Below are positions 1 through 64,000 of a stretch of DNA of 64,000 bases, piece by piece (position 1 is the first letter of the stretch; each line of letters begins with the position of its first letter). The DNA is from Ignavibacteriota bacterium (GTDB lineage: Bacteria > Bacteroidota > Ignavibacteria > Palsa-1295). The notes beneath the pieces are model-generated. The model did not search any database and was not told the DNA's origin. It saw nothing but the letters and a program-made list of their open reading frames with translations. The position numbers were made by a program, and so were the translations under genes. The stretch covers positions 384,001 through 448,000 of the forward strand of contig CAWBEI010000003.1 of the NCBI GenBank assembly GCA_963787835.1. Reading direction: 5' to 3'.

Positions 1-2
1 AG

Positions 3-101
3 ATATTTGAATCGCTGCGTGGATGGTTTGCTTCCCAGTCTCTAAAAATCATAACCAACAATCAAAACAGCGTCTCAAGGAAAATGGCTGTTCCGGCTTA
101 A
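3..101 (+). CDS. 3' end of an upstream gene (partial, ...RKMAVPA*)
   Basis: Frame open from the window edge to TAA at 99-101; no recognisable motif. Confidence 0.3.
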   Translation: MFESLRGWFASQSLKIITNNQNSVSRKMAVPA

Positions 102-111
102 ATACATTACT

Positions 112-279
112 ATGGATATCGGCTACATCATTCAACTCCTACTTTTCGTGCTGCTTGCATGTGCATTACTTGCGATCCTTGTTGGGGTTGCTGTGGCAAT
201 TCCGCGTTCAAAAAAGATCAAATCCTATCGGTATAGCAAAAAGGGGGATAGCTGGATCACCGGGTACAAAAAGCCATGA
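112..279 (+). CDS. small single-TM membrane protein (55 aa)
   Basis: ATG112-TGA279 reads MDIGYIIQLLLFVLLACALLAILVGVAVAIPRSKKIKSYRYSKKGDSWITGYKKP: hydrophobic helix plus basic tail. Below the ORF-track length cutoff. Confidence 0.55.
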   Translation: MDIGYIIQLLLFVLLACALLAILVGVAVAIPRSKKIKSYRYSKKGDSWITGYKKP

Positions 280-407
280 AGCCCCCACTGGAATGGGGAT
301 TTATGACAGCATCCTCACGAACCTTCTTCGCCTAATCGAAGTTCGTAAATTTAGTTAAACCAAATACGGCGAAAGCCGTCAACATTAGACAAATCGGAGA
401 TTAATCC

Positions 408-596
408 ATGTTTAGAAATGTCGGCCCGTTCGAACTGCTCATCATCGTGTTCATCATCATGATACTGTTCGGCGGCAAAAAGATCCCAGAGCTGATGCAT
501 GGCCTCGGCAAGGGTATCAATGAATTCAAGCGAGCTTCCCAGGGCGACCCCTCGGAAGCGGCAAAAACACCTACCCCCGAACCGCCAAAGGTATAA
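408..596 (+). CDS. tatA: twin-arginine translocase TatA/E subunit
   Basis: N-terminal [21 protein letters not shown] amphipathic helix; GGAG RBS upstream. Confidence 0.92.
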   Translation: MFRNVGPFELLIIVFIIMILFGGKKIPELMHGLGKGINEFKRASQGDPSEAAKTPTPEPPKV

Positions 597-646
597 GGGA
601 ATTTTTAATACGTATGCACCATTGGTGCGCCATTTAATACTTACTC

Positions 647-835
647 TTGTTAGAAGACCTTAGCCCACTGAAGCTGTTAATTATCGTTGCGGTACTCTTG
701 CTCCTGTTTGGCGGCAAGAAGATTCCGGAACTTATGCACGGCCTCGGCAAAGGCCTGAATGAATTCAAACGCGCGACCCAGGGGGGTGGAGAAGACCCCA
801 ATGCAATAAAAACTACCGAAACTCCGAAAGCGTGA
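647..835 (+). CDS. tatA: second TatA/E paralog
   Basis: TTG start; [23 protein letters not shown] is almost identical to the first copy. Confidence 0.88.
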
Positions 836-843
836 GGAGTTTT

Positions 844-916
844 TAGTGCTAAGTGCTGAGTGCTTAGTGCTAAGAACAATTTTGGTTAACACTCAGCACT
901 TTAGCACTTAGCACTT
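844..916. repeat. inverted arrays of heptamer tandem repeats (AGTGCT[A/G/T] / [T/C]AGCACT)
   Basis: tagtgctaagtgctgagtgcttagtgctaag ... actcagcactttagcacttagcactt forms a long imperfect hairpin between tat genes. Confidence 0.8.
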
Positions 917-919
917 ACA

Positions 920-1273
920 TTGTTTGAAAATGTCGGTGGAGGCGAGATCCTCCTTATTTTACTTGTAATCCTTATTTTCTTCGGTCCGAAGAAAATACCG
1001 GAGCTTGCCCAGAGTTTAGGTAAAGGCATAAGGAAGTTCAACGATGCCAAAGCCGGAATTGAGACGCAAGTCAAGACTGCCATCAAAGAACCACTCGAAG
1101 CCATCACCGGAGCAAAACAAGGATTCGAAACCCAGCTTCGCACGATCGCCGAGCCACTTCATGCCGAACTGAAAATTCCTCCTGCGCTTACCGCCCCGGC
1201 GGTCCAGCCCGCGCAGGCACAAGCGCCAGTCCCGGAAACCCAAGCGCGCGGCATTGAAGAAACAAAAGCGTAA
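920..1273 (+). CDS. tatB: TatA/TatB family subunit (TatB-like, long C-tail)
   Basis: GGGEILLI..FFGPKKIPELA.SLGKGIRKF; the conserved E and GP are TatB-like. Confidence 0.75.
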   Translation: MFENVGGGEILLILLVILIFFGPKKIPELAQSLGKGIRKFNDAKAGIETQVKTAIKEPLEAITGAKQGFETQLRTIAEPLHAELKIPPALTAPAVQPAQAQAPVPETQARGIEETKA

Positions 1274-1275
1274 GC

Positions 1276-2379
1276 TTATCGGGCAATATCAACTTTCGTT
1301 GATTGATTGACAATTCGGAGAAAGTAGGTTCCATTTTCCAGACTTGATACATCCATAGTAGTGGTCGTGCCATCGTCTGAGGCGTTCAGTCGCTCCCGGC
1401 CCATAATATCGAAAAGGTGAATCGTGCCGGGTTGACCGCCGAGAACTTGTAATTCATCCGTCGCTGGATTTGGGAAGGCTTTTATTTGATCATTCGAATT
1501 CACGGACGCGCTCACTGAGGCGGAGGGATATACTCTATATTCGAAGCTCCAAGAAAGGTATTTTCCTTCCTTTGTGTGAAAGATGAGGTAATGATGCCGA
1601 ACGCCAAGAGTATCAACCACTTGCGGCGTAAACTCGTAATTCAATATCATAGTATCTTCTTCTTTTAATGTATCCGGCAATTTCGGAAACGGATCGAACG
1701 CAAATTCGGAAAAATCGCCCGATTCGACGATTGAATCAATAATTCCGCCGCTGCAAGACCGGAGGATCACCGGGTTATCACCCTCCAGCTCCCCACCATT
1801 CTCAACAGGCAGCGAGGTTACATTATATGGCTCACCCGCATTCATCACATCATGCATCGTGTTCGTTTCTTCCTCTTGATTGAAACCTCCGATCTTATTA
1901 CCACCTCCGACGTCGATCAATGTGGATTGAACTCCATACATTGAAATATCAGGGCTGTTCCGAGCGTGAAAAATGAGATCAGCAGTCGCAGAAAAATGAC
2001 CGCCGTAATAACCGGTCAATATCAGCGTGTCATCACCCACGCGAGTCGCAGCCCAATTAGGACCCTCCGCAAAAAAACCACCATTGGATATTGTGAAAGG
2101 GTTTGACGTTCCAAGGTATTGGAAATTTACAGTATCGGAGACTGGCTTAACACTCATTGTAATGGAATCGACGGTGATGGGCACGCTTGGTATCAGGTTT
2201 ACGCCAGCAATACTGACGGATGCAGTGTCTTGATTGACACCATTGCAGATGTATCCGATATCGAGTGTGTCGTTATACGAGGCAATGAAGAGCTGTCCGG
2301 CTTGTTGCGCTTGACTTACTCCGCTCACAATCAACAGAACCACAGAAACGCTGAGTCTTTTCAAAGGTGTTTTATACAT
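1276..2379 (-). CDS. secreted T9SS type A sorting-domain protein
   Basis: Signal peptide from MYKTPLKR (ATG 2379); C-terminal AFPNPATDEL...DVSSLENGTYFLRI. Confidence 0.82.
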   Translation of the reverse strand: MYKTPLKRLSVSVVLLIVSGVSQAQQAGQLFIASYNDTLDIGYICNGVNQDTASVSIAGVNLIPSVPITVDSITMSVKPVSDTVNFQYLGTSNPFTISNGGFFAEGPNWAATRVGDDTLILTGYYGGHFSATADLIFHARNSPDISMYGVQSTLIDVGGGNKIGGFNQEEETNTMHDVMNAGEPYNVTSLPVENGGELEGDNPVILRSCSGGIIDSIVESGDFSEFAFDPFPKLPDTLKEEDTMILNYEFTPQVVDTLGVRHHYLIFHTKEGKYLSWSFEYRVYPSASVSASVNSNDQIKAFPNPATDELQVLGGQPGTIHLFDIMGRERLNASDDGTTTTMDVSSLENGTYFLRIVNQSTKVDIAR

Positions 2380-2513
2380 CGCTAATCTTTGAACATTAAT
2401 AAGGGTTTTATAATATACCAAGAACACATCATTAGTCTTCACGTTGCGAGAAATTGGAAGTTGTCCCTGGTAATTCCGGAAATGCTTCATTCCCCCTTTT
2501 CGTTGGTCATATT

Positions 2514-2975
2514 ATGGAACATCCCGAACACGCGAACCAAGCTTTTACTAAGGACGTACTTGAACGTATCTCGCATGTCATTGCAGACGTCGAGGAAACA
2601 ACGGGCGCAGATATTCGCGTTTCGATTAGGGATCTTCGGGACGCCGGCGAAGCCGATCTCTCGCTGCGGGAATTAGCCCAAAAGGAATTTGCGACGTTGA
2701 ACCTGCACCATCACGGAAAGCGGTTCGGTATTCTCCTGCTCGTTCTCTATCACGAGCGGAAATATTATGTCTATGGTGATGAAGGCGTTCATAGCAAAGT
2801 GCATCCCGAAGCATGGAACGATGTTGCTGCGATACTCGGCAAACATTTTGCTGCCGGTGATTATGAAGGCGGCTTACGCGAAGCACTCATGAAAATAGAG
2901 CATCACCTCAAAGGCAAGCTATCGAAAAGTCCCGCTCCTGTTGACCACGCGCACGATGAAGTGGTAATGAGTTGA
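2514..2975 (+). CDS. TPM (DUF477) domain protein
   Basis: IADVEETTGADIRV, GILLLVL..ERKYYVYGDEGVH, HFAAGDYEGGL. Confidence 0.8.
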   Translation: MEHPEHANQAFTKDVLERISHVIADVEETTGADIRVSIRDLRDAGEADLSLRELAQKEFATLNLHHHGKRFGILLLVLYHERKYYVYGDEGVHSKVHPEAWNDVAAILGKHFAAGDYEGGLREALMKIEHHLKGKLSKSPAPVDHAHDEVVMS

Positions 2976-2981
2976 TCTAAC

Positions 2982-3566
2982 TTAGTCCAAATACAGCCGG
3001 TGTTCCATAATATACTTCCGCACCCCATCCGGCACTAAGTACCGAATCGACTTCCCTGCTCTAACGCGTTCCCGAATATCCGTCGAAGAAATATCGAGCA
3101 ACGGAATAGAGAGGATCTTCACTCGATTCATTAGAATAGGATCTATTTCGTCGAACGAATGCGATGGGCGCGCCATTACGACAACGTCAGCAATCTCAAA
3201 TATCTCTTCGCTCTTGTACCATGTGTCGAAAATGGCAAGTTGATCGAGACCGATAAAGAGAAATGTTTTCCCAGGTGAGAACTGCTGCTTTATCTCCCGT
3301 AATGTATCAATGGTGTAGGATGTCCCCGGGCGTTCTAACTCGATACGCGAGGACTCGAATCTGTCATTGCCCTGAATAGCAATTTGTGTCATCGTTAAAC
3401 GGTGGGCGGCAGAGCTTATCTTCTCTCCTGTTTTATGCGGCGGGATATTTGCCGGAACAAGAAGCAGACTATCGAGTTGGAATGCCTCCACCGCTCGCTC
3501 GCCAGCGATAAGATGGGCGAGATGAGGGGGATCGAACGTGCCGCCAAGAATTCCGAGCCGGTCCAT
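2982..3566 (-). CDS. nadD: nicotinate-nucleotide adenylyltransferase
   Basis: GGTFDPPHLAH, PPHK, SYTIDTL, ISSTDIR motifs. Confidence 0.95.
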   Translation of the reverse strand: MDRLGILGGTFDPPHLAHLIAGERAVEAFQLDSLLLVPANIPPHKTGEKISSAAHRLTMTQIAIQGNDRFESSRIELERPGTSYTIDTLREIKQQFSPGKTFLFIGLDQLAIFDTWYKSEEIFEIADVVVMARPSHSFDEIDPILMNRVKILSIPLLDISSTDIRERVRAGKSIRYLVPDGVRKYIMEHRLYLD

Positions 3567-3574
3567 ACTGTGCT

Positions 3575-6014
3575 CTATGTCTTTGGCTTTATAAACCTAA
3601 ACTCCGTTCGGCGATTACGCTGACGGCCTTCATCAGTGGCGTTCGAAGCTTTAGGCATGGTGGCTCCAAAGCCTTTCGACATCAATTGCTTCGATTTAAC
3701 CCCATGGGCAACCAAGTACGACTGTACTGCTTTTGCTCTTGCAAGCGAGAGCCTCAGATTATAGGATGCAGTTCCCACCGAATCCGTATGCCCATCGATC
3801 TCGATCTTAAGTGTTGGATATTTCTTCAGCAGATCAACCCAATAGTTCAGCTCGCTGAAGGATTCTGTCCGTAACGTCGCCTTATCGAAATCAAAGAATA
3901 CATTGTGCAGCTCGATGCCGGAAGTATCGAGTGCTAGCACATTCCCGTTTTGGTTACCATTTCCATTCTGATTGCCCTTCCCATTCTGATTTCCATTCCC
4001 CTTCTGGTTACCATTCCCATTCTGATTACCATTTCCGTTCTGGTTGCCCTTCCCATTATGGTTACCGTTTCCGTTCTGATTACCGTTTCCGTTCTGATTA
4101 CCATTCCCGCTCTGGTTACCATTCCCGTTCTGGTTACCATTCCCGTTCTGGTTACCATTCCCGTTCTGGTTACCATTCCCGCTCTGGTTACCATTCCCGT
4201 TCTGGTTACCATTCCCGCTCTGGTTACCATTCCCGCTCTGGTTACCATTCCCGTTCTGGTTACCATTCCCGTTCTGGTTACCATTCCCGTTCTGGTTACC
4301 ATTCCCGTTCTGATTACCTTTAGGATTATTGCTTGCAAAATTCCTTATACTATCCTGAGCTTCTTTGGCACTATCGAGCTTATGGATGTCTGCATAGTTC
4401 GGCAGCCGAGTGAGCGGAAGATCGTGCGTCACCTCCTTGTAGGAAATCGTATCGGGAACGGTATAATGGTCGGAGTATGGGGCATATCCAGGGGCGGTCG
4501 CTGTAACGCCATACTCTTTACCGGTTCCAAGAGTAATATAGAACTTTCCTGTAACCTTGTTCGAGTGATACACCGCAACTAGTTGATTGGTCTTGAGATC
4601 GTTCACATCGACTTCCGCAGGAATGGGCTGAAGCGTTTCGCGATCAAAGACCATCCCGGCGACCAGCGTGACCGGCCCCGGGCGAAACTCGAGCGGAAGC
4701 TTTGCTTCGTAAAGATTGAGCGGCCCGCGAGCATTATCGCGCTGGCTGGAATAGATGATCTTATCTCCGCTTGCCGGAATCGTCAGGAACTCATCGTCCC
4801 CATAAGAATTAATGGGCCTTCCGAGATTAACAGGCACGCTCCAGGTTCCATCATCGAGTTTGCGGGACATGAACAGATCATGATTACCAAACCCTGGATG
4901 ACCGTTGGAAGAAAAATATAGCGTCTTGCCGTCAGCGGCAATAAATGGGGAGCGTTCGTTAAAACGGGTGTTAACCGGCTCGCCTAAATTGATTGGCTTC
5001 GTCCATGAACCGTCTGTGTTCTTATACGAAACGTAAATATCTTCCGATCCCTCAATGGAACCAAATCGTCTGCTGGAAAAATACATGGTTTGGCCATCGG
5101 CTGTCACACTTGGCTGTGCATCCCACGCTGGGGAATTAAGAGGATGGCCCAGCGGCTGAGGTTTCGTCCATGCGTCGCCGATAAGATGGGAAATATAAAC
5201 ATCGCAGTCCCCCATCCCGTCGGGGCGGCGGCATAAACTTAGGTACATGGTCTGACCATCGGCAGCCACGAACGCGGAACCATCATCATCCACGGAATTA
5301 AGCGGCGGTGGAAGCGGCCAGGGTGGCATCCAATTCCCCGCCGTATCGCGGCGAGTCATGAAAAGATCTTCGCCATAATCCTGCGTTTCGATCACTTCCT
5401 TTACATTGGTTCCGGGCCGTGTCGAGGTAAAGTAAAGTGTATTGCCATCGGCGGTTTCGGTCGGTCCAAAATCATCGTACTTACTATTGAGCACCGTAAG
5501 TGCAATGGGATCCTCGGTATTCTTTGGCTTGGCGAATTCTACGATGCAGCCGAGGTTAAACTTGATCCACCAGTCTGCATCGAACATAGCGATGCTATCT
5601 GTCTTGTTCACGGGATCCATCCTTCCTATGAATTGCCGTAAGGCAAACACAGCACTGTCGAACTTTTGAACGACGTGGAACGAGAGACCAAGATTGTAAT
5701 ACGCATACACATCAAACGTAGAATCCAGATGGATCGCGCGCTCATAGGCTTCGATCGCTTTGGGGTAATTTTTCAGTAATTGATACATCCCTCCGATGCG
5801 CTCGACAGGATAGGGATACGTTGGGTCTAACTTTGCTGCGGTGTCATATTCGAAGAGTGCAAACTTATACTCTTTTTTTTTGCTCGAAATCGAACCCCGC
5901 GCGGGAGTACGCAAGCGAGGCATCATGATCCACTTTTCCATGCTGGGCGAGAAGTGGGGTCGTGGAAAGAAATAAAGCAAATGCGCCTAAATAGCGCACG
6001 TAAAATCGCATCAT
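3575..6014 (-). CDS. PorE-like TPR-PD40-carboxypeptidase-regulatory-OmpA protein, frameshifted in an A9 run near the 5' end
   Basis: TPR, PD40 repeats (DGNTLYFTS, DGKTLYFSS) and OmpA (DGHTD, NRRTEF). The signal peptide MMRFYVRYLGAFALFLSTTPLLA starts at 6014 in another frame and joins across the T9 run at 5873-5881. Confidence 0.82.
3938..4315 (-). repeat. 21 tandem copies of an 18-bp unit encoding (NQNGNG)n
   Basis: Direct reading: unit ttaccattcccgttctgg and variants. Confidence 0.95.
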
Positions 6015-6141
6015 TGATTGGATAACCACCGGGTACAGCCTATCGCTCCTTCAAAACTTCGGCTGCGGATCGGCGAGAGTTTAGCCTACGTTGGTGATTT
6101 CCTTATGTTCCACAAGGTACTCAAAGAGGAAGATCGTGCAC

Positions 6142-7449
6142 TTACCACATTGGCATCCCGACAGCTTTGTTCAAATTGTACTGGCTGAGTTCCAAAGAGA
6201 ACATCAACTGTGCTTGCTCTAAACGGGCCTGTTCGAGCGCACTTTGAGCCGTGAGTACATCCAAACTGGTTGCAGCACCATTTTTGTAACGAACCTGTGC
6301 AACGTCGTACGCCTGCTGCGCCTGTTGGATCTGTATATCCGTAAGCTTCAATCGGGATCGGCTGGATTGCAGATCGGCAAGTGCCTGCTCTACGTCATTC
6401 TCAATACCGAGCTTTACATCCTCTGTATGAGCTTGTGCCTCGCGATATTGCGCCTCGGCCTCGTCAACTTGGGCATGATTGAGCCCACCGTCCAGGATCG
6501 GCACATGGAAATCCACGCCTCCGGTCCAATTGAACTTTCCCTGCGTGAGGTTCGGCAGATAACCATCCTTGAAACCTCCGGTGATATTTGCAGAGAGCAG
6601 CGGATCGTTGCCCTCCTTCGAAGCATTGATCTGCAATTTTGCGGAATTTTCTGCATCCATGGCTGCCATGATTTCCGGCCTCTGTTGCACGGCGATCGAA
6701 TCGAGAGTATTCACATCTTCCGGCAGTGTGGAAGACTGACTGGGGCGCGTTACATTCACCGGGGTTCCGGGAGCCATACCGATCAATCTGCGTAAACCTG
6801 CAACTTGCTTGCGCCGGCTCGCCTGAAGATCGGCGATCTGACTTTGGGTCTGGGAAATGCGCGCCTGAATGTTGAGGGTATCCAGAGATGTTGCCGTACC
6901 TTCTTTTTCACGTTGATCGGCATCGGTAAGATTCCCTTGAAGTACCTTCACTTGATCTTCTTCGACACGAATGCCTTCATCCGTCGTCAGTATTGCATAA
7001 TACACTTGAGTTGTGCTATAGGCAGCCATCGCCTTGTAGGACTCAAGATTATCCGTAGCAGTAGTGATCCCGCTCTTCGCGACGCGGTCCTCGGCATCTA
7101 ATCGGCCGAATGTCCATAGTGGCTGCTGCAATGTAAACTGTCCATTATAGGCGTTGTGCGGTTCGGTCACAAAGACTTGATTGCCAAATGGGATCGAGAT
7201 GACGGGATCAATGCGAGTATAGCTCGCATCGCCGAATAACTGGGGTTGGGCATAACTGGCAATCTCATTATATTGTGCTTTCGCCTGATCGATGGCAGCT
7301 TCGCCCGCTTGAAGCGAGGGTGAGTGCTTGAGGGCCATCTGCACCGCCTGAGAGAGCGTAAGAGTGTCGCCATTTTGAGCCCTTATTGCAGATGCGAATC
7401 CCAATGTGAGCGCGAGAATAATTCCGAAGTTTTTCATTTTATGCTTCAT
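6142..7449 (-). CDS. TolC-family outer membrane efflux protein
   Basis: Signal peptide, two OEP repeats, RYKNGAATSLDVLTAQ; last gene of the efflux operon. Confidence 0.9.
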   Translation of the reverse strand: MKHKMKNFGIILALTLGFASAIRAQNGDTLTLSQAVQMALKHSPSLQAGEAAIDQAKAQYNEIASYAQPQLFGDASYTRIDPVISIPFGNQVFVTEPHNAYNGQFTLQQPLWTFGRLDAEDRVAKSGITTATDNLESYKAMAAYSTTQVYYAILTTDEGIRVEEDQVKVLQGNLTDADQREKEGTATSLDTLNIQARISQTQSQIADLQASRRKQVAGLRRLIGMAPGTPVNVTRPSQSSTLPEDVNTLDSIAVQQRPEIMAAMDAENSAKLQINASKEGNDPLLSANITGGFKDGYLPNLTQGKFNWTGGVDFHVPILDGGLNHAQVDEAEAQYREAQAHTEDVKLGIENDVEQALADLQSSRSRLKLTDIQIQQAQQAYDVAQVRYKNGAATSLDVLTAQSALEQARLEQAQLMFSLELSQYNLNKAVGMPMW

Positions 7450-7472
7450 AGTTCCTACTTCTTAATTGCCCG

Positions 7473-9026
7473 TCAGTGAGCAGACGCCATCTCTGCCGTC
7501 GGGACGGATTTGCCTTTCCGGATCGTCAAAATAAGCGGCAGGCATGCCACAAAAAAGATCGTTACAAAAACAAATACGTCAAGATAACTTTTGACCATCA
7601 CCTGCCGGGTCACCATGCCATCGAGTGCTGCTACGGCTTGTTGTTTCGCAACCGCCAGAGACGAGCCTTTTGAAACGAACGTCTGTACCAGCCCATTCAA
7701 ACGTGTTTGTGTTGCGGTACTGTACTGTGAAACGTGCGAGATCAAGCCGATGCGATTGTTCTGAAGGCGATTTGCAAGATACGTGTTAACGATTGCAATA
7801 CCGAATGAACCTCCCAACTGCCGCATCATATTATTCAGTGCAACGCCTTGTGGAATATCACGAGGGTGTAACCCGGAAACCGCAAGCGTCGTGATCGGGA
7901 TAAAACACAGCGGAAGACCGATACCGCGAATGACAAGCGGCCCGAAAAAGGTCCACCATCCAGCATCGAGGCTGATATGCGAAAGCATAAAGGTATAGAC
8001 CGCAGTAAGCGCAAAACCGGTGAAGATCATGATCTGCGGTGGCATTCCTCGTTCTTGTATTTTACCCACAAAGGGCAGAACGAACAGCGTCACGATCGCG
8101 CCGGGCAAGAGCAACAATCCCGTTTGCATCGCGGTATATCCCAACAGCCGTTGCGCAAAAACAGGGATAATAAAAACCGAAGAGAATAAACCAAAGCCAA
8201 TAATAAACGTGAGGAACGCGCAGAATGCAAGTGTCCGGCTCTTAAGCACATGCAGTTCCACGACAGGATGCTCCGTTGTCAGCTCGCGCCAGATAAAGAG
8301 CGAAAGTGAAATAATAGAAGTTATCGTGAGCATCACGATCGTTCGGGAATCGAACCAATCCTCGGTTTCGCCGCGCTCGAGCACGTATTGCAGAGAAGCA
8401 ATACCAACGATAAGCAATAGAATACCCTCCCAATCGATCCGGCCTACCTTACGCTCATGCTTCGGTTCCTTTACATACGTCCAGGAAAGAATGGCTGCGG
8501 TAATGCCGATCGGAATGTTCACGAAGAAGATCCACGGCCAGGTAAAATTATCGACGATCCATCCGCCGAGCGTGGGGCCGATCGTCGGCCCGATAACTAC
8601 ACCCAACCCAAAAAGGGCCGCCGCCATCGGACGTTCTTTGACCGTGAACGTATCGAATAGTATGGATTGTGATGTAGAAAGCAGCGCTCCTCCGCCAATA
8701 CCCTGCATGAACCTAAAAAAGACGAGTTCTACAAGCGTATGCGAGTTCCCGCAGAAAAATGAGGCCGCTGTGAACAGCAAAATAGAAAAGACATAATAAT
8801 TCCTGCGGCCGAACAGTCCGCCAAGAAAACTCGTCATCGGAATGATAATAACGTTCGCGATCGCATAGGCCGTAATGACCCACGCCACGTCCTCGATGGT
8901 CGCCCCGAGGGATGCGCTCATATCCGAGATCGCGACGTTCACGATCGAGGTATCGATCAACTCGATCACCGCCGCAGTAATGACGGTGATGACGATGATC
9001 CACTTACGAAAACCCTGTTCTGCCAT
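7473..9026 (-). CDS. emrB: DHA2/EmrB MFS efflux permease
   Basis: IDTSIVNVA, FRFMQGIGGG, GPTLGGWI, WPWIFFVNIP; 14-TM pattern. Confidence 0.9.
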   Translation of the reverse strand: MAEQGFRKWIIVITVITAAVIELIDTSIVNVAISDMSASLGATIEDVAWVITAYAIANVIIIPMTSFLGGLFGRRNYYVFSILLFTAASFFCGNSHTLVELVFFRFMQGIGGGALLSTSQSILFDTFTVKERPMAAALFGLGVVIGPTIGPTLGGWIVDNFTWPWIFFVNIPIGITAAILSWTYVKEPKHERKVGRIDWEGILLLIVGIASLQYVLERGETEDWFDSRTIVMLTITSIISLSLFIWRELTTEHPVVELHVLKSRTLAFCAFLTFIIGFGLFSSVFIIPVFAQRLLGYTAMQTGLLLLPGAIVTLFVLPFVGKIQERGMPPQIMIFTGFALTAVYTFMLSHISLDAGWWTFFGPLVIRGIGLPLCFIPITTLAVSGLHPRDIPQGVALNNMMRQLGGSFGIAIVNTYLANRLQNNRIGLISHVSQYSTATQTRLNGLVQTFVSKGSSLAVAKQQAVAALDGMVTRQVMVKSYLDVFVFVTIFFVACLPLILTIRKGKSVPTAEMASAH

Positions 9027-9058
9027 TTTCTTTGAAGCTAATGCTTAATTGGAATGGC

Positions 9059-10084
9059 TTACCACTTGCCGGTTGTCACGGTCACATCCACGCTCATGCC
9101 GGGCCGAAGCGGAGCTTTCGAGTAATCACCACGATCCACCAGGATCTTCACAGGTACGCGCTGCGTAACTTTTACAAAATTCCCGGTGGAATTGTCCGGC
9201 GGTAACAGCGAGAATTTCGCTCCCGTAGCAGGCGAAACAGAAAGGACCGTTCCGTGAAACGTCGAGTCAGGATACCCATCGACCACAAACTCGGCGTGCT
9301 GGCCAGGCTGAAGATCGTGCAATTGGGTTTCCTTGAAATTAGCGGTGATCCAAATATCGCCCTGCGTCACGGCCATAAGCGGTTGACCGGGCTGAATGAA
9401 CTCACCAACCTCTACATTCTTTTTTGCTACAATTCCCGCGACCGGTGAGGTGATCGTCGTATAAGAAAGTTGGAGCCTTGCATTATCGATATCTACTTGT
9501 TTCTGCCCGATCTGCGACTGCGCAACTGCAACTTGTGCATCGGCGGCAGAGGCGGCGTCGATCGCACTTTTTAGTTGCGCGGCAGCAACGTCGTCTGCAG
9601 CTTGATACCCATCGAGCTTCTCCTTTGTGATGGCGCTGCCGGCAAAAAGTCCTTTTGCGCGCGCAAGATCATCCGCTGCTTTTTTGCGGCTCACTTCCGC
9701 GGTGATCACACTCGAATGCGCTACGGATGCTCCGGCCTCGGCGCTCCGAGCTGCTGCCTGTACGTTGACAAGCGCGGCTTGTGCAGACCGGACTTTCAAC
9801 GAAAGATCATTCGTATCGAGCCTTACTAGTAACATGTTGGAATCGACATGATCGTTATCGTTCACGTTGACCGAAGCGACATATCCACCAACGCGCGGGA
9901 TGATCGGCGTAATATCTACATCGATCTGCGCATCATCCGTGTTCTCATGCGTTTTATTGTATTGGATGATGTGCCAGCCGTAGTATCCGGCTGCAATTAG
10001 AATGATCCCAAAAATAAACGGTAATGCTTTTCGAAACCCGCTTTTAGGGGCTTTGCCTTGCTCTTCCGTGGTTGTTTCTGCCAT
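9059..10084 (-). CDS. emrA: HlyD/EmrA periplasmic adaptor
   Basis: TDDAQI, ANFKETQL, FSLLPPDNSTGNFVKVTQRVPVKI. Confidence 0.92.
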   Translation of the reverse strand: MAETTTEEQGKAPKSGFRKALPFIFGIILIAAGYYGWHIIQYNKTHENTDDAQIDVDITPIIPRVGGYVASVNVNDNDHVDSNMLLVRLDTNDLSLKVRSAQAALVNVQAAARSAEAGASVAHSSVITAEVSRKKAADDLARAKGLFAGSAITKEKLDGYQAADDVAAAQLKSAIDAASAADAQVAVAQSQIGQKQVDIDNARLQLSYTTITSPVAGIVAKKNVEVGEFIQPGQPLMAVTQGDIWITANFKETQLHDLQPGQHAEFVVDGYPDSTFHGTVLSVSPATGAKFSLLPPDNSTGNFVKVTQRVPVKILVDRGDYSKAPLRPGMSVDVTVTTGKW

Positions 10085-10131
10085 ACTATTGTTGAAAAAG
10101 GTGACTGACGTTAATTAGACGACTGAAAATG

Positions 10132-10848
10132 CTACTGTGACGATTGAACTCTTTTTTTATTGCCTGCCCCCACTGCCACAGGGCGCGCCGCCACAGGGCG
10201 CACTAACTTCCGCGGCAGTGTTTTCTGCTTCAGATGATTTTTTCTTACATCCGTTTCCAGAATACCCTCGAATAAAATTGTGATCAAACTTTGAAACGCA
10301 ACCTGCGCCGTGCAGGGAAGCTCTCCAAGCGATTGCGGTGTCATTAAACTCTCGACCGCTGCTGTGTAACTCCTCAAAATAACTTCCGCCGGTACATCCG
10401 AGCGAAACACGCCATGTTTGATTCCCTCTTCGAGCAATATCCCAAATTTTCGGAACCGGGCCTGTTTCACCTCATGTATCTCCTGCCACACTTCCGGTGC
10501 GTGGATGAAGACATCCCGCGAAAGTACCGGCGAAACACGCTGATGCTGAAACCCGATCATCGACATCACTTCCTTTAGCTTCTCAAGGACGGGCATCGCT
10601 CGGTTTGAAACGATCACATCGATCTGTCTTGCCGATTCCTGGAGTTTCGGCAAAATAACCGCGCGAAGAATGTCTTCCTTCGTTTCGAATTCCTTATACA
10701 GCGTTTTTTTACTGATACCGATCGCCTGGGCGATCTCGGTAGCTGAAACCTTCGAGTATCCGTGTTCGTGAAACAACTCCCGCGCCGCATCGACAATGCG
10801 GCTCCGGAGGGTCTGATCCTGTTCGACGTTGGCGACCGTTTCTTTCAT
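10132..10848 (-). CDS. TetR/AcrR family regulator
   Basis: N-terminal HTH (IAQAIGISKKTLYKEF.TKEDI); first gene of the efflux operon. Confidence 0.92.
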   Translation of the reverse strand: MKETVANVEQDQTLRSRIVDAARELFHEHGYSKVSATEIAQAIGISKKTLYKEFETKEDILRAVILPKLQESARQIDVIVSNRAMPVLEKLKEVMSMIGFQHQRVSPVLSRDVFIHAPEVWQEIHEVKQARFRKFGILLEEGIKHGVFRSDVPAEVILRSYTAAVESLMTPQSLGELPCTAQVAFQSLITILFEGILETDVRKNHLKQKTLPRKLVRPVAARPVAVGAGNKKRVQSSQ

Positions 10849-10858
10849 TCAGGTCTCT

Positions 10859-10887
10859 GGAAACCCAAAATGGGAAGATTGGTTTCC
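10859..10887. promoter_or_regulatory. putative TetR operator GGAAACC-N15-GGTTTCC
   Basis: Perfect 7-bp inverted repeat 11 bp upstream of the tetR start. Confidence 0.55.
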
Positions 10888-10914
10888 GAGCCGATATTAT
10901 TTTTTTATTATTGC

Positions 10915-11949
10915 TCAAAATAAACCCCAGGAACCCGCTCTTCGAAAGTGATGCACCGAGAGCGGCTCCCGATAGCCTGTCATCCCATATTTCAGCGATA
11001 ACGCCTCGATTACCTTATGCATATAATCCGCATAGCCGCCCAAACCGGACATGCGGGTACCCCAATTCGGATCGTTTAACTTCCCGTTGCGGATCATGCG
11101 TATGCGCGTGATAACCCGATTCGCTTTTTCCGGATAATTCTTTTCGAGCCAATCCGTAAAGATCGGCGCTACGGCATACGGCAAGCGCAGAATGGTGTGT
11201 GCAACCCATTTCGCGCCATTCTCGCTTGCGCGCTTCAGGATCTGCGGAACTTCATTATCGTTTAACCCCGGAATGATCGGCCCGACCATCACTCCGACGG
11301 GTACATTCGCTTTTGCAAGTTCCTCCATCGCCTTGAATTTCCTGTCAGCGGTCGAGGTGCGCGGTTCCAGTTTGCGACGAAGTTCCGGATCGATCGATGT
11401 GATCGAAAGCATCGTTCGCACAAGATTAAGCTCTGCAAGCTCCTTCAGCAGATCGAGATCGCGAAGGATGAGCGCATTCTTCGTAAGAATGCTCACCGGG
11501 TTTCGATATTCCAGAAATACTTCGAGCAGTTGCCGTGTCAGTTTATGGGCACGCTCGGCGGGCTGATAGCAATCCGTGTTGCCGCTCATCATAATGCACT
11601 GCGGCATCCAATGAGGATTGCTGAACTCCCGGCGCAGCAATTCCGGCGCGTCATGCTTGACCATGATCTTCGTCTCGAAATCAATGCCGGCGTTGAATCC
11701 GAGATATTCATGGTAAGGCCTGGCACGGCAATAGGCGCAGCCATGCTCGCACCCGCGATATGCATTCAGCGAGTACGCCGTCGGGATGTCCGGACTGTCA
11801 TTCTTGAACAGAATGCTTTTCGCGTGATCCGGAATAAATTGCGTTTGAAGCACCGGCAATTCTTCGGCTAAGGTTTCCCAACCATCGTCGAAGGTTTCGC
11901 GGCGTGTTGTTTCAAAGCGGTTTTGTGGTAATAATATTGTTCCTCTCAT
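10915..11949 (-). CDS. PA0069/SplB-like radical SAM protein
   Basis: YRGCEHGCAYC (CX3CX2C), GNTDCYQP, LEPRTS. Confidence 0.9.
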   Translation of the reverse strand: MRGTILLPQNRFETTRRETFDDGWETLAEELPVLQTQFIPDHAKSILFKNDSPDIPTAYSLNAYRGCEHGCAYCRARPYHEYLGFNAGIDFETKIMVKHDAPELLRREFSNPHWMPQCIMMSGNTDCYQPAERAHKLTRQLLEVFLEYRNPVSILTKNALILRDLDLLKELAELNLVRTMLSITSIDPELRRKLEPRTSTADRKFKAMEELAKANVPVGVMVGPIIPGLNDNEVPQILKRASENGAKWVAHTILRLPYAVAPIFTDWLEKNYPEKANRVITRIRMIRNGKLNDPNWGTRMSGLGGYADYMHKVIEALSLKYGMTGYREPLSVHHFRRAGSWGLF

Positions 11950-11970
11950 AATTATGATTCTCTAAGAAAT

Positions 11971-12127
11971 GGGTGCCCGTCATTCTCAATTGAATTGTCA
12001 TTTAATGAACAGCCGTCTTTTATTCATGAATTTATGCAACATGGCGATTCCAGCCGAATTTCATCACTTCTTATTTTCCCCTTTCATAATTCATATTTCA
12101 TAATTCATACTTTCCCCATAGGTGCTC
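11971..12127. mobile_element. putative MITE-like element with degenerate G(G/A)GCACC ends and internal heptamer repeats
   Basis: Ends gggtgcccgt and ataggtgctc; the same 10-mer end occurs at 34288; internal ttcataa/ttcatat repeats. Confidence 0.35.
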
Positions 12128-12236
12128 ATTATAGTAGTGCCTAATATAGCACATTTTTAGGGAGGGTGTTTAAAAGCGAAATTTAAAGAACACAGCACGG
12201 ATTAAGCATTCGCATCGTTTCCTATTTTAGAAACGC

Positions 12237-12821
12237 ATGCCTGAGCCAAATCCCGAACTACTCATCATCGCAGGCCCGAACGGAGCCGGCAAGACGACGT
12301 TCATCAATACCTATTTACCGGAGTACACCAACGTCCGCGAGTTCGTCAATGCCGACCTGATCGCAAAGGGCATTTCGCCATTCGAGCCGGAGGGTGCGAT
12401 GATCGAGGCGGGGAGAATTCTCCTCTCGCGCGTTCACCAGCTTATCGTCGAGAAGATCTCCTTCGCGCTCGAAACGACCATGAGCGGGAAAAGCTATGCC
12501 ACGCTTATTGAAATGGCAAGGAAGACCGGTTATGAAGTTCGGCTGTATTACATTTACCTGAACTCGGTAGAGCTTTCGCTGAACCGTATTGCGGACAGGG
12601 TACTCGAGGGTGGACACAATGTGCCGCGCGAGGATGTGCTCCGCAGATACAACCGAAGCCTGAAAAACTTCTTCGAACTCTATTTGCCAATGGCGGACGA
12701 ATGGCAATTATTTGACAATTCGGGTTCAGATTGCCTGCCCGTTGCGGTATGGAAGAATGGTGAGATTAATGTGACGGAACCATCGTTATTCAAGGAAATA
12801 CAAAGCAAACATGTCTACTGA
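12237..12821 (+). CDS. zeta-toxin-like P-loop kinase/ATPase (COG4185 type)
   Basis: AGPNGAGKTT Walker A, FVNADLIA, ETTMSG, RV.EGGHNVP. Confidence 0.85.
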   Translation: MPEPNPELLIIAGPNGAGKTTFINTYLPEYTNVREFVNADLIAKGISPFEPEGAMIEAGRILLSRVHQLIVEKISFALETTMSGKSYATLIEMARKTGYEVRLYYIYLNSVELSLNRIADRVLEGGHNVPREDVLRRYNRSLKNFFELYLPMADEWQLFDNSGSDCLPVAVWKNGEINVTEPSLFKEIQSKHVY

Positions 12822-13008
12822 TGTTTACCAACTTCCTTCCGTGAAAGCCGCGAAACGCGCGACGGATAAAGTGAAAGAACAACACCGCCGCTCCGGCGAA
12901 CCAATGGTCATCTCACCCGAACCCCACCTCCTGCAATGGGTGGTGCCACAACCCGATGGCACGATGAAAGTGGTGAGAGAAGAGCGACTGGGTGCTACTC
13001 CTTTATGA
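12811..13008 (+). CDS. small partner protein of the zeta-like ATPase (putative antitoxin)
   Basis: 65 aa, overlaps the ATPase stop; typical gene pair. Confidence 0.6.
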   Translation: MSTDVYQLPSVKAAKRATDKVKEQHRRSGEPMVISPEPHLLQWVVPQPDGTMKVVREERLGATPL

Positions 13009-14329
13009 ACTTCGACCTTGAGTGACCATCGCTTAGGAAATAAACACCGGATGGAAGCAAGGAAATATCAAGCACATTGCCATTTCTGCGAACTTCGTAA
13101 CTCCGGCCAAGTGGATCGAGAATGGAAATTATCACGGCAGATGATACGAAATTAAGAATATTCATTGCCGGATTAGGATAAAGATATTCCTGACTGTTTT
13201 CCACAATCGAAACCGGAACTCCATCGGTAACGGGCACAAGACGTGTGAGCATGGAACCTGAAACAGGGCGCTGCTGACCATCAATTATCTCAGTATCGGC
13301 ATCAACAACAGGAATGATAGCAACAGCACTTCCAGAACTTGCCGTAACGATAGATGTCACATAGTTTGGGATAATACTATCAGAAACAACGCTATCAGTA
13401 ACCCATGTGTTTCCATGATCCGTACTCGCAACAACTATCGTCGAAGGGCTCTCGCCAAGAAAAATTGTATTCTCTTCTATATCTGAATTGCAATATGGCG
13501 CGGCAATATGAGTTGTGTCGGCAATAGGCTGCTCGACCCAATGTGTGCCAAGGTCAGACGAAGTAAACACAAGAGTGGACCATACTGTTTTCGAAGCATT
13601 GAGGCGAATTCCAAAAGCCCTCATGGTATCTCCACCCCCGAATTGGAAATAACGAATAACGATATTGGAATCCGAATAAGGACCGGCCGGTATAGGTCCT
13701 AAATATGAATTAGTTACCGTTTTCCCGTAATCCAGAGTAGTATAAACAAACGGCCCAGCCATAATTCGAAACATGCCATTACCATAAGAATGGCACGCTG
13801 AAGCCGTAGAAAAAGTGGTGATGCCGCCATTCCAACTCATTCCGCCATTGCTGGTAGTATAAAAGTGCTGAGTATTAGTAGCAATTATACCTTCCATAGC
13901 ACTCGAAAAGTGCAACATGGAATTGTAATAACCTATCTCTTCTGGTATCCATGTAGCTCCCCCATCCGACGATCGCCAAAACAAGTCAGAACCATTTACA
14001 GCGTACACGTTAAGAGAGTCGACCTGTTGCATCGCCACAATATCCTCCTCCGGCGAGGTAGTATCATATATCGAGGGCAGCGAATGCTTTGCCCACGTTG
14101 CTCCGCCGTCTGTGCTGGTCATTGTAAAATAACTATTAGATGTGTTTGTACTTGAAACCTCCCCCCATGCTACGTACGAGTTGCCAAAAGACGAAACTGC
14201 ATTGAACCCATATACAAAGGTATCGACGTTAGCAGGCTGTACGACATCCCAACGGTATTGAGCCTTCGTTCCCGGGACAAACACTATGAACGACAGAAGC
14301 ACAAGCAAGGAAAATTTAATTTTTAGCAT
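12995..14329 (-). CDS. T9SS cargo with BNR/Asp-box beta-propeller
   Basis: Signal peptide; S.DGGATW repeats; LYPNPA...LPSGVYFL..KFIKE C-terminal domain. Confidence 0.85.
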   Translation of the reverse strand: MLKIKFSLLVLLSFIVFVPGTKAQYRWDVVQPANVDTFVYGFNAVSSFGNSYVAWGEVSSTNTSNSYFTMTSTDGGATWAKHSLPSIYDTTSPEEDIVAMQQVDSLNVYAVNGSDLFWRSSDGGATWIPEEIGYYNSMLHFSSAMEGIIATNTQHFYTTSNGGMSWNGGITTFSTASACHSYGNGMFRIMAGPFVYTTLDYGKTVTNSYLGPIPAGPYSDSNIVIRYFQFGGGDTMRAFGIRLNASKTVWSTLVFTSSDLGTHWVEQPIADTTHIAAPYCNSDIEENTIFLGESPSTIVVASTDHGNTWVTDSVVSDSIIPNYVTSIVTASSGSAVAIIPVVDADTEIIDGQQRPVSGSMLTRLVPVTDGVPVSIVENSQEYLYPNPAMNILNFVSSAVIISILDPLGRSYEVRRNGNVLDISLLPSGVYFLSDGHSRSKFIKE

Positions 14330-14468
14330 AGGTACGGGTTATTCTGATAAGGAGACGAGGGGCTATTATGGCGAACAATCCCTCGATAGTTTAAAACGCA
14401 CAGGGGTCCATCGGGTTACAAAAAATCTTTAACAAAACACGTGTCAAAGAGACAACTATTCTACCCTA

Positions 14469-16490
14469 CTAATTCACCTTCTTATACAGCACAATATTAA
14501 CGGTTCTGGAATAGAAGCGGCCTTCGGGGATGTCGTTATCGAAGAGCAATTTCGATTTACCGAGACCGCGCGCCACGTAATCCTTCGCGCCAAGCAATTT
14601 GGCTACGGCGTTCGCGCGGTCCTCGGTGAGTTGAATGTTTAGCGTATCCTCGCCGGTTCGGTCGGCGTAGCCGGTGATATAGGCAACGGTCCCAGGCGTT
14701 AGCTGCTTGCGAATGAACTCGATCGCCCGCTCATTTTGCGGATCGATCTTCGAGGAACCGAAGTCGAACAGCACAAGGGTATATCGCTCGATGACGGTAT
14801 CAGCCACGCGTTCGAGGCGCTTCTTGCTGATCGTTTTTTGGCGCACCGGAATGGTTCCGATCGAGGTCACTTCCTGACCGACGGAGTCCGTGATCGTCAA
14901 ACCATACTCAATGGTATCCTCGGTACGCGGTATCTTCGCCGAAACCGAACGGAGATCCCAGTCCCACGTCTTTGGCTTGCTGCCGGAACCATCGTTATGA
15001 TACAGCGTCATCACGGGCTGCGTGACGTACATATCCCAGTGCTTGACGCCCGCCTGTGCCTTCACCGTTGGCACGAATTCCATACCCGGCGGATTCGTCG
15101 TGAGTTGAGTATCGGCAAGGAATACCGGCGCAAGAATGGCAGGATCCGAAGCCGCAATTTCCACACGGCGATTCTCTTCTTTTCCTTCCTGCTGCGTAAG
15201 CGAAGATGGTTTTGAAGGAAGCCCTCTCTTTTCGAGCGTCATGCGCGTTGGCGCAATCCCCCACACCTGCTCCAAATAAACAGCAACGGCATCCGCCCTT
15301 GATATGCCAAGGTTCTTATCGGCCAATTCTTCTGGCTCGTTCGAGGTGCATCCCGTTAAGGTCAGCTTCGCGTTAGGATGCTGGCGCATACGCAAACCGA
15401 TGATGTTCAGGATGTCGTGATAGACGCGAACATTATCGGTGGAGTCCGTTTTGCGAATATCCCAATCCGCTGCCTGGGCTGCGGTGATCGCATGATAGCG
15501 GGAAGGAATAACGCTGTTATCGAGTCCGAAGAGGACGAATGGCAGAAGCGGAGTTTGCGTGGTGGAATAAAATTCCTCAACCGCGACGGAAAGATTCGTC
15601 GAATCCTTCACACCATCCGTAATACTGTACGCCTTGATGCCAACGACCAACGCAGGCGGTGGAGGTGGTGGTGGCGGAGGAGGCAATGGCGGTGGTGGCG
15701 GCGCGATCGTCGTGATCGGAGTGTAGCCAATGCTGACTCCGGCGCGAAGTGCGTTTACCGTCCAGGTGAGTCCATTCACCATCTGGGACAGGCCGTAATC
15801 GAACGACACCTCCGGAATAAGATGCATCGAGCCTGATGCATTGAGTTGCAATGGGTACGACACACCCGCCATGACCCCGATACGGATTTTTTCTGCATCC
15901 GGAATATCGCCCGAATAAACGTTCCTCGTTCTGGAGTTTGAAGGATAGAACACCCCTTGATTTGCCGGCTGGGTCAGCGTTTCCGATTGATTGTAGGTGC
16001 TCTGCAAGACCATTCCAATATCGGCACCAGCCATCAGGCGAAGGCCGCCGAGATCGTACGCATAATAGGGTTCCAGCGACCCAACAGTAAAGTGTGAGGC
16101 GATCGTGTGCTCATCGACTCCTGCCACCGGCAACGCATTGATAGCAATAAGGATCGATTCATCGTCCTTCAGAGTTCCCGCCAGAGAGCTGATCGTTGCG
16201 CGCACACCGATATGCCCCGGCCCGAATGCATCGTAGTCGTAAAAGAACCCTCCTTCATATCCCCACCCATCGCCGGTCTTGAACAGCGGGCAGCAGTTCG
16301 GAATACCCGGAAGCGCCTGAAAATTCGCGACATCCATATTATACGAACCGTTCAGCACGATACCGAACGTACTCTTCGAGGTATCGTAACGAGGAACGGA
16401 AGTTTGCGCCTGAACAGCCGTGACGTTCAGCACAAGAACTGCCGAACAGACTACGAAGAGTCCCGATGCGATACGAACAAGGCTTGTCAT
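14469..16490 (-). CDS. OmpA-family protein: N-terminal beta-barrel, poly-Pro linker, two OmpA-like domains
   Basis: Signal peptide; PPPPPLPPPPPPPPPP; ENRRVEI and GYADRTG..RANAVA..SRTV motifs. Confidence 0.8.
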   Translation of the reverse strand: MTSLVRIASGLFVVCSAVLVLNVTAVQAQTSVPRYDTSKSTFGIVLNGSYNMDVANFQALPGIPNCCPLFKTGDGWGYEGGFFYDYDAFGPGHIGVRATISSLAGTLKDDESILIAINALPVAGVDEHTIASHFTVGSLEPYYAYDLGGLRLMAGADIGMVLQSTYNQSETLTQPANQGVFYPSNSRTRNVYSGDIPDAEKIRIGVMAGVSYPLQLNASGSMHLIPEVSFDYGLSQMVNGLTWTVNALRAGVSIGYTPITTIAPPPPPLPPPPPPPPPPALVVGIKAYSITDGVKDSTNLSVAVEEFYSTTQTPLLPFVLFGLDNSVIPSRYHAITAAQAADWDIRKTDSTDNVRVYHDILNIIGLRMRQHPNAKLTLTGCTSNEPEELADKNLGISRADAVAVYLEQVWGIAPTRMTLEKRGLPSKPSSLTQQEGKEENRRVEIAASDPAILAPVFLADTQLTTNPPGMEFVPTVKAQAGVKHWDMYVTQPVMTLYHNDGSGSKPKTWDWDLRSVSAKIPRTEDTIEYGLTITDSVGQEVTSIGTIPVRQKTISKKRLERVADTVIERYTLVLFDFGSSKIDPQNERAIEFIRKQLTPGTVAYITGYADRTGEDTLNIQLTEDRANAVAKLLGAKDYVARGLGKSKLLFDNDIPEGRFYSRTVNIVLYKKVN

Positions 16491-16492
16491 TA

Positions 16493-19400
16493 TTAGCGGG
16501 AAATCTGCAAATGATCGGATTTCACGATCGATGGTGTGCGAAGAGTATAGACATACGTTCCGGCAGGGAGCTTGCTGATATCCGCGCTGACAGTGTACGA
16601 TCCAGGCTGCGAATATGCATCAACAAGCCGGAGGACTACGCGGCCTAATACATCATAGATGATCAGTGTCGTCGGTCCCTGCTCGATGAGATTGTAATTG
16701 ATCTGAATACTATTAGTGGAAGGATTCGGTATGGGTTCGCTGAGCGAAACCGTTCCATTGGGATCGATAAGCCGCGCCCCTCCCTGATAGCAAAGATTGC
16801 TGAGACAGAAATTCCCATTTTGCACCGTCACGGAGATGTTCGGTGTGCTCCACGCGAAGGAATCGATGGTGACGCCGGTGCAACTGTCATCGCCAAGTGC
16901 GGCAGTGAACGGAAGATTCATCAGTACTCCATTGGTTGCCGAACTCGACCCGGTGTATTCCACGATCAGATCGTCCCCACTCACGCTCATTGATGCGAAC
17001 GAGCCCGCTGTTGGTATCAGCAACGTCCTGTTAAAGCGAAGTTTTGCCGTGAACGAGCGATTAACGCCGGCTGGAAGGCTCGTCGAACTAAGGATGCTAA
17101 GCGGAAGCGTTATCTGTGCAGACTCTGCCGCAAACACCATCGCAGGAACCCCGATAAGCGTCGAGCCTGCATTCGAGAATGGCAGTGAAGTATTGGAGCA
17201 TCCGTTAGCGTCGGTAATGGTCACCGTATAATTCCCGCCTGTCTTGGGCGTATCGTTCTGGGTCGTCGCGCCGGGGATTGGGACGCCGTTCAGCGACCAT
17301 TGATAACTCACGGCAGGTGTCGAAGTCAATATGTTATTTGCAGAGGTAATAACGGGCTGCGTCGGAATGGGATTGATCGTGACCGAAACAGGCTGTGAAG
17401 TTCCCTCGCATCCGGCCGCATTGGTGACCTGCACGGAATAGCTCCCCGTGCTCGTCACCAATATCTTTTCGGAAGTCACGCCAGGCATCGGATTGCCATT
17501 GTTGAGCCATTGATACGTCGCGAACCCTGCTCCGGCGTCAAGCGAAACGCTATCGGGCGCACAGACGGCGATCGGCCCTGCTGGCGCGATCTTAGGCGTT
17601 GCCGGTGAGGAGATGATCGTATCCGGCTGTGACGTTGCGGAGCATCCTACTCCGTCATCAACGGTAACAGTATAAATTCCAGCTTTGTGAACGGTGATCT
17701 GCTTCGTGGTATCGCCGGTGGACCAGAGATAGCCTCCGAAATTCGCGTTTACGCTCAATAGAACAGAATCCGTTGCCGTGCAAAGGATCGATTTTGATGT
17801 AACAATTACCGGAATCGCTCCCTTTGTGAACGAAAGCGAAAATAGCGGGGAAATATTGTTCGGAATCGCACAATCTCTCGCCATTATCACGGCGCTTGCG
17901 CACATCGAAGGATCGACAACCGTTACGTCGAAGTCAAATGTGGACGAACATGGCACAGACTGTGGCAATGCCGGATTTGTGGTAACATTGCTTGACTTTG
18001 ACATCCAAACGGAATCGATCCCACGATCCCACGACCGCGTTTCGGTGACATGAACATGCCATGTACTTGTTGCAGTATCAAACGGTTGGGCTGTAATGTT
18101 CGGAGGAGTGGTGTCCTGAGTAGTACAATACGTGATGGTATCGTAGGAAAAATTGTGCGACGTGTCGTTTGCTCGAAGAATGATCATTCCATCCTTCAAA
18201 GAATCCGTTACACACACTTCCAACGAGTCGCGTAGAATGTTGGGTGGATAGTAGTATCGGAATCCTACCATATTGGGTACCAGCATATTCACCTCCGATA
18301 CAACAACGAGGGAGTCAAGTCCGCGATCAATGCTTGTATCGCTTCTTGCGCTATCCGTTAGGATAAAACCTTGACAGAGGGAATGGCAACTATCCGCCGG
18401 AGTAACATTCCAGAAACGAGGTGCCGTCCGGTCCGGAAGCGGCGGATGCGCCGTAAAGCAGATCGTATCTCTGCTGACGTTATCGGCACAATCTGTGAAC
18501 GTCAGGACCACGTGGCCGGAATGGATCGTATCAACCTGCTGAACGAAGATCTTTGCAGAAGTGCCGATGCATTTGTAGGGCGGCGGCGGATTGAACGTAA
18601 CGCTATACTGATTCGCATTCAGGTCAGGAGACGCATAAGTAATATCCTGAAGGCCAAGATCGTAGAGACCGTTATCCTGCGCAGTGATGGTATCGTTAAA
18701 GATGGAGTCGCACCCAGCGAATGAGTTATGGAATGTGGGCGGCGTGGTATCGGGATGCGCGCAATCCACCTCTATCGAGCAATCCCACGGATTGATAAAG
18801 ATCGGCGTATCTACGCCGTTAGCCTTTACTTCGAAATTAATATCGACCGGGAACGATGAAGTACATCCCGATGGAAGCACGATTGCAGAATCCGTCCAGG
18901 AAGCTTCTGCAACCCCACCGAATCCGATCGTTCCAATCGACTGAAGTTGCGTCGTATCCTTGGGAAGCCCGGTTGGCAGCGGGTTCGTGATCCTGATGGG
19001 GTCGCTAACGGTTTGCCGAATGGTGGTCCCGCTCGCTTGTCCTGCATTATCGGTAAACAAAAATGTTTCGACGTTGAACGGATTCGGCGTATAGGTCAAC
19101 CTGACGGGATCCCATGTGATATGCTGAGGATAGAGTGCAAAGCCAACGATATTCCCATGATCGTAGCACCATTCCGGAGTTCCATAGGCCGTCCGAAAGA
19201 TCTCGGTTACACTATCGCTCACGCCGGCGCCGAACGCGCTGGCGGAATAGGACTGGCCGATCATCAGCGCCGCTTCATCTGAAAAATTTGGCGTTGGGGA
19301 TTCGAAACCCCATGTATAATAGACCATCTCCGGCCAGTTTCCGAATTCGATATTCGTGATCGGAAGCAAGTTCAGCGGCGTGGTACAAATGTATCGTTGA

Positions 19401-20082
19401 GATACCCGATCCCAACGGTCCCTAGTTTCACATTGCTCGGAGCATATTCGAACGCTAAAAAGAAACTTGGAATAGGATTCGGCGGGCATTCCTGCCAATT
19501 CCGAATATAGCCATAGCGGTTGATGATAAAGGGATTATCGTTCGCAGAATCTGGTGCGTCACTATTAAAATTATCCAGAAGATACTCCGCCTGAGCCGGC
19601 AGTGCATTCGTCAAGTGGTTGACGATCTTAACGCTGATTACGATAACGCCGCTACTCGTAAATGCAACGGGGAAAGCATCCTGAACGATATCGAACCCCT
19701 GCTCTTGCCAGATCGTCCGAAGAGTATCTTTAATTTTCGCGGTCTGCGGATTTGCTAATGTAACATCGGGTGGATGGGTATTTCCATTCGACCCGATGAA
19801 CTCAGCATTCGGGTTATCGCTATAATACAAACCGTTCACTTCAACTGTAAGGAATGACTCGTCGGCATAGGTAAGCGCATCCCCGTTCGCCGGAGGGCCT
19901 TTGTAGATCGTCAGTAACCCATTGATCTCTTTTACACTAACGAACTGGTTTTGGGTCACCTGTTGCGCATCCGCAACGCCAGAGCAAACAAGGACGGCTA
20001 CGACCACAAGCAGGATCGGCGTTCGCAGGAGCATCGAAAATAATGATGCGCGAATGGGTTTCAATCGGTGATTTGGTCGCAA
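16493..20082 (-). CDS. large T9SS cargo (Ig/PKD-like repeats), apparently frameshifted near 19380
   Basis: ORF 19372-20082 carries the signal peptide. ORF 16493-19498 carries GxYTVTV Ig repeats and the CTD (PNPS...LPAGTYVY). The frames join at ...DTFVP/PLNLLP with one base missing. Confidence 0.75.
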
Positions 20083-20183
20083 AATGGTTGGGATCCTGAA
20101 AGCTGAGGCTACGTTCGTCTTTTAATTAACTGTATTAAAACTAAGACATTCTCGCCATAATTCCGCAGATGACAGGTCGGCAG

Positions 20184-20555
20184 TTACTCAATTCCAACGA
20201 GCACACAATGAACTTCGCTATCTTTATTAAGGTAATATGCCGCACAGGTCCGGTGATAGCCATCCGCAATAAAGAGCTTATCGTTCTTTCGCACGAGTAA
20301 AACGGGCACAAGTGGAATTTCTTTAAGTATCTTCACAAATTCTGCCCGAACATCCTCGTTCGTTTCCGGCAATAGTTGAGTTTGTGACGCACGCAGGACA
20401 TCCTTGGCTTTAAATTGCTCGATCACGTCTCGATGTTTTTCAAGTTTCTCGGCTGCGGCATCGACCGCCTTTGTGTTTAAGACGAGTTTTAGATATTCTT
20501 TCGCTGCCGCGATGTCCTTTTTTGTAACTTTTGGAGCCCACTTAATTTCGTTCAT
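20184..20555 (-). CDS. stand-alone ParB/Srx-like domain protein
   Basis: PVLLVR...IADGYHR motif; likely ATG at 20555. Confidence 0.7.
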   Translation of the reverse strand: MNEIKWAPKVTKKDIAAAKEYLKLVLNTKAVDAAAEKLEKHRDVIEQFKAKDVLRASQTQLLPETNEDVRAEFVKILKEIPLVPVLLVRKNDKLFIADGYHRTCAAYYLNKDSEVHCVLVGIE

Positions 20556-20754
20556 AAATGTTCGGAATGATTCTCTGTTACGCACTAATTCCCATATTAC
20601 CAAAGTGCATTGATTTGTTAACACAAACTTATCCAAGAAAGTAAATTCTTTCTGCGCGATGTGGTGTAGTATGCATACAACGAGCGATCGGCAACGGACG
20701 CTCTGTGTCTATATAAAAAATCGTTTTACACACTAACCTTCAAAGAGGATACCT

Positions 20755-21102
20755 ATGATCGCAATGCAGATGAAATGGGAAGGCGTCACGCCCGAACAAT
20801 ACCATGAATTGAACAACATCTTGAATATCACTGAAGTACCGCCGGAAGGTCTTCAGATCCACATAGCATTTTCCGATGGCAACAACCTGCGCGTTCAGGA
20901 TGTGTGGGAAAGCCAAGAGTACTTGAATGCGTTCAGCGAACATCGTCTGATGCCCGCTGTCATGCAGCTTGGCATCACGGCACAGCCACAGATGGAAATC
21001 TATCCTGTGATTAGCCTTAAGACTCCGGGTTTTGTTTCGACATCCGATGTCGAAATGGATGAAGAAGTCGAGATGGAAGAAGAACTCGAACCGGCCGCCT
21101 AA
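20755..21102 (+). CDS. hypothetical protein (ABM-like ferredoxin fold, acidic tail)
   Basis: AGAGGA RBS; PEGL..H....VQDVWES.E...F pattern. Confidence 0.7.
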   Translation: MIAMQMKWEGVTPEQYHELNNILNITEVPPEGLQIHIAFSDGNNLRVQDVWESQEYLNAFSEHRLMPAVMQLGITAQPQMEIYPVISLKTPGFVSTSDVEMDEEVEMEEELEPAA

Positions 21103-21120
21103 TTTCGGTTCCCAGTTTTG

Positions 21121-21153
21121 AAACACCGCTTTGCAAATAGCAGAGCGGTGTTT
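21121..21153. terminator. bidirectional intrinsic terminator
   Basis: aaacaccgctttgc / gcagagcggtgttt hairpin between convergent genes. Confidence 0.75.
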
Positions 21154-21159
21154 CCTCGT

Positions 21160-22125
21160 TTAGGAGAGTTTCAAGATCGTAATGAGGGATGTTACCGCAA
21201 CGATGATCCAAAGCAACACCCCCATCATAAGCGGACGCACTCCAACATTTTTCAATGCCTGCCGGGAAAGTCCGGCGCCAATGAGAAATAGAGTCAGCGA
21301 GAGAAGCGCTTTTGCAACGGTAATTATGCCACCGTAAATTTCGCTCCCATCTGGTAAAAGTGTTCGAACCAGGGATGCTACTACGAAAAGTGCAATGAAC
21401 CATGGAATCTGAAGTTTGGGCGTGCCAACAAGCTCATTTTTGTGATGCGCCCGGTCGTAGCGTGCTTCCAGATAGGCAAAAAAGAATGCAACTGGAATGA
21501 TCCAGAGTGCGCGCGTGAGTTTTATCGTTGTTCCAACTTCGAGAGCGTGTTTGCCATAGCTTGCTGCTGCCCCAACTACGCTCGAGGTATCGTGAATGGC
21601 AAGTGCAGCCCACAATCCGAACGAGTCCTCCGTCATGGCAAAAGCGTGCCCGATGATCGGAAAAAGGAACAGCGCAATTGCGTTTAGAATGAAGACCGTT
21701 CCGAGCGAGACCGACATTTCTTCATCGTTGGCCTTGATAACCGGACCAACCGCCGCGATCGCGCTTCCTCCGCAAATAGCGGTGCCAACTGCGATCAACA
21801 TTGATGCTTTACGCTCGACCTTTAGCGCGCGCCCTATCAGCATCCCGATCGCAAGCGTCGCACTGATCGTTATCAGCGTAATAAAAAATCCGTGTGCGCC
21901 CACGCGGAGTACCGTCGTAAAATCAAGCCCGAATCCCAATCCTACCACTGCCGCCTGCAAGGTGTACTTCGAGGCAAGCTTCGATGGTTTTGGAAAAGGG
22001 TTCCCAACGGAGATCGCCATCGCGATCCCTAACAACAGTGAAAGCGCGGGACTGCTCCACTGCGAAAGCGCGAATAGGACAAGCATCCAAAAGAGAACGG
22101 CACGAAATTGTGACATGAGCGACAT
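21160..22125 (-). CDS. YeiH / putative sulfate exporter family membrane protein
   Basis: GTAICGGSAIAA, AIHDTSSVVGAA, IKLTRALWI; start uncertain (22116 or 22125). Confidence 0.88.
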   Translation of the reverse strand: MSLMSQFRAVLFWMLVLFALSQWSSPALSLLLGIAMAISVGNPFPKPSKLASKYTLQAAVVGLGFGLDFTTVLRVGAHGFFITLITISATLAIGMLIGRALKVERKASMLIAVGTAICGGSAIAAVGPVIKANDEEMSVSLGTVFILNAIALFLFPIIGHAFAMTEDSFGLWAALAIHDTSSVVGAAASYGKHALEVGTTIKLTRALWIIPVAFFFAYLEARYDRAHHKNELVGTPKLQIPWFIALFVVASLVRTLLPDGSEIYGGIITVAKALLSLTLFLIGAGLSRQALKNVGVRPLMMGVLLWIIVAVTSLITILKLS

Positions 22126-22215
22126 ATAGGTAAATTTGGCAATGGATGGTTCTCGCAGGAAACCGAACATCCTGCACTTTGTTTTGAATGAAGTCTTTTT
22201 CAAACAACCTTATTT

Positions 22216-22905
22216 ATGCAAAACTTTTTCGATCGTCTGGACGCCGCTATTGCGGAATATTCACTGCTCAAACATCCATTTTATCAAGCCTGGAGCGCCG
22301 GAACGCTCACTCCGGAAACGCTCAGAACGTATGCGGGGCAGTATTACCAATTTGAAAGCCGCTTCCCAACCTTCTTGAGCGCTGTGCATGCAAATACCGA
22401 GAGCATTACTCACCGCCAGCAATTGCTTGAAAACTTAATGGAGGAAGAACGCGGCGAAGTCAACCATCCTGAATTATGGCTCCGTTTTTCAGACAGCTTG
22501 GGTGCAACCCGCGATGAGATCAAGCACGCTGTTGCATTTCCGGAAACTGCAAACCTGATCGACACGCTCCGCACGATCACTCGTGAGAATGATACCCTCG
22601 AAGGAGTCGCAGCACTCTATGGATATGAATCGCAAATTCCTGAAATATCTCACACCAAGATCGAGGGGCTTACCACACATTACAATGTGACAACCGATAC
22701 CGGACTAGCATTCTTCCGTGTACACGAACAAGCGGACGAAATGCATCGCCGCGCAGAACGAGATCTGCTCGCTGAATTAATTCAATCCCGCGAAGATGAA
22801 GACCGGGCTATCGCTTCGGCGCAACGCGTGGCCATCGCATTCTGTGGAATGCTCGATGGGATCGTCCGCGAGTGCGACGTGGACTGCGCGGTCGTCGCAA
22901 ACTAA
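22216..22905 (+). CDS. CADD/CT610-family heme-oxygenase-like diiron protein (putative pABA synthase)
   Basis: HPFYQAW, ENLMEEE, NHPELW, LYGYESQIP, HEQADEMH; TAAATTTG promoter at ~22131. Confidence 0.85.
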   Translation: MQNFFDRLDAAIAEYSLLKHPFYQAWSAGTLTPETLRTYAGQYYQFESRFPTFLSAVHANTESITHRQQLLENLMEEERGEVNHPELWLRFSDSLGATRDEIKHAVAFPETANLIDTLRTITRENDTLEGVAALYGYESQIPEISHTKIEGLTTHYNVTTDTGLAFFRVHEQADEMHRRAERDLLAELIQSREDEDRAIASAQRVAIAFCGMLDGIVRECDVDCAVVAN

Positions 22906-22929
22906 AGTTTGCGCTACATCCGGTTCCAA

Positions 22930-23268
22930 TTATTTCGTAGCAATTACGGTAGCGAGTTCAATGGGGTTGCCCCAATGATGCGCTCCGAGTTGCGTGGAAT
23001 CTAATTGACCGGTAAAGGCAATTCTCAGGCCGTCTGTCCGAAATCTTACATCGAGATTTTTGGGTTCGAACTGACCACCCTTGTCAGTGAGAATACCATA
23101 AAATCCCCCATTTGATTCTCGAAAAACAACGGTCCCACCGGAAGACACAGCCGCCTGCTGTGTGATCTGACCTGCCTTACTTGGGCCAGTGGTATCGCAT
23201 CCCGCGATCGACACGTTCAGCATGATAGCCGTAACTACCATGATTCCTAATGACTTACACGTTTTCAT
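22930..23268 (-). CDS. hypothetical lipoprotein
   Basis: Lipobox IAGC after a hydrophobic stretch. Confidence 0.75.
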   Translation of the reverse strand: MKTCKSLGIMVVTAIMLNVSIAGCDTTGPSKAGQITQQAAVSSGGTVVFRESNGGFYGILTDKGGQFEPKNLDVRFRTDGLRIAFTGQLDSTQLGAHHWGNPIELATVIATK

Positions 23269-23410
23269 GGCTTTTCAAGAGTGGAATTGATTCCAGAAGC
23301 ATTCCCATAATCATTCCTGCTCCTATTAGAATAACACGCCAACCCGCTCAGAGTTACATGATGTTAATAACTTTTCAGTACTCAATTACTACTTAGTTGC
23401 TGCCTGACAG

Positions 23411-24097
23411 CTACTTTGCAAGGCTGAAAAATTCCGTTTTCTCGAACGAATGGATGAGGATGGTTCCGGCTCGCACCAACCCGACAAGGATCTTCGATGC
23501 CCTTCGTTTGCTGATATTGACAAGGTCGGCAAACTCTTCAACCGTGATCCTTTCGTGGCGTTCGAGAAATTGGAACAATACTTTTTCATTGTAACCGATC
23601 GAAAGTTTCAGTGGTGCGCCGTGGGGAGCCTGGCCACGCATCACGCTCATCATTTCTCGGCTGGCCTGCACGGATTTATCTTCGAAGCGAACGAACCCGG
23701 TGTGCGATTGCTCTTTCATTCGCTTACCCGACGCATCATACTCCACCAGCGTATGTGGCTTCGTGGCACTTTCGGGAACTCGGACGAGCACAACATCTAA
23801 ACCACGGCCTGCGTGAACGTTCTCCGTGATAATCTCGACGGGAGGCTCGATCATCCATCGTGCGGCATGTTCGATCTCTTCGAGTTCAGATTTTTCGCTT
23901 CGCACGCCAACGACGGTTCCATCGTCATCCACGCCAAAGAGCAGGTAACCGCCCCGTGTATTCGCGAACGCAATGATCTCCCGGGCAATTTTTTCCGGTG
24001 ACGAGAACTGCCGCTTGAATTCGACGTCCGAGCCTTCGCCGGATTCGATCAGGTCATACAGTTCGTGCCGACGGATCGGATTAGATATGGGTCGCAT
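23411..24097 (-). CDS. Schlafen AlbA_2 domain plus C-terminal winged HTH protein
   Basis: EGSDVEFK, IIAFANTRGGYLLFGVDDDG; C-terminal HTH. Confidence 0.88.
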   Translation of the reverse strand: MRPISNPIRRHELYDLIESGEGSDVEFKRQFSSPEKIAREIIAFANTRGGYLLFGVDDDGTVVGVRSEKSELEEIEHAARWMIEPPVEIITENVHAGRGLDVVLVRVPESATKPHTLVEYDASGKRMKEQSHTGFVRFEDKSVQASREMMSVMRGQAPHGAPLKLSIGYNEKVLFQFLERHERITVEEFADLVNISKRRASKILVGLVRAGTILIHSFEKTEFFSLAK

Positions 24098-24108
24098 CGT
24101 TTTTCCTA

Positions 24109-25035
24109 TTAATGCAAAATAGTGTCGCCGACTCCAGTAATGCACAGATAAATCGTGTGTCTCGAAAGGAGATAACATGCTTTAGTCTGATAGACGAAAC
24201 TTTCGAACGATGATGTATCGGATGTATCGGATCGCACGATCTTCCATGCGCCTTGCGTCATTAGGGTTCCAGATTGAAATAGGTAAACAAAAGGTTGATC
24301 GGCAGCGAGGGCATAGATCTTTCCACCCCATGATGAGATCGAGCGCACCATTCCTGGCAACGAAATCCTCGAAATAAAGTTACCCAAGTTATCGTACTCC
24401 ACAAGCGATGTTCCACCATTATCGAGGACGATCAAATGCTGCTGGTTATCTATCGCCAGCGCAACAGGATTGGAAAGAATAGCTTCAGGCCGCGTTGCGT
24501 CCGAAAAACCACCGATGGTGCGTTCGATGGAATAATCCGACCGGGCTTTCACCACACGCTTGTTCTCGCCATCGGCGACATAGATATTTCCGCCATCATC
24601 GACCGCAACCGCCGCAGGGTAACCAAATCGGGTCGAACGATCGATGTTCTCTCGCGTGTAAAGCGTTCCCGTGTAGGTAAAATCCTTGTTGTATTGCTCG
24701 ATGCGATGATTAAAGCGATCGGAAACAAAGATAGCATTCGTTAAATGTGCGTCTATTCCAGAAGGATCATTAAATTGATAATGGTCATCTCCAAAACCAC
24801 TTAGAGAATGTAAGCTATCACCTTTGATCGAAATCTTTACAATGGAGTTATTTGAAGATTCCACAATATACGCATTCCCAAACTGATCCGTGGACATAGC
24901 CGTAGCATCACGGAAGTCATGATGCATCGCTAATGCCGTAATCGTCGCGGTTATGCCGACATAGCCCGCGCTAACCGGATGTGAAGATGAGCACGCAAGA
25001 CAGCATAGAACCGATAAATAGCAAAGAAACTTCAT
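24109..25035 (-). CDS. NHL-repeat beta-propeller (lipo)protein
   Basis: FNDPSGI, FGYPAAVAVD..GNIYVAD..N.RV repeats; LAC lipobox. Confidence 0.82.
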   Translation of the reverse strand: MKFLCYLSVLCCLACSSSHPVSAGYVGITATITALAMHHDFRDATAMSTDQFGNAYIVESSNNSIVKISIKGDSLHSLSGFGDDHYQFNDPSGIDAHLTNAIFVSDRFNHRIEQYNKDFTYTGTLYTRENIDRSTRFGYPAAVAVDDGGNIYVADGENKRVVKARSDYSIERTIGGFSDATRPEAILSNPVALAIDNQQHLIVLDNGGTSLVEYDNLGNFISRISLPGMVRSISSWGGKIYALAADQPFVYLFQSGTLMTQGAWKIVRSDTSDTSSFESFVYQTKACYLLSRHTIYLCITGVGDTILH

Positions 25036-25037
25036 CG

Positions 25038-25610
25038 CTAAAATCTCAATGTGAAACTCATCCCCACAGTCCGAGTGGCAGGATCATAATACGATTGGAT
25101 CTGGCTCGGGCTTGGATTACTGACGTCGAAATCATAGAGATTCGCAGAAACATAGGCATCGATCAAGTCAGCAATATAGGTAAGCCCAAGATAGATCCAC
25201 CATTTATCGCGGTCGTTACGGTAAAATTCCCGGTTATCTGCGTAGGCCTGGGCAAGGTTATAGGCACGAAGCGAATCGGGTCCGAATTCTCTCGCCGTTT
25301 CAAAATTAACGGAATCGATCATTGCATGATACCGGGAATTTTGAATATACACGCCATACACAAATCCTCCGATCAAGCCATAGATGATAGGTAGTTTCCA
25401 TGCCTGATCGAGATAGACTTGCCCCGCGCCGGGAATCGCCGCACTCAGCAATACCGCTTCCAGCGGTGATTTTGTCATGTGAAACGCGCCTGTGTCCGCA
25501 GCGACTACGGTGGTGTCACGCATCGAACTCAATACGGTGGATTGACCAAGCGCCGCGTGAGTTGATGCAAGGATTGAGCATGCTGCAATTATGTAAGCGA
25601 CGCGGTGCAT
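25038..25610 (-). CDS. DUF5683 family protein
   Basis: KSP..AVLLSAAIPGAGQVY...WKLPIIY, IDAYVSANL; usual neighbour of parB in Bacteroidota. Confidence 0.8.
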   Translation of the reverse strand: MHRVAYIIAACSILASTHAALGQSTVLSSMRDTTVVAADTGAFHMTKSPLEAVLLSAAIPGAGQVYLDQAWKLPIIYGLIGGFVYGVYIQNSRYHAMIDSVNFETAREFGPDSLRAYNLAQAYADNREFYRNDRDKWWIYLGLTYIADLIDAYVSANLYDFDVSNPSPSQIQSYYDPATRTVGMSFTLRF

Positions 25611-25978
25611 TCTATCTCCACGCGGGCCGATTTCGGAAGCGCGACGACCTGCACGGTGCTGCGCGCCGGCCTCGCGGTACCAAGCGCAATTTCATATACC
25701 TTGTTGACCGCCGCAAAATCAGCCATGTTCGTCAGATAAATGGTCGTCCGGGCAACATGCGCGAAAGTTGCACCGACCTCCTGAAGCACCGCCCACAGAT
25801 TACGCATGACCTGCTCGGTCTCTTTTTCTATGGTTCCCTGCACCAATTCGCCGGTTGCAGGATCGATCCCGATCTGACCGGAACAAAAAAGGAAGTCGCG
25901 AGAACGAACACCCTGAGAATATGGCCCAATGGGTTTCGGTGCGTTTGCGGATAAAATAGGTTCGAGTAAGCTTTCCAT
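25589..25978 (-). CDS. ridA: RidA family enamine/imine deaminase
   Basis: APKPIGPYSQ, SGQI, PARSTVQV..LP..ARVEIE. Confidence 0.92.
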   Translation of the reverse strand: MESLLEPILSANAPKPIGPYSQGVRSRDFLFCSGQIGIDPATGELVQGTIEKETEQVMRNLWAVLQEVGATFAHVARTTIYLTNMADFAAVNKVYEIALGTARPARSTVQVVALPKSARVEIECTASLT

Positions 25979-25979
25979 G

Positions 25980-26942
25980 TTATGAAGTATGGTTGATAGT
26001 TCCGAGGATTTCCTGTAATCGCTCGAATTCATCGAGCGAGTAAAACTGAATTGCGATCTCGCCGGTGTGGTCGGCTTTGATCCGAACTTTTACCTGCGTG
26101 CCGAGCGCATGCTGGAACGATGATTCGATCGCGCGAACGTTGCTCGATGGTTCGGAGCCATTTAAACTTGGTTCCGTAGGTGTCTCCTTCTTGGGCAAGT
26201 GTTCCTTTGGGGAGCTTCCATTCCGTGCAAGCGATTCCAACTTCCGAACCGAATAATGGTTACGGACAGCCTCATCCCACAGGGCATTTTGGCGAACTGG
26301 ATCCGCAATACCTAAGATGGCCTTTGCATGTCCGGTTCCAAGTGTGCCCGAGCGAAGGGAATCCTTGATACGCTCCGGAAGCTTCAGCAATCGAATGGAG
26401 TTCGCAACCGTCGTGCGATCTTTCGAAACGCGTGTTGCAACTTCTTCCTGCGCCAGGCCGCAATCTTCGATAAGGCGCTCATAAGCTTCTGCTTCTTCGA
26501 TCGGGTTTAGCTCGACGCGTTGCACATTCTCAACGATCGCCATTTCCAGCATTTTCCGGTCTGTTTCGACCTCGATAATGTAAGCTGGGATATTCGTAAG
26601 ACCCGCTTCTATCGAAGCACGTACGCGTCGCTCGCCGCTAATAAGCTCGAACCGGTCTCCAGCAACTTTTCGGACGGTGATCGGCTGAATGATGCCGTGC
26701 TCTTTGATCGATTCGGTAAGCTCTGCTAAATTTTCCGGAGAGAATTCCTTTCTCGGCTGGAGCGGATTGGGGGCTACACGCGCGATCTCGATCGCAGCAA
26801 TATGCGGCTCGTGTTGGTCGCGGACTCGCGCACCTTGGGCGGATTCGACCAGTTCGATACCGGAGTAACGCTCTTCGTCGTTGGCCGCGCCTGGTATAAG
26901 CGCGCTCAGACCCTTCCCTAATACCGATCGTGTTTTGGACAT
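25980..26942 (-). CDS. parB: chromosome partition protein ParB
   Basis: LGKGLSALI, NPLQPR, GERRVRA, ENVQR.ELNPIEEA. Confidence 0.95.
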   Translation of the reverse strand: MSKTRSVLGKGLSALIPGAANDEERYSGIELVESAQGARVRDQHEPHIAAIEIARVAPNPLQPRKEFSPENLAELTESIKEHGIIQPITVRKVAGDRFELISGERRVRASIEAGLTNIPAYIIEVETDRKMLEMAIVENVQRVELNPIEEAEAYERLIEDCGLAQEEVATRVSKDRTTVANSIRLLKLPERIKDSLRSGTLGTGHAKAILGIADPVRQNALWDEAVRNHYSVRKLESLARNGSSPKEHLPKKETPTEPSLNGSEPSSNVRAIESSFQHALGTQVKVRIKADHTGEIAIQFYSLDEFERLQEILGTINHTS

Positions 26943-26994
26943 GTTATGATAGAACCCTCCTTCTGGTGAAATAAGCTCCGAGATGCAACGAATA

Positions 26995-27807
26995 TTACGC
27001 TGTGGCCGGCTTTACGCGCGCTACGCCATGTTTCTCCGAAAGCGGCGGATTCCGCCGAACGACTTCGGCCGCAAGATCGAGATAGTTCTTCGTGCCGTTC
27101 GAGGCAGCATCGTACAACACAACGGGCAACCCAAAACTCGGAGCCTCTGAAAGCCGCACGTTGCGCACGATCAGAGTATTAAATACTTTTTCTCCAAAGT
27201 ATTTTCTTACTTCTTCCACCACCTGATTGGAGAGCTTAAGCCGGCTATCGTACATGGTCAGCAACACACCCTCGATGTCAAGCCGGCTGTTCAAATGCCG
27301 CTTCACGATGTTGATCGTATTGAGTAGCTGGCCTAGTCCTTCGAGCGCATAATATTCACATTGAACAGGGATGAGGACGCTATCGCATGCGGTCAGTGCG
27401 TTCACAGTCAAAAGGCTGAGCGAAGGAGGACAGTCGATCAGGATAACATCATATTTATCACGGATTGGCGCAAGCGCCTTCGTCATAATATACTCCCGCT
27501 CTGGGACATCGATGAGTTCAACTTCCGCACCGACAAGATTGATGTGGGAAGGAATCAGATCGAGGTTCGGGACGCCGGTCGATATGACTGCATCTTCTGC
27601 ATTCCCCGTATTAACAAGAACCTCATAGATGGTCTTGGTCAGCGTTTTAGGATCGACTCCGATCCCGCTCGTGGCATTGGCCTGGGCATCGATGTCGATG
27701 AGCAGCGTCTTATACTCCCCTACCGCAAGCGATGCAGCAAGATTGACCGCGGTCGTCGTTTTCCCGACACCGCCCTTCTGATTCGCGATCGTAATTATTT
27801 TTCCCAT
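26995..27807 (-). CDS. parA: chromosome partition ATPase ParA/Soj
   Basis: [35 protein letters not shown]. Confidence 0.95.
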
Positions 27808-27904
27808 GCGTGAATACATAACGCACGGGAGCGGTTAGCTGTTCAGATTTATTCCCGAGACATCAATTCTCTCACGTAACATGATCAGCTTCGATCAGTT
27901 ATCA

Positions 27905-28309
27905 TCACCAAATTGTCAATTCAAGCCCATCGACGTATCCAAAATGGCGGTCTTTGGTTGCCAGCGCGATCTCGTTTTGCAGTGCGATCGCGGCAATCCA
28001 AATATCATTGTCAGGAATGGGCCGACCGATTTGCTTCAGCTTGAACCGTATTGTTCCATACCAATCGGCAGTCTCCTCGTCGATCCCGAGTACTTCAACA
28101 TTTCTGAGAAAATGATGAAGCCTCCGGATATTCGATTCGACCCGAATGGAGTTATAGGCTCCAAAATAAAGTTCACCCAACACGGGAGCGGGAATTAAGA
28201 TTTGATTATGAACGAAGATATCCTCCTGCAAAGGAAGATCGCCGATAATATCGATCAGGCAATTGGAGTCGAGAAGTAGTTTACCAGCCTTCGGGGTCGA
28301 TACGCTCAC
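27905..28309 (-). CDS. vapC: VapC PIN-domain toxin (start uncertain)
   Basis: LLDSN, GELYFGA, IPDNDIWIAAIA, LATKDRHF. Confidence 0.85.
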   Translation of the reverse strand: MSVSTPKAGKLLLDSNCLIDIIGDLPLQEDIFVHNQILIPAPVLGELYFGAYNSIRVESNIRRLHHFLRNVEVLGIDEETADWYGTIRFKLKQIGRPIPDNDIWIAAIALQNEIALATKDRHFGYVDGLELTIW

Positions 28310-28514
28310 ATTCTTCCTCAATCGCTTTCTTCATGGCTTCGGCTTCTTCCTGAGAGATGATGCCACGATATTTTTTCATTTCATCCCAAGACAAACCTTC
28401 CGGAAATTTGGAAACAGTTAATCTGCGTGCGAATTTAAGTACACGCTCCTGCTGATCGGGCCGAAGGTGGTCGATCTCTTGCAAAAGCTCGTGATGTATT
28501 TCTGCTGCAGACAT
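28281..28514 (-). CDS. putative antitoxin (DUF2281-like)
   Basis: 77 aa upstream of and overlapping vapC; QERVLKFA..L and ERIDPEGW end. Confidence 0.75.
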   Translation of the reverse strand: MSAAEIHHELLQEIDHLRPDQQERVLKFARRLTVSKFPEGLSWDEMKKYRGIISQEEAEAMKKAIEEECERIDPEGW

Positions 28515-28621
28515 TTCGCTTCCTCTTTGGTGGTAACCAATAAGCTACTAAATTTGTGCCGACCACCTCCCCGCGCAATAAGCCCGCCAACCCGCTGCAG
28601 TGGGAGGCTGTATAAAAATAA

Positions 28622-29224
28622 TTATTCGATGCTTTGTCCCACTACCCAAAGCATCTTGTCTGTTAGCCGATTTCGCCGTATTGTTTCAATTCGTGACAAT
28701 GATGATATGAAGGAAGATTCGATACCTATGACGAAAGGTGCTATCTTTTCAATAAGGTAGTCCAAGGTTTGCTTCTTTTCTTCTCCAAAAATCTCGACCC
28801 TATTTTTATACTCAGAATATATATTGTTTTTCTGACCGAGAGTTTTCCGGGCGAGTGCATCCATGGGAAGAATTTTCCATGGGTTATTCAAGAAAAGAAC
28901 CTTCGACGCTAATGAGCTAAGAGTTGCACCACGACTAATATCTTCAGTCTTAAGTTTCTGAGCAAACCCATCAATGTCATCACAGCTTTCTTGCGAACAC
29001 CACTCCTTGGTCAAGTGCAACAGTTCTTCAGAACTTCCTTGACGAATGTTTCTTGCTATTCTAAACTCAACCAAAAAATTATAGAATGATCCTCGCAACT
29101 TTGAAGAATAATCATTCAAGGGAATTTGGCCATCTAAAAAGCGACGAAAGTTATCGATGTACTCAAGATCAGTCTGGTAGTATCTTAGGAATTCTCCAAT
29201 TACTTTTACTTCTCTCTCCGTCAT
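28622..29224 (-). CDS. hypothetical protein (possible HhH/glycosylase-like fold), AT-rich
   Basis: ATG 29224 just after gcvP; SLASKVLF..NP..ILPMD..AR..LG motif. Confidence 0.65.
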   Translation of the reverse strand: MTEREVKVIGEFLRYYQTDLEYIDNFRRFLDGQIPLNDYSSKLRGSFYNFLVEFRIARNIRQGSSEELLHLTKEWCSQESCDDIDGFAQKLKTEDISRGATLSSLASKVLFLNNPWKILPMDALARKTLGQKNNIYSEYKNRVEIFGEEKKQTLDYLIEKIAPFVIGIESSFISSLSRIETIRRNRLTDKMLWVVGQSIE

Positions 29225-29237
29225 GATTTCTTCACCC

Positions 29238-32156
29238 TCACACCAATTCCGCCTTTGCATCCAACGCATTCGCATGTTCATACGCTTCCATTGGCGGGCA
29301 GGTGCAAACAAGCGTACGGTCGCCATACGCATTATTGACACGCCCGACGCTGGGCCAGAATTTATTTTGTCGTAAACCATGCACGGGGTATGCGGCCTTT
29401 TCACGCGAATAGGGATGAGACCAGTGATCCGAGATCACGGATTCTGCTGTATGCGGAGCATTCTTTAGCGGGTTATCCTTGGGATCCATTACTCCATTGG
29501 CGACCGCCTCGATCTCTTCTCGAATGGCGATCATGGCATCGCAAAATCGGTCGAGCTCTTCGATCGGCTCGCTTTCTGTCGGCTCGACCATCAGAGTTCC
29601 AGCAACTGGAAAGGAAAGAGTTGGCGCATGGAACCCATAATCCATCAATCGCTTCGCAATATCTTCGACATCGACGCCAATGGATTTGAATCCGCGCATA
29701 TCGAGTATCATTTCGTGCGCCACACGGCCATGCGATCCTACATAGAGCGTCGGAAAATGTTTTTGTAATCTCGCTTTAATATAATTGGCATTCAGGATAG
29801 CAAATTGAGACGCCCGCGTAAGTCCTTCAGCACCCATCATCGCAATGTATGCGTAGGAAATAAGCAGAATGCTGGCACTTCCCCACGGCGCTGCACTGAC
29901 TGCGCCGATGCCATGTTCGCCACCGGTTCGAACGACTGCATGGGTTGGAAGAAAACGCGCAAGATGCTGCGCTACCCCGATCGGTCCCATGCCTGGGCCA
30001 CCGCCGCCATGAGGAATACAGAACGTCTTGTGCAAATTAAGATGGCATACATCCGCACCGATCGCTGCCGGGTTGGTCAACCCAACCTGCGCATTCATGT
30101 TAGCACCATCCATATAGACTTGGCCGCCATTATCATGGATGATCTTGCAAATATCCTTGATGCTTTCTTCAAACACGCCGTGGGTCGAAGGATACGTTAC
30201 CATCAGGCCTGCTAATTCATGCTTGCTGGCCTCCGCTTTAGCACGGAGATCCTCGACATCGATATTCCCTCGCTCATCCGTCTTAACGACGGATACACGC
30301 ATACCGGCCATAATGGCACTCGCGGGATTCGTTCCATGCGCCGAAGCAGGAATGAGCACAAGGTCGCGATGCGACTCCCGGCGAGACTTATGATATTCAC
30401 GGATCACCAGTAAGCCCGCATACTCCCCTTGCGCGCCGGCGTTGGGTTGCAAGGAAACAGCATCGAATCCAGTGATCTGCTTTAGCATCGATTCCAGCTC
30501 GTCGAACATTTCCAGATAGCCTTCTGCCTGTTCCAGCGGCACGAATGGATGAAGCGAGCCGAACGACCTCCACGTAATGGGAATCATTTCTGCCGTTGCA
30601 TTTAACTTCATCGTGCAACTGCCGAGCGGGATCATCCCGTGAGCCAGCGAAAAATCTTTGTTTTCGAGTAGCTTCAAATACCGAAGCATCTCGGTTTCGG
30701 AGTGATGCCGATTGAACGTGGGATGCGTGAGATACCCGGATGTACGCTTGAATGGCTCATCGTAGGTCGTATGCAGTTTCTGAGCGAGTGCAGGAAGGTA
30801 GGCCATCACGCCATCGGATGATGAAAGCGCATGTTCGAACACACTGAGGATCGCGGAAACATCGTGCATGGTCGTTGTTTCATCGAGCGAAATACCAATG
30901 GCGCGCTCATCGAAATCACGGAAATTCATTCGCGCTTTATGGGACTCCCGGCGGATTGCTTCAAGATGTGCCACGCTTTCCACTTCGATCTTCAGCGTAT
31001 CGAAGAACCGTTGGTTCCGGATTGGGAACCCTATTTCTTTTAAACCTTCGCTCAGCAGCATGGTAAGAGCGTGGATGCGCTCGGCGATCGAGCGAAGTCC
31101 TTTCGGGCCATGATACACGGCATACATCGCAGAGATATTCGCAAGCAGGGCCTGCGCAGTGCAAATATTGCTCGTTGCTTTGTCACGGCGAATATGCTGT
31201 TCGCGCGTTTGCAGCGCCATCCGGTACGCCGGGTTCCCGTACGAATCGATCGTGAGGCCAATGATACGTCCCGGCATCGACCGTTTAAATTCATCGCGCG
31301 TAGCGAAAAATGCAGCATGGGGTCCGCCGTAACCCATCGGTACCCCGAACCGCTGTGATGTCCCAACAGCAACATCTGCACCGAATTCGGCGGGCGGTGT
31401 AAGCAGAAGCAAACTCATAAGGTCACAATCAACGGCTACCAGACTGCCATTGGCATGAGCTGCGTCGCAGAATGCCCGATAATCGTAGATCTCTCCATCG
31501 CCGGCGGGATACTGCACAATAGCGCCAAAAATGTTGGGGTTCCATTCGAGCATTTCGTGATCGCCAACTAAAATTTCTACGCCGATGGCACTTGCGCGTG
31601 TTCGAAGTACATCGAGCGTTTGCGGAAAGATATTCTCTGAAACGAACAACGTTCGGGCTTCATCTTTCTTATGAACTGCCAGCATCAGATGCATGGCCTC
31701 GGCCGCGGCAGTGCCTTCATCGAGCAGCGAAGCATTCGCGATCTCAAGGCCGGTAAGATCAACGATCATCGTCTGAAAATTCACCAGCGATTCAAGGCGG
31801 CCTTGTGAGATCTCCGCCTGATACGGTGTGTACTGCGTGTACCAACCCGGATTCTCCAGTACATTTCGTAAAATGACGGGTGGCGTGATGGTATCGTAAT
31901 ACCCCATGCCAATATAGGATTTGAATACCTGATTTTTCTTCGCGAGCAATCCAACATGCGCGAGAAATTCCGTTTCCGTCATAGCTGGCTTGAGTTCCAG
32001 AGGCTGTTTTAAACGGATGGCATGTGGCACCGTCTCATCGACAAGTTCGTCCAGCGACCGAACTCCGGTCGTGGCAAGCATACGGTGGAGATCGTCCGCA
32101 TTAGGACCAATGTGACGGTCTTGAAATTTTTCGGAATAGGAAAGCAGTGGATTCAT
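29238..32156 (-). CDS. gcvP: glycine dehydrogenase (decarboxylating), P protein
   Basis: [41 protein letters not shown] (PLP lysine). Confidence 0.97.
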
Positions 32157-32370
32157 GGAGTGCGTAGTGTAGTATCAGATGGATTCACCAGTTGGTGATC
32201 CCGGGGTGGAAGCCGCCCCTTTTACGCAAATTGATACGGAAAAGTTTTGGGCAAATTATTTAATCGCGAAACAGCACAACCCGTTTGTTCGTATTGCCGC
32301 CTTCAAAGCCCAAACGCATCTGGCCTTCCAGCGTTTGCCAAGCACCAAGATTTCCGAGCACCCACTCGAT

Positions 32371-32730
32371 AAAATAAAAAGCGCTTCGGCGTCATCGTGT
32401 GTGGTGAGAGTTGGTCCTCCCTAATTTGTGAAACACTACGAGACCTCCGAAGCGCCCCTCTCGTTCAATATGCCCTGTGGTCAGCAGGGCAACTTTGGTA
32501 GCTTCGAACCGTGAGCTATGAGATTTACTCGTGCTCTCGGTTTGGCTCAAAAATCAGTTTTCAAATAGATCCGTCGATCGCGTCGGCTGTCAACGCATTG
32601 CTTAAATGAACAGCCGCTAAATTCAGGAAGGTTTCCAAACGAGGGCTTGATTTTCAGAGTGTTGATGCTTACATAAAAGTACCGAAAGAGACCTCATAGC
32701 GACCGAAGGACGGGGCGTGTGCCCGATTAA
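32371..32730 (-). ncRNA. candidate large structured non-coding RNA (6S-sized rod plus 3' domains)
   Basis: TATATTTG promoter (32737-32744), nested helices, terminal stem plus U-tract, no minus-strand ORF of 60 aa or more. Confidence 0.5.
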
Positions 32731-32916
32731 CTTTTACAAATATAATACAATTATTTTGCGATTGCTTGAAATGTTGGCGCTGGGCGGGTTTTCCATGACC
32801 AAACCCCCGAATAAATGAACGTTGGGGGAACCGGGTAGCTATCATTTTGGCTTATACGCGCTTGCTAAAGGGCTTCCCGGTTTTCTTTTGTATTATAGCG
32901 CTTTTGCATTTTCATT

Positions 32917-32991
<75 letters not shown>

Positions 32992-32993
32992 AT

Positions 32994-33094
32994 AATCTGA
33001 ACCTGGATTTCGCTGATTATTTGGATTTCGCTGATGAATATTAGAAGTTCATCAACGAAATCATCTTCAAATCAGCGAAATCCAGGTTCAGATT
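32994..33094. repeat. 101-bp palindromic element with 25-bp perfect arms
   Basis: aatctgaacctggatttcgctgatt (32994-33018) / aatcagcgaaatccaggttcagatt (33070-33094), internal direct repeat of ggatttcgctgat. Confidence 0.85.
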
Positions 33095-33095
33095 T

Positions 33096-33692
33096 TTATT
33101 TTTGCTCCTCCTGACCAGTATCGGAAGGTACCGGTTCCGATTGATCCACCGTTGCGCCATAATGCTTGCTATACATGTCATACCATTTGGTGACAGCCGC
33201 ATAGTTTTGCAGATGATTGGGTCCGTAATACGAGTATTCAACGCTGTTCTGATCGATAAACCTGTCATCGAGCACATGAAGCAATAACGCGGTCGAGCGA
33301 TAGACTTTCCAGCGGTCTGGCGCCAAAAGCGCTCGCGGCTCCTGGAAGGAAACGATCCAATCGGCACCAAGCTTTCGTGCGTATTTTTCCATCATCGCGA
33401 CCACATCTTCGGATTCTTCCGCTTGCACAACGATTGTCCCGATCACGATCGCGCTGCGCGGCATGATCGAATCCGGCATCGGCTCGTGATACGTAAGGCT
33501 CACAGAGTCATTGACAGCCGGTACAACGAATGGTGTCGAACTTTGCAAAATGACAGAGTCATGATCGCTTGATTTCAATATCTCCTTTGCTGGGTGTTCC
33601 AACGTAAAATACTGGGCAAATCCGGCCATCGGTGCTATGAGAAGCATACCTGCTATGGCGATGAACGATCGAAATTCCTTGAATTTCCACAT
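33096..33692 (-). CDS. secreted hypothetical protein
   Basis: Signal peptide ending GFA-Q; AGAGGA RBS; ARKLGADWIV motif. Confidence 0.75.
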   Translation of the reverse strand: MWKFKEFRSFIAIAGMLLIAPMAGFAQYFTLEHPAKEILKSSDHDSVILQSSTPFVVPAVNDSVSLTYHEPMPDSIMPRSAIVIGTIVVQAEESEDVVAMMEKYARKLGADWIVSFQEPRALLAPDRWKVYRSTALLLHVLDDRFIDQNSVEYSYYGPNHLQNYAAVTKWYDMYSKHYGATVDQSEPVPSDTGQEEQK

Positions 33693-33862
33693 AATATTCC
33701 TCTTGGGGTGCTTCCGGCTTTCGCTGGAAGCTTGGCAAACTGTCCGGTTATTCGGCCAGTACCTAGTGATATGACAATATGTAAGCCAGTGGGGAGTTAT
33801 GGGATGTTGTAGGTGAATGCTGTAGAACGAACTGTTTTGGAACCTACTCGTTCTAATAGATC

Positions 33863-34093
33863 ATGATTCAGACACAAGTTGCTATTCCTGAGAACATCGA
33901 CGTCATTCTGGCTTCGCTTGCATCCGTGCAAGGGAAGAAAAAGGAGGATATTATTGTCGAGGCGGTGGAGGCGTATGTGCATCAACCTCGAACGCAGGAA
34001 GAGATCCTCGCTCTCCGGCGAAGCGCGCGTGGGATCTGGAAAGACAGAACCGATCTCCCCGATTTCGATGCACTCCGAAAAACAATGCGGTAA
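33863..34093 (+). CDS. orphan CopG/RHH-type antitoxin
   Basis: MIQTQVAIPE...II.EAVEAY..GIWKDRTDLPDF is typical of VapB-like antitoxins; no toxin follows. Confidence 0.7.
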   Translation: MIQTQVAIPENIDVILASLASVQGKKKEDIIVEAVEAYVHQPRTQEEILALRRSARGIWKDRTDLPDFDALRKTMR

Positions 34094-34287
34094 GGAAGAA
34101 ATGATTCATCTTCCGCTTCCCAAAGAAAAAGGTGCCATTTTTCTTTCATGTGAGTTCCCGACATTCCCTATTCATCCTTCGTTTCTGAGCCAATTTCGCC
34201 ATTTGTTCCAACAGGTATTCATAAAAGTCCCTTCACAGAGAACTCGTTCATAATGAAACCTATCGCTTCCATTTTCAATGAGCCACC

Positions 34288-34339
34288 GAGCACCTATTCT
34301 TAATTCTCAATTCTTAATTGAAAATTGATACAGGTGCCC
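34288..34339. mobile_element. 52-bp MITE-like element
   Basis: Ends GAGCACCTAT / ACAGGTGCCC (8/10 inverted) enclosing heptamer repeats taattct/caattct/taattga/aaattga. Confidence 0.4.
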
Positions 34340-34563
34340 ATCAAAGCACGAGCAATCTACGCAATTAAATTGGCAATGTCAAGGCTTTACTGAAAATAGT
34401 TGAAATTAGTTATTCGTAGCTTGCCATAAGAAAGAAGAAATATTTCGAATTTCTGACACGTCAATTTCTTTCGTTGTATGTTTGTACATAGTCAATTGTT
34501 TGCAGACGTCCGCCGTAGGTCTGACGGACGTGTTTTCATTATTAACCACAAGGAATCAGCAAT

Positions 34564-37500
34564 ATGTTACGGAACCATTTAACACCACTCCCCCAAGCGG
34601 AGAAAACTCAGCACTCAGCACTCAGCACTCTCGCACGAGAGCATTGATAATGTTAGCTCTCTTTCTTGCTTGTTCAATCAGCGCGGGAGGCCTGAGTGCA
34701 CAAACAGCTTACAACTTTGGGCCTACAGCACTTGATATCCCTGCTGTCACGGGATCGGGACAGAACATCCTAACGATGGATTGTTTTGCTGCCAACGGAT
34801 ACGGACAGTGGACATCGTCAAGTAATACAACCAACTCGATCGGCTATAAAGCCTGCTTCCTCCTCTCGAACCAATTGAATAGTAAGCCTGGCTCTGGATC
34901 ATGGGATGATGCGATGGCCGGAGTCCTCGGTGTGAAACAGTTCACCTATAATAACAGTGATGTTTATCCCTATCCCACTGACGTCTATCCCACCGAAGCA
35001 ATTAAATGCGTTGCGAATCTAAAGGGTAATGTCCGTTATGTTTGGATAGATAATACTTCTGCTAGAGACCAATTCTATGTAGAAGGGTTCGACCCAGCAA
35101 CATCGACGAATGCTTCAACTGGTATTGGAATCGACTTTGTCGGCCTTGGAAGTGGTTCTAGCAGTGCGGCCATACTCAAAAATTCCACCACTGCTACCTA
35201 TTACACAGAAGGCGTAATCAGTTCAGGCACGCTCGTCTCATCAACAAACGAGGCGCTTTATCCCGATATGTTCGATGTTGCTATCGACGCCAATTATCTT
35301 TACATTGTGTGGGAAGAGTACTCATCGCCAACTTACTCGATTTATGGTGCGGCGGTAAATCTAAGTACCAACGCGGTAACACAGTTGGGCCTTGTTGCAT
35401 ACGGCAGACGGCCTACGGTGTCGATAGATGTTCGGAATTCTGGAAGTATTGGCAACATTGACGTAGCCTATCTGTTGACAGTTCCGGGTAATGTAAATTG
35501 GACTGAGTATAATGAAAGCACCACGTTGTGGTCATCGCCTGTTTCTGTGACGACGACAATGTCCGGCTATGGATGGAATTGGTCCAACGCCACGCATGCA
35601 AGGATTGTGGATGCAAGTGCCCCAGGTAGTAGTTCAACGGATAAAGCTATTTATTTTATTGCATCCGATAACAATTCAACCCCTGCTCTCTTCTTGAATC
35701 GCATCGTGGCTGGGTCACTCTCTGCTTCGTGTAATTATTGCGACGGCTACTATAACACCACACGCCCGGCAAATTCTCCAATTGTAACATCATCGGGCTA
35801 CGCAGTGATGGATGATTACATTCGTGCATTCATAAACCCATACGACGGTAATACTTCTTCTGGCTCGTTCAATCATTTTAATTGCCTTTATGTCCTCAAC
35901 TATTCCGGGGGGCCGACGCATGGCTTAACACCGGTTATGATCATTCAAGGAAGCAATCCTGATAGTGCATATTGTGTAAGTGGAGGAACCACTTTAGGAA
36001 GCTTTCCTTACGACGACCCGGTGGCAAAGACTATGCACAAACCTTATCAGTATGTTGGAGGCGCGAATCAAATGGGAATTTATGTCCATTGGACTGGCCT
36101 AAACACAGGCGATCATTACGTTCAAACTGACGCACACTCTATCGATCAATATATAGAGGAAAACACCCTCCTAACAGCTAAATGTACTGTTGACAACAAT
36201 GTAAACCTCACCAGCAACTGGCTAACGCTTTATTCAGATCCCGGGTCGGCTGGGATCACGGGATATAGCGGTTCAGGTATTCTTAACATCAATAATGGAA
36301 AAAAACTTGACATTCCTTCCGGTGGTTATGGCGATTTCGTTCTCATTGGGGCTTCAACGATTAATTTCGACAATACAGCAGGCGATATTATCGAGGTGGA
36401 CGCAAACGACCAAATGGATTTTTATGGCAGCGCAAATAGCTCCATTGTTGGAACGGGTGAATTCAAATTCGTGGGTTCCGGAGATTATGTTGCTACCGGG
36501 TCGTATGGATCGTACGTTTGGACGATCTCCGCTCCGGCTACGCTCAATCTACATCCTGGCACAAGCTTAATTGTCGGAACTTCTTACAGCAACCCAAACT
36601 ATTTTACCTGCACCGATGCAGAGATTCATGCGAATACCGGAACTAATGTAATAACTGGAAGCGGAACCACGTGGGGTAATCTTACTCTTAATGGCCATTC
36701 CAGCTTTACCCAAAGCATCATTGAATCCGATTATACCGGCGACATCACATCCTCAAATCCCATCATCACTATTCAGAGCAACGGCTCAGCGGGTTCTGCA
36801 TGGCCTTCCTGGACTAATGGAACAGGCAACGCTGATTATAATGGTACTTATTCTTCTTTAACCTTTGCAATAGACACCTTTGAGAAATGCCTCTTTACAA
36901 CTGGTAGTAATACGGGACATGCCTACATCCAGATTTTAGGAAAAAATATTGCTCCTAACGGCCTTATTGTTGACCAAGGATATGTCGAGGGTATTTCCTT
37001 CATTTCGCCTCCTACTGGTTCAAGTTGGATCAATCCATACTGGCCTATAACATTTACTGGTGTGACATTCGGAAGAATCGTTCAATATGGAATGGATATT
37101 TCATTTCTTTATCCTCCGTCACAAGCCGAGTACACCGAGTACAGTCTACTTGTGAATGGGTGTGGCTTCCAAGGCTTCGACCCATTAAGTTCTCCAAACC
37201 CAGATGGTATCAAAGTAGAGTCTGCAGCAGATTTGATTGCAATCCCCGGTTCTACACCGACTGCAGCAGAGGATGCCTTGCGAGAAGATATTACAATAGA
37301 AAATAATACTTTCGAGCCTACTATTTATTTCCCATACAATGGGATGGAAACGGATGAGACAGATGGCAGCATCGAGGCTGCAATTCATTTCAGTGATGCA
37401 ACAGGGGATATTATATCTAATAATATATCAGGGGAGAAATATGAACGTGGAATTTGGAACGAAAGTTCAACGTCAGCAAGCCACGACGATACGTGGACAT

Positions 37501-39029
37501 TCATGTGCACCAACAATATTTCCAGCCTCGCATACGCTGGGGCAGCAGGTATTTCTACCGATTGGTACACAGGATATATCAAATCAGATACTATTTTCTA
37601 CTGCACCACCGGTCAGCTTAGTGGATACAATGATGCTGGACACATCGACTTTTCTGGCTATGCTTACAATTATGGCCCTGCTTATACCGGAGTTAATGGA
37701 AGCCAAACCGATATCGCAGGTGTTCATCACCCAAGTGACCCCTCAATTGACGATCCGGCATACAACATTTTCGAAAACAATAATTCCGGAGGGATTCAGA
37801 TAACTTTAGATCAATCTAACTATCCGACCTATCCTTATTCTTTGGTTTATCTTGGTCAGGCAGGGCCGTACTCAGGCTCTTGGGCAGTGTTCGGTGACAA
37901 CGACATAGAGGGGTCTACAGACGTCGCTTCGACGCTATCTGGAACCCCGATTGTTGATGTTGGCAACAACTATTGGGGTGGTTCCCCGGGTGTAGCCTTC
38001 AGCGGCACAAATGTTACATATACCGATCATGCTGGCGACCTTTCCTCACAGGACATATCCAGAGACTTCACGTGTACGAGCGATGACGATGACGCTTCAA
38101 AAAGGAAAGGCGCAAAAACCCCGTTAATTCTGGCAGCAGATACTGCCATGTCTCATTGTGACAGTCTTCTCACTAACGGATACGGGTTGTTAATTGATGG
38201 GTTTTGGCAAGATAGTTATGACACTCTCAGACTTTTCATGGAGGAATGTCCTTTCTATGTAGGTGGAAAATATAACGCAGGTGTTGCGTCATATGAAGGT
38301 TTCAATTATGTAAGCAACGCCGTAACACAATGGCAAGCTGGTGGTGTGGAACGCTGGAGTGATTTTCTTGCATGGCTTAAACAAGTTCTTTACTTGAATC
38401 CTGATACAACTTGGTATTGCAGTGACGTAGGTGATATGATCACGGCCTTTCAAAACAACGAGGCCGAACAAGAGTCTGCGATTCAATACGTAGTCAATAG
38501 CGGGAAGTGCCCAGGCTTCGCTTCACTATTAAGCGCACCGTCATATTGGCGCCACCAGTTCTGGCTAGATTCGATCTTGGTTAAATACGATACTGTGCAA
38601 CCTTGGGGCAAATATGGTTGGTGGGTTGATAGTTTAGTCAATCAGGATACGCTTGCAAATCCTTATGATTCAACCATTCCTTCGTTGCAGCAGGAGAACC
38701 TTCAAATTCTTATGGGGCAGCAATTCGCTGGAATTCAACCAAGTTCCCCCATCACTTCGCAGGGTTTGCTCTCCGCGCAGCTTCTTGAAAACCCGATTAA
38801 GGATGAAATCGATGTATCCTACCAAATGGGCCGCACTGCGCTGGTTACCATGGAGCTTCGGGATGTTCTGGGCCGCTCGGTTCCCATCGCTAATGCTAAA
38901 TATCAATTAGAGCAACCCGGTTCGCATCAAGCCAGCATTCCTGCTCCCAATCTGCCACCGGGAACATATTATCTACGCATCACCACTGATGCCGGCGACG
39001 CGATAACGTTGAAAGTGATGAAGGAATAA
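34564..39029 (+). CDS. giant (~1490 aa) T9SS cargo, Ser/Thr/Gly/Asn-rich with beta-helix-like region; 5' end apparently frameshifted
   Basis: Open frame 34482-39029 with signal h-region LIMLALFLACSISAGGLSA and CTD (ENP...LPPGTYYLRI..KVMKE). The RBS-preceded ATG at 34564 is out of frame by one base. Confidence 0.75.
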
Positions 39030-39050
39030 ATGAAAACAGGTAATTTCGAA

Positions 39051-39096
39051 CAACAACTGACAAATGGCTCACCCCATTCGTCAGTTGTCGTTTTTA
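39051..39096 (+). terminator. intrinsic terminator
   Basis: acaactgacaaatgg / ccattcgtcagttgt followed by ttttt. Confidence 0.7.
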
Positions 39097-39286
39097 CGTG
39101 TCTTATTGAAAGAAAACGGGGTATTTTCGCGGGGCACTACTTAGCGGCTCCCTCCGTTCTCCCGCTTCCCTAAAAGAGGGTAACTTTAACTCCGGCGAAT
39201 GCGCGTGACGGGCAGTGCTGACGCCGGTATCTCAAACTATCGAACGCCCGGGAATCAACGCCGTCTTAGGCGCCACCATTAATTAC

Positions 39287-41434
39287 ATGACTGAACTCGA
39301 ACTAACACAAACACTGTCCGATGCAGCGGATACTGCAACTCTCGAACAACCACTCCCGGCCACATCTGTGGCGGAAGAAAATGAACCAGGCTCACCGGCC
39401 GCTATAACAGAAGCGCCCGCCGAGGCGCCCACGTCATCGGCCCAAATCGTGGTCGAACAGCCCCATAAGAATGGGCGCGCAAAAACGGTCCCGTCCCGTC
39501 GCGCAAAATTCACGGTCCTCGATCCGAACACCAAATTAGGTGGCGGCTATACCACGGAAGAACGTACCGAACTCGAGCAACTCTACGGAGCCTCGCTCTC
39601 CACGCTTGCCGATGGTCAGATCGTCAAGGGACATATCGTCCTGCTAACGAGCGATGAAGTGACGGTAGATATTGGATTCAAATCCGAAGGCGTTATCGCC
39701 CGCAATGAATTTGTACTTACGCCGGATCTGAAGATCGGCGATGAAGTGGAAGTGTATCTCGAATCCATCGAGGATCGCGAAGGCCGGTTGGTCTTGAGCC
39801 GCAAGCGCGCAGAGTTCACGCGCACCTGGCAGCGTATCATCGAGGCGCAGAAATCGGGCGAAGTGCTCGAAGCCAAATGCTTGCGCCGCATTAAGGGCGG
39901 AATGGTCGTCGATGTGTTGGGCGTGGAAGCATTCCTTCCCGGCAGCCAGATCGATACGAAGCCCATCCGCGATTTCGATGCCTTCCTCGGACGCTCGCTT
40001 GAAGTTCGGGTCGTCAAGATCAACTTCCAGCAAGAGAATATCGTCGTCAGCCACAAGGTATTGCTCGAAGAGCACATCCTCGATCAGCGCAAGGAGATCG
40101 TTGAGAAATTGGAGCGCGGTCAGGTGCTCGAGGGAACCGTCAAAGCCATTGCAGATTTCGGCGCGTTCGTCGATCTGGGCGGCGTCGATGGCCTTGTTCA
40201 TATCACCGACCTATCATGGGGCCGTGTGACGCATCCAAGCGAAGTCATCAAGCTCGATCAGGTCGTCACCGTCGTCGTGCTCGATTACGACGAGAACAAG
40301 AAGCGTATCTCGCTCGGCATGAAGCAGCTCCTGCCACATCCGTGGACGGAGATCGAGCAGAAGTATCAGGTTGGCCAGCGCGTCAGCGGGAAGGTTGTAT
40401 CCATGACGGATTACGGCGCATTCATCGAACTCGAAAAGGGTATCGAAGGCCTGATCCACGTCAGCGAAATGTCGTGGATACAGCATGTGAAGCATCCATC
40501 GCAGATCCTGACGATCGGCCAGGATGTCGAAGCGCTCATCCTCAACATCGATCAGGATTCGAAGAAGATCTCGCTTGGACTGAAGCAGTTGGAACCCGAC
40601 CCGTGGACGCTGTTCCTCGAAAAATATCCGATGGGATCGAAACATCGCGGTATCGTTCGCAACCTTACGAGCTTTGGCGCATTCATCGAGCTCGAACCGG
40701 GCGTCGATGGGCTGGTACACATCAGCGATCTTTCCTGGACGAAGAAAGTGCAGCATCCGGGCGAAGTATTGAAGAAGGGCGAAGAGATCGACGTTATGAT
40801 CTTAGGTATCGATCTGGAAAATCGCCGCATTTCGCTTGGCCACAAGCAGGTGCTCGATAATCCATGGGATAATCTGGAAACCATTTATGGCGAAGGCAAG
40901 GATACCGAAGGCAAGATCGTCCGCATCATCGATAAGGGCGTGATCGTCGAATTGCCGATGGGCGTCGATGGTTTCGTTCCCGTCTCGCAGCTTGCGTTCT
41001 TCCCGATCAAGAATATTCGGGACAGCTTCCACGTCGATGAAATGCTCAACCTTCGCGTGATCGAGTTCGACTCCGAAAACAAGAAAATAGTTCTCTCCGC
41101 CACCGAATGGCTGAAATCGCAGGACCGTCAGGCCCTGGAAGAGTTCAACGCCAAACATCCGATCCCGAAAGAGACACTCGAAGAGATGTCCAAGAAACGC
41201 CGCGATGCGCCGGGCGACAAACGCCCGAAACGCACCGGACGCGGAAAGAAAAAGGATGAAGCCGGCGCCAATGGTGAGGCTACGGAAACTCCTGAAGGAA
41301 CCATCGATCTCGCGGCGCTCGTCGAGCAAGCCCCAAGCCCGAAAGAGCTTGGACATTTCGACCTTCCCGAAGAAATGCTGGAACCCGCACCGATCCCGCC
41401 GGGAGAAATTCCCGAAGTCGTGGAAGAGGGATAA
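39287..41434 (+). CDS. rpsA: 30S ribosomal protein S1 with N- and C-terminal extensions
   Basis: DIGFKSEG, AFLPGSQID, repeated GAF..L..GVDGLVHI.DLSW S1 domains. Confidence 0.96.
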   Translation: MTELELTQTLSDAADTATLEQPLPATSVAEENEPGSPAAITEAPAEAPTSSAQIVVEQPHKNGRAKTVPSRRAKFTVLDPNTKLGGGYTTEERTELEQLYGASLSTLADGQIVKGHIVLLTSDEVTVDIGFKSEGVIARNEFVLTPDLKIGDEVEVYLESIEDREGRLVLSRKRAEFTRTWQRIIEAQKSGEVLEAKCLRRIKGGMVVDVLGVEAFLPGSQIDTKPIRDFDAFLGRSLEVRVVKINFQQENIVVSHKVLLEEHILDQRKEIVEKLERGQVLEGTVKAIADFGAFVDLGGVDGLVHITDLSWGRVTHPSEVIKLDQVVTVVVLDYDENKKRISLGMKQLLPHPWTEIEQKYQVGQRVSGKVVSMTDYGAFIELEKGIEGLIHVSEMSWIQHVKHPSQILTIGQDVEALILNIDQDSKKISLGLKQLEPDPWTLFLEKYPMGSKHRGIVRNLTSFGAFIELEPGVDGLVHISDLSWTKKVQHPGEVLKKGEEIDVMILGIDLENRRISLGHKQVLDNPWDNLETIYGEGKDTEGKIVRIIDKGVIVELPMGVDGFVPVSQLAFFPIKNIRDSFHVDEMLNLRVIEFDSENKKIVLSATEWLKSQDRQALEEFNAKHPIPKETLEEMSKKRRDAPGDKRPKRTGRGKKKDEAGANGEATETPEGTIDLAALVEQAPSPKELGHFDLPEEMLEPAPIPPGEIPEVVEEG

Positions 41435-41440
41435 AGCCGA

Positions 41441-41497
41441 AAGGATGAGGGATGAAGGATGAAAATCTTTCATACTTCATACTTCATACTTCATAAT
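41441..41497. repeat. inverted heptamer arrays (ggatgaa / ttcatac)
   Basis: aaggatgagggatgaaggatgaaa...tttcatacttcatacttcatacttcataatt. Confidence 0.75.
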
Positions 41498-41503
41498 TGT
41501 TCA

Positions 41504-41538
41504 AAAAGCGGCGGCGATCGAATGATTGCCGCCGCTTT
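41504..41538 (+). terminator. rpsA terminator
   Basis: aaagcggcggcgatc / gattgccgccgcttt hairpin. Confidence 0.75.
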
Positions 41539-41549
41539 GTGTTTGAAAA

Positions 41550-42425
41550 ATGATGAGAAACCGACGATCTCTTTTTCCAACGATTACCCTCCTATTGATC
41601 TTGTTCGCAACGCGAATTGTAGCTGCCCGTGATTGGGAAACATTTTCGAGGCATTATCATGGCGTGATCGGAAATCATAAGGTCAACGTATATCTTCTAA
41701 ATAGATTTGGAACTCTGTCTGGCAATTACTATTATTCACGGTACGAGGATTCTGTTAAGAACAACGCTGGATCAGATGATTTTACAATCGACCTCACTGG
41801 GACTAAAAGGAGAAATCATTTACACCTCGAAGTAACCTGTTATTGGTGCGAAGAAGTTAAAGAACCAGAAACGTTTGAGGGCACCTTTATAGGCGACACT
41901 GCAATAACTGGGTTATGGATCGAAAAGCATGGCAGGAAGCTACATCTCCCATTTTATCTGACTTGTGAACCCGATACTAGTCAAATTACCCTGCCGCAGT
42001 CAAAAACACCGAACCTTAGTCGGTACAAAGGGAAGAGCCTTTGGAATTCGGGATTCTTCGATCAGCCATTCGTACAACGTAAACTTCAAACTATTTTAGG
42101 AAACGATCTCGACGATTTTATTAAATTTCTCCAATTTCCACTCGCAGAAACAGGGCATTTTTGGTTACATGATAGCCTTCTTACCTATAATCTATGGATT
42201 CCACACAATGGACCTTCAGACGAATGCATTCTGGATATCGACACATTAAATAACAACTTCTATATTTTTTGGTGTGGTGCACCCGATGCTTACATTAAAG
42301 TATATGGCAAGGACATTCCTCAAAGAGTGCTAAATCATTTTGCCTCGTCAATGAATAGCCAATGGGGTCGAGGCTCCCGACGATATATTATTCGAGGGCA
42401 AACAATTGAGGTGGAAGATAAATAA
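41550..42425 (+). CDS. secreted hypothetical protein, AT-rich
   Basis: Signal peptide; Y.G.IG...LSGNYYY motif; 291 aa. Confidence 0.7.
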   Translation: MMRNRRSLFPTITLLLILFATRIVAARDWETFSRHYHGVIGNHKVNVYLLNRFGTLSGNYYYSRYEDSVKNNAGSDDFTIDLTGTKRRNHLHLEVTCYWCEEVKEPETFEGTFIGDTAITGLWIEKHGRKLHLPFYLTCEPDTSQITLPQSKTPNLSRYKGKSLWNSGFFDQPFVQRKLQTILGNDLDDFIKFLQFPLAETGHFWLHDSLLTYNLWIPHNGPSDECILDIDTLNNNFYIFWCGAPDAYIKVYGKDIPQRVLNHFASSMNSQWGRGSRRYIIRGQTIEVEDK

Positions 42426-42441
42426 TAGTTATTTACAGGCC

Positions 42442-42543
42442 GTTATGCTCGATGTTCACGATCTTCCTCCGGGAAGCTATTTCTACGTCCTCCACGGCGC
42501 AGAATGGAACCTGAGCGGGAACGTGGTGAAGATCGGCAAATGA
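42442..42543 (+). pseudogene. orphan 3' fragment of a T9SS sorting-domain gene
   Basis: Reads VMLDVHDLPPGSYFYVLHGAEWNLSGNVVKIGK*; out of frame with the upstream gene. Confidence 0.65.
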
Positions 42544-42756
42544 CTACGCCGACGCGTGAACGAGGGAAGGATTGGTGAAGCTAAAAGAATTCACATCGGC
42601 GCGCTTGGAGGCGTGCTCCATCGTAAGCGAAAGCAGGTTGCCGTCGCGGTCGTAATCCGCAAGTGTGTTCTCGTCAAGATCCCGCGTATCCTCCGTTCGT
42701 CCATCAGAAAAGAGAACCAATAAGGTGTCGGTATCCTGAAAGTAGCTGATTTTCAT
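42544..42756 (-). CDS. DUF2283 family protein (putative antitoxin)
   Basis: MKISY..DTDTL...DYDRDGNL.SL.MEHASK. Confidence 0.8.
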   Translation of the reverse strand: MKISYFQDTDTLLVLFSDGRTEDTRDLDENTLADYDRDGNLLSLTMEHASKRADVNSFSFTNPSLVHASA

Positions 42757-42761
42757 ATTAT

Positions 42762-43010
42762 CTATCCTTCTTTATCCGGTTTGAATCTGCGATCGAAAAA
42801 CGCATTATGAACCGTTTCTCCGTCTTCGAGTAAAACAACGCGGAGATACCTATTGTTTGCTTCGGCTATCTTGCCCCATTTTCGAATCCGTCCATCGTTT
42901 TGGATCACTTCTGATACCGGGAAATGAATGACCCGCTCGATCCATTCCTGCTTGATCCAGGCGCGGTCAGGCTCGATCCACCGGGCGAGGAAGTAGTCCG
43001 TTGCTTTCAT
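42762..43010 (-). CDS. RelE/DUF4258-like putative toxin
   Basis: Q.DGRIR.W..I......LRVVLLEDGETVHNAFFDR. Confidence 0.75.
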   Translation of the reverse strand: MKATDYFLARWIEPDRAWIKQEWIERVIHFPVSEVIQNDGRIRKWGKIAEANNRYLRVVLLEDGETVHNAFFDRRFKPDKEG

Positions 43011-43065
43011 GTGGTTAGAAAACAATTAATCCGCGACATTTGTCCTTTTCTCTAATGGATCTTAA

Positions 43066-43116
43066 TCCACGGCGCAGATGGAACCGGAGCGAGAACGTGG
43101 TGAAGATAGAGCATTA
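43066..43116 (+). repeat. second, degenerate copy of the T9SS-CTD tail (direct repeat of 42491-42543)
   Basis: tccacggcgcaga-tggaaccggagcgagaacgtggtgaagat versus tccacggcgcagaatggaacctgagcgggaacgtggtgaagat. Confidence 0.85.
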
Positions 43117-43120
43117 ATAA

Positions 43121-43148
43121 TGTACACCGGGTTTTAACCCGGTGTACA
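43121..43148. repeat. REP-like palindrome
   Basis: tgtacaccgggtt-tt-aacccggtgtaca. Confidence 0.65.
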
Positions 43149-43160
43149 CAAGAGTAAATA

Positions 43161-43192
43161 AAAAAACGGGCTTGGTGCACCAAGCCCGTTTT
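43161..43192 (-). terminator. intrinsic terminator of the Cys-rich peptide unit
   Basis: aaaacgggcttggt / accaagcccgtttt with an A-tract on the left, giving a U-tract on the minus strand. Confidence 0.8.
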
Positions 43193-43249
43193 GAATTATA
43201 TCCGAGAGATCCGCGTCATCCATTTGAATCCGCGTAATCCCGGTTCTGA

Positions 43250-43438
43250 CTATTTCGTGCAGCAGCAGTCGCAGCCTTCGACGCATGGCGTGTTTGGCGA
43301 GCATTTGTCGCCGCACTTGCAATCGCAGCATGCGGATTTTGCTTTGACCGGCGCATTCGTTGCTGGAGTGTTACTGGCAAAGCTGGTTGCCGTCAACGTA
43401 AATAAAAGACCCGAGATGAAAACTAAAAGCTTCTTCAT
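43250..43438 (-). CDS. secreted Cys-rich metallothionein-like peptide (62 aa, 10 Cys)
   Basis: Sec signal MKKLLVFISGLLFTLTATSFA followed by ...CCDCKCGDKC....C...CDCCCTK. Confidence 0.78.
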   Translation of the reverse strand: MKKLLVFISGLLFTLTATSFASNTPATNAPVKAKSACCDCKCGDKCSPNTPCVEGCDCCCTK

Positions 43439-43464
43439 GTTTGTGCTTGAAAAAATTGATTTAT

Positions 43465-43518
43465 AAAAAGTGAACTGACGTTCGTGAAAGGAACGAAGAT
43501 GTTTCCCGCCGTCACTTT
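43465..43518 (-). promoter_or_regulatory. attenuator-like stem-loop overlapping the upstream stop codon
   Basis: Minus strand: AAAGUGA-CGGCG...UUCGU-loop-ACGAA-CGUCAG-U-UCACUUUUU. Confidence 0.5.
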
Positions 43519-43876
43519 AAATCCTCAACACAATGGTCCGCAATAATTCCAGGGCAGGCGGCCGGAACTCCGGCGGTAACCGGGAACGCAATAGAAAGAT
43601 ACTGTTCGATCGAATTCCAGACGGGAACTCGACCGGTGAAAAAAAGAAGGAAGGAAGAACGGACCGTGGTCTGGTTACGATCGAACCGACGGCAGCAACG
43701 TTGGTGTAATTGGTAGCAGGCTTACAGCATTGGCATCCGGTCGCGCAACAATTTTTCTCGCAGGCACAAGCTTTCTTTTCCATGCACTGACATTCTGTCG
43801 TGACCACGCCAATAGTGGAAACGCCCAGACACAGGCTAAGGATAAATGAAAAGAATTTAGAGAAATACATCCTCAT
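43517..43876 (-). CDS. HYC_CC_PP / DUF2946(CruR)-like Cys-rich leader protein
   Basis: N-terminal TM, CxC..CxC..CC..CxCC cluster, C-terminal RLPPEFRPP...VLRI*; ATG at 43876. Confidence 0.7.
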   Translation of the reverse strand: MRMYFSKFFSFILSLCLGVSTIGVVTTECQCMEKKACACEKNCCATGCQCCKPATNYTNVAAVGSIVTRPRSVLPSFFFSPVEFPSGIRSNSIFLLRSRLPPEFRPPALELLRTIVLRI

Positions 43877-44027
43877 ATTTATAAAACAAGATTGTAGCCT
43901 GGATACGTTCACGATACCCCCAATTGAGCGCCAATTCTGAAACATCACTCATGCCGAATCGTAGCCAGTATGAGGTAAAGTTCATCTAACTCTTTTCCCC
44001 AATACTCTCATATTATTTGATACGTTC

Positions 44028-45134
44028 TTGACGGGTTCGAACAACAGAGAAATTCAGGAACACCAGCCGTCCGGTGTTCGGTGGTCGCTTGCGCGAATAT
44101 CGCTCGTCAGCATGGGAGCGGTCGTCGCAATTGGCGGCATCGCGGTAGCATTGGATCATTATTCGATCATCCCGATCCATCGTATTGGAGGAGAGAATCG
44201 GCTTGTGTTTCGTCTGGATGCCCCGTTTGGCTCGGTCGATCTCCGCGCCGGCGCCGGGACTAATGATGTCGCAACTGTTGAGACGCTCGCGGAACAAGGA
44301 GACAACCACAATCCACAATGGTCATACGGCCTTAAAAATGGCTCGATAGGAATGCTCCGCATCGGTATTGGTACTGATGAAGGTATGATCGCGCAACCAC
44401 CAATCGCGATGTGGGAAACGAATTCCGGTTTTTCCCCTGCTGTTGCTTATGCGCCTCAGCCGGACTGGGGCGCGGCCTGCCCGCCGTCGTTCTTTTCATT
44501 CTCTATGCCTTCGATTCCCTCCGGACAGGGGTGGTATCCTCAAATGCGAGTGGTTTCTACCGACGCTGGCACTGTGATCGTCCCACAAGCAAAAGCCAGT
44601 ACAAGGATCACGCTTACAAAGGATCTTCCCATGGACATCGATGCCAACCTCGGCTTCGGAGAATCCACGGTGGATCTCACCGGGTTACCGATCACGAATG
44701 CTTCGATCGAAACAGGTGCTTCAAGGGTCCAAGTCTGCTGCAACGCTATGAACCCAGTGGCACTTCACAATTGCCGCGTGCGTGCCGGTATTGGCCCATG
44801 CACATTTTGTGGACTCTCTAATCTCAATGCAGATAACCTCAACTTTCATGGTGCGTTAGGCAGCTATCAACTCGGGTTTGAGGGAAAACTGGCCCATAAC
44901 ATGGATGCGATCGTCGATGTTGGCATTGGGATGTGTTCCATCACCATTCCTGCAACGGCTTGCAGGGTGCAAGTTTTCTATGAAGACGGTATATTCAGTT
45001 CATTCTCGTTCCCCGGTTTAGCCTATCGGCGTCCGGGCTATGAATCCAGCGTTGGGTTCGAACGGTCAAACAGCCCCATTCTTACGCTCCACCTTTCGAG
45101 CGGTGCCGGAAAGATCTCGGTGAACTACCATTGA
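44028..45134 (+). CDS. membrane-anchored toast-rack/LiaF-like beta-strand repeat protein
   Basis: TM near the N-terminus; repeated L..G.G...VDL.GL, V.VG.G...I.IP, LSSGAGKISV. Confidence 0.65.
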   Translation: MTGSNNREIQEHQPSGVRWSLARISLVSMGAVVAIGGIAVALDHYSIIPIHRIGGENRLVFRLDAPFGSVDLRAGAGTNDVATVETLAEQGDNHNPQWSYGLKNGSIGMLRIGIGTDEGMIAQPPIAMWETNSGFSPAVAYAPQPDWGAACPPSFFSFSMPSIPSGQGWYPQMRVVSTDAGTVIVPQAKASTRITLTKDLPMDIDANLGFGESTVDLTGLPITNASIETGASRVQVCCNAMNPVALHNCRVRAGIGPCTFCGLSNLNADNLNFHGALGSYQLGFEGKLAHNMDAIVDVGIGMCSITIPATACRVQVFYEDGIFSSFSFPGLAYRRPGYESSVGFERSNSPILTLHLSSGAGKISVNYH

Positions 45135-45279
45135 GCTGAAAAACGCACTAATACTACCAATAATATTCTTAAATAATACTTGCCGGATACTTGTTATGAC
45201 ATCCAAATCGTGGGGTTGCATTAGCGTGCTGTATTCGGTTTGCTCGACCTCCAAGAGTGAATCTTAAACAAAAGAAGCA

Positions 45280-47088
45280 ATGAGCTCTTCCTCCTTTGTT
45301 CGAAATCTTGCGTGTTTTACGCTGCTTTTTTTGATGTCCACCGCGTCATTAGCGGGTACGGGGCAGCAAACTTCTATTGTTCGGCAATATCCGCTTTCTG
45401 GTGCAGCTGAAGTTTCAACTGTGACAATGATCGGTATTACTGCCAATGACAGATTTTCAGAAAACCAGGTCTCGGAAAGTTTTTACGTTCTTGGATCGAA
45501 ATCGGGACGTCACTTTGGCCAGGTTCGTCTTTCGCTCGATGAAAAGACGATTATCTTCACCCCATCCGCAAAGTTCGACCTGAATGAGACCGTTTCCGTA
45601 GAATTCTCCTCTTCGCTCGCAGAAGGCCAGATCATTCGCGATACCTTCTCGTTCACCACCATCCGTCAGGACTTCTATAACACAGCCATTGGGAACTCTT
45701 CAGGGTTAGCGCTCTCAACCAAAAGCGTTTTGGATTCCGGTATGGTGTTAACTGAACCTCCTCCACCCGATTCCATGGGTTGGAACCAGGCCTGGACCGC
45801 CAATGTGAATAACAATCCCGAGCCTGGCAGGATCTTCGTTGCACTCTCGACACCAACGCCGTTCAATAACCTTCTCTGCATCATGGATCAGAATGGATAT
45901 TTGCTCGATTCTATTTACGAGCGCAATTGCTTCAATTTCCAACTCCAGACCAATGGAGAGATGACCTTCTTTAGCGTGGGTGACTCCGTGTTCTATGCAC
46001 TGGATACGAACAAGCACATCATCGATACCTTCGCTGCCGTTAATGGTTGTAAGGCCGATGGCCACGAACTGATCGTGTTCCCCGATGGAAGCTATGCACT
46101 GATAGGCATTGCATATTATACGGAGGATCTCTCAAAAATATTCCCAGACTCATCAGGTACTAAAATTGTAATTGGGAGCGTGTTGCAACGGTTCGATGCG
46201 AAGAAAAATCTGGTGTTCGAGTGGCGTGGAATAGACCATTACGCACTCACCGATGGACTTCCGTTCTATGCTGAAAGTCCGGTGTATGATTTCGAACATG
46301 CGAACTCGATCGATGTCGATTCCAACGGTAACTATCTTCTCTCCAATCGAAGCTCCAGCGAGATCACACAGATCGCTGGCACCACCGGCGACATCCTCTG
46401 GCGTTTTGGAGGGCCTCATAATCAATTTTTGGTGATCGGAGATACCCTCGGCGGCATGAGCTGCCAGCATGATGCACATTGGGGCCCACATTCGCATATC
46501 CTTGCCTTCGATAACGGTGTGTTCCACCCAACTCAGGAGAGCAGAGCCGTAGAGTATGCAATGGATACGGTCAATCATACTGCCACGCTGGTTTGGCAAT
46601 TTCATCACTCGCCTGCTGTTTTTTCCGGATCCATGGGCTCTGTTCAGAAGCTCGAAAATGGCAATTACTTTATCGGCTGGGGATTCGAAGAGTCTGAGAC
46701 CATGACCGAAGTTGCACAGGATAGTAACGTGATCTTGGATCTTGTGGGGCCGATCGTGATCTCCTATCGAGCATTGAAATACCCCCTCCCAACTTCAACC
46801 GGACTTCAAAACGTCTCGACAACGCCTGCCACATCAGGACTCTCGTTCAGTGCAACTCCAGTTCAAAATGGGTTTGACCTGACCGTCAGCACACCTGATC
46901 CTTCTGTATCTGCCATCACGCTCTCGGATGCGACGGGAAGAATAGTTTCTCGTATTTTCAGTGGCACCTTGACGGGCGGCGAGCAGCACATTTCATTTTC
47001 TACCAGCACCCTCGCTTCGGGTGCATATTTCTGCCAACTGCATACGGCCGAAGGCGATGCCATGCTTCCTCTGATGATTCTTCACTAA
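45280..47088 (+). CDS. aryl-sulfate sulfotransferase (ASST) with Ig-like N-domain and T9SS CTD
   Basis: DGHEL, FEHANSID, LSNR, QHDA, FDNG, MGSVQKL, SYRA; LASGAYF CTD. Confidence 0.82.
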   Translation: MSSSSFVRNLACFTLLFLMSTASLAGTGQQTSIVRQYPLSGAAEVSTVTMIGITANDRFSENQVSESFYVLGSKSGRHFGQVRLSLDEKTIIFTPSAKFDLNETVSVEFSSSLAEGQIIRDTFSFTTIRQDFYNTAIGNSSGLALSTKSVLDSGMVLTEPPPPDSMGWNQAWTANVNNNPEPGRIFVALSTPTPFNNLLCIMDQNGYLLDSIYERNCFNFQLQTNGEMTFFSVGDSVFYALDTNKHIIDTFAAVNGCKADGHELIVFPDGSYALIGIAYYTEDLSKIFPDSSGTKIVIGSVLQRFDAKKNLVFEWRGIDHYALTDGLPFYAESPVYDFEHANSIDVDSNGNYLLSNRSSSEITQIAGTTGDILWRFGGPHNQFLVIGDTLGGMSCQHDAHWGPHSHILAFDNGVFHPTQESRAVEYAMDTVNHTATLVWQFHHSPAVFSGSMGSVQKLENGNYFIGWGFEESETMTEVAQDSNVILDLVGPIVISYRALKYPLPTSTGLQNVSTTPATSGLSFSATPVQNGFDLTVSTPDPSVSAITLSDATGRIVSRIFSGTLTGGEQHISFSTSTLASGAYFCQLHTAEGDAMLPLMILH

Positions 47089-47301
47089 GCAGAAAAGCGA
47101 ACCGGTGTTGTGAAATTGGGCGCATGCTACTCGTATGGATGTGTCATTTCTTTATTTTTAAATATTTTTTTTGATTGAAGTCTATTAAAACATATTACTA
47201 TTTAAAATACTTTTAATTCCTTGTTATAGATTTCGTCGGCCGGGGTTTAATTGTTAGCGGTTTCCTCAAACTCGTTCAGGGTCTTACTTTTTCGTTTTGC
47301 T

Positions 47302-49125
47302 ATGGCACTCTTGTCCGTCCGATGCTTCGCCGTATTTTGTCTTTTAGTGGTCTTTGGGTCACCCCTTGTTGCGGGATCTGGAACCCATCCACTGATCCTG
47401 CGACAATACCCAATACCGGGAGCCAAAGAAGTATCGACACTGACTTCGATCGGCATTACGGCCAGCGTACCGTTCGCTCTTCCATCGAAATCCGAAAGTT
47501 TTATCGTCATTGGATCCCAGTCGGGGCTTCATGGTGGGCTCGTTCATCTGTCGAAGGACAAGAGAACGATCATCTTCGAAGCCTCCACACCATTCGATCT
47601 GAATGAATTGGTACAAGTTGTGCTTTCTTCCGCACTTTCGGAGGGTACCACAATCCGAGATACCTTCACCTTTACCACAATGCGCGACGAGCAAATGCGC
47701 TACGAGCGGAGCGCCACGTTTGCGACTCATTCTCCCCTTGGAAAAATGGTCGTGGATAACGTGGAGGATTCGATCCCGCCACCTCCTCCTCCGCCACCGC
47801 CGGACTCCATGCAATGGGCAATCGACTGGTCACCCGCGATCGATAATAACCCTACACCCGGCCGAATCTTTATCGCTACAAACACTCCCGTCCCGGCCTA
47901 TAATAATTTCCTTTTCATCCTGGATCAGGACGGGAAACTTCTCGATTATCATTTCGCCCCTTTTGCCTTTAATTTCGAGCTGCAGCCAAACGGCGAAATG
48001 ACCTATTATAGCCCCACGGGATCGTGGTACTATGGTGTGGATTCGGGCTTCAATGTTCTGGACACCTTCGCGGCGATCAACGGATGTACTACCGATGAAC
48101 ACGATATTGAAGTGCATTCGGATGGGAGCTACATCGTCCTCGGAAGAGCCTTGTACACAGAAGACCTCTCTCAAGTATTTCCCGATTCCACAGGTACGAT
48201 CACCGTCATCGGTAATGTGTTGCAAAGCTTCGACTCAGATAAAAACCTGGTCTTCGAATGGCGCGGAATTGACCATTACACACTCTCCGACGGCCTTCCC
48301 TACTATGTCCCCGCCGAGAACTTCGATTTCGAACATGCTAACTCGATCGATGTCGATACCAGCGGCAACTATTTACTTTCTAACCGCAGCTTTAGTGAGA
48401 TCACCCAGATCGATGCCACAACAGGCAACATCGTATGGCGCTTTGGTGGGCCACATAACCAATTCCTCCTCGTTGGCGACACCTTAGGACTCAGCGGCCA
48501 GCACGATGCGAAATGGTCTCCAAGTTCTACCCTTCTGGCGTTCGATAACGGGAACTTCCATCCCGATGCCGAAAGCAGAGCGGTCGAATTTGCGATAGAC
48601 ACCACGGATCATACCGCAACACTCCTGTGGCAATTCCATCATAATCCAGCTATATCCTCAGGCTCTATGGGATCCGTCGAGCGGCTTCCCAACGGAAATA
48701 CATTCATTGGCTGGGGGTTGAGCGTTCAAAATGCGATGACGGAAGTAACACCCGGCGATACCGTCATTTTTGATCTCAAAGGCCCAACGGTTGTCTCCTA
48801 TCGTGCCTTGAAGTATCCGCCATTAGTATCGGTATCGAGTATGTCCGGTGTAGCAGCAATCGAAACCCCATCAGGTTTATCCTTACATGCTACGCAGGTA
48901 CAAGATGGATATGAGTTAACAGTGAATGCAAATGCTTCATCCAATTCTTCGATCACCCTTTCGGATGCAGCCGGAAGGATAGTATTACACATCTTCGATG
49001 GGGCACTCATGCCAGGCGAACACCATATTTCATTTTCCACAGCGCAGCTTGCTTCGGGAGCCTACTTCTGCCATCTGCATTGCGGCGAAGGCGATACCAT
49101 GCTTCCACTGCTCGTTTCACACTAA
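47302..49125 (+). CDS. second ASST paralog with T9SS CTD
   Basis: Colinear with 45280-47088; DEHDI, FEHANSID, QHDA, SYRA; poly-Pro linker. Confidence 0.82.
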   Translation: MALLSVRCFAVFCLLVVFGSPLVAGSGTHPLILRQYPIPGAKEVSTLTSIGITASVPFALPSKSESFIVIGSQSGLHGGLVHLSKDKRTIIFEASTPFDLNELVQVVLSSALSEGTTIRDTFTFTTMRDEQMRYERSATFATHSPLGKMVVDNVEDSIPPPPPPPPPDSMQWAIDWSPAIDNNPTPGRIFIATNTPVPAYNNFLFILDQDGKLLDYHFAPFAFNFELQPNGEMTYYSPTGSWYYGVDSGFNVLDTFAAINGCTTDEHDIEVHSDGSYIVLGRALYTEDLSQVFPDSTGTITVIGNVLQSFDSDKNLVFEWRGIDHYTLSDGLPYYVPAENFDFEHANSIDVDTSGNYLLSNRSFSEITQIDATTGNIVWRFGGPHNQFLLVGDTLGLSGQHDAKWSPSSTLLAFDNGNFHPDAESRAVEFAIDTTDHTATLLWQFHHNPAISSGSMGSVERLPNGNTFIGWGLSVQNAMTEVTPGDTVIFDLKGPTVVSYRALKYPPLVSVSSMSGVAAIETPSGLSLHATQVQDGYELTVNANASSNSSITLSDAAGRIVLHIFDGALMPGEHHISFSTAQLASGAYFCHLHCGEGDTMLPLLVSH

Positions 49126-49219
49126 AGAAAAGCGAACCGAGGTTCAGGCTTCGCGGTTGTGTTTCTCCACCTGAGATTGGCTCAGGTAACAACCTATTTT
49201 TTAGAATTCCAATCGACTG

Positions 49220-50395
49220 ATGTCATATCTTTTTACTTCCGAATCTGTATCCGAAGGCCATCCAGACAAAGTAGCCGACCAAATTTCCGACGCCGTACTC
49301 GACGCCATTCTCGCGCAGGATCCGAACTCCCGCGTGGCGTGCGAAACATTCGTTACCACCGGCCTCGTCATTGTTGGCGGTGAAGTTACCACGAACTCCT
49401 ACGTGAATGTTGCGGAAGTAGCACGGGAAGTCATTGCGCGCATTGGCTATACAAAAGCAGAGTACCGTTTCGATTCGGAATCCTGTGGCGTCATGACCTC
49501 TATCCATTCTCAGTCCCCGGATATTGCTATGGGTGTCGATACCGGTGGCGCCGGCGATCAGGGAATGATGTTCGGCTACGCGACCGACGAAACGCCGGAA
49601 TACATGCCGACAGCGATCCATTATGCACACAAGCTTATGGAGCGCCTCGCGGATGTGCGAAAGAATCATCCGAAGCTGATGCCCTATCTTCGCCCGGATG
49701 CCAAAAGCCAGGTTACCATTGAATATGAAGGCCGCACACCCGTCCGTGTACATACCGTCGTTATCTCCACGCAGCACGATCCCCATGTGACGCAGGCGCA
49801 AATCCGGTCGGATGTTATTAAGCATGTGATCGATCAAGTGATCCCGCTAAAATTGCGCGATTCCGGTATGATCATTCACGTCAACCCAACCGGCAATTTT
49901 GAAATTGGCGGACCCCACGGCGATACCGGACTCACCGGACGCAAGATCATCGTAGATACCTATGGTGGCCGCGCACCGCACGGCGGCGGAGCGTTTTCCG
50001 GAAAAGATCCCTCGAAGGTCGATCGCTCGGCAGCGTATGCAGCGCGCCATGTGGCAAAGAATATCGTCGCTGCAAAGCTTGCGCATGAATGCACGGTACA
50101 GCTTGCCTACGCGATCGGTATTGCCGAGCCTGTTTCGATCAACGTCGATACGCATGGCACAGGAAAACTTCCCGACTCTGAACTCGAAGAGATCATTCGC
50201 AAGAACGTCGATCTCACGCCGCGCGGCATCATCTCTCGATTAGATCTGAAGCGCCCCATTTATCAGGCTACCGCAGCCTACGGTCACTTTGGCCGCGAAG
50301 GTTTCTCCTGGGAGAAACTCGATCTCGTTGAAGATTTCAAGAAGGCTGGAGCCCATGCATTTTCGACCAATGGGATGATGGCGGTAGCGGTGTAA
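49220..50395 (+). CDS. metK: S-adenosylmethionine synthetase
   Basis: [47 protein letters not shown]. Confidence 0.97.
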
Positions 50396-50407
50396 TGTAA
50401 TTATGTG

Positions 50408-51347
50408 ATGCGTACTTTACGCATATTGGCCTTCCTATTATTCGCGGTTGTGCTTCATGCGCAATCCCGAGGGAAGGTTGCGATTATTGCGCCGGGTCAA
50501 TCGTCGCTCATTTCACTAATTACGGCAGATGTAATCGAACCTATCGTCGCTGATACAATCAGTACTGTCCTTCCAACTGATCTCAACCAGTACGATGCAC
50601 TGTTTATTAAGCCGTGGGAACCGTCTGACATGCTCGATAGTGCAATGCAGACAGAGCTTGTTAATTACATAGACAGCGGCGGAAAGCTCTATGTTGAGGG
50701 TTCAGAAAATGTTATTGATTCGAACAGATACCTCTAATCCATTTTGGCTGCGCGTCGGAGTAAAAGGTAATACTTATACCGCGCTCGAGTTCTCTGTTAA
50801 TTCCGTGCATGGGACGCAAGGGTTCACACAGAACATTTGGGATAGTCTTCCGCTCGATTTGTATCAAAGTGGTTATGGTGGTCCAGGGGGTAACATTACC
50901 CCAGTACTGGTGGCCGATGGGGGCGGTTGGATGATTCAACAACTGGCGTACATCTCAGAGGATACTTCTCTGAGGGTCGTCGTGTATGATGGCATAGGAG
51001 AGGAAAGTTATCCTGGCACCTATTACTCTGAATTTATCTCCGACGTCGTCTGTAACTATTTCAATCTCTGCTCTGCATCTGTGAAAACTGCACCGCTTGC
51101 TGTTACTCCGGAAAATATTTCCATCGTTCACGATTCGAGGGATAATGGGTATTCGGTTTCCGGTGATTTTACAACTGGCGGCGAAGTATCTGTTTTCAAC
51201 TCACTCGGAATTAACATTTGGAGCACAAATGTTCAAGCCGGAGAGAATGTAGTTGGATTACCTGCTACATTAAGAAATGGATTTTATTTTGTCTCTGTCC
51301 GGAGTGGAGATCACATCAACGTCGCTCGGTTTTCAATTTTAAATTAA
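50408..51347 (+). CDS. T9SS cargo protein, apparently frameshifted at ~50723
   Basis: Signal peptide in ORF 50405-50737, CTD (FNSLG...LRNGFYFV) in ORF 50691-51347; removing one A in tcgaaca fuses them. Confidence 0.7.
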
Positions 51348-51371
51348 TTCATCACTTTAAGAAATCACATC

Positions 51372-51716
51372 ATGGCAAATAACGACCAACAAACAAAAAT
51401 GAAGTGGTACCATTATGTCGCCTATTTCTTTGGCGGCGCGTTCCTCGCTAACTGCATTCCGCACCTTGTCAATGGTGTTTCGGGCAATCCGTTTCAGAGT
51501 CCGTTCGCCACTCCGCCTGGGGAGGGCCTATCGTCATCGACGATAAATGTGCTGTGGGGATTGTTGAACTTGCTGGTGGGGTATCTTCTCATCGGTCGAG
51601 TTGGCACGTTCGATCACAAGCGAACGATTCACTTCTTACTGTTCGCTGTTGGCTTTGTTCTGATGGCCGTTATGCTCGCGCACGCGTTCGGGAAGTTCCA
51701 TGGCGGACTGTTGTAG
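51372..51716 (+). CDS. conserved hypothetical membrane protein
   Basis: Three TM segments; FL.N.IPHLV.G.SG.PFQSPFA.PPG.GLSS. Confidence 0.75.
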   Translation: MANNDQQTKMKWYHYVAYFFGGAFLANCIPHLVNGVSGNPFQSPFATPPGEGLSSSTINVLWGLLNLLVGYLLIGRVGTFDHKRTIHFLLFAVGFVLMAVMLAHAFGKFHGGLL

Positions 51717-51725
51717 TGCCCGTTT

Positions 51726-52283
51726 TTACTTCCATTTCCCCTTCGCTTCATCCCAATTCTTAAACATCATTGACTCGATGGGCCGCGAGGAGCGTACCCG
51801 ATATTTTGCGTCCGATTTATGGCTGTAAGGAATGGCAACCTCACCTGAGGTTTCGAAATAAATAAGCTGTCCGATCGGCATTCCGGGATAAATACGAACA
51901 GGTTGGCGAACAGATATTTCGAGCGTCCACGCATTGCAAAAACCGACATCGCCCTTGCCTGCCGTGGCATGAATATCAATGCCAAGCCTTCCCACACTCG
52001 ATTTTCCTTCCAAGAATGGGACGTGCTTGTGGGTTTCGGTATATTCTTCCGTCAAACCAAGATACAGCGTGTCGGGTTTGAGTACCATCCCCTCTTCTGG
52101 AATTTCAATATACTCAACTTCATTCTGCTTTTTCGAATCAAGAACTTTATCTTTATAAACAGCAAGCGTTTTGCCAAGATGCACATCGTAGCTGTTGGTT
52201 CCCAAACATTCCGATCGGAATGGGTCGATAACGATGGAGCCATCGTTCATTGATTGCAGGATTTGTGTATCAGTGAGTATCAT
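51726..52283 (-). CDS. dcd: dCTP deaminase
   Basis: NSYDVHL, GKSSVGRLG, TLEIS, YPGMPIGQL. Confidence 0.93.
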   Translation of the reverse strand: MILTDTQILQSMNDGSIVIDPFRSECLGTNSYDVHLGKTLAVYKDKVLDSKKQNEVEYIEIPEEGMVLKPDTLYLGLTEEYTETHKHVPFLEGKSSVGRLGIDIHATAGKGDVGFCNAWTLEISVRQPVRIYPGMPIGQLIYFETSGEVAIPYSHKSDAKYRVRSSRPIESMMFKNWDEAKGKWK

Positions 52284-55200
52284 TTCTGGTCATCCACAAC
52301 CACTAATTTATTCGCAACGCCTTGAACGGCAACGCCAGCCGCATTCGAGCCGGTGATATAATAAAGATATTCCCCACTGGGAACGGGATTTCCTGCATCG
52401 TCACGGAGATCCCACACTGCACCACCTTCGGAACCGGAAACCGTGATCTCACGAATGGGTTTCATTCGAATGGTGTAAATTCGAATGTCGGCATTAGCCG
52501 TAAGCCGAGCAAACGTTAATTGACCCACACTTTGCTTTGCAGGATTGGGATACACCATCACATTAGAAAGATCTGGCTCGACGAGAGAAATGCCTGCACA
52601 ATTCCCGGCCGTTGCCTCGAGCGGTGTGTTTGTTATGCTGGTGATATTAGTGACGCACAGGACGAATGGGACGCCAAGGGCAACAAGCTGAACGCCTTTA
52701 ACATCGATATATAGTGCATTAGGATTCGATGTGTCTCGTGAGACACCCGTCAAAGTTCCATAGGGCGATAGTGTATAATGTAAAACATCGAGCGCATCCG
52801 CACCGGGTTGTTCGTTAAAGATGACATGGATCTGAAGTCCGTTCGAACCTTGATCGAACGTCCAGCTAATAATATAGAATTGAGGAAGTATGGTATCCGG
52901 CAGCACTTGAAATGCCAAATAATGCGCGGTATCGAACGGTGAATTGTAAATATCACGCAATCCGAATGATGTAACCCGCATTCGATGAACACCAATGGAA
53001 AGCGAATTAGAAATACTCATCACAAGCGCATTATCGGAACTCATCGCGATCGCGTCCGGCTGGATGGTATCATCGACCATGATCGTTCCAGCATAGACAC
53101 GGTTGTTGCGCGGAGTCTGCGATGTTCGCACTCGAATATTCTGAGACAGCGCAGATGCACTCACCAAGTGCGGCATAGGATGAACCACTGCCTCGATGCC
53201 ATACGCAGGCTGGCTATTCGGGATAGAATAAGACGAAGAGAATGCAAACACCGAGTAGATCAAAGTATCGCCATTCGCCACTGTAGAATCGGAGTAGTTG
53301 GTTGATGTGGTGGAATCGATAAGCGTGTAATTCAGATCGTGCAGGCCGGCGCGAAGAATGTAATATTCGGTCGCATTCTGCAGCGGCGCCCATTCTATAT
53401 CTACTCGGTTCGTGTCGCGAGGTGCAACCACGAGTCCGGCAGGCGCAGGAGTTTGCTCCGTATAGGAATCGTTGTGTTCAAAGAAACGAATGGAATCTCC
53501 AGTCATAAAACCGAACTCCCGCTTGCCATTGCGGTCGAAATCCCAGGAGATCGCGCCGCGCGGGCTTTGCGAGACTGGATAGTTCCAGATCGGCATCATT
53601 CGTTTTGCACTCGAATCGAATTCCAGCAAATAGAAATTAGGAAAGAAGGTCACGGCAAGATCGTCCACCGAACGCCCCGTAACATTCGTTATTCTCCCGA
53701 TCGAAGCATCGGCGCTCGTCAGATAAAAATGATCGTTCTGATTGGAACCATAAAAATGGTCGATACTCATAGTATCGAATTTCATATTACCCAAATTGCG
53801 TAGCACAACAAGCGTCCAATAGGCAGGATGATATTCATCGAGCGTATCCTGCTCGAAAATGGGATGATAGGCGTAGGCAATATCGGGCTTGCCATCTCCG
53901 TTGAAATCACCGACCGTAAGAAGTGTCCCGCTGGATGCGCCGGAATTGGGATTGGTATAGACGGCCTTGAACCCGGAGGGAGAGGAAGCATCGCGCTCAT
54001 AAATGATTAGATTTGCTGCATCATCGAGTACGACGAGATCTTGCACGCCGGTTCCAAGAAGATCGGCGCCCTTCACGTTCGCCCATGTGATATTATTATT
54101 CGGGCTATAATAATTCGGTTTTGAAGGATCAATGTCCGTTCCCAAAACAGAATATCGCCCGTTGCTATATTGGTAAGCCATCCACTCGCTATCGATCGCG
54201 CCAACGATGTCCTGCTTACCGGCCACGTCGAGCGAAGCGAACGTACTGCCAAATAGCGTATCATTCTCAAAGACCAAATTTCCAAGGATCGAATGCTGGG
54301 CGTTCTGCTTATAGATCCGCGTTGTTCCGCATAATTGCCCATAATGCCATTTGCAATTGTCTAAACTCTGTACGAGAAGTTCTGGATGACCGTCACCCTG
54401 TGAATTACCAATAGCTTGCGGCGTGGATGGATCGGAGACAGAATCGACAGCCTTGAATGCCATTTTTGCGCTATCGAATTGAAACACGGTCAGCAAGCCA
54501 CTCGAATAAGGATTTTCGATAATCTGATCACCGGCGGGAATAGAGAGAACGGAATCGAGCGCAAATCCCGGCGGAAGTGTGTAGGACTTTTCAATAAAGC
54601 CGCCTTGTGGATATTGTGCAACGGCTTCATTGGGAATCATCCCGACCGTATCGAATTTCGTGGTATCGCCATTCGGCGTAACAAGCATCGCCTCGATCAC
54701 AAGTGGGACGCCAACGTGTGCCTGCTCGCGTTGGATGAGAATTGCATGTTCGAATCCAACGAGATCGTCGGCAATGATGGATGGATTGGCTCCCGCCGTA
54801 GAATATTTCACGTCGAGCTGCGCTGGAATGTTGGTCGTCGCCTGAACGATTAATCCTCGTTCGGTATTCACCCAGATAGAATCAATGCTAAACGAAACGA
54901 ATTTTGGGAGAGCTTTCGTCATATAGATATTGCACCGCTCCTGCGTGCTTCGGTTATCGCTGGAACCCACGGCGAATATAATGGTGTATGTTCCGGTATC
55001 GAAGCCATGCGTATCTAATGATCCAAGCGTACCGTTTAGAACCTGCGCGTTGCTCGTGTCGAATTCTGCGTTAACGATACTATCGTAGGGAATTTCCATC
55101 TGCACATAATTGCCGTATTGATCGTAACCGTATCCGAGGCTATCCTTCCAATAATCTTTCTCCCACGAGAGTGAGTAGCCAGTAAATAGCGTGGAGATTG

Positions 55201-56764
55201 CATCGCCCGTGATGTTCACCGTATCGCCGATATGGAATTCATCCAACGTATGCGGCGTAACCATTTTGATCTGTGCTGTGCCCGGATAGTTAAGCGCAGC
55301 ATTGGCATCGACCTGCCCATTTGCGCTATGTATGCGATCTCCAACATGAGTTGTCGTCGATTCTATGATAGAACGGAGTTGAATTGGCGTGAGGTTTGGA
55401 TTCTTAGAAAGCAGCAACGCTGCAATTCCGGCTGCGATCGGGGAACTTGCGCTGGTGCCGGAAACAGAATCGTATCCGCCCCCAAGCTTCGTAGTATAAA
55501 CATCCTGTCCGGGCGCAACGACATCCAGTTCTTCGCCGTGTGTGGTGTAAATATACAATCCTTGCGGCGCAGTCCCCCCCACAGAAACGACTTCATCGAA
55601 ATCGGAAGGATAGTTCGGACCCGTCGAGCCATCGTTACCACTGGAGCCGAACACGGTCACGCCTTTTGAGATCGCGTAGCGAATGGCATCACGCTGCAGC
55701 AGCGAGGGAATGATATCGCCAAAGGAAAGGCTCAGAATTTGAACATGATTATCGGCTGCATAGATAATGGCCGTTGCAATATCATCATCGGAACCTGTGC
55801 CATTGGCATCGAATGCGCGGAGCGCAACCAGCTTGCATTTCGGGGCAATACCACTAATACCAATACCATTATTTTGCTGTGCGGCGAGAATGCCCGCCAT
55901 TGCAGTTCCGTGACCGTGCAGGTCGTATGGAATTGGGCCGCGTGTTGATACATCCCCGATCCCGATCTCTTCCTGATTGACAAAATTGTAGCCTATGACA
56001 TCGTTCGCGTAACCGTTCCCATCGTGATCCTTGCCATCGATGTCGCCATACACCGTATCACCACGCGCATTCACACCGAGCGAATCCGATGCCCATGCTT
56101 CGAACAGGCCATCGTGATTAATATCCTCTGCAGGATTGACCGCAAATTGAAATTTGAGATCGGGATGAAGCCAATCCACGCCGGTATCGACAAAACCGAT
56201 ATGAATGGTGCTATCGCCTTCTGTAACCTGCCATGTTTCTGGCGCATGAACACTTTGCAGCCACCACTCCAGGTCGAAGTTCGGATCGTTCGGAGATATT
56301 TGACCTTTCAACACTTTCTCCATGCTGGAGTATAAACCCCCTCGCACAGCAGTGCAAGCGGATTTAGGGGTTGGTGGTCCCCGTTGAATATGATAATGGT
56401 AGTTCGGCTCCGCATACTCGATGTTACTCACGCCTGAAAGAGAGCGAACAGCATCAGCAACCGTCATTCCTTCGCGCACCGGAATTTTAATGATGCGATC
56501 CAGCCCAACGGTATCGTTGCTGACGGCTTGAACAGAAAACTGTGGCGTTGGCCGTGTAAACACGGGACGCATAACCTCGATGGTGGAGCTGACAGCCTGA
56601 AGTTTTGCGAGCGTTGCCGCATCGCTCATCGCTGCACGTGTGCGAAATTTTACAATGATGCTGCGAACAGTGGAATCGACGGCAGATCGGGCAATCGGCT
56701 TTACAGAAGGTTGGGCAAAGCCCGTGCCAGCAAATAGTAAGAAGAAAAGCACCCGCTTGAACAT
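52280..56764 (-). CDS. secreted S8 subtilase with FG-GAP, FN3/Ig domains and T9SS CTD
   Basis: Catalytic triad VDTG / HGHGT / GTSASSP; GDFNGDGKPD; VYPNPA...WDLRDDAGNPVPSGEY; ATG 56764. Confidence 0.88.
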   Translation of the reverse strand: MFKRVLFFLLFAGTGFAQPSVKPIARSAVDSTVRSIIVKFRTRAAMSDAATLAKLQAVSSTIEVMRPVFTRPTPQFSVQAVSNDTVGLDRIIKIPVREGMTVADAVRSLSGVSNIEYAEPNYHYHIQRGPPTPKSACTAVRGGLYSSMEKVLKGQISPNDPNFDLEWWLQSVHAPETWQVTEGDSTIHIGFVDTGVDWLHPDLKFQFAVNPAEDINHDGLFEAWASDSLGVNARGDTVYGDIDGKDHDGNGYANDVIGYNFVNQEEIGIGDVSTRGPIPYDLHGHGTAMAGILAAQQNNGIGISGIAPKCKLVALRAFDANGTGSDDDIATAIIYAADNHVQILSLSFGDIIPSLLQRDAIRYAISKGVTVFGSSGNDGSTGPNYPSDFDEVVSVGGTAPQGLYIYTTHGEELDVVAPGQDVYTTKLGGGYDSVSGTSASSPIAAGIAALLLSKNPNLTPIQLRSIIESTTTHVGDRIHSANGQVDANAALNYPGTAQIKMVTPHTLDEFHIGDTVNITGDAISTLFTGYSLSWEKDYWKDSLGYGYDQYGNYVQMEIPYDSIVNAEFDTSNAQVLNGTLGSLDTHGFDTGTYTIIFAVGSSDNRSTQERCNIYMTKALPKFVSFSIDSIWVNTERGLIVQATTNIPAQLDVKYSTAGANPSIIADDLVGFEHAILIQREQAHVGVPLVIEAMLVTPNGDTTKFDTVGMIPNEAVAQYPQGGFIEKSYTLPPGFALDSVLSIPAGDQIIENPYSSGLLTVFQFDSAKMAFKAVDSVSDPSTPQAIGNSQGDGHPELLVQSLDNCKWHYGQLCGTTRIYKQNAQHSILGNLVFENDTLFGSTFASLDVAGKQDIVGAIDSEWMAYQYSNGRYSVLGTDIDPSKPNYYSPNNNITWANVKGADLLGTGVQDLVVLDDAANLIIYERDASSPSGFKAVYTNPNSGASSGTLLTVGDFNGDGKPDIAYAYHPIFEQDTLDEYHPAYWTLVVLRNLGNMKFDTMSIDHFYGSNQNDHFYLTSADASIGRITNVTGRSVDDLAVTFFPNFYLLEFDSSAKRMMPIWNYPVSQSPRGAISWDFDRNGKREFGFMTGDSIRFFEHNDSYTEQTPAPAGLVVAPRDTNRVDIEWAPLQNATEYYILRAGLHDLNYTLIDSTTSTNYSDSTVANGDTLIYSVFAFSSSYSIPNSQPAYGIEAVVHPMPHLVSASALSQNIRVRTSQTPRNNRVYAGTIMVDDTIQPDAIAMSSDNALVMSISNSLSIGVHRMRVTSFGLRDIYNSPFDTAHYLAFQVLPDTILPQFYIISWTFDQGSNGLQIHVIFNEQPGADALDVLHYTLSPYGTLTGVSRDTSNPNALYIDVKGVQLVALGVPFVLCVTNITSITNTPLEATAGNCAGISLVEPDLSNVMVYPNPAKQSVGQLTFARLTANADIRIYTIRMKPIREITVSGSEGGAVWDLRDDAGNPVPSGEYLYYITGSNAAGVAVQGVANKLVVVDDQK

Positions 56765-56827
56765 CGTAGCTTTAACGGATGCTTTGCGCGTGGGGTTCAA
56801 GCGGATAGGGTAATTCTGAGTGACCTT

Positions 56828-56861
56828 GTGTAGCATCGGGAATATATTCCCGATGCTACAC
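56828..56861. repeat. perfect 34-bp palindrome (REP-like, GTAG foot)
   Basis: gtgtagcatcgggaata|tattcccgatgctacac with no U-tract. Confidence 0.75.
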
Positions 56862-56874
56862 TGCGCGGGCTATT

Positions 56875-58470
56875 TCAATCGTCGTTCTCTTGCGTCTCAT
56901 CATCGAAGGGAACGGGGTAATCACCGGTGAAACAGGCCGTGCAATAACCGATCTCTTTTCCGGCTTTGTCTTTATGCGGGACGCTTTCAAGCAATTTCTT
57001 TACTGTGAGATATTTCAGTGAATCGACTCCTAAGTATTTACCAATTTCTTCTTCATTCTCATGATGATTTGCGATCAGTTCTCCCTTACTGGGGAAATCC
57101 ATACCATATTTGCAGGGATGAGTGATCGGAGGCGCAGTAATTCGTAAATGTATTTCACGCGGGCCGGCCTCACGAATAAGATTGATGAGCGCTTTTGAAG
57201 TAGTGCCACGAACAATGGAATCATCGACCACGACGACCTTTTTATCTTTCAGCACCCCTTTTACCGTATTGAATTTCACTTTCACTTTCATCTCTCGCCG
57301 GTCTTGACCCGGCTGAATGAAGGTGCGGCCCACATAGTGCGAGCGAATAAGGCCGATCTGATATTTCGTCTGGTTCCCAAGCTTTTGGTTCTGGCTGGCG
57401 TAGCCAAGAGTCGCAGTGTTCGAGGAATCCGGCACATTAATAACCGTCACTCTGCGGCCAGGGTCGTGCTCGACCGGTGATTCGATCGCAAGCGTTTTTC
57501 CAAGCTTGCGGCGAACCCTATCAACATTCTCTTCAAAGACTTTCGAGTCGGGCCTTGCGAAGTAAATATATTCGAAAATGCAATGAGTCGGTGTAGGCGC
57601 GTGCTCGAGTATGCGAGTCGACTGCACTTCGCCGGTCTTTACGGTATGCTCATCGATGATAAGTATTTCGTTCGGTTGGACATCCCGGATATATTCGGCG
57701 CCAACAATATCGAAAGCGCACGTTTCGGAGGCAACCATATAGGCCCATGCGCCATCCGGCCGTTTGAGGCGGCCAAATGCCAGGGGCCGAATACCATGAG
57801 GATCTCGCACGGCAACCAGCGAAGTATCCGTCAGCATGGCGAGCGAATAGGCTCCGCGTGCTTGCTGAAGCGCATCACGGATCTGATCAACCTGCGTTTC
57901 CTTGTGGGAGCGCGCGATTAAGTGCAGGATCAGTTCACTATCGGTCGAGGTTTGGAAGATCGTTCCTTGCGAGGCGAGTTCATCGCGCAAGGCATGGGTA
58001 TTTGTTAGATTCCCATTGTGCGAGAGCCCGAAATTCCCCATGCGATAATGCATGATGAAGGGCTGTATGTTTTCGATCTTCCCGCTGGCACCGGTGGTGG
58101 AATAACGATTGTGAGCCAAGGCGGAATCACCAATAAGAACTTCTGACAAGATCTTGTCATCCTTGAAGACATCGAGGACAAGCCCATTATCCTTATGGAT
58201 GCGAAATTTTCGTTTCGGCCCCCTGGGCGTTTCCTCTGTGAATGCAGAAAGAATCCCTCCCGCTTCCTGGCCTCGATGCTGCAACGCATGGAGCGCGTAA
58301 TATGCAATGACGCTCGCTTCCGGATGATTATAGACCCCGACCACGCCACAATTACTTTCCGGCTTATCGATGAACCGGTTCGCATTCCCGTGACCGGAAA
58401 TGCTTAAGATAGGTAACTCAATATCCTCAGGAGCGCTGAGAGGGATGGTGGGCGAAGTGTAGTTCTGCAT
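56875..58470 (-). CDS. purF: amidophosphoribosyltransferase (propeptide and Fe-S type)
   Basis: N-CGVVG, LQHRGQE, CIFEYIYFARPDS, VDDSIVRGTT, CTAC. Confidence 0.95.
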   Translation of the reverse strand: MQNYTSPTIPLSAPEDIELPILSISGHGNANRFIDKPESNCGVVGVYNHPEASVIAYYALHALQHRGQEAGGILSAFTEETPRGPKRKFRIHKDNGLVLDVFKDDKILSEVLIGDSALAHNRYSTTGASGKIENIQPFIMHYRMGNFGLSHNGNLTNTHALRDELASQGTIFQTSTDSELILHLIARSHKETQVDQIRDALQQARGAYSLAMLTDTSLVAVRDPHGIRPLAFGRLKRPDGAWAYMVASETCAFDIVGAEYIRDVQPNEILIIDEHTVKTGEVQSTRILEHAPTPTHCIFEYIYFARPDSKVFEENVDRVRRKLGKTLAIESPVEHDPGRRVTVINVPDSSNTATLGYASQNQKLGNQTKYQIGLIRSHYVGRTFIQPGQDRREMKVKVKFNTVKGVLKDKKVVVVDDSIVRGTTSKALINLIREAGPREIHLRITAPPITHPCKYGMDFPSKGELIANHHENEEEIGKYLGVDSLKYLTVKKLLESVPHKDKAGKEIGYCTACFTGDYPVPFDDETQENDD

Positions 58471-58544
58471 TTGCGTGAGGCAGAACAGCATTCTTTCAAT
58501 GAGAATTTCCTTCGTGAATGAAAGATCGAAATTGGACCGGCCTG

Positions 58545-59435
58545 CTATTCTTTTCTGACGCGGTCGATCAGGTATTGATCGAACCCCGCTTCCTTCATTT
58601 TTTCATCCGAGGCTGCGGCGTGATGAATGAGATGCAGCAGTTCGGTCGTCATTCCCATGCTGCTGTATCCGCCATCGTGAAACAGGTTCTGCATGGTAAC
58701 TTTTCTTGTGAGATCGCTGAGCAGGGTCACGACGTAATCCGCGCATTCCTCTGCCGTTGGGTTGCCGAGCGGTGAAAGAAGATTGGCAAATTCGTAGATC
58801 TTATCGAAATCAACGATGCCGGAGCCGGCGCGAGTGGGCGTTGGGCTTTGGCTGACGGTATTCACACGTATCTTTTTCTTACCAAGCCGCGCGCCAAAAC
58901 TGCGAGTGATGGATTCCAGCAGGGCTTTCGCATCGGCCATATCGGCATACGTCGTAAAGGTGCGTTGCGCCGCGATGTAGCTGAGCGACAGAATACTCGC
59001 CCCATCGGCAAGCGCATCCATCGCGAGAGCGCCATGAATGAGCCTGTGAAGCGATAGCCCACTGACATCCAGTGTTTTCAGGAACCAATCGTAGTTGGCT
59101 TTTTCATATTTCAATCCCTTGCGAATGTTTTGCGATATTCCGACGGAATGAACAAAAAAATCGAGCGAGCCGAGCTTCTCTTTCGCTTCCGCAAAACAGG
59201 CTTCGACTTCCTTGCTATTCGAGACATCGCATTGGATGAGCGGTGCGTCACCGAGAATCTTCGCAAGCTCCGCCGGTTTACCGACGCGCAGAGCAACCGC
59301 TACATTACTAACAGCAAGCCTTGCTCCCTCCCGATGAGCCGCAAGTGCAATTTGCCATCCGAGGCTCGTTTCGTCTAATGGACCGAAAACGATTCCCTTT
59401 TTACCCTTCAGTAATCCGTAAGATCTTTCTGCCAT
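58545..59435 (-). CDS. fabI: enoyl-ACP reductase
   Basis: LLKGKKGIVFG, LSYIAAQR..Y.DMADAKALLES, TMQNLFHDGG. Confidence 0.9.
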   Translation of the reverse strand: MAERSYGLLKGKKGIVFGPLDETSLGWQIALAAHREGARLAVSNVAVALRVGKPAELAKILGDAPLIQCDVSNSKEVEACFAEAKEKLGSLDFFVHSVGISQNIRKGLKYEKANYDWFLKTLDVSGLSLHRLIHGALAMDALADGASILSLSYIAAQRTFTTYADMADAKALLESITRSFGARLGKKKIRVNTVSQSPTPTRAGSGIVDFDKIYEFANLLSPLGNPTAEECADYVVTLLSDLTRKVTMQNLFHDGGYSSMGMTTELLHLIHHAAASDEKMKEAGFDQYLIDRVRKE

Positions 59436-59465
59436 GTTGCTTTAAACAGATATTCGATTGGAGAG

Positions 59466-60728
59466 TTACAATACGAACGGCGTTTGCAACCCAAATTCGT
59501 GAAAAACCAGCCCAGTGAGCAGTTTCGGATAAAAAAAGGTGGTCTTTTGCGGCATGAACTCACCCCGCTCCACGACGGCCTGGAGTTCGCTGGGGCGAAC
59601 TTCCCTTAGCAAGAACGCAGCATCCCAGGCTTGCTCCTCTTCAAACTCATCGAGTTCGCGGAGGGTATGAGGATAGAGCAGGTTGACGCGCTCGTCGATC
59701 GCTTTCCTTGAAATGCCCAGCATGGGCATAAATACTTCCTCTTCCAACCGCTCTGCTGCCGGTTTGACAAAATCTCGTTCTCGTAAACGAATATCTCGAA
59801 CTAACACCCACTTAGGATCCTCCGCAAATTCGATGAGTGTCAATGCGGCATTATCTCGTTCTAATTCCACCACACCCTCTTCGCGACTTGTGAAGGTCAG
59901 TAGTTCGAACCGCTCTCGCAAGCGATCTAATAAACGATATTGATTGAATTCCGAGACATCGTGAAGCAGCCGGTGTGTTGGTAAAATAACGGTTCCCTCC
60001 GACTGTAAATTGGAAAGGAACATCATAATATGATCGCCACCGGCCACATCAGGATGCTTCTTATGAAATTCGACCGCCGTTTCATAGCGATGGTGGCCAT
60101 CCGCAATGATAACCGTAAGCGGCCTCACTACTTTAGCGATCCTCATCATACCATCCTCCTCTTGCAATCGCCACAGCAAATGTCGTACGCTCTCGCCACT
60201 TGGAAGTGCCTCTTCGACATCCGCGATGGGTGAATGCACCGTTGCCATATCCAGCGATTGGTCGAACAGAAAACTGGGATCGGATATTAGCCCGAAGATC
60301 GGTGAGAAATTCGCATGGGTGTGCTCCATCAGTTCCAGCCTGTCCTTCTTGGGCCAGTCATGAGTGCGTTCGTGAGGAATTACCTCTTTTGCGGCGTATG
60401 CACTGAGCTTCAACCGTCCTATCACTCCGGATCGAGTCACCTGGCCGCCATCAGGTTTCTTGAATACCTGATGATATACATAAAAGGCATCCCAATCGTC
60501 CGTCTTTAAGATTCCCTCCTGCTTCCAGTGTTTGAAATATCGCGCGGCGCTCTCGTATGGATCGGAGTCACGGCTCCATTCAAGTCGAATGACATTGTGT
60601 GGATCACGCGCATACAAACGGTCGCGGTAATCTCGAGAAATGACATCGTATGGCGGGGAAGTTACATTTTCGATCTGCACCTTTGAGGTGTTATATCGAG
60701 TGCCTTTAAACGGGAGGAATTCCGGCAT
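59466..60728 (-). CDS. DUF1015 family protein
   Basis: PPYDVIS, PHERT, IADGHHRYETA, MPQKTTFFYPKL. Confidence 0.9.
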   Translation of the reverse strand: MPEFLPFKGTRYNTSKVQIENVTSPPYDVISRDYRDRLYARDPHNVIRLEWSRDSDPYESAARYFKHWKQEGILKTDDWDAFYVYHQVFKKPDGGQVTRSGVIGRLKLSAYAAKEVIPHERTHDWPKKDRLELMEHTHANFSPIFGLISDPSFLFDQSLDMATVHSPIADVEEALPSGESVRHLLWRLQEEDGMMRIAKVVRPLTVIIADGHHRYETAVEFHKKHPDVAGGDHIMMFLSNLQSEGTVILPTHRLLHDVSEFNQYRLLDRLRERFELLTFTSREEGVVELERDNAALTLIEFAEDPKWVLVRDIRLRERDFVKPAAERLEEEVFMPMLGISRKAIDERVNLLYPHTLRELDEFEEEQAWDAAFLLREVRPSELQAVVERGEFMPQKTTFFYPKLLTGLVFHEFGLQTPFVL

Positions 60729-60778
60729 GGACTGAGATTCGTATGATTTTTAGGGAGATCTTTAAGATGGGTTGATTT

Positions 60779-61702
60779 TCAAACGTGGTAGCCAAGTTCC
60801 GAAAGCGCTCGCTTATTCTGGCGCCAATCGGATTTGGTTTTTACGTGAAGTTCGAGATAAACAGGATGTCCGAGAAACCGTTCGATCTCCTCCCGGGCAC
60901 GCTCACCCAGCGATTTCAACGCCGAACCATCGCGCCCTATAAGAATAGATTTTTGCGTGTCGCGCTCGACGATCACTTCGGCGCTTACGAACCACTTCCC
61001 GGCCGCTCGCTCTTTGAATTCGGAGATCGCTACTTCGGTAGAATACGGAATTTCTTCCTTAAACTTTTGAAAGATTGCCTCGCGTATAAGCTCACCCACA
61101 AAGAACCGGTCGTTCTGGTCGCTTAATTGCTCTGGATCATAGAACGGCTCAGTGCTGGGAAGGTAGTTACGGAGCGTTGCGATCAACTCCTTTATGTTAT
61201 AGTTTTTTGCCGCCGAGATCGGAACAAGCTCTTTGAATTCCGGCTGTTCCCCATAGCGTTGTAAAATGGGAAGCAGATCGTTCCTGTTTTTCAATAGATC
61301 GCTTTTAGAGATAGCAAGCACGATGGGCTTCTCCCCCGCGATCTTTTTATAATCGTTCCAAAGCCCCGGTAATGCACGTTCGAACGGCTGGTGGGCCTCG
61401 GCAAGCACAAGAATGACGTCCGCGTCTGCGAACGACCGCTGCACTTCCGCGAGCATCGCCTTATGGAGCAAAGTGGTCGGACGCGGCATGATGCCGGGTG
61501 TATCGAGGAAAACGATCTGCTCCTGCGGAGTAGAATAGATCCCAAGCACGCGTTTGCGCGTTGTTTGCGGCTTGCGTGTCACGATCGAAAGCTTCGTGCC
61601 AAGCATCGCATTCATCAGCGTGGACTTACCGGCATTCGGCACTCCCACGATCGCACAATATCCGGACTTGAACCCGGTTTCTCCCGATTGGTCAGTTGTC
61701 AT
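60779..61702 (-). CDS. era: GTPase Era
   Basis: G.PNAGKSTL, KPQTTR, DTPG, EEIPY, KH domain. Confidence 0.95.
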   Translation of the reverse strand: MTTDQSGETGFKSGYCAIVGVPNAGKSTLMNAMLGTKLSIVTRKPQTTRKRVLGIYSTPQEQIVFLDTPGIMPRPTTLLHKAMLAEVQRSFADADVILVLAEAHQPFERALPGLWNDYKKIAGEKPIVLAISKSDLLKNRNDLLPILQRYGEQPEFKELVPISAAKNYNIKELIATLRNYLPSTEPFYDPEQLSDQNDRFFVGELIREAIFQKFKEEIPYSTEVAISEFKERAAGKWFVSAEVIVERDTQKSILIGRDGSALKSLGERAREEIERFLGHPVYLELHVKTKSDWRQNKRALSELGYHV

Positions 61703-62939
61703 TTTTCATTAAAGTAACCGTGCGTTGCTGCATGTTTGCCATTGCTTGTTCGGGAGTCTCGGTCTTATAAAGTGCCTTGGAAACTTCATCTTCGATGATC
61801 GCTTCTACATCGAGCCACTGCGGAATAACGGGCGTCATTCGCGCATGGGCGAGCTGTTCGGTGAATACCGCACCCTCGCGCCGATGAAGGTAAAATGTAT
61901 CTGACTGAGTCCTGACATCGGCAGGATATTCGTTCACATTCCGGGCAAATGCAAGCTCGTTAGTGGGTCGTGTAATATACTCCAGAAACAACTCCGCCTC
62001 ATGCTTCATTACGCTCTTTGCGTTAATAGCCAGATATTCACCACCAGCAAACGATTCACCGGAATGCCCGTTGTTCCCCGGAAACACAGCCGTATGCCAT
62101 TGGAACGTTGCCTTTGAAAGCCTCGGGATCAGCCACGATCCGCTGAACCACATTCCCAGCTTCCCGCGCACAAAGTCATCGTCAAGATCCTTCTGCGTTT
62201 CCATGACACCACACTCCAATTGACCGATATAGAAACGCAGTGCTTCAACGTTTTGAGGTGTGTTCATCATGGGTTGGCCCAAACTATCGAAAAGATCGCC
62301 GCCATTCGACCAAACATACGGGAGGAATTTTTTGTAAAGCCGGTGCTGATCTGATCCATTTACGCCAATGCCCTGCATGCCAATTTTTTCAGCAATAGAT
62401 TTCATTGTTTGCCAGTTCCATGCATTCGTTCCATTGGACGGAGTGGACATAGTGGCGGAGGTTGTAATAAGATCATCATTAATAAAAATAACGCGTGTAT
62501 CGAGCAGCCAGGGCACTGCAAAATAATGACCACCCCACATTCCTGAACTGAGAGCATATTTTGGCGAGGCTGCGAACCGCGACATGATAGCAGAGTCAGC
62601 ATCAAGCGGCAGGAGCACGCCACTGGAGGAAAACTGCGCAACCCAATCGCTGCCAAGTTCAAGGACATCCGGTGCCGTCTCGGAATTAAATCCGGCCATA
62701 AGTTTGGTTTTGCCGTCCGCCCAGCTAAGCTCTGTCACTTCTACGGGGATATCCGGATGCTCGCGATGAAATCCGGCAAGCAGAGAATCCATAGCAATTC
62801 GCTGTGCCGGTTCCGACCAGAAATGCGAGAATCGAAGCACACCGGGTGTGATACCACGATCGCATCCCATAATGCTTATTACTATGACGCAAAAGAAGAA
62901 ACCGCAGAACGAAACGCGCTTCAGGAAGCTCAGTGTCAT
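61692..62939 (-). CDS. ABC sugar-binding lipoprotein
   Basis: IMGC lipobox; APDVLELGSDWV, AVPWLLDTR, F..GKLGMWFSGSW. Confidence 0.85.
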   Translation of the reverse strand: MTLSFLKRVSFCGFFFCVIVISIMGCDRGITPGVLRFSHFWSEPAQRIAMDSLLAGFHREHPDIPVEVTELSWADGKTKLMAGFNSETAPDVLELGSDWVAQFSSSGVLLPLDADSAIMSRFAASPKYALSSGMWGGHYFAVPWLLDTRVIFINDDLITTSATMSTPSNGTNAWNWQTMKSIAEKIGMQGIGVNGSDQHRLYKKFLPYVWSNGGDLFDSLGQPMMNTPQNVEALRFYIGQLECGVMETQKDLDDDFVRGKLGMWFSGSWLIPRLSKATFQWHTAVFPGNNGHSGESFAGGEYLAINAKSVMKHEAELFLEYITRPTNELAFARNVNEYPADVRTQSDTFYLHRREGAVFTEQLAHARMTPVIPQWLDVEAIIEDEVSKALYKTETPEQAMANMQQRTVTLMKNDN

Positions 62940-62943
62940 CGAT

Positions 62944-63474
62944 CTATTTCGTTGTGAACGAGATAAAACTGATGAGCGCGGTAATAATGACCATGATATT
63001 CGTGATAACGCCAATGGCCTGAAAGAAGACATCCAACGCACGCCCGCTTACCATAATGGTATCGCCGGGTTCGAGCAAGGGGTTTTGGGAAAGATCGCCG
63101 TTATCGCGATAGGCTTCAAGATTGTAGGTTTCAACACGCTTTTCGGAGGCGGTATCAGCATGGATGATCCGAATATCGACCAAACGAGCCGATGCCGTTG
63201 GGCCGCCCGCAAAGCTAAGCAGTTCCACCAATGACGTCGATCCCGGAACACGGTAATGCCCCGGCGCACCGACATATCCCCATAAATTAACATCGATCTG
63301 AACCTCACCCCCGCGCATGACGCTATAGATCGCCATATTAGGCGTAGTGGGATTGAGCGGCTGGCTGGCTCCCGGCCCAGTCTGGCCTGGGATAGCCGGC
63401 GGGCCTTGTGCAACTGCGGCGCCTTCCGCAGAAAGTACCAAAAATAAGGCGATGATTATGTTGGAAAATCTCAT
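62944..63474 (-). CDS. SLBB-domain (Wza-like) protein
   Basis: VNLWGYV.APG.Y, LSFAGG, NPLLEPGDTI; C-terminal helix. Confidence 0.8.
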   Translation of the reverse strand: MRFSNIIIALFLVLSAEGAAVAQGPPAIPGQTGPGASQPLNPTTPNMAIYSVMRGGEVQIDVNLWGYVGAPGHYRVPGSTSLVELLSFAGGPTASARLVDIRIIHADTASEKRVETYNLEAYRDNGDLSQNPLLEPGDTIMVSGRALDVFFQAIGVITNIMVIITALISFISFTTK

Positions 63475-63520
63475 GAATACAAAAATACGGTTGCGGAGCC
63501 GCCGGCGCACGTCACCGGCA

Positions 63521-64000
63521 TCACGGTTCTACAGTAAACCCCAACCAGGTCGAAGTGGAGCCGCCAAACGGTTCGATCCATTTTACACGCCACTGATACG
63601 GTACTCCAGACACAAGCGGCGTCGCGCTCATGGGATATTGGATGGTTTCTGTGTTTTCGAAATCCTGGTCGCTGCCGGACCACACATATTGTAAATTATC
63701 AAGTCGCTGAACAATGATCTGGTAACTTCCACCATCGTTCGGATCTTGCCACAATAGTTGGAGTGGGAACCCGTGCAGGGTATCGGTCCCATTCGGACTG
63801 AGAACCAGTATGCGCTGCGCATATGTAAAAGATGTCGAAATTCCAACATGCGTCGGATGACTATACGTAACAGCGTTGGTTGGGGAACGATAAAATGCCT
63901 GAAGCTGGTAATAATACGTCGCGCCGGGCGTAATCCCCAACGTGTCAGAATAGGAAGTATCCAATGGTGAAATGAGCTGATTGCTGCTTTCTATATCTGC
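63521..64000 (-). CDS. partial FN3/Ig-like protein (5' end outside window)
   Basis: Frame open to the window edge; YSDT...PGATYYYQL, YQWRVK. Confidence 0.65.
   Translation of the reverse strand, partial: ADIESSNQLISPLDTSYSDTLGITPGATYYYQLQAFYRSPTNAVTYSHPTHVGISTSFTYAQRILVLSPNGTDTLHGFPLQLLWQDPNDGGSYQIIVQRLDNLQYVWSGSDQDFENTETIQYPMSATPLVSGVPYQWRVKWIEPFGGSTSTWLGFTVEP

Follow-up and report, generated by a model that had tools for sequence, protein, structure and literature searches.

Locus and folded part

The window, by which we mean the whole 64,000-nt stretch of Ignavibacteriota DNA that was analysed, carries a tRNA-Pro(CGG) gene on its plus strand and, between this gene and gcvP, a minus-strand region in which an RNA of ~360 nt had been predicted. 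A real RNA gene does lie inside that region; its conserved and folded part is the 3' end and not the 360-nt rod that had been drawn. We describe a new, family-restricted structured RNA, smaller than first described, whose conserved part is a rod of ~80 nt (32381-32459) with a U-tract, preceded by hairpins at 32471-32491 and 32500-32547. The features are, in window coordinates:

32917-32990, plus strand: tRNA-Pro(CGG), Rfam match, a linked neighbour outside the RNA
32737-32744, minus strand: distal housekeeping-type promoter box TATATTTG, which reads as a -10 TATATT or as a Bacteroidota -7 TAnnTTTG
32609-32636, minus strand: ECF-sigma-type motif GGAAACC-N-TGTT, from the consensus across homologs
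32554-32565, minus strand: boxA-like element TTTGAAAACTGA, the 3' half of this genome's rRNA boxA (clade A)
32500-32547, minus strand: hairpin P0 with AGC/GCU closing, variable in sequence and conserved in fold
32471-32491, minus strand: hairpin P1 with a conserved UGACCA loop (clade A)
32447-32459, minus strand: AGGGGCGCUUCGG, 5' arm of the closing helix, invariant in 30/30 homologs
32433-32446 with 32390-32402, minus strand: inner helix, covarying in the arm-swap and clade B tests
32422-32432 opposite 32403-32405, minus strand: asymmetric loop, UUCACAAAUUA opposite ACC, in the core interior (32390-32446)
32406-32421, minus strand: small hairpin GGGAG-GACCAA-CUCUC, in the core interior
32381-32389, minus strand: CCGAAGCGC, 3' arm of the closing helix, invariant in 30/30 homologs, pairing probability 1.0
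32371-32380, minus strand: U-tract, predicted intrinsic terminator tail, with a U-rich tail in 30/30 homologs

The original prediction had named five helices, a 7-bp hairpin, the TATATTTG box and the U-tract, and the corresponding complementary sequences are present; the 374-nt region also folds better than its shuffles (0 of 100 matched its energy, z -3.5). That fold signal comes from the 3' part: z was -5.3 for 32371-32560, with none of 200 shuffles as good, and -2.1 for the proposed 186-nt rod folded alone, which 5 of 200 shuffles matched. Within the 361-nt transcript a pairing probability of 0.00 was obtained for the three helices on the outer side of the rod (32693-32700/32515-32522, 32681-32685/32537-32541 and 32648-32654/32550-32556), because 32500-32547 prefers the local hairpin P0, with which they are mutually exclusive; values of 0.7-1.0 were reached by the 7-bp hairpin, the 9-bp closing stem and the rod's inner helix (32610-32616/32584-32590). 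The rod region is also barely conserved, its identity to 14 same-genus homologs being 52-63% vs. 51-54% for shuffled controls; for the same homologs identity was 87-97% over the core and 79-95% over 32460-32515. The 5' segments CUUCGG and GGGCA, proposed to switch pairing with the downstream stems, are absent from the four closest relatives. The suggestion of a new ncRNA class survives for a core of ~80 nt that is extended by variable 5' segments, and falls for a large rod.

Hallmarks of tmRNA, RNase P RNA and SRP RNA are missing from the region, as had been said, and all three RNAs are encoded elsewhere in the genome. Rfam gave no match over the interval either: searches there (E up to 10) and at the loci of 16 homologs (E up to 5) yielded nothing credible, and the sole gathering-level match in the whole window was tRNA-Pro. 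Rfam 15 holds no family for this RNA, and a literature search, with most subscription journals outside its scope, found no paper on an RNA of the Kapabacteria lineage; it could still be present in motif collections that Rfam has yet to take in.

A perfect 25-nt inverted repeat lies directly 3' of tRNA-Pro (32994-33094), with a similar word just upstream of tRNA-Pro(GGG), and is the cause of spurious Rfam microRNA matches. Beyond it a minus-strand ORF (33096-33692, 198 aa), matching nothing in Pfam or NCBIfam, adjoins the RNA in 21 of the 30 loci. Elsewhere in the window, two adjacent short minus-strand ORFs at 27905-28514 (77 and 138 aa) look, judged by eye, like an antitoxin and a PIN-domain protein. 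The tmRNA (C3:311840-312339, 500 nt, ARAGORN) and RNase P RNA (C3:317721-318158, 438 nt) of this genome are both long, paralleling the long 6S RNA and the long 5' extension of the present RNA in the same genus.

Conservation, covariation and distribution of the core

The core consists of an invariant AGGGG and an invariant 9-bp closing helix, inside which come an inner helix of variable sequence, an asymmetric loop whose strands measure 7-12 nt and 3-4 nt across homologs, and a 5-bp hairpin with a GACC loop; the U tail follows. Among 30 aligned cores 48 columns are invariant, in stems and loops alike, and the best-kept stretch in DNA searches was 32371-32511. Pairs of the closing helix never vary, so that covariation is silent on that helix, and a plain alignment gave 0 of 19 compensatory pairs with RNAalifold because the inner helix is shifted by one register between the two clades of homologs (A and B). 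Covariation of this helix shows up only in tests that take the clades into account. When the arms of 27 distinct arm pairs were swapped, none of 20000 permutations reached the cognate mean, and the same held for permutation within clades. In clade B (n = 11 sequences) 99.2% of cells were paired, vs. 33-61% in slid controls, and four pairs had changed on both sides, in nine such cells, counts of compensatory change that are inflated by related sequences; no shuffle of 500 reached the cells and the score, and 68 of 500 reached the pair count. The small hairpin showed one G-U to A-U and two G-C to G-U changes among 35 cores, with one pair broken in two of them; such G-U-type changes would favour the minus strand as the transcribed one. 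Changes in loop length are non-triplet, which disfavours a peptide reading.

Upstream of the core the two clades diverge. Of the 21 distinct P0 versions in clade A, 20 fold with z below -2, and all 10 distinct clade A versions of P1 form the stem, with changes on both sides; clade B has a single unrelated hairpin at a place similar to that of P1. The 5' hairpins were probably added lineage by lineage, and they may be trimmed within the AU-rich linker. The predicted length of the RNA is ~130-145 nt in one clade and ~190-360 nt in this genus.

DNA searches matched 31 of the 34 other genomes of the family and one of 26 genomes of other families. With a covariance model, 32 of the 35 family genomes gave one strong match each (92-116 bits), i.e., the RNA is single-copy. 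The three negative genomes, searched with the neighbouring tRNA-Pro(CGG), returned tRNA-Pro(UGG) only; since this neighbour is missing there too, the RNA locus is probably unassembled in these genomes. Outside the family the model found only weak matches (at most 26.6 bits), in 5 of 134 other genomes of the class and 1 of 150 of the phylum; four of the five class matches were inspected, two being plain terminator hairpins and two lying inside ORFs. When genomes, metagenomes and viral contigs were scanned by pattern, the matches listed scored either above 80 bits (at least 45 loci, none viral) or below 20, and the 120 viral loci among the matches listed included none above 20 bits. True matches made up 15 of the 80 genome records among the matches listed; seven of the 15 are labelled Candidatus Kapaibacterium and the others Bacteroidota, Ignavibacteria, 'bacterium' and, once, Alphaproteobacteria. 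The name Kapabacteria is used here on the basis of such database record titles. The hosts form one family of peat and soil bacteria.

Predicted promoters and transcription

From its position, the distal box would place a start at ~32731 and yield a primary transcript of ~361 nt, in this subclade only. The four closest relatives carry a box like TATATTTG at 253-302 nt before the core, and 9 of the 12 clade B loci have one at 45-63 nt; because the housekeeping-type box thus differs in position between clade B and this subclade, the 360-nt form can be no more than a primary transcript specific to the lineage. The Bacteroidota consensus TAnnTTTG is that given in passages of PMC9723704.

The proximal motif, [GA]AAC-N-YGTT, is found at every one of the 30 homolog loci, its spacer being constant within each clade at 18 nt (clade A, 18/18) or 16 nt (clade B, 12/12), and here would start a transcript of ~233 nt at ~32603. 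We take it, from its consensus, to be an ECF-sigma promoter. Defined on the homologs and afterwards tested on the tRNA/tmRNA and protein genes of this genome, [GA]AAC-N16-18-YGTT preceded 12 of 48 tRNA/tmRNA genes vs. 5.1% of 1336 protein genes, about a fivefold enrichment (p ~4e-6), which suggests an alternative sigma factor for stable RNA genes. Twenty-one sigma-family genes of the genome scored over the model cut-off.

In clade A, 17 of the 18 loci have the boxA-like element 84-107 nt ahead of the core; none of the 12 clade B loci has it. Similar words precede the 16S and 23S rRNA genes here; the pattern has low specificity, with 39 matches genome-wide, many in repeats. The B. subtilis boxA consensus, as quoted in passages of PMC13753749, is AUGAUCUUUGAAA. 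The 16S (C4:406884) and 23S (C6:~169351) rRNA genes are apparently unlinked: after the 16S gene come a terminator-like hairpin and what seems to be a protein gene, and the 23S gene has a long leader of its own with a boxA-like word. Upstream of many tRNA genes and of the 16S gene, and in the window at ~34317, lies repetitive sequence: heptamer arrays (TTCATAC, TTCTTAA and AAGTAAG types) adjoin many of the tRNA genes, and a dispersed repeat with ATTGAAAATTGA recurs across the genome.

At the 3' end, the predicted U-tract terminator is missed by a simple terminator scan because the loop is long. Transcription of the RNA is plausible: eight RNA runs, from eight studies and among 17 runs listed, hold contigs over the core, seven of them short low-depth contigs over 32371-32518 and one covering the flanks too. 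Since these contigs, which carry no strand, end or level information, come from runs chosen for holding core words, the absence of gcvP or rod-region cover in them is uninformative.

Proposed function of the RNA

The locus very probably yields a free RNA, a stand-alone ncRNA that would be transcribed from its own promoters, one of housekeeping type and one of ECF type shared with tRNA genes, and would end at the U-tract. Given an RNA, we lean slightly toward a protein-binding mode; the fuller proposal, that this family-wide, single-copy RNA is a protein decoy whose ~80-nt 3' rod binds and holds a partner through its invariant surface, stands in our estimate at about even chances. We read the surface as one of protein contact because stems and loops are both invariant and no standout mRNA complement exists in this genome.

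A base-pairing sRNA under ECF-sigma control, whose loop words (GUUUCAC, GGGAGGACC and AGGGG) would act as seeds on a single mRNA or a small number of mRNAs with the help of an RRM protein, keeps a modest chance. An ECF-type promoter and a terminator of its own, both predicted, the invariant single-stranded words and the three RRM proteins encoded in the genome would all suit such an RNA, but its stems are as invariant as its loops, and nowhere else in the genome are the 10-nt and 13-nt invariant words matched by a perfect complement. The invariant words AGGGAGGACC and AGGGGCGCTTCGG occur once each in the genome, on either strand. Against the 5' regions of 2318 long ORFs of this one genome, the best duplexes were at the shuffled level for two of the three segments; the 5' lead segment reached -30.4 vs. 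-24.8 to -27 for five shuffled queries, the latter run on one third of the genes.

Quite unlikely, in our view, is a cis element of the tRNA-Pro(CGG) locus (a leader, an attenuator or a processing signal) or a DNA-level site in place of a free RNA. The tRNA gene lies downstream on the same strand in 19 of the 30 loci, within 62-211 nt, and clade A has the boxA-like element; yet conservation of the RNA is undiminished where the tRNA is inverted upstream (6/30) or absent from the fetched flank (5/30), and 14 tRNA-Pro loci from other families have no homolog of the RNA alongside. Nor is derivation from its neighbour borne out, the likeness to tRNA-Pro(CGG) not being significant: this tRNA ranks 8th of 94, and 45 of 400 shuffles score as high. 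For a DNA-level site one could cite GTTTCAC in the core, which we take to resemble half of a parS site; the locus has no full parS palindrome, the covariation tolerates G-U, and the parS reading was dropped.

Among known RNAs, 6S RNA (RF00013) is one of those that come closest, and an atypical 6S RNA had been one of the suggestions for the ~360-nt RNA with its 186-nt rod. Such an identity is very improbable, and orthology to 6S is refuted. In its favour, Rfam 6S models matched in none of the 35 family genomes (RF00013 being without a match in this one), no RNA lies behind zapA, and rny is missing: RNase Y scored over the cut-off in 0 of 35 family genomes vs. 25 of 26 other genomes of the class. 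In those other genomes 6S was matched in 7 of the 26, six times between zapA and rny; here zapA (C5:110086-110364) ends 2 nt from a convergent gene. However, the family has a separate 6S RNA. A search with a profile of 19 zapA-rny RNAs turned up a candidate (E 0.0035), located on contig C5, in which both halves of the class 6S motifs flank an insert of roughly 270 nt. DNA searches recovered its homologs in 18 of 34 genomes of the family, four of these homologs scoring 55-66 bits with a class-level 6S model (R2), and with the class-level model 18 of 20 family genomes outside the genus score 32-73 bits. An argument that the family's 6S is missing, and that the present RNA replaces it, was dropped once this 6S had been found. 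It lies outside the window (C5:~119740-120150, minus strand), away from zapA, and is missed by Rfam; in this genus its apical insert of roughly 270 nt brings it to about 400 nt in total, and in other genera it measures 200-290 nt.

Nor does the present RNA look like 6S in detail. The full transcript is not predicted to form the 186-nt rod, which is also unconserved, and the core lacks both the near-symmetric bubble and the long apical arm: the bubble has 14-19 nt opposite 14-17 nt in 19 class 6S RNAs vs. 7-12 opposite 3-4 nt here, and the arm, which mimics the -35 region, corresponds to a 5-bp hairpin. The AAGAAC/GUUCUU helix of 6S is absent. Six cores scored 3.7-8.4 bits with R2, which is noise level; R2 gives this genome's own long 6S only 9.5 bits and is insensitive to large changes in length. 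A profile of the bubble-flanking columns matched none of 35 cores and 6 of 700 shuffles, and is likewise insensitive, having also missed the long 6S of this genome.

What the RNA shares with 6S is a rod with an internal loop and a U tail, a closing stem formed by its 5' and 3' ends, a single copy, and a promoter and terminator predicted from sequence. It also shares the order CAC-(A/U)n-GGGAG...CAC with the class 6S RNAs, i.e., an A/U-rich loop strand followed by GGGAG and a partner strand followed by CAC. It may thus work like 6S while failing 6S membership. According to passages of PMC8876501, B. subtilis 6S-1 can do without its apical arm in vitro, E. coli 6S cannot, and an engineered 78-nt derivative of 6S-1 (6S78) binds polymerase about tenfold more weakly and still makes product RNA; passages of PMC4211561 describe bacteria with two 6S RNAs. 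Second copies such as B. subtilis 6S-2 belong to the same comparison. The short 6S-Flavo RNA of Bacteroidota (RF01685, ~105 nt) is likewise short; it was set aside, having no match in this genome and different motifs in its published alignment (PMC2864571, supplement 5).

Scarcely any probability attaches to a riboswitch or switchable leader of gcvP. Here the gene begins 215 nt downstream of the RNA on the same strand, and 10 of the 30 loci have it on that side and strand; in 2 it sits upstream in divergent orientation, and in 18 the flank lacks it (two of these with less than 600 nt of downstream flank). No glycine riboswitch matched in the window (Rfam), the proposed switching segments are unconserved, and the pairing probability of the closing helix is 1.0.

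Several other systems were compared. CsrB/RsmZ and Y RNAs sequester proteins by short loop words on a stable scaffold, and a likeness exists in short loop words (GGA, and GACCA in two clade A loops); neither CsrA nor Ro60 (a TROVE protein) was found in this 98%-complete genome, and a CsrB/RsmZ-type decoy and a Y RNA were both rejected on that account. The word AGGGAGGACC resembles what we take to be a T-box word, less its UGG; a T-box leader was rejected in the absence of an Rfam match and of UGG, and with downstream genes that vary. A ribosome decoy acting through the Shine-Dalgarno-like AAAGGGAGG was discarded too, as no start codon follows and GGAGG is rare before genes. GGAGG preceded 30 of 1683 long ORFs, vs. 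4 in a control interval, so that use of the Shine-Dalgarno sequence is rare. Chlorobi-1 (RF01696) and Flavo-1 (RF01705) are likewise lineage-restricted structured orphan motifs of the same wider group; neither matches here by Rfam, the first rows of their published alignments look unrelated, and those rows show several copies per genome vs. the single copy of the present RNA.

Returning to a protein decoy, its known partners other than polymerase are missing, since CsrA, Ro60/TROVE and Hfq (also not found in this genome) are absent. The partner we would name first, though only tentatively, is RNA polymerase, which might act together with an alternative sigma factor; one of the three RRM proteins is the next candidate. 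More specifically, and less probably still, the RNA could be a natural minimal decoy of RNA polymerase, a second 6S-like RNA of ~80-90 nt titrating a form that ordinary 6S does not bind. It would have arisen, with loss of the apical arm, when RNase Y disappeared from the family and the 6S gene changed its place; its target might be, e.g., the ECF-sigma holoenzyme that would transcribe both this RNA and many tRNA genes, so that stable-RNA synthesis would come under feedback control.

Near-invariant, single-copy RNAs with expression signals of the stable-RNA type usually belong to core machinery. Here an uncatalogued RNA family is confined to a lineage known in this study from metagenome assemblies alone, the same lineage in which RNase Y was lost and 6S RNA relocated. 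At ~80 nt the core is short enough to synthesize, and assays with polymerase, sigma factors and RRM proteins would need no culture. Were it an ordinary base-pairing RNA, it would add one further orphan motif; if it binds alternative-sigma polymerase, control of the 6S type would extend beyond housekeeping sigma factors.

Follow-up and report, generated by a model that had tools for sequence, protein, structure and literature searches.

A candidate metal-sensing leader paired with a predicted exported metallothionein-like peptide in an Ignavibacteriota genus

Experimental work has established metal-sensing leader peptides for two Proteobacterial cases, CutF (PMC9973294) and CruR (PMC9426467). 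CruR of Bordetella pertussis, a DUF2946 protein, is described as arresting translation at a RAPP motif three residues from its end (PMC9426467, PMC12992588); copper relieves the arrest, Rho then shuts off the importer, and the conserved spacing between the Cys motif and the prolines is reported as a functional feature (PMC9426467). CutF, from cutFOG of Rhodobacter capsulatus, is a small, exported leader that contains Cys and carries PP within 15 residues of its end, with a same-strand gene directly downstream across a gap of <100 nt, and the survey of CutF-like proteins in that paper covers Bacteroidota, with OEP, CusA/B/F, TonB and PCuAC proteins as neighbours (PMC9973294). Our literature searches found no mechanism for the large Bacteroidota branch of such leaders, nor any in print under the name HYC_CC_PP (NF047658). 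On the side of possible targets, the metallothioneins SmtA/BmtA, MymT and PmtA are small and Cys-dense, with CC and CxC motifs and no aromatic residues (PMC7558416, PMC11237414). PmtA is reported on the P. aeruginosa surface, reached by a probably non-classical route (PMC11237414), and Csp1, a Tat-exported four-helix bundle, establishes that an exported Cys-rich copper store exists (PMC7558416).

We analyzed a 64,000-nt stretch of contig CAWBEI010000003.1 (the window), in which an earlier note, made from the letters alone, had proposed a ribosome-stalling leader controlling a secreted Cys-rich peptide. The unit lies on the minus strand and consists of the leader ORF, the peptide ORF after a 78-nt gap and an intrinsic terminator (Table 1), the whole measuring about 760 nt including a promoter-like box and the terminator. 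ORF calling and a residue check bore out the leader with its N-terminal hydrophobic segment, nine-Cys cluster and proposed tail, as well as the peptide with its predicted signal and 10 Cys in its last 26 residues, and the terminator proved as strong as claimed (z = −6.35, equalled by 0 of 200 shuffles). When ATG-started ORFs of 40–130 aa were filtered for basic, hydrophobic and ≥8-Cys character, six rows (four distinct ORFs) passed among 29,412 ORFs in the genome, and two of the four were these adjacent genes. Several features lie close by. A second perfect 13-bp hairpin directly past the terminator (43120-43149, z = −6.46) is possibly a REP-like repeat. Two small minus-strand ORFs follow at 42544-43025, the second matching DUF2283, and the two presumably resemble a toxin–antitoxin insertion; PIN-like ORFs were seen by eye near the equivalent place in loci L055 and L056. 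A neighbouring gene has a T9SS sorting domain with a score barely above the cut-off, in keeping with an uncultured lineage of Bacteroidota type.

Table 1 Features of the leader–peptide unit in window coordinates.
Feature	Position	Strand	Basis
Leader ORF, 119 aa (P0001)	43517..43876	(-)	ORF call
Cys cluster of leader, Cys29-Cys51, 9 Cys; predicted metal sensor	43724..43792	(-)	
PP codons Pro106-Pro107, 12 residues ahead of stop	43556..43561	(-)	
Terminal V-L-R-I codons and stop	43517..43531	(-)	Protein-level conservation, synonymous codon changes
Weak intergenic stem, 5' arm beginning in leader stop codon, then U5	43465..43518	(-)	
Cys-rich peptide ORF, 62 aa (P0002)	43250..43438	(-)	ORF call
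Strong intrinsic terminator, 13-bp stem 43163-43192 and T-rich tail	43155..43192	(-)	
Conserved GAAC-N19-GTT box, ending 8-12 nt upstream of leader start	43885..43910	(-)	

Compared with the described systems, the leader passes the size (<150 aa), PP (no more than 15 residues from the end) and neighbour (same strand, within 1000 nt) filters used for CutF-like proteins in PMC9973294, being 119 aa long with PP at 106–107 and its neighbour 78 nt away. Unlike CutF, it has no DUF2946 and carries nine clustered Cys instead of one CxxxC; a stem extends from its stop codon and no SD sequence is present. The targets differ as well, a 62-aa Cys peptide here as against an oxidase or transporter for CutF, and a small Cys-rich peptide is not among the neighbour classes named in the text of that survey, whose OEP and Cus types match the paralogs described below (PMC9973294). 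With CruR the leader shares its position as an upstream ORF, a Cys motif kept at a set distance from a C-terminal proline motif and presumptive control of the next gene; it differs in lacking RAPP, in placing PP 12 residues from the end and in its likely output, which would be induction (PMC9426467). Its likeness to HYC_CC_PP comprises a hydrophobic N terminus, G-x(7)-C, a CC pair, roughly 53–55 residues from there to PP and a hydrophobic terminal motif, whereas it scores below the family cut-off and has ECQC for HYC, HYQC appearing in the G001 ortholog only.

The earlier note had placed the leader near both DUF2946 and HYC_CC_PP. Direct NCBIfam and Pfam scans of the leader returned nothing relevant, and the first kinship was not upheld, as the leader had no DUF2946 match in Pfam at E up to 10. 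The second was supported at profile level. The HYC_CC_PP HMM (cut-off 28 bits) matched neither P0001 nor any of eight orthologs, and TolC-type paralogs scored 18–23.5 bits against it; yet a profile of the eight orthologs (A1), searched against 1.84 billion protein representatives, gave 12 matches of which the four weakest (P0012–P0015, E 2e-4 to 1e-3) are true HYC_CC_PP members, scoring 33–42 bits on the family HMM. The leader falls outside formal NF047658 and DUF2946 membership, and sequence comparison makes it a divergent HYC_CC_PP/CutF-like protein that likely acts as a CutF-type element. In an Atlas search it matched unnamed clusters at 0.95–0.96 and, as a lead only, DUF8199 at 0.94 on 38% of members; the exact leader and peptide sequences are absent from the Atlas, and word-indexed homolog searches returned the self match or one ortholog and nothing further.

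The pair is conserved within the genus, for which 15 genomes were compared (G000, the genome of the window, and 14 others). The leader is present in seven and the peptide in six of the other 14, and the leader and peptide were found in 0 of the 26 relatives outside the genus (40 relatives searched). In line with the proposed synteny, the two genes are adjacent in all six other genomes that have both (G001, G002, G006, G009, G011 and G014), with gaps of 70–95 nt, and the pair is repeated in one metagenome locus (L028). The flanks differ in G001 and G011, and the G006 intergenic region contains a G/C-rich hairpin insertion. In the seventh leader genome (G013) the leader sits at a contig end, where its last codons show a one-base frameshift with the tail readable in the other frame (L007:1855-1881), likely an assembly error. 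Computed on the five closest sequences, dN/dS values of about 0.16 (leader) and 0.14 (peptide) indicate purifying selection; they are rough, leader dS being near saturation. Contigs of related sequence span the peptide region in all four metatranscriptome runs, and two contigs join the 3' end of the leader to the peptide; since flanking DNA is also covered in two runs, this coverage proves neither transcription nor a single transcript. Both genes and the terminator are real and the pair is conserved.

Related leaders head other genes, mostly of copper type. Profile A1 detected three paralogs in the genus (E 2.5–4.2e-4 per genome), each directly upstream of a TolC/OEP gene and one with an HMA gene just upstream. 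A wider leader profile gave matches in 26 of 35 family genomes; since these three paralogs went into it, it is no independent test of them. The 22 non-peptide leaders of the family precede TolC-like (11), CusF-like (4) and cupredoxin-like (3) genes, a P-type ATPase, an HMBD and a DUF3347 gene, the last leader standing at a contig end; neighbour Pfam identities were checked on representatives, and the cupredoxin-like matches are below cut-off. The partner lies directly downstream across gaps of roughly 70–150 nt. In the phylum at large, 30 HYC_CC_PP loci lie upstream of genes for TonB receptors, CusA-type pumps and secreted HMA proteins, several of these proteins having 12–24 Cys. At L081, L083, L084, L085 and L089 an HYC_CC_PP leader is followed by a secreted HMA-domain protein with a long Cys-rich tail (12–24 Cys in the protein; four tandem repeats in L089), possibly a fused chaperone-plus-sponge counterpart of the free peptide. 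No homology was detected between the peptide and such a tail, the one tail compared giving an hhalign probability of 3% in the signal part only.

Within the genus, the peptide-type leader and the leader–TolC operon each occur in eight of 15 genomes. Exactly one of the peptide unit and the leader–TolC operon is present in 14 of 15 genomes and none has neither; G009, with 7% contamination, alone carries both. Searches of G000 by tblastn with TolC, CusF, cupredoxin, HMBD and HMA queries gave no match. On an RpsA tree the peptide label requires four changes, three of them forced by well-supported branches, and 119 of 500 shuffles need no more than that; for the TolC label three changes suffice. 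Because the 15 genomes are related, the three or four changes are read from a single gene tree and the label partly follows clade, this near-mutual exclusion is suggestive only.

The leader protein combines a hydrophobic segment at residues 8–26 (Kyte–Doolittle 2.07 over 19 aa), with an ambiguous cleavage site, with Cys16, the nine Cys of residues 29–51 and PP at both 101 and 106. Four Cys are invariant over 21 aligned leaders, HYC_CC_PP members included. Although the linker varies, the last CC lies 65–68 residues ahead of the stop codon in peptide-type leaders (n = 8), 63–75 in paralogs (n = 20) and 68–78 in HYC_CC_PP members (n = 29), and CC-to-PP averages 53–55 residues across all sets (mean 53.4 in peptide-type leaders, n = 8; 54.6 in the HYC_CC_PP set). 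The arrest at an RPP or RAPP motif advanced in the earlier note was not supported: none of 63 leaders has R[AG]PP (0 of 8 orthologs, 20 paralogs, 6 orphan homologs and 29 HYC_CC_PP members), so the RAPP arrest of CruR is not simply transferable, and RPP itself is found in six of eight orthologs and 0 of 20 paralogs, Q, S and K taking the place of R in orthologs. The PP alone is kept 12 residues before the stop in all eight peptide-type leaders and is found in 27 of 29 HYC_CC_PP members; 10 of 20 paralogs lack it. A terminal [LFYI][RLV][IL]-stop is the steadier feature by sequence, being shared by all eight orthologs, 19 of 20 paralogs and 17 of 29 HYC_CC_PP members. Left out of these tail counts were L007 and L049 (contig ends), L053 (internal stop) and L077 (mis-parsed). 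Synonymous differences among orthologs in the terminal L-R-I codons are consistent with conservation at the protein level. The terminal hydrophobic motif could instead serve as a degradation tag.

Downstream of this tail, the earlier note had described a stem-loop overlapping the leader stop and ending in U5, and read it as an attenuator. The structure is present: a 7-bp basal stem (AAAGUGA/UCACUUU) pairs 43518-43512 with 43473-43467, with U5 at 43469-43465, and in G000 further pairing is possible between the last leader codons (from 43533) and the stretch up to 43441, beside the peptide start. It is nevertheless weak, A-U rich with a long loop, with a fold z of −0.53 that 63 of 200 shuffles equal or better. 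A terminator scan did not call the hairpin with its U5, and because it is not terminator-like in this way the attenuator reading is weak. Stem and U-tract together are present in G000, G002 and G009. Across six close loci 90% of basal-stem cells are paired versus 24–62% when the stem is slid, with no two-sided change and with 93 of 500 shuffles pairing equally. A consensus fold over seven intergenic regions failed (−0.48 kcal/mol), and Rfam gave no match at threshold.

The TolC-type paralogs provide a clearer picture. Five of them share a long stem from stop codon to start codon with a consensus energy of −17.1 kcal/mol, in which 3 of 21 pairs show two-sided change and the covariation term (+0.92) is slightly unfavourable. 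In our folding model a ribosome at the stop codon keeps the RNA unpaired to 12 nt past the first base of that codon; at the peptide locus such a ribosome is predicted to open the stem, whereas one 12 codons upstream leaves it closed. At TolC loci the stop-positioned ribosome would cut the cost of opening the start by 2.7–9.4 kcal/mol more than one 12 codons earlier in 9 of 10 cases, a gain at the 87th–99th percentile of a background of 150 from 216 crudely called gene pairs. At three of the eight peptide loci (G000, G009 and L028) the model gives a corresponding gain of about 3 kcal/mol, with the remaining five not exceeding 0.5, and the peptide start site is already predicted open in seven of eight (6th–15th percentile). 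A start-hiding stem stands out in the TolC-type paralogs, is partial in G000 and L028, and is weak in most orthologs. The stop-to-start geometry of the family suggests that the switch sits at the stop codon, with thin evidence in the peptide subclade, and by these models a stop-proximal switch is the better hypothesis than RPP arrest acting on an attenuator. Five TolC-type leaders (L032, L034, L035, L036 and L050) end in CA[LR][FL]S[TQ][FY]RI, carry one further conserved Cys close to that end, and are followed by a stop-to-start hairpin; they offer a cleaner system for testing a switch than the peptide locus.

Upstream of the leader, the GAAC-N19-GTT box is found in eight of nine peptide-type loci with the same spacing and an unconserved spacer sequence. 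We take it to resemble ECF-sigma promoters, and from its sequence it is promoter-like, or else the site of a dimeric regulator. Many paralog leaders show a GAA...CGT-like arrangement by eye, the strict pattern being found in 3 of 22 with a 17-nt spacer. In G000, 21 sigma-70-family genes exceed the TIGR02937 cut-off, and inspection of 23 of the 24 sigma matches revealed no CorE-like sigma factor with a Cys tail. The conserved box makes it probable that the unit is also under transcriptional control of its own, and the box alone could supply all regulation at that level. On the opposite strand, TGAAAC-N16-CGTA at 43938-43963 (+), which we assume to be a SigW-like consensus, stands ahead of a divergent gene (44028-45134) with no family match; a similar box is visible by eye in G002, G009 and L028, and the exact pattern occurs eight times in the genome, about chance level.

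The peptide has a predicted Sec/SPase I signal at residues 1–21, with an S-F-A cleavage site assigned by eye and no lipobox, followed by a Pro/Ala/Thr linker and the core CC.C.C...C.....C...C.CCC. The predicted mature part of 41 aa contains 10 Cys, no F, W or Y and at most two ILVM residues; Cys makes up 38% of the core, which shows CC and CxC motifs. Six of seven peptide orthologs keep the 10 Cys in a nearly fixed pattern, and the G001 ortholog has nine Cys and two His, an odd number more readily explained by metal ligation than by five disulfides. Neither Pfam, NCBIfam nor the PDB gave a match to the Cys core, described metallothioneins gave none, the PDB search matched the signal peptide only, and Atlas matches were all below 0.9. 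Run against 301 class genomes, the peptide profile detected no Cys-rich homolog beyond the genus, and an AlphaFold model was of low confidence (pLDDT 53) and uninformative. Candidates L019 and L020, two weak matches from outside the family, and L029, L059 and L060 were rejected as homologs, the similarity being confined to the signal part. In L019, from a distant genome, a small signal-peptide ORF with a Lys/His-rich repeat body (1402-1660, minus strand, read from the opposite-strand translation) adjoins a sensor kinase. None of the 15 genus genomes yielded a DsbB or VKOR gene, with positive controls detected, and DSBA and Thioredoxin_4 were likewise not found in G000 (97.9% complete); a literature search returned nothing on disulfide formation in Bacteroidetes. 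With no DsbB or VKOR found, exported Cys would likely stay reduced and free thiols are favoured, which makes the exported metal-binding target predicted in the earlier note plausible. By sequence, the peptide is a predicted exported metal sponge of metallothionein-like type.

We propose, at about even confidence, that the leader senses metal in cis as a nascent chain and thereby turns on the predicted exported metallothionein-like peptide. The leader would be threaded through Sec while still ribosome-bound, so that with the ribosome at the last codons the Cys cluster, 65–68 residues back, would already have crossed the inner membrane. If the cluster then bound a soft metal, copper being the most likely, ribosome occupancy at the VLRI-stop codons would rise, either through a pause at termination or through release of an earlier pause at PP. 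TnaC and PepNL are precedents for arrest at termination. A ribosome held at the stop codon would then melt the stem and free the SD-less initiation region of the peptide. After export through Sec, the peptide would keep its thiols free, because no DsbB/VKOR pathway was found, and would take up several metal ions in a thiolate cluster. Initiation in Bacteroidetes is reported to be tuned by mRNA structure and upstream adenines without SD (PMC6847099).

Other explanations can be set against this cis-acting sensor. If the pair were an ordinary two-gene operon, the leader would be a free exported metal binder or chaperone without cis effect and control would lie only at the box; the box in eight of nine loci, the 21 sigma-70-family genes and the predicted openness of most peptide starts agree with this. 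We still think it unlikely, given CC-to-stop and CC-to-PP distances that are fixed over a poorly conserved linker, family leaders that stand directly upstream of their partners at short gaps, and the report that CutF and CopL have no trans action (PMC9973294). Metal-dependent arrest at RPP controlling an intrinsic attenuator would make sense of the invariant PP position in orthologs and of the stem plus U-tract in three genomes, but the missing R[AG]PP, the replacement of R in orthologs, the A-U-rich, long-looped hairpin that the terminator scan did not call and a modelled PP-positioned ribosome that falls short of the stem together render it very improbable.

A CruR-like arrangement, in which the position of the leader ribosome protects C-rich intergenic RNA against Rho and metal alters whether transcription enters the peptide gene, remains a candidate because G000 has a Rho gene and the intergenic stretch contains more C than G in all seven loci (18 C/12 G in G000; 14/5 in G014), and CruR itself is described as operating via Rho (PMC9426467). 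The intergenic region is, however, short (70–95 nt) and A/T rich, its C excess may only reflect a G-poor initiation region, and the TolC-type paralogs use a start-occluding stem instead, so we rate this as distinctly unlikely. Alternatively, the leader might sense envelope redox state in place of metal, with the peptide as a thiol buffer or a disulfide-knotted secreted peptide. The even Cys number in its almost fixed pattern would suit disulfides, which have been proposed as important in CutF itself (bioRxiv 10.1101/2025.02.05.636593), whereas the nine-Cys ortholog, the lack of a hydrophobic core, the paralogous leaders that head copper-type genes and the search that found no DsbB, VKOR or DsbA-type genes leave this reading with a low probability.

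Under the favoured cis-acting sensor, the sensor class is known from CutF and CruR, and the type of target is apparently undescribed. Our literature search, which covered few subscription journals, found no bacterial Sec-exported metallothionein, the match obtained being fungal, and no CutF-like/metallothionein pairing. The contrast drawn earlier between an exported peptide here and cytoplasmic metallothioneins is supported by the predicted classical Sec signal, and it is blurred by surface PmtA (PMC11237414) and Tat-exported Csp1 (PMC7558416). A broader proposal, which we regard as rather doubtful, is that HYC_CC_PP-type leaders are Bacteroidota-wide secretion-coupled metal sensors in which, in the on-state, the ribosome is held at the stop codon by a terminal [LF][RL]I and not by RAPP or polyproline, the Sec-exported metallothionein of this genus replacing a Cus-type efflux operon. 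In a genus in which no disulfide-forming pathway was found, the target of the leader would be a Sec-exported metallothionein-like peptide, possibly representing sequestration in place of efflux. The compact unit is also a handy test piece for asking where SD-independent ribosomes pause and whether PP matters.
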